DNA from: Halalkalibacterium halodurans | Lineage (GTDB): Bacteria > Bacillota > Bacilli > Bacillales > Bacillaceae_D | Assembly (NCBI RefSeq): GCF_004376175.1 | Contig: NZ_SNUY01000084.1 | Location: 1-13,321, forward strand | Length of the DNA: 13,321 nucleotides | Reading direction: 5' to 3' | Shown here: one piece after another, positions 1-13,321 of the stretch | Numbering within the stretch: position 1 is the stretch's first letter | How the letters are laid out: every line of letters begins with the position of its first letter | Program-made: the position numbers and the translations under genes | The notes under the pieces: generated by a model | What the model was told of the DNA's origin: nothing | The model's database searches: none | The model's input: only the letters and a program-made list of their open reading frames with translations

Positions 1-410
1 AGTTCATGTACTTTATCTAAAAGTTCTTGGTTAGCGTGATGTAATTGTTCAATGGACTCATGATCAAATCGTGTATAAAAGCGAGATAAACTTGGTTGAG
101 AAGCTAAGGAGTCAGTCCCAATCATTTGGGTGAAAACAGGATCATTCGTCAATTGATCGGCCGCATCATCCTCAGCATAACCAGCGATGAGTTGATAAAT
201 CTTTTGACGAAAGAGATTTTCATTCGAATGAAGATAGTATTTTCTCTCGTCATTCAAATGCAGGTGTTGAACAAGAGTCTCAGAGAATCCGATTTTTTCA
301 TCAAACTCTCGAAAAACGAATTCACCTGTATCAGAAGAAAGAGAGCCTCCATCAGTTGACAATTTAATTTGACGATTGAAATCTAGTGTTAGTTGCGGTA
401 AAGTAGCCAT
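1..410 (-). CDS. DDE transposase, IS1380-family-like; 5' part only, gene runs off the left window edge
   Basis: Manual reverse-complement translation from the ATG at 410 gives an uninterrupted 136-codon frame to position 1: MATLPQLTLDFNRQIKLSTDGGSLSSDTGEFVFREFDEKIGFSETLVQHL...LIAGYAEDDAADQLTNDPVFTQMIGTDSLASQPSLSRFYTRFDHESIEQL... I recognise this N-terminal pattern (DGG..SSD.G...REFDEK.G; AGY.ED..D...L..DP; S.stLSRF) from IS1380/IS4-type transposases. It is absent from the ORF track because it has no stop inside the window. Confidence 0.7.
   Translation of the reverse strand, partial: MATLPQLTLDFNRQIKLSTDGGSLSSDTGEFVFREFDEKIGFSETLVQHLHLNDERKYYLHSNENLFRQKIYQLIAGYAEDDAADQLTNDPVFTQMIGTDSLASQPSLSRFYTRFDHESIEQLHHANQELLDKVHE
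1..410 (-). mobile_element. Partial insertion sequence (IS1380-like); the terminus lies somewhere right of 410 but cannot be placed
   Basis: Transposase 5' end as above. The terminal inverted repeat cannot be identified without the other IS end, so only the coding part is annotated. Confidence 0.55.
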
Positions 411-592
411 TATAAGAATCCTTTCTGTGGTTATTTCGTAGTTGCTTTAACCATATCAGAAATGGATTCTTTTTTCATTTATTTGATGCATGGACCATTT
501 AGCTCAATTACTTGATAGATAAGCATTATTTGGTTATCAAAGATTTTTTATGAATAATTCAGGATTAATTTATATGTACGTACAATTTCCCC

Positions 593-622
593 TTGCATAC
601 ACAAGGAAAAGTGGGTTATACT
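593..622 (+). promoter_or_regulatory. Candidate sigma-A promoter with no ORF downstream
   Basis: TTGCAT (593-598), 18-nt spacer, TATACT (617-622). Nothing coding follows before the hairpin/T-tract at 665-714. Confidence 0.35.
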
Positions 623-664
623 ATCCATATAAATTTTATATTAAAGGGATGACCGTCCCGAACC

Positions 665-714
665 AAAACCACCTGTTTAAATCAGCTACCAACTGAAGGT
701 GGTTTTTTCTTTTC
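665..714 (+). terminator. Rho-independent-type terminator (orphan)
   Basis: AAAACCACCT (665-674) pairs perfectly with AGGTGGTTTT (697-706) and is followed by TTCTTTTC. The loop is long (22 nt), so this is not a textbook terminator. Confidence 0.45.
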
Positions 715-793
715 TATTTGTAGAAAATTGTATCACTATCACGTAACTTCCACAATACGCAGATTACTAGAAAAAAAGAAACCCTCACCGCAT

Positions 794-826
794 GAAAAAA
801 ACCCCCTTGATTTTTCATCAAAGAGG
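794..826 (-). terminator. Rho-independent terminator of the antitoxin-doc operon
   Basis: The minus-strand RNA reads CCUCUUUGAU-GAAAA-AUCAAGGGGG, a 10-bp stem with two G-U pairs, followed by UUUUUUU. The 5' arm overlaps the doc stop codon. Confidence 0.7.
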
Positions 827-1219
827 TTGGATATGCTCCTGAAGCTCTGCCACAAGATAATGAATGCAATCATTATCCGTAAACTTATCATCATCAGCTA
901 GATACACCGTATAATCCTCGGCTTCCTGCTCCGACAACGTCAACTCATACCCATTCACATTCAGGAATGTTTCAAACACTGTAAGAGCCGTTCTCTTATT
1001 CCCATTATGAAAGATATGACCCCTCGCTATCGAATGATAATAGCAACACGCCTTTTCAATCAGGGAAGGATACTGCTCTTCATCAAAATACTCACTCTTC
1101 GGTCGTTCCAACATATACTCAAACTTGTCGGGGAATTTTATTCCAGCATCTTCTCCTTCTCCATACAACTCCATTAACGTATAATGAATAACCATTATTT
1201 CTTCCCCTGTTAGATACAC
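818..1219 (-). CDS. doc: Type II toxin, death-on-curing (Doc, Fic-fold kinase family)
   Basis: 133 aa with the Doc-type Fic motif HIFHNGNKRTA (HxFxNGNKR), the N-terminal YLTGEEIMVIH typical of Doc, and the expected size. GTG start at 1219, 33 nt downstream of the antitoxin stop. Confidence 0.9.
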   Translation of the reverse strand: MYLTGEEIMVIHYTLMELYGEGEDAGIKFPDKFEYMLERPKSEYFDEEQYPSLIEKACCYYHSIARGHIFHNGNKRTALTVFETFLNVNGYELTLSEQEAEDYTVYLADDDKFTDNDCIHYLVAELQEHIQPL

Positions 1220-1251
1220 AATGTCAATCGGTAACTCCCCCTTATTCTTCT

Positions 1252-1542
1252 CTATCTATCCCGAAGGTTTCGAAGGGCATTGTCATACTTGCCGATCGCT
1301 CGGTTCATCGCTTGTAAGACTTCTGGCCGAACTCCATTCGGAATAGAACGATTAACTTTTTTCATGACAATCTCGCCCCTTTCTTCATCAAAGCTCACTT
1401 CAATCTCATCACCTTTATTCATCTGCAACGCCTTTGTTATATCCTTCGGTATCCCAACAGATAAACTGTTCCCAACTTGATTAATACGTCGAGTATAGCG
1501 TTTCTCCTTTTTTTCCAACATCTCCACGCTCATTTCCATCAT
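1252..1542 (-). CDS. AbrB/MazE/SpoVT-fold antitoxin, partner of Doc
   Basis: 96 aa. RRINQVGNSLSVGIPKDITKALQMNKGDEIEV is a SpoVT-AbrB swapped-hairpin motif, and the gene sits immediately upstream of doc on the same strand. AGGAG lies 3/6/12 nt from three in-frame ATGs, so the true start is probably the ATG at 1539 rather than 1542. Confidence 0.85.
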   Translation of the reverse strand: MMEMSVEMLEKKEKRYTRRINQVGNSLSVGIPKDITKALQMNKGDEIEVSFDEERGEIVMKKVNRSIPNGVRPEVLQAMNRAIGKYDNALRNLRDR

Positions 1543-1560
1543 AATCTCCTTTCAGTATCA

Positions 1561-1623
1561 ACGGAAAGGGCAATTTTTATACCTTTTCCGTATATATAAT
1601 TATGATTGTATAAACAATTATAA
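1561..1623. repeat. Two inverted repeats in the TA promoter/leader (probable autoregulatory operators)
   Basis: IR1 is ACGGAAAGGG (1561-1570) / CCTTTTCCGT (1582-1591), 9/10 complementary, and lies in the leader. IR2 is TTATGATTGT (1600-1609) / ACAATTATAA (1614-1623), 9/10, and overlaps the -10. Confidence 0.5.
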
Positions 1624-1644
1624 CACTCATTCCCATAAAAACAA
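1617..1644 (-). promoter_or_regulatory. Sigma-A promoter of the antitoxin-doc operon
   Basis: The minus strand reads TTGTTT (1644-1639), a 16-nt spacer, then an extended -10 TGtTATAAT (-10 hexamer at 1622-1617). Confidence 0.5.
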
Positions 1645-1650
1645 GTTGCG

Positions 1651-1679
1651 AAACAACAAAAAGGGGCTTTATAAGCCCC
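1651..1679 (-). terminator. Rho-independent terminator of the recombinase gene
   Basis: The minus-strand RNA reads GGGGCUU-AUA-AAGCCCC, a 7-bp perfect stem, followed by UUUUUGUUGUUU. The stop codon lies in the loop. Confidence 0.7.
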
Positions 1680-2220
1680 CGAAACTATCATACGCCTTCA
1701 TAATATTATCTTGGTTCAATCCTATGTACCTCATTGTCTCGGAAGGATGCCGATGATTAAAAATCTGTTGCACCACCGCCACATCTTTTGTCCGCTGATA
1801 AAAATGATAACCGAATGTTTTTCGCAAGGTATGAGTTCCGATTTCTTCAAGCCCCACCTTCTTCGCCACCCCATTCAAAATACGGTACGCCTGAATACGA
1901 CTAATCGGCTTATTGGTTCTCGTACTTTTGAAAAGATACTGGTTCGGCTTCAATCGCAACTCCATACAATATTTTTCAATCTCTCTTTGCAACACAGGGA
2001 GAATAACAACCCTTCTCGTCTTCCCTGTTTTCTGTTCCTTCACTCTCACAAAATCTTTGTCCAGTACATCCTTCACCTTCAACGGTAAAATATCGGATAT
2101 TCTCAAACCTGAATTAATCCCGAATACAAACAAAAAATAATCTCGATACGAACGCCGAAGCAAATGCCCTTTAATTTCCTGTACCTTTTCCAAGTCTCGA
2201 ATTGGTTGAACGGTATTCAA
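1669..2220 (-). CDS. Short tyrosine recombinase/integrase, catalytic domain only (183 aa)
   Basis: The catalytic signature is visible: GLRISD (Arg I), HTLRKTF (His-x-x-Arg II), NHRHPSETMRYIG (His/Tyr nucleophile). There is no N-terminal core-binding or arm-binding domain. TTG start preceded by GGGGGGA. Confidence 0.88.
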   Translation of the reverse strand: MNTVQPIRDLEKVQEIKGHLLRRSYRDYFLFVFGINSGLRISDILPLKVKDVLDKDFVRVKEQKTGKTRRVVILPVLQREIEKYCMELRLKPNQYLFKSTRTNKPISRIQAYRILNGVAKKVGLEEIGTHTLRKTFGYHFYQRTKDVAVVQQIFNHRHPSETMRYIGLNQDNIMKAYDSFGGL

Positions 2221-2234
2221 TTTTATCCCCCCAT

Positions 2235-2357
2235 TTTGTTACATATGATGAACATTTCTCGCAAAAATGTTACATCACGAAAGCATTATACCTTCTCATT
2301 ACTTGATAAATCAACGGTTATCCCCCCCTTATGTAACAAAGGCACGACTTTGTTACC
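2235..2357. repeat. Four copies of a TTTGTTACAT-type motif around the recombinase promoter, including a 9-6-9 core-site-like palindrome
   Basis: TTTGTTACAT 2235-2244; aaTGTTACAT 2266-2275; ATGTAACAAA 2331-2340 (inverted); CTTTGTTAC 2348-2356. GTAACAAAG (2333-2341)-gcacga-CTTTGTTAC (2348-2356) is a perfect 9-bp inverted repeat with a 6-bp spacer. Confidence 0.6.
2285..2314 (-). promoter_or_regulatory. Sigma-A promoter of the recombinase gene
   Basis: The minus strand reads TTGATT (2314-2309), an 18-nt spacer, then TATAAT (2290-2285). The -35 sits in the small palindrome TTGATTTATCAA. Confidence 0.5.
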
Positions 2358-2371
2358 TTATTTTTACCCAT

Positions 2372-2403
2372 AAAAAAAGACCCCACCGAAAAAAACGGCA
2401 GGG
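2372..2403 (-). terminator. Rho-independent terminator downstream of the amidase remnant
   Basis: The minus-strand RNA reads CCCUGCCG-UUUUUUU-CGGUGGGG, an 8-bp stem with two G-U pairs, followed by UCUUUUUUUA. Confidence 0.6.
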
Positions 2404-2443
2404 TACTTTAAAAGGGTATCCCATTTTTGGTACACCCTTTTTG

Positions 2444-2968
2444 TTATACTTTTTCAATTTCGATTTTCTGACTGCTGCTTAAATTCACATCCACCGCATT
2501 CAAGATGTTCTGTGTTTCCGCAAACGCCCCAATCTGTTTCCCATCCACTATCACTCGATAAAGGTCGGGCTTCGTCTCTCTCTTTTTCTTCTTCAATCCC
2601 AACGTCTTCTCCAATCCCAACACATGAGCTTCCGCAATTCGTCTCAAAAAGGCTTTGCTCTTTAACAATTTCGCATCCGCTTTATGGTCAACAAATAAAT
2701 TCTCCGTCAAGATCGCTGACATCCTCGTTTCTCTCAATACCGCAAAATTCGCTCTTTTCTTTCCTCTATCTCGAACCCCTAAATGATTCACTATCGCATG
2801 GTGCATCGAGTTCTGATACGCAACCGTTCTCTGTCCTACATTCCCATTAAAAATAAAGGACTCAAACCCCGTACCCCCTCCCGCATTACAATGAACCGAC
2901 ACAAAATAGTCAGCCTTCCACTCATTCGCCATCCTTGCTCTTTCCGTCAACACAGCAGTCGGCTCTCT
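2444..2968 (-). pseudogene. N-acetylmuramoyl-L-alanine amidase (Amidase_3, CwlC/phage-lysin type), N-terminally truncated
   Basis: LTERARMANEWKADYFVSVHCNAGGGTGFESFIF...RDRGKKRANFAVLRETRMSAILTENLFVDHKAD aligns from memory with B. subtilis CwlC starting near its residue 60 (LNDRTNAANNWGADFFLSIHVNSGGGTGFESYIY...RGKKTANFHVLRES.MPALLTENGFID). The DPGHGG/Glu zinc-ligand segment is missing. The upstream 60 codons of track ORF 2444..3148 are Ser/Ala-rich antisense of a plus-strand remnant. Confidence 0.8.
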
Positions 2969-2969
2969 T

Positions 2970-3116
2970 ATGCTTGATGAAAGTGTCGAAGAAGAGCGAG
3001 TCGAAGCTCTTGCTGAGAGCTTTGCCGAAGAAATTAAGGCGGCACACGAAGACAAAGCAGCTAATGTACAAGTTGTACAAAACAGTGAAATCGTAGCAGA
3101 TATTACGATTGAATAA
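2970..3116 (+). pseudogene. 3'-terminal stump (about 48 codons) of an unidentified plus-strand gene
   Basis: The frame ending at TAA 3114-3116 reads MLDESVEEERVEALAESFAEEIKAAHEDKAANVQVVQNSEIVADITIE. There is no RBS before the ATG at 2970, a good terminator follows immediately, and upstream of about 2965 the same DNA encodes the amidase on the other strand. Confidence 0.5.
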
Positions 3117-3120
3117 GGTA

Positions 3121-3159
3121 GAATGCGATGAGCAAAGGCTTGTCGCATTTCTTTTTTTA
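3121..3159 (+). terminator. Rho-independent terminator of the truncated upstream gene
   Basis: AATGCGA (3122-3128) pairs with TCGCATT (3143-3149), with extra inner pairs, and is followed by TCTTTTTTTA. Confidence 0.7.
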
Positions 3160-3177
3160 TTATTTGAAAATTTATTA

Positions 3178-3206
3178 TTGAAATTGTTTACGCTTACATT
3201 TATAAT
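3178..3206 (+). promoter_or_regulatory. Sigma-A promoter of the LacI-TRAP operon
   Basis: TTGAAA (3178-3183), exactly 17 nt, TATAAT (3201-3206). Confidence 0.65.
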
Positions 3207-3211
3207 ACAGA

Positions 3212-3249
3212 TAAATCGATTTAGTAAACCGGTTTAGTAAATCGATTTA
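3212..3249. promoter_or_regulatory. Three abutting 12-bp palindromic operator candidates
   Basis: TAAATCGATTTA (3212-3223), TAAACCGGTTTA (3225-3236) and TAAATCGATTTA (3238-3249) have 13-bp phasing. They sit directly after the -10 and 27 nt before the regulator start codon, and each has the central CG typical of LacI/GalR operators. Confidence 0.6.
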
Positions 3250-3275
3250 GAAGGTAGCTTTATAAAGGAGTTTTC

Positions 3276-4277
3276 ATGAAAAAGGTTACGATGGTGGATG
3301 TCGCCAAAGAAGCGAATGTATCCAAAAGCACAGTCTCTCAGTACATTAACAAACGTTATGACTATATGAGTGTAGAGACGAAAAAGAGAATTAAAGAAGC
3401 GATCGAAAAACTTGGGTATCAGCCGAACTACATAGCTAAAAGCCTTAAGCAGAAGAAGACATCAACAATCGGTGTCATTGTCGCAAATATTCTTCATTCC
3501 TTTTCTACTCAAGTCATCCGAGCCGTTGAAGATTACTGCCATGAACATGATTTTCATGTCATTGTTTGTAATGCTGATGATGATCCTGAAAAGGAAAAGA
3601 AGTATGTCGAGATGTTGCAAGCTAAGCAAGTAGACGGGTTAATTGTTTTCCCAACTGGAGGCAATGTCGAGCTTTTTCAGCAGATGGTCGAGCAAAATTT
3701 CCCGCTTGTGTTTGTAGATAGAAGAATTGAAGGCTTAGACGTACCTAGTATTCTACTCGACAACAAAAAAGCAATAACTCTTGCAGTAGAACATTTGCTT
3801 GAGAGGAACTATAAACGGATTGGCATTATTACACCTTCCTTAATTCGTAAGATTACACCTCGTATCGAACGGGTTCAAGGCTATAAGGATGCCTTAGAAA
3901 AACACGGATTAGAACTAAATGAACAATACATGAAAAGTGTAGATGTTCCTCTTATGAAAGATACAGTAAAAGAGATGTTAGAACTTCCTGAGCCTCCTGA
4001 TGCACTATTAGCAGGGAATGATTTAGCGTTGATGGAAGTCTTGAAATTAGTGAAAGAAGAAAGCCTCGATGTTCCTAGTAAGCTAGCAATCGTAGGCGTT
4101 GATGATGTTTCTTTTGCAAGCCTTTTCAATCCTTCGCTGACAACGATTGCACAGCCTGCTTTTGAAATGGGTACAGACGCAGCGGAACGATTATTGAACA
4201 GAATTAAAGGCTCTCCTGTAGAGCACAGCTGTGTAACGTACTATGAACCCGTTCTACGCAAGAGACAATCTAGTTAA
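3276..4277 (+). CDS. LacI/GalR-family transcriptional repressor
   Basis: 333 aa. N-terminal HTH VTMVDVAKEANVSKSTVSQYIN...KRIKEAIEKLGYQPNYIAKSLK, then a periplasmic-binding-protein-like sugar-binding core. RBS AAAGGAG. Confidence 0.92.
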   Translation: MKKVTMVDVAKEANVSKSTVSQYINKRYDYMSVETKKRIKEAIEKLGYQPNYIAKSLKQKKTSTIGVIVANILHSFSTQVIRAVEDYCHEHDFHVIVCNADDDPEKEKKYVEMLQAKQVDGLIVFPTGGNVELFQQMVEQNFPLVFVDRRIEGLDVPSILLDNKKAITLAVEHLLERNYKRIGIITPSLIRKITPRIERVQGYKDALEKHGLELNEQYMKSVDVPLMKDTVKEMLELPEPPDALLAGNDLALMEVLKLVKEESLDVPSKLAIVGVDDVSFASLFNPSLTTIAQPAFEMGTDAAERLLNRIKGSPVEHSCVTYYEPVLRKRQSS

Positions 4278-4302
4278 AACAAAATAAGTAGATGGGAGAG
4301 CG

Positions 4303-5259
4303 ATGATGAGAAAAGATGTTATAACAATTGGCGATGCCATGATTACATTTAATCCAGCAACGACCGGCCCAATGAGGTTTGTCCAAAGCTTTGAGCGAAA
4401 GGTTGGCGGAGCAGAGCTGAACTTTGCTCTAGGATGTGCTCGCCTAGGCTTACAGACGGGCTGGATCTCAAGGCTCGGTGCCGATGAGTTTGGCAGATTT
4501 ATTAAAAATTTTGTACGCGGTGAAGGAATTGACATCTCTGAAGTAGAGCTAGTAGAAGGATGCCCGACTTCACTGAATTTTAAAGAGATTAGAGAAGACG
4601 GCTCAGGAACGACTCATTATTACCGTTATAATTCACCAACCCAAGTCCTGACAGAAGACACGTTAAATGAAGACTATATTAAAAACAGTAAAGTCCTTCA
4701 TGTCACTGGGGTATTCGCAGCGATTGATAAAAAGAATCCAGGCACCTTGCTTGAAGCAGTGAAGCTTGCAAAAAAGCACGGCGTTACGGTTTCATTTGAT
4801 CCAAACTTGCGCTTGAAGCTGTGGACGATTGAAGAAGCGAAAGCTGCTTTTCATTCGATTCTTCCTTATGTAGATATTATCTTATCTGGAGTTGAAGAAG
4901 CAGAACTGCTTTACGGCGAGAAATCAATAGACGAGTATATTGATATTTTCAAAGAATACGGGATTAGAGACATTATCCTGAAACGCGGAGCAGAAGGTTC
5001 AGTCGGCTACCGCGATGGCGAGCTGATTTATGCTGATCCTGTAAAACCTAAAGTGGTCGTCGATACAGTAGGCGCAGGAGATGGATTTAGCGCCGGCTAC
5101 ATTTATTCTTACTTAAATGGAAGCGCTCTCTGTGAATCGCTCGCATTTGCAAACTTAATCGGTTCGATGGTTGTAAGTGTTCAAGGGGATAATGAAGGGC
5201 TGCCTTATCTTGATGATGTGATGGTAAGGCTCGGTAAGAAAGAAGAAGTGGAAAGGTAG
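4303..5259 (+). CDS. PfkB-family sugar-acid kinase, 2-dehydro-3-deoxygluconokinase (KdgK)-like
   Basis: 318 aa. N-terminal GGAELNFALGCARLG, C-terminal VDTVGAGDGFSAGY (PfkB signature 2, the GAGD anion hole), and overall similarity to B. subtilis KdgK as I remember it. The substrate is not assignable from sequence alone. Confidence 0.85.
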   Translation: MMRKDVITIGDAMITFNPATTGPMRFVQSFERKVGGAELNFALGCARLGLQTGWISRLGADEFGRFIKNFVRGEGIDISEVELVEGCPTSLNFKEIREDGSGTTHYYRYNSPTQVLTEDTLNEDYIKNSKVLHVTGVFAAIDKKNPGTLLEAVKLAKKHGVTVSFDPNLRLKLWTIEEAKAAFHSILPYVDIILSGVEEAELLYGEKSIDEYIDIFKEYGIRDIILKRGAEGSVGYRDGELIYADPVKPKVVVDTVGAGDGFSAGYIYSYLNGSALCESLAFANLIGSMVVSVQGDNEGLPYLDDVMVRLGKKEEVER

Positions 5260-5268
5260 GCGGGTAAC

Positions 5269-5898
5269 ATGAAGCTGCAGCTTGCCCTAGATCGTTTAAC
5301 AAAAGAGGAATGCACAGACATTCTTAAAGAAACGCAATCAGCAATTGATTTTATTGAAGTTGGAACGGGCGTGATTAAAGAATACGGCACCTCAATTATA
5401 AAAGAAATGAAGCAGTCGTACCCTAAACACATTATTGTAGCAGATATGAAAACATGTGATGCAGGGAAGGCTGAAGCAGTGCAGGCATTTGAAGCAGGTG
5501 CCGATATCACAACGGTTATGGCATTTGCCCATGATGCGACGATCCGAGACATGGTCGAGGTAGCGAAGAGTTATCAAAAGCGAGTAATGGTTGACCTCTT
5601 AGGGGTCGATAGCAAAGAGAGAATACATGAGCTTAAAGAATTAGGTGTTGATTTAGTTAGTCTCCACATCGGCAAAGATATGCAAGGGGATGGAAAGGCT
5701 GCCACAGCAGAGCTTTTCAGCTTACTTGAAGAGGTAAGAGCGGAGATGGAAGTGTCAGTGGCAGGTGGAATTAATGAAGAATCACTGCCGCAATTCCTTC
5801 AACACTCACCAGATATCTTAATTGTCGGCAGTGCGATCACGAAGGCAGATGATAAAGCCTCTGTTGCCCAGAAAATGAAGGAGATGATTTTAACTTGA
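5269..5898 (+). CDS. hxlA: 3-hexulose-6-phosphate synthase-like / 3-keto-L-gulonate-6-P decarboxylase-fold enzyme (OMPDC suprafamily)
   Basis: 209 aa. MKLQLALD start, IEVGT, the DxKxxD motif ADMKTCD, and LHIGKDMQ. These resemble B. subtilis HxlA (LADMKTMD, VHAGYDLQ) more than E. coli UlaD. The symbol denotes homology only. Confidence 0.8.
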   Translation: MKLQLALDRLTKEECTDILKETQSAIDFIEVGTGVIKEYGTSIIKEMKQSYPKHIIVADMKTCDAGKAEAVQAFEAGADITTVMAFAHDATIRDMVEVAKSYQKRVMVDLLGVDSKERIHELKELGVDLVSLHIGKDMQGDGKAATAELFSLLEEVRAEMEVSVAGGINEESLPQFLQHSPDILIVGSAITKADDKASVAQKMKEMILT

Positions 5899-6443
5899 AA
5901 ACGACACTGAATACAGTAGCGAAAGAAGTAAATGAAGTCCTTCAACAGGTTAAAGAAGATCAAGCGATTGACCTCTCAAAAGCGCTCCTGCAGGCTAAAC
6001 GGATTTTCGTTTTAGGAGAAGGGCGTTCTGGACTAATGGGCAAGGCCTTTGCGATGAGGCTGATGCATGCAGGGTTTCATGTTTACGCAGTAGGGGAGAC
6101 AATCACACCAAGCATCCAGAAAGATGATCTGCTAGTAGCCATCTCAGGATCAGGCACCACAGGATCGATCGTTCAATTTGCAAAGAAAGCCAAAGAGGCA
6201 GGGGCTGAGGTTGCAGGAGTAACAACAGATGCCGCGTCTCCATTAGCAGAAGTGAGCAGCAATATGCTAATCATCCCAGCAGCAACGAAATACAGAAGAG
6301 AAACAGAGCCGGATACGATCCAGCCGCTCGGCAATCAATTTGATCAAAGTCTACATTTACTTCTAGATGCTATCATCATCTACACCGTGAAAGAAACAAG
6401 CAGCCATGAAGAGATGAAAAACAGGCATGCCAACTTAGAGTAA
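5895..6443 (+). CDS. hxlB: 6-phospho-3-hexuloisomerase-like SIS-domain isomerase
   Basis: 182 aa. SIS motif VLGEGRSGLMGKAFAMRL...ISGSGTT, the size typical of PHI, and a TTG start overlapping the preceding stop by 4 nt (TTGA), which suggests translational coupling. Confidence 0.8.
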   Translation: MKTTLNTVAKEVNEVLQQVKEDQAIDLSKALLQAKRIFVLGEGRSGLMGKAFAMRLMHAGFHVYAVGETITPSIQKDDLLVAISGSGTTGSIVQFAKKAKEAGAEVAGVTTDAASPLAEVSSNMLIIPAATKYRRETEPDTIQPLGNQFDQSLHLLLDAIIIYTVKETSSHEEMKNRHANLE

Positions 6444-6458
6444 GGGAGAGAATCATAA

Positions 6459-7469
6459 ATGACCGATATTAAAGTATCACAAGAAAAGCTTAAAGAGTTA
6501 GTTGTAAATAAATTAACGGATGCATCACTTGTAAGGGAACATGCTGAAATTGTAGCAGACGTTTTAATTCATGCCGATATGCGCGGCGTTAGTTCACACG
6601 GAGTTCTTCGTACAGAGCATTATGTAAAACGCTTAAATGAAGGCGGAATGAACCCGAATCCTGAGTTTAAAGTAACAGAAACAGGTCCATGTTCAGCGAT
6701 CTTTGATGGAGATGACGGCATGGGGCACGTGGTAACAAAAGAAGCGATGGATGTTTCGATTGAAATGGCTAAAAAGAACGGAATCGGAATGGTTGGAATC
6801 ACTAACAGCAGCCACTGCGGAGCTCTTTCATACTTTGTGCAGCAAGCAGCGGAACACAACCTGGTAGGTATGGCACTCACTCATACAGATAGTATCGTCG
6901 TTCCTTTTGGCGGGGCAAAGCCTTACTACGGTACAAACCCGATTGCTTATGGTTTCCCAGCTCGTAAAAATAAGCCAGTCATCCTTGACATGGCAACAAG
7001 CAACGTAGCATTTGGAAAGGTACTGCATGCTCGTGAAGCAGGCGGAGAGATTCCAAGTGACTGGGGCGTAGATGAAAAAGGGCAGCCAACGACAAACCCT
7101 CATGATGTTTCATACTTACTGCCTTTTGCAGGACCTAAAGGATACGGACTTGGCATGGTTGTCGATATTATGTCTGGAATTATGACGGGTTCAAGCTTCG
7201 GTCCTAATATTGCCAAAATGTACGGCGACTACGATAAAAAACGTAAGCTAGGACACTTTATCTTTACGATCAATCCTGCGATGTTTACAAATATCGATGA
7301 CTTCTTAGACTCAATGGACCAAATGATTGATGAAATTCACCAAGTAGAACCGGCTGAAGGATTTGACAAAGTATTAGTTCCAGGAGAACCTGAGCAGTTA
7401 AAAGAAGAGGTTGCTTTAACTGAAGGCGTGCCTGTTACTAAATCGGTTTATGAATATTTAGCTAACTAA
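6459..7469 (+). CDS. Ldh_2-family (type-2 malate/L-lactate dehydrogenase; YiaK/YjmC/AllD-like) oxidoreductase
   Basis: 336 aa. [32 protein letters not shown] and [10 protein letters not shown] are hallmark Ldh_2 blocks. Confidence 0.88.
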
Positions 7470-7483
7470 TTTAATGGTTGCAA

Positions 7484-7500
7484 ACGGTTACGATAACCGT
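7484..7500. promoter_or_regulatory. Intra-operon 17-bp palindrome
   Basis: ACGGTTA-cga-TAACCGT lies in the 61-nt gap between the Ldh_2 and SBP genes, with no U-tract after it. It overlaps a cre/LacI-operator-like TGCAAACGGTTACG (7479-7492). Confidence 0.4.
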
Positions 7501-7530
7501 ACACAAATACACATTTAGGGGGATATACAC

Positions 7531-8553
7531 ATGAAAAAGCTTAAAGGGTTAGTGATTGGATCGGCATTACTTATGATGCTTGCTGCTTGTGGCGGAGGAG
7601 ATACGGAAACAACAGCCGACGGTGTAGAAGAAAATACTGCATCTGGTGAAACAATTAACTGGAGAATGGGTCACTTAGCTGCTGAAGATCACATTTGGCA
7701 CCAAACAGCTGAGAAATTTGCAGAGCTTGTTAGTGAGAAAACAGAAGGTCAAATTGATATTTCAATCTATCCGAACAACCAGCTTGGCGGGGAAACAGAA
7801 GTATTAAATAGTGTGAAGGGCGGAAACGTTGACCTTCTTATCACTGGTGAAACGATGCAAAACTGGGCACCAAAAGCAGCGCTTTTAGCGGTACCATATG
7901 CGTTCCGTGATTCAGATCACTTAAAAGCAGTTGTTGAAGGGGAGATCGGACGCGAAATTGAAGAGGAAATCGTAGAAAAAGTGGGCGTTACACCTTTATT
8001 CCACATGGAACGTGCACCTCGTAACTTAACATCAAATGAGCCGATCAGCACACCTGAAGATTTAAGCGGTTTCAGAATGCGTGTACCTAACGTTCCTTTA
8101 TTCATGGATTCTTGGAGTGCAGCTGGTGCGAGCCCGCAAGTAATGGACTTTAATGAGGTATTTACTGGACTACAGCAAGGTGTAATCCACGGTCAAGAAA
8201 ACCCAGTTGACCTTATTCACAGCGGCGGTCTTTATGAAGTACAACAATATGTAAACGAAACAGAGCATGTGTACTCTTGGATTTATGTAGTAGTAGGTAA
8301 CTCTCAATTCGAAGCGTTAAGTGAAGACCTGCAGCAAGCAGTAATGGAAGCAGCTGAAGAAGCTAAAGTGTTTGGTGATGAGCTGTTCGTTGAAGAAATT
8401 CAAAATTACCGTGACACTCTTGAAGAAGAAGGCATGACATTTAATAGTGATGTTGACCAAGATGCGTTCCGTGAAGCAATGGAGCCAGCGATTGAAAGTG
8501 CATTAACAGAAGAGCAATTTGAGCTTTATCAGCAAATTTTAGAAGTTCAATAA
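7531..8553 (+). CDS. TRAP transporter solute-binding protein (DctP family), lipoprotein
   Basis: 340 aa. Signal peptide with lipobox MMLAAC (Cys20), and DctP-type blocks (QLGGETE, VPYAFRD, ERAPRNLT, LSGFRMRVP, ENPV). Confidence 0.92.
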   Translation: MKKLKGLVIGSALLMMLAACGGGDTETTADGVEENTASGETINWRMGHLAAEDHIWHQTAEKFAELVSEKTEGQIDISIYPNNQLGGETEVLNSVKGGNVDLLITGETMQNWAPKAALLAVPYAFRDSDHLKAVVEGEIGREIEEEIVEKVGVTPLFHMERAPRNLTSNEPISTPEDLSGFRMRVPNVPLFMDSWSAAGASPQVMDFNEVFTGLQQGVIHGQENPVDLIHSGGLYEVQQYVNETEHVYSWIYVVVGNSQFEALSEDLQQAVMEAAEEAKVFGDELFVEEIQNYRDTLEEEGMTFNSDVDQDAFREAMEPAIESALTEEQFELYQQILEVQ

Positions 8554-8561
8554 GGAATTCT

Positions 8562-8598
8562 AATAAGACGTATCAACTAGACGTTGGTACGTCTTATT
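8562..8598 (+). other. Stable hairpin after the SBP gene (mRNA stabiliser or partial attenuator)
   Basis: AATAAGACGTA (8562-8572) pairs perfectly with TACGTCTTATT (8588-8598) across a 15-nt loop. Only TTCT follows. Confidence 0.5.
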
Positions 8599-8611
8599 TC
8601 TAAGAAAGGCG

Positions 8612-9097
8612 ATGAGAAATGTGAGACCGCTAAAACTTTTAGATCGAACGCTAGAAGTCTTAACTGCCCTATGTTTTATCGGTATTATTGTCGTTGTAAC
8701 TATGCAGATATCTACTAGATTCCTACCTTTTTCAGCTGTTTGGACAGAAGAGTTAACACGTTATTTATTTATATTCGCGGTATCTTTTGGAGCACCGCTT
8801 GCGATGAAACGTCAAGAATTTATTAGTATCGATTTCATTTTGAATGCAATACCGGAGAGGTTCCGGAATTATTATACAGCGTTTACTCAACTTCTAGTCA
8901 TTGTGATGTGTTCCTACATTGCCTATTACGGCTACTACTTTATGCTGCTTGGTCAAGGGCAGCGTTCAGCTACGATGGCGATTGAAATGTCATGGATTCA
9001 TGCAAGCATCGGTTTATCCATGCTGCTTGTAGGAGTGTATGCGATTATCAGTATCGTTGATTTATTTGTTAGAAGGAAGCGAGGCGAACAAGCATGA
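8612..9097 (+). CDS. TRAP transporter small permease (DctQ family)
   Basis: 161 aa with four hydrophobic segments, positioned between the DctP and DctM genes. Confidence 0.88.
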   Translation: MRNVRPLKLLDRTLEVLTALCFIGIIVVVTMQISTRFLPFSAVWTEELTRYLFIFAVSFGAPLAMKRQEFISIDFILNAIPERFRNYYTAFTQLLVIVMCSYIAYYGYYFMLLGQGQRSATMAIEMSWIHASIGLSMLLVGVYAIISIVDLFVRRKRGEQA

Positions 9098-10368
9098 TGG
9101 CATTACTTTTATTCCTATCCTTCCTTGTTCTCATGTTTTTAGGAGTACCCATTGCCTTTAGTTTAGGGCTTTCAAGTTTACTTTATTTAATTATTGTGGA
9201 TGTTCCTTTGACGATTATCCCGCAGCGCATGTTCTCTGGGATTAACTCATTCGTTCTTCTATGTATCCCGGGTTTCATTCTTGCTGGGAACTTAATGAAT
9301 GCAGGGGGGATTACGGAGCGAATTATCAAATTTGCCAATGATGTAGTGGGTCATATTAGAGGAGGACTAGGTCTTGCGAATATCGGGTCCTCTATGGGGT
9401 TTGCCGGAATTTCTGGAACAGCTTTAGCGGATACAGCGAGTATTGGTTCGGTGATGATTCCAGCGATGAAAAAGCAAGGCTATGATGCACCGTATGCAGC
9501 GGCTGTTACTTCATCATCCTCTACAATTGGGCCGATCATCCCTCCATCTTTACCATTAATAATTGTTGGAACACTTGCTAGTATATCAATTGGTGATTTA
9601 TTTTTAGCTGGGGCGATTCCAGGAGTCTTACTGGGGATAGGGTTAATGATTATGGCATACTACCTATCCGTTAAGAGAGGATACCCAAAGCAAGATCGTA
9701 AGCCAATCAGTGAAATTACAAAATCGTTCTTCGGCGCATTCTGGGCGCTTTTGATGACCGTTATTATTTTATACGGAATTCTTGGCGGTTACTTTACACC
9801 GACCGAGGCATCCATAGTTGCTGTTCTTTACGCATTAGTGATCGGTTTATTTGTTTACAAAGACTTAAAGATCAAACAAGTTCCAAAAATTATTCTAGAT
9901 TCAATGATCAGCACAGCATCGATCTTAATTCTAGTAGGGTTTGCTAATTTATTTGGTTACATTCTAGTGAGTGAACAAATTCCTATTCTTGTAGCCGATA
10001 CGATTTTAGGAATTACCGAAAACCCAATCCTCGTTATTCTGTTAATTATCTTATTATTGCTATTTGTTGGAACGTTTATGGAAACCATTGCAGCACTTGT
10101 TATCTTATTCCCTGTATTACTTCCTGTAGCTGCACAAGTAGGTATGGATCCAGTTCACTTTGGAGTGGTAATGGTACTAGCATTAATCATCGGGCTGACA
10201 ACACCGCCTGTAGGAGTGTGCTTGTTTGTTGCATCAAGCATCGGAAAAGTGTCGATCTGGGATACGACAAAAGCACTCGTTCCGTTCCTATTTGTAAGTT
10301 TAGTCGTTTTACTATTAGTTGCATTTATTCCAGAACTTACGTTGTTCTTGCCAAGTTTGTTTGATTAA
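9094..10368 (+). CDS. TRAP transporter large permease (DctM family)
   Basis: 424 aa polytopic membrane protein with DctM-type blocks ([33 protein letters not shown]). Its ATG overlaps the dctQ stop by 4 nt. Confidence 0.92.
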
Positions 10369-10385
10369 TAGGAGGCGTCTTGAGG

Positions 10386-11402
10386 ATGAAAGTTGTAAAT
10401 GTTGAGGAAGCGGGTTCGATTGCAGTCATTGAAAAAGAAGTGCCTGATATCAAAGCGGCAAATGAAGTGCTGATGCGTGTCCGTATGGTAGGAATTTGCG
10501 GGTCAGATATGCATATCTATCACGGGACCAATCCATTAGCTACGTATCCACGGATTATCGGACATGAAGTGACAGGCGAAGTCGTCAAAGCGGGGGAGAG
10601 TGTGTCCCGTTTAAAAGAAGGCGATAAGGTGGTACTAGAGCCAATTGATACATGCGGCGAGTGCTATGCTTGCCGTAATGGACGAGCAAATGTGTGCGAA
10701 AAGCTTGAAGTATATGGTGTACACCGCGACGGAGGCATGCAGGAATATATGGTCGTAAACGAAGCTCACCTTCATAAAGTCGATGCATCAATACCCTTTG
10801 AAGATTCGGTATTAGTGGAGCCTTTTACGATCGGGGCACAAGCCAACTGGCGTGGAGATGTCCAAAAAGGTGATACCGTGTTAATTCAAGGAGCAGGACC
10901 GATTGGCATCTGTTGTCTAAAAGTAGCAAATCTGCTTGGAGCCACATGCTTTATCACCGATCTAAGTGAAGAACGATTAGACTTTGCCGTAAAGTGCGGA
11001 GCAGATAAAGTGATTCATGCTGGTAAAGAGGATGTAGTGGAGACGGTAATGGAAGCAACGGCTGGTGAAGGGGCCAATGTTGTCATTGATGCGGTATGTC
11101 TCCCGCAAACATTCGAATTAGGCATCCACGCAGCATCCATTGCCGGACATGTTGTGGTACTAGGGTTTGATGAGCGTCCATCAACGATCTCTCAACTTCC
11201 AATTACTAAAAAAGAATTAACGATTGTCGGATCACGTCTACAAACGAACCAATTTGAAAAAGTCATTAAGTGGATGGAAGAAAAAGAGCTGAATGTAGAT
11301 GAAATGGTCACACATACTTTCTCTATTGATGAAATTAAAGAAGCGATGTCTTTCATTGAAAACAATCCAAATGAAGTACGAAAAGCAGTAATCTCCATGT
11401 AA
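10386..11402 (+). CDS. Zn-dependent medium-chain dehydrogenase/reductase (sorbitol/idonate/YjmD-like)
   Basis: GHEVTGEV catalytic-Zn motif, structural-Zn cysteines [15 protein letters not shown], and Rossmann GAGPIG. The track starts at TTG 10380, but AGGAGG (10370-10375) is only 4 nt from that TTG and 10 nt from ATG 10386, so the ATG is preferred. Confidence 0.9.
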
Positions 11403-11411
11403 GCACGATCT

Positions 11412-11434
11412 GCCCGCCCAATTATCGGGTGGGC
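11412..11434 (+). other. GC-rich hairpin 10 nt after the dehydrogenase stop; terminator stem without a U-tract
   Basis: GCCCGCCC-aattatc-GGGTGGGC, with one G-U pair in the plus-strand RNA, is followed by TAACCCTTGG rather than Ts. Confidence 0.5.
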
Positions 11435-11659
11435 TAACCCTTGGTGCTTGCGCTCTATTTGCTCCAATCGCTTGCGCTCAATTCGTTGTAAATGCGCTTT
11501 TTTCTGCTCCATATATTCCATGTAATCGTTATCGGGTACAAACTCGCCTTGCGTGGCTTTAAACCGGCTGTAATTGCCGTTTTTTCGTCCGTCTATAATT
11601 AATGGTGCCCTATTCGGCGTTCGTGCGCTCCTGCCCGGCGTTCTCGTTACCATTCGCAT
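11435..11659 (-). pseudogene. 5' portion of an unknown basic protein gene (module gene B), 3' end lost at the junction with the operon
   Basis: Starts MRMVTRTPGRSARTPNRAPLIIDGRKNGNYSRFKATQGEFVPDNDYMEYMEQKKAHLQRIERKRLEQIERKHQG, with RBS GAGAGGGTGG 7 nt before ATG 11659. The track ORF (11192..11668) continues through the hairpin and 211 nt antisense into the dehydrogenase gene, which I read as accidental read-through. Confidence 0.5.
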
Positions 11660-11682
11660 TTTATCCACCCTCTCGCATTTAT

Positions 11683-12057
11683 TTAAACGTTGCTAAAAAA
11701 CGCCTTTTCAATAACTGCCTTGTATTCGTGTGCATGGTACGGCTCTTTTTCGTTCTCCAATAACCACGCCTCAAACATTTCTAAAATATCTCGCCATAAC
11801 TCGCCCTCACTTTTCACTGGGTACCAATTCGCATGGTGCTGTTTATTTTTGTTGTAATCCTCTATTTCCTCTTGGCTCCAAAATTCCAAATAACATAAGT
11901 GTGAAAAAATCGTGCCGGCTTTGCTGTTGTCCATTAAAAACGCCGTAAAATTTTGCTGTGCGTCCCGGCTAATATAATCGTTTAAAATCAAATCCGTTTT
12001 TTTCGGCTCTATTGATTTTTCAATTTTTAATAACCGGCTTTTAAAATTCCTTGCCAT
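11683..12057 (-). CDS. Hypothetical protein (module gene A), 124 aa
   Basis: RBS GAGAGGGTGAGGG before the ATG. Shares the N-terminus MAR(H)NFKSRLLKI.K.IEPK and an internal Y.E.W...EIE.YN block with the frameshifted copy at 12253-12665. No family recognised. Confidence 0.65.
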   Translation of the reverse strand: MARNFKSRLLKIEKSIEPKKTDLILNDYISRDAQQNFTAFLMDNSKAGTIFSHLCYLEFWSQEEIEDYNKNKQHHANWYPVKSEGELWRDILEMFEAWLLENEKEPYHAHEYKAVIEKAFFSNV

Positions 12058-12090
12058 GCCCTCACCCTCTCTAATTCATCACCACCTCGA

Positions 12091-12131
12091 AATAATGGCT
12101 TGCATGGGGTTTGTTTTAGCAAGCCATTATT
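12091..12131. repeat. Perfect 13-bp inverted repeat (hairpin) between the two module copies
   Basis: AATAATGGCTTGC (12091-12103) and GCAAGCCATTATT (12119-12131) with a 15-nt loop. There is no convincing U-tract on either strand. Confidence 0.8.
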
Positions 12132-12207
12132 TTACTCCCCTGCCCGTCATTCTCGTTACTGTTTTTACAATGCTATGTCGTTGCCCACCTTTTCTGTAAA
12201 CGCTCAT
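12127..12207 (-). pseudogene. 26-codon remnant of module gene B (copy B')
   Basis: GGGAG lies 8 nt before the ATG at 12207. The product MSVYRKGGQRHSIVKTVTRMTGRGVK and its DNA (GTAACGAGAATGACGGGCAGGGGA) match gene B (VTRTPGRS; GTAACGAGAACGCCGGGCAGGAGC). The stop lies inside the 13-bp hairpin arm. Confidence 0.35.
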
Positions 12208-12252
12208 TTTGCTTACTCCCCTTCCCATTTCTTAATTTTTTGTGTAAGCCTA

Positions 12253-12665
12253 TTACCCTCTTAACTCGTTTAAAATCTTTTCGTTAATGTGTAATAAATC
12301 ATGGTGCCCATGCTCTTTTAATAACTCGCCAAACCGCTCATACAATGCTATCGCTGTTTCTCGCTCGCTTTTTATTTCATACTTGGACGTGGTAACAACG
12401 CCGGTCTTTTGCTCGTAACGCTCCCACCGCTTACGCCCCCCATTTTTTAAATCATGGTTGTATTTCTCAATTTCCCATGGTGTCCACTTTTCGTAATAGT
12501 CCAATGTAACGTTAAAACATCGCTCATGTGGTCATTTACGGCTAAATCCGTTATAACGCTTATATAACGTTCCTCGGGGTCGTCCGGCTCTTTTAACACT
12601 GTTATTTTCGGCTCTATCGTTTTTTTAATTTTCAGTAAACGACTTTTAAAATTGTGCCTTGCCAT
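12253..12665 (-). pseudogene. Frameshifted paralogue of module gene A (copy A')
   Basis: Track ORFs 12447..12665 (MARHNFKSRLLKIKKTIEPK...) and 12253..12504 (..DYYEKWTPWEIEKYNHDL...) align with the N-terminal and central/C-terminal parts of the 124-aa protein respectively. They are in different frames, with the shift near 12500-12515. Confidence 0.55.
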
Positions 12666-12909
12666 TCGTTCGCCCCCCTTCTCCTGCTTCGTGAATTTGT
12701 TTTATTGTTTCTTCCATGTCCTCTATTTTTTCGGCTAATTCTCCCACTTCCATGGCTCTAAGAATTGTGTTTGATAATGTGGCTATGGCTCGGGCTTTTT
12801 CAATTGTCAATTCTCCGTCCTGCAATAAACCGTTTATAACTCTTGCTAACATACGCCGGACGTCTTGCGGTTTCGTTAATCTTATATCTCGCTCAAATTC
12901 ATACGCCAT
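12646..12909 (-). CDS. Hypothetical 87-aa helical protein, first gene of the minus-strand small-ORF array
   Basis: Strong RBS AGGAGGGTGG 5 nt before the ATG. Its stop overlaps the A' start (aATGGCAAGGCACAATTTTAA). Helical/coiled-coil-looking sequence (ELAEKIEDMEETIKQI). No family recognised. Confidence 0.65.
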   Translation of the reverse strand: MAYEFERDIRLTKPQDVRRMLARVINGLLQDGELTIEKARAIATLSNTILRAMEVGELAEKIEDMEETIKQIHEAGEGGRTNGKAQF

Positions 12910-12969
12910 TTACACCACCCTCCTAAAAGCCTTTAATACCAATGGTTTTCGCCGTTTTTTCATTGCAAA

Positions 12970-13022
12970 TAATATAACGGTGTATCGCAAATATGGACGC
13001 TGTTATATTACTCTTATATTAC
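12970..13022. promoter_or_regulatory. Operator-like 9-mer repeats upstream of the small-ORF array
   Basis: TAATATAAC (12970-12978) is the perfect inverse of GTTATATTA (13002-13010). TTATATTAC occurs at 13003-13011 and again at 13014-13022, 11 bp apart. Confidence 0.45.
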
Positions 13023-13056
13023 CGTAAATTACCAAATGAATAAAACATCTATTATG

Positions 13057-13159
13057 TTTTTGTATGATTTATGCCACTATCTTTTTTTGTTCGGCTTTAA
13101 ATGCTTATATATCAACTGCTTACAACGTGAACAATACAGAATGGTATTTTTGTATGATT
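13057..13159. repeat. 13-bp direct repeat pair in the AT-rich non-coding region
   Basis: TTTTTGTATGATT occurs at 13057-13069 and 13147-13159. Confidence 0.6.
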
Positions 13160-13321
13160 GAATTTGCTTAAAAAAATATACCGGGTAAAATTGTGTGGTA
13201 CCGTCAAGAATTTTGTGTAAGCTCGCAGGGTTTCCTTTGGAATTGCCAATATATTAGACCTTAAGCAGCCTTGGTGACTACACAAAAAGTTTCAGAAGGT
13301 TCTGTCAAGGGCGAAGTGTAT

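Follow-up and report, generated by a model that had tools for sequence, protein, structure and literature searches.

An HPS/PHI-like enzyme pair in LacI-type acid-sugar operons forms a branch separate from hxlAB and probably performs a reaction other than formaldehyde fixation

The L-gulonate pathway is described in the literature together with a binding protein (4PBQ) that belongs to it, and published work on KGPDC includes Arg139 as one of three residues mutated in E112D/R139V/T169A variants. In this study an operon encoding an HPS-like and a PHI-like protein, located in a 13,321-nucleotide stretch of Halalkalibacterium halodurans DNA (the window), was compared with these systems. No published description of the HPS/PHI-type pathway considered here was found in the literature searched.

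A check of open reading frames identified nine genes on the + strand at 3276-11402, with intergenic gaps of 25, 9, 15, 61, 58 and 11 nt; the HPS/PHI and DctQ/DctM gene pairs overlap by 4 nt each. These coordinates, gaps and overlaps match the same-strand cluster described in an earlier sequence-only reading, and the Pfam domains along the cluster (LacI, PfkB, OMPdecase, SIS, Ldh_2, DctP, DctQ, DctM, Zn-MDR) are those it had assigned. The genes encode a LacI-family repressor (3276..4277; profile matches and orthologue comparison), a PfkB kinase of KdgK/IolC type (4303..5259; Pfam, nearest PDB relatives), an HPS-like enzyme of the OMPDC suprafamily belonging to the Lys136 clade (5269..5898; profiles, alignment, tree, AF2 model and Foldseek), a translationally coupled PHI-like SIS isomerase (5895..6443; profiles and alignment), an AllD-like 2-hydroxyacid dehydrogenase of the Ldh_2 family (6459..7469; profiles, neighbourhoods and comparison with AllD and YiaK), a DctP-type TRAP lipoprotein binding protein (7531..8553; Pfam, PDB matches and alignment), the small TRAP permease DctQ (8612..9097; Pfam), the large permease DctM (9094..10368; profile matches) and an RspB-like Zn-dependent MDR dehydrogenase (10380..11402; profiles, sister strains and PDB match 4ilk). 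Gene calls in the sister strains suggest the ATG at 10386 as the likely true start of the MDR gene. The lipobox Cys20 predicted for the binding protein was found and is invariant among the compared proteins.

The single good promoter proposed for the operon, TTGAAA-17 nt-TATAAT (3178..3206, + strand), is of sigma-70 type, matches 11 of 12 consensus positions and is the sole strong + strand match. Directly downstream of its -10 box, three tandem LacI-type operators with 13 bp spacing were identified at 3212..3249 (+ strand; TAAATCGATTTA, TAAACCGGTTTA and TAAATCGATTTA), the full palindrome being CTAAACCGGTTTAG; the motif has 4 matches in the window versus 0.00 expected. The operator TAAAYCGRTTTA was found in 17 of 92 loci, every one with a Lys136-type HPS. 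Repressor orthologues (49-72% identity; 35% in L065) occur in most module variants. The operon's own LacI-type regulator would repress by binding the three operators over the transcription start. The operator resembles the PtxS box (core AAACCGGTTT), a likeness that may be a generic feature of LacI-family sites. A terminator-like hairpin at 3121..3150 (+ strand), consisting of a 13-pair stem followed by the T-run CTTTTTTTAT, is predicted to end a truncated upstream gene and insulate the operon. Terminator-like matches are not commoner than chance in the window (7 versus 7.7 in shuffles), and a scan gave none convincing inside the operon, in line with the earlier reading. A cre-like element, TGCAAACGGTTACG, in the Ldh_2-dctP spacer (7479..7492, + strand) is kept in L006 and L008 and is a possible CcpA site.

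Tree analysis of HPS-like proteins across 90 loci revealed two sister clades: a canonical HPS clade, to which HxlA of the B. safensis type and the M. gastri HPS of known structure belong, and the monophyletic Lys136 clade of the window protein. The suggested check of whether the HPS-like and PHI-like proteins form a clade of their own thus placed them as sister to hxlAB, not nested inside it. Comparison at published structurally aligned active-site positions showed that the HPS-like protein keeps D8, E30, D59, K61, D64, D109 and H133, and that five positions differ between the canonical and the Lys136 clade (P34 to G/S, M63 to C, L84 to M, I111 to L and Y/F/V/T136 to K), the clade signature being G34, C63, M84, L111 and K136. 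The motifs ADMKTCD, VDLLGV and LHIGKDMQ, quoted earlier for this protein, are all present, and the KGPDC motifs given alongside them were read at the last two strands as ..LTGYW and YHRSRD. While Lys136 aligns with Arg139 of KGPDC, three other positions of the protein are of HPS type: Asp109, Ala165 and Ser188 stand in place of Glu112, Thr169 and Arg192 of KGPDC, and Thr169 is the one unique signature residue of KGPDC. Its score lies above the NCBIfam HxlA equivalog cut-off (262>200) and below that of KGPDC (139<250). With the AF2 model (pLDDT 94.8), Foldseek gave TM-scores of 0.88-0.92 for HPS structures and 0.90 for KGPDC; in both sequence and fold the closest matches are solved HPS structures.

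The PHI-like protein also scores above its NCBIfam cut-off (HxlB, 237>160) and carries the clade-specific residues E42, I83, T111, L145, N147, Q148, D150 and H154, including an active-site shift from FEQ to FDQ (D150) and from L154 to H. These changes co-vary with those of HPS, so that active-site residues of both enzymes are altered together; the fixed differences from the functional canonical clade amount to five active-site positions in HPS and at least eight in PHI. By sequence, the pair is a separate branch from classical hxlAB, found within acid-sugar operons.

Neighbourhood analysis (PfkB and TRAP counted in loci of at least 4 kb only, HxlR within 3 kb) revealed PfkB in 18 of 25 Lys136-type loci versus 1 of 36 others, the remaining seven being cut by the locus end; a KdgK-like kinase is therefore present in all 18 loci whose view allows it. 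TRAP genes occur in 16/25 versus 0/36, and HxlR in 0/28 Lys136-clade loci versus 24/49 canonical loci. The clade's consistent partners are hence acid-sugar transporters and a PfkB kinase of KdgK-like type, never HxlR, which answers the other half of the suggested check. The module appears in at least four gene orders: LacI-PfkB-HPS-PHI-Ldh2-DctPQM-MDR-Eda-UxuA-SDR (an aldonate type); PHI-Ldh2-DctPQM-MDR-Eda-UxuA-SDR-HPS, with the HPS and PHI genes 8 kb apart; LacI-PfkB-HPS-PHI-DctPQM-cupin-RpiA; and LacI-PHI-Eda-DctPQM-RpiA-PfkB-HPS. Other versions have an ACS-type MFS transporter or a CUT1 ABC transporter instead. Minimal clusters add RpiA only (score 280 against a cut-off of 192) and are self-contained because they are flanked by unrelated housekeeping genes. 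Eda accompanies about half of the module variants; L009, L010, L013 and the MFS-type clusters, which carry an AP_endonuc_2 TIM barrel, are without Eda or any KDG-forming enzyme. The conserved module is the LacI regulator with its operator, the KdgK-like kinase and the HPS-like and PHI-like enzymes, while transporters and accessory genes are interchangeable.

Comparison by blastn with three Alkalihalophilus marmarensis genomes (sister strains L001-L003) aligned only 2950-11434 of the window. Left of the breakpoint at 2950 the DNA is a prophage remnant; its endolysin gene (PHROG endolysin match; Amidase_3 match beginning at profile position 55) is truncated exactly there. The right end, 11434, lies 32 nt past the last gene and coincides with the end of a GC-rich hairpin 3' of the MDR stop codon (11412..11434, + strand; GCCCGCCC-aattatc-GGGTGGGC). 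The sister operons continue directly after MDR with eda-uxuA-uxuB, which encode KDPG aldolase, mannonate dehydratase and D-mannonate oxidoreductase (scores against cut-offs 263>238, 508>191 and 448>281, respectively). The window therefore covers the first nine of twelve genes in an operon for aldonate catabolism, in a strain of Alkalihalophilus marmarensis; a rearrangement has separated eda-uxuA-uxuB from it and left prophage remains at the left end at least. The earlier remark that the kinase has neither a dehydratase nor a KDPG-type aldolase beside it holds within the window because this strain's operon is truncated, and fails as a design feature. The TRAP system, RspB-like MDR, kinase, UxuA, UxuB and Eda correspond, as far as sequence indicates, to the known route from L-gulonate/D-mannonate through KDG and KDPG to pyruvate and GAP. 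This route accounts for those genes, so in this operon the kinase may be no more than a KdgK; the idea of one novel, self-contained pathway for the whole operon is thus not upheld.

Tentatively, we read the module as a redox-neutral shunt from a 2-keto-aldonate to ribulose-5-P and CO2 within the LacI-repressed aldonate operon. The substrate would most likely be 2-keto-D-gluconate, which corresponds to fructose with a carboxylate at C1. The kinase falls under every NCBIfam cut-off, its best PDB relatives are the KDG kinases 1v19, 2v78 and 1wye, and its family predicts phosphorylation of keto-acid sugars at C6; it would make the 6-phosphate. The PHI-like isomerase would shift the carbonyl from C2 to C3, and the HPS-like enzyme would free C1 as CO2 by the Mg2+/Lys enediolate chemistry common to HPS and KGPDC, giving ribulose-5-P, which RpiA would process onward in minimal clusters; their RpiA linkage fits this product. 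Binding proteins of clusters without a dehydrogenase resemble structures that we take to be hexuronate binders, which implies C6H10O7 substrates, and such compounds can yield pentulose and CO2 with no redox step. Where the binding protein is of aldonate type, the cluster additionally carries Ldh_2 and MDR. Carboxylate-binding arginines are retained in both types of binding protein (R164 and R184 in the window DctP, whose matches include 4pc9/4pcd, E 4e-91, and the L-gulonate binder 4pbq, E 1e-40). Ldh_2 adjoins the PHI-like gene in every aldonate-type cluster and scores 339 bits for AllD versus 102 for the distant relative YiaK; it would oxidise C2 of an imported or derived aldonate, e.g. D-mannonate, to the 2-keto acid. 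The MDR has 4ilk RspB as best PDB relative (256 bits). Against decarboxylation count the passed HxlA/HxlB cut-offs, the HPS-type Asp109, Ala165 and Ser188, and the generic KdgK annotation of relatives of the MFS-cluster kinase. The full operon also requires a KDG kinase in any case, and its kinase, with KDG kinases as nearest characterised relatives, may thus be unconnected with the HPS/PHI pair.

An unlikely variant applies the same decarboxylase logic to an L-series or other keto acid, or has the HPS-like enzyme remove a leaving group besides CO2. Ldh_2 would convert L-gulonate to 2-keto-L-gulonate, which would pass through its 6-phosphate and 3-keto-L-gulonate-6-P to L-xylulose-5-P, which would make this a KGPDC-type route entered in a new way. 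The relatedness to 4pbq, the RspB-like MDR and a pocket predicted to be enlarged by the G34 and C63 substitutions are consistent with it. YiaK, which acts in the 2,3-diketo-L-gulonate route, is also an Ldh_2 family member, but at the distance given above; the AP_endonuc_2 barrel of MFS-type clusters shares the fold family of UlaE/SgbU epimerases, but no UlaE/UlaF-type epimerases were found in the window or sister operons, and the RpiA linkage indicates D-ribulose-5-P.

It is improbable that the pair has no functional link to an ordinary L-gulonate/mannonate/KDG operon with a KdgR-like repressor, being passengers or supplying pentose phosphates on acid sugars by reverse RuMP (F6P to Ru5P). The kinase would then simply be KdgK; its best relatives, the complete KDG route of the sister strains and the frequent presence of Eda agree with this. 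However, the module keeps its members although gene order has been shuffled repeatedly and four types of transporter are used, self-contained clusters do without Eda or KDG formation, in L080 the common operator immediately precedes the HPS gene, and both active sites have changed together. Reverse RuMP would release toxic formaldehyde, and Bacillaceae possess a non-oxidative pentose phosphate pathway, which also counts against that supply role. Little probability attaches to true HPS and PHI recruited for formaldehyde fixation or detoxification where natural substrates such as O-methylated or methyl-esterified uronates release a C1 unit: although both curated cut-offs are passed, every HPS-common catalytic residue is retained (including D109 and A165), solved HPS structures are the top matches and RpiA, also a RuMP-cycle enzyme, would supply the acceptor Ru5P, no formaldehyde- or methanol-generating enzyme was found in any cluster variant examined, HxlR is absent nearby, the active-site differences are fixed, and beta-elimination from O-methyl sugars yields methanol, not formaldehyde.

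Overall, our analysis suggests that the Lys136-type HPS/PHI pair probably performs a new reaction, not formaldehyde fixation, and that this reaction is likely the removal of CO2 from a keto-sugar acid. If the proposed shunt operates, flux in the full operon would split, part entering the pentose phosphate pathway and the rest passing through UxuA, KDG and Eda.

Nine plus-strand ORFs were found at 3276-11402, exactly where the sequence-only reading had placed them, with gaps of 9-61 nt and two 4-nt start/stop overlaps (HPS/PHI and DctQ/DctM). Pfam upheld the domain calls LacI, PfkB, OMPdecase, SIS, Ldh_2, DctP, DctQ, DctM and Zn-MDR. The promoter at 3178-3206 (TTGAAA-17-TATAAT) matched at 11 of 12 positions, and terminator-like matches within the cluster were no commoner than in shuffled sequence, in agreement with the claim that internal terminators are absent. 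A hairpin, AGACGTTGGTACGTCT, was observed at 8579-8594 in the dctP-dctQ spacer. Hairpins in binding-protein/permease spacers often raise binding-protein mRNA relative to the permease genes.

Most of the operon could be assigned to an ordinary aldonate route. The DctP-type binding protein scored 230 bits against TIGR00787 (cut-off 175); it is a lipoprotein with the carboxylate-binding arginines R164 and R184 invariant and aligned with SiaP 'gtRqtT' and 'klRVPN'. Its best structural relative was 4pc9/4pcd (E 4e-91), which we take to be D-mannonate and L-galactonate complexes, and it also matched 4pbq, the H. influenzae L-gulonate binder (E 1e-40). The closest relative of the MDR was E. coli RspB. 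The best models for the kinase gave 221 and 132 bits, both below the KdgK-type equivalog cut-offs (400 each), and its best PDB relatives were KDG kinases. Ldh_2 scored above one AllD model (NF011599, 422 vs 356) and below another (TIGR03175, 413 vs 496), with AllD as its best PDB match; no allantoin genes were found in any neighbourhood.

The closest homologue of the window HPS-like protein was found in Alkalihalophilus marmarensis. In all three sister genomes of that species (L001-L003) the MDR gene was followed directly by three more genes, identified by NCBIfam as KHG/KDPG aldolase (263>238), mannonate dehydratase UxuA (508>191) and D-mannonate oxidoreductase (448>281). These genomes hold all six of transporter, aldonate 5-dehydrogenase, mannonate oxidoreductase, UxuA, KDG kinase and KDPG aldolase. 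The H. influenzae L-gulonate pathway consists of the GulPQM TRAP system, GulD Zn-dehydrogenase, fructuronate reductase, UxuA, KdgK and Eda (PMC5788505). The window shares with it, and with E. coli RspAB-type clusters, the aldonate-type TRAP binding protein, the RspB-like Zn-MDR and the KdgK-like kinase, and the sister strains share in addition D-mannonate oxidoreductase, UxuA and KDPG aldolase. The predicted functions of the TRAP binding protein, MDR, kinase, UxuB, UxuA and Eda reproduce the published L-gulonate to fructuronate to mannonate to KDG to KDPG route. Compared with that pathway, the window operon adds Ldh_2, the HPS-like/PHI-like pair and a LacI regulator with its own operator, and lacks the last three genes. 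The genes that the L-gulonate/mannonate route leaves over are those for Ldh_2, the HPS-like protein and the PHI-like protein.

The lack of a dehydratase and an aldolase beside the kinase had been listed among the features that fit no known system; the eda-uxuA-uxuB genes of the sister strains show that it stems from a strain-specific rearrangement and is no feature of design. Identity to L001-L003 (~95% at the DNA level) was limited to 2950-11434. The right break, at 11434, directly follows a GC-rich hairpin located 10-32 nt beyond the MDR stop codon, and eda-uxuA-uxuB, absent from the window contig, are missing in this strain because the operon breaks there. The left start, at 2950, is a cut in a phage endolysin gene (2444 to about 2950; the Amidase_3 match starts at profile position 55). 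This gene adjoins a truncated integrase (1669-2220) and a Fic/Doc toxin (818-1219) and MazE/AbrB antitoxin (1252-1542) pair, together a prophage remnant forming the left flank, whose matches to phage DNA were short and confined to the integrase. In the right flank (11435-13321) there are three or four small minus-strand ORFs, for which searches of Pfam, PHROG and phage DNA gave no match. On both sides of the 8.5-kb operon segment lies DNA (1-2950 and 11435-13321) that the three sister genomes lack; the window is essentially one whole 13-kb contig, independently assembled. A plasmid origin was discarded after megablast of the operon against PLSDB gave no match.

Both proteins of the pair passed the NCBIfam equivalog cut-offs (HPS-like, 262.3 bits against 200 for TIGR03128, HxlA; PHI-like, 236.8 bits against 160 for TIGR03127, HxlB), and for this reason databases name them HxlA and HxlB. 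The HPS-like protein scored 139 bits against the KGPDC HMM, below its cut-off of 250. For the neighbourhood analysis 91 related loci, obtained by exact-protein look-ups and a metagenome scan, were annotated together with the window contig using the operon's own proteins; a genome-wide scan with a single window protein returned the species itself and two distant MAGs only. Among the collected loci, HPS-like proteins at least ~46% identical to that of the window always occurred inside acid-sugar clusters, whereas those at most ~45% identical belonged mostly to plain HPS-PHI pairs. In a neighbour-joining tree rooted on KGPDC, the HPS-like proteins fell into two sister clades. The canonical clade includes M. 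gastri HPS, whose structure is solved (3ajx), as well as sequences that share 98% identity with HxlA of Bacillus safensis. The window protein lies outside this clade of characterised HPS, at 38-43% identity to it. Hence the comparison suggested by the earlier reading placed the window clade as sister to, and not nested in, the canonical clade, and linked it to the PfkB kinase and acid-sugar transporters.

The hxlR-hxlAB systems of the B. subtilis group, B. methanolicus and P. thermoglucosidasius share with the window pair both protein families and adjacent, often translationally coupled, genes. Unlike them, the window pair has a LacI repressor in place of HxlR, is always accompanied in its clade by a sugar-acid kinase and acid-sugar transporters, and shows fixed active-site differences in both enzymes. 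HxlR was found within 3 kb in none of 28 window-clade loci, compared with 24 of 49 canonical loci (loci with enough flank; Pfam-checked). A preprint on Parageobacillus thermoglucosidasius describes formaldehyde assimilation driven by HxlR-regulated hxlAB; by regulation and sequence identity these genes appear to be of the canonical type.

Residues were compared on the basis of a published table of structurally aligned KGPDC/HPS active-site positions. The window clade keeps the residues common to HPS and KGPDC (D8, E30, D59, K61, D64, H133) and the HPS-type D109 and A165. Of the HPS signature (GTP34, hydrophobic or Tyr at 137, D109, A164), D109/A165 match, and positions 34, 63, 84, 111 and 136 differ from the canonical clade. 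Proline at position 34 is replaced by glycine (serine in the MFS type), methionine at 63 by cysteine (M/I/F in the MFS type), leucine at 84 by methionine and isoleucine at 111 by leucine. At position 136 the canonical clade has Y/F/V/T/I/L and the window clade has lysine. This position aligns with KGPDC Arg139, and lysine is basic like R139. Arg139 is also among the three residues altered in published KGPDC variants (E112D/R139V/T169A) designed for higher HPS activity. The KGPDC signature E112, R139, T169 and R192 reads D109, K136, A165 and S188 in the HPS-like protein. Its AF2 model (pLDDT 94.8) was about equally close to HPS (TM 0.88-0.92) and KGPDC (TM 0.90).

The PHI-like partners co-vary with these changes. 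M145 is replaced by leucine and E150 by aspartic acid (FEQ to FDQ), each 100% vs 100%; these two changes, together with L154 to H, A42 to E, G83 to I and I111 to T, were found in all kinase-linked classes. Not all residues invariant in canonical PHI are thus kept in the PHI-like proteins.

In an exhaustive search of 1.84 billion representatives, visual reading of the 60 best clusters at 50% identity showed the Lys signature in about twelve, from which it follows that the Lys136 clade is real and moderate in size. When canonical and Lys136-type HPS were looked for within one species, the best-120 lists for the two shared genera only (Neobacillus, Jeotgalibacillus). A deeper-branching HPS-like lineage with the signature S34 and S136 ('HLPSDKK') was observed in two MAG loci (L004 and L005, HPS 38% identical). 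In L005 the HPS-like gene also has LacI, Eda-like and PfkB-like genes in its vicinity, a hint that the kinase linkage is older than the Lys136 substitution. In two very long proteins, P0363 (968 aa) and P0367 (992 aa), HPS-like domains stand in tandem, two or three per protein, and are joined to further domains, which is unusual in the HPS family; the C-terminal end of the former is SIS-like and the start of the latter is an aldehyde:ferredoxin-oxidoreductase-like region.

Among loci of at least 4 kb, the KdgK-like PfkB kinase was present in 18 of 25 window-clade loci (the remaining seven are cut by the locus end) compared with one of 36 canonical loci, and TRAP genes in 16 of 25 compared with none of 36. 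Gene order has been repeatedly reshuffled across window-clade loci with membership kept. The orders found were LacI-PfkB-HPS-PHI-Ldh2-DctPQM-MDR(-Eda-UxuA-UxuB); PHI-Ldh2-DctPQM-MDR-Eda-UxuA-UxuB-HPS, with the HPS and PHI genes 8 kb apart; LacI-PfkB-HPS-PHI-DctPQM-cupin-RpiA; LacI-PHI-Eda-DctPQM-RpiA-PfkB-HPS; a variant with a CUT1 ABC transporter; and a Paenibacillus type with LacI, TIM barrel, PfkB, acid-sugar (ACS) MFS transporter, HPS and PHI. Ldh_2 always adjoins PHI in aldonate-type clusters. UxuA and Eda, located beside the kinase in the sister strains, are both absent from minimal clusters, and Eda stands beside about half of the module variants. The RpiA-type clusters are self-contained, since they are flanked by unrelated housekeeping genes. 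Their TRAP binding protein is of another kind (23-28% identical), and its closest PDB relatives are presumably hexuronate binders.

No informative family match was obtained for the small cupin, the MFS-type TIM barrel or two proteins of the ABC variant. The latter two (~550 aa; locus L031, 9198-10874 and 11917-13578) flank the LacI gene, matched neither Pfam nor NCBIfam and may process the imported substrate. In one aldonate-type cluster (L016) a phosphoglucose isomerase gene, probably the housekeeping pgi, lies at 8834-10183, 210 nt after the HPS-like gene; its F6P/G6P chemistry is of interest in this position beside the module. In Paenibacillus durus and in Paenibacillus sp. 7124 the MFS-cluster kinase is represented by a pair of paralogues (74-76% and 60% identical), which suggests that another KdgK-like gene may exist alongside that of the module.

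The palindrome CTAAACCGGTTTAG (searched as TAAAYCGRTTTA) occurred four times in the window against 0.00 expected, with three tandem copies at 3212-3249, just 3' of the -10 box. This motif was found in 17 of 92 loci, all 17 of the window clade; the module variants appear to have one operator in common. A predicted operator confined to window-clade loci points to a regulon made up of the repressor with its operator, the kinase and the genes for the HPS-like and PHI-like proteins. The fourth match, TAAATCGGTTTA at 7439-7450, was rejected as a regulatory part; it lies inside the last Ldh_2 codons (VTKSVY), and its conservation covers the sister strains and L006 without extending to L008 or L011, so that it may be coincidental. 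The spacer between Ldh_2 and dctP has a cre-like sequence, TGCAAACGGTTACG, at 7479-7492, which L006 and L008 share and which may serve as an intra-operon CcpA site for catabolite repression.

Three known systems invite comparison. The KGPDC routes (E. coli ulaD, and yiaK-S with the Ldh_2 reductase YiaK, the TRAP system YiaMNO, the kinase LyxK and SgbH) would share the logic of TRAP uptake, Ldh_2 and kinase, with a 3-keto-6-phospho acid as the substrate of an OMPDC-suprafamily enzyme. The HPS-like protein resembles KGPDC in fold and in the basic residue at the R139 position; the window differs in having a PfkB and not an FGGY kinase, a PHI-like isomerase in place of SgbU/SgbE epimerases, and D109, A165 and S188 for E112, T169 and R192, besides failing the KGPDC HMM cut-off. 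The B. subtilis hexuronate locus, which we take to comprise yjmC (Ldh_2), yjmD (Zn-MDR), uxuA and yjmF (SDR), is alike by family names, since there too an acid-sugar operon of a member of the Bacillaceae brings these four enzyme families together. To our knowledge it has no HPS/PHI-like pair, TRAP system or PfkB kinase, and we know of no role established for its Ldh_2 member.

The third system, the Pseudomonas 2-ketogluconate operon, is ordered ptxS-kguE-kguK-kguT-kguD (PMC11678583). MFS-type variants of the module match it, in gene order only, in LacI regulator, TIM-barrel protein, PfkB kinase and acid-sugar MFS, and the operator core AAACCGGTTT is the core of the 2-ketogluconate-responsive PtxS box TGAAACCGGTTTCA. 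Gene order and box core are analogies to be taken as leads only. In the module KguD reductase is replaced by the HPS-like and PHI-like proteins, no KguD-like gene having been found in module clusters, and the window itself uses TRAP and not MFS. Identification of the MFS-cluster kinase as KguK was rejected, the homologue search giving only generically named Bacillales sugar or KDG kinases; for this reason the parallel stays architectural.

The module would bring a carboxylate, imported via TRAP, MFS or ABC systems, into central metabolism with no more than a C6-kinase, homologues of a 2,3-ketol isomerase and of an enediolate-forming lyase/decarboxylase, and in many cases RpiA. The chemistry proposed in the sequence-only reading is the simplest fit to this set, though not its view of a route self-contained without dehydratase and aldolase, since the sister strains have UxuA and Eda. 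A 2-keto-aldonate would be phosphorylated at C6, its carbonyl then shifted to C3, and the resulting beta-keto acid would lose CO2 to give ribulose-5-P. The best candidate substrate would be 2-keto-D-gluconate. This compound is D-arabino-hex-2-ulosonate, the exact C1-carboxylate analogue of fructose. Substrates of the composition C6H10O7 would require no redox step, which fits the absence of a redox enzyme from the RpiA-type clusters; clusters of the aldonate type add Ldh_2 and an MDR. The role proposed for Ldh_2 in the window operon is oxidation of an aldonate, for example D-mannonate, at C2, which would open a pentose phosphate branch beside the UxuA/KDG/Eda branch.

That the pair and kinase form a decarboxylative 2-keto-aldonate shunt is, on sequence evidence, a credible reading that falls somewhat short of probable. 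It is not rated higher because HPS-type D109/A165 are retained and the HxlA/HxlB cut-offs are exceeded, because the kinase is most like KdgK and is needed as KdgK in the full operon, and because Eda accompanies about half of the variants; the Kgu parallel is one of analogy, and the D-series is only a candidate assignment. The wider statement is offered only tentatively, as a possibility on the doubtful side. Under it, a large Bacillota clade annotated HPS/PHI would consist of a 3-keto-6-phosphoaldonate decarboxylase and a 2-keto/3-keto-6-phosphoaldonate isomerase, forming with a KdgK-like kinase a cofactor-independent route from 2-ketogluconate-type acids to ribulose-5-P and CO2, served by different acid-sugar uptake systems under one LacI-type repressor/operator.

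A decarboxylase route on an L-series or other keto acid is unlikely; the relation of the binding protein to the L-gulonate binder 4pbq and the RspB-like MDR would suit it, and the RpiA linkage implies the D-series, unlike the KGPDC routes. True formaldehyde fixation by the pair, with which the retained HPS-type residues and equivalog scores are compatible, we consider distinctly unlikely given the sister-clade position and the HxlR-free neighbourhoods. An unlinked or passenger role, which the completeness of the L-gulonate/mannonate route without the pair would allow, is likewise improbable, the pair having kept its company through repeated reshuffling. KDPG was rejected as a substrate of the pair, because a 2,3-enediol shift requires a hydroxyl at C3 and KDPG has none; hexuronates were rejected as direct substrates, because their use would demand carbonyl migration across three carbons.

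The surrounding L-gulonate/mannonate operon is known. In the full-text literature, with most subscription journals outside its coverage, no description was found of HPS/PHI with acid-sugar/TRAP systems or of the proposed intermediates. What appears to be new is a pair of functional subfamilies and the module they belong to, for which hxlAB, ula/yiaK-S and kgu are analogues but not equivalents. Even with different chemistry, the regulon of operator, repressor, kinase and two enzymes is a well-delimited and directly testable target. If the proposed shunt is true, it would constitute a redox-neutral bypass of KguD and 6-phosphogluconate dehydrogenase and a new function for a SIS isomerase. The OMPDC suprafamily, a textbook example of enzymes that have diverged, would gain a third natural reaction type, between HPS and KGPDC. 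Oxidised sugars, which abound in places where glucose is oxidised outside the cell, would have a new catabolic path into the pentose phosphate pool. Finally, the shunt would correct a systematic "HxlA/HxlB" misannotation (formaldehyde detoxification/RuMP capacity) in many Bacillaceae and Paenibacillaceae genomes, a correction that would matter for metabolic models and for claims of latent methylotrophy.
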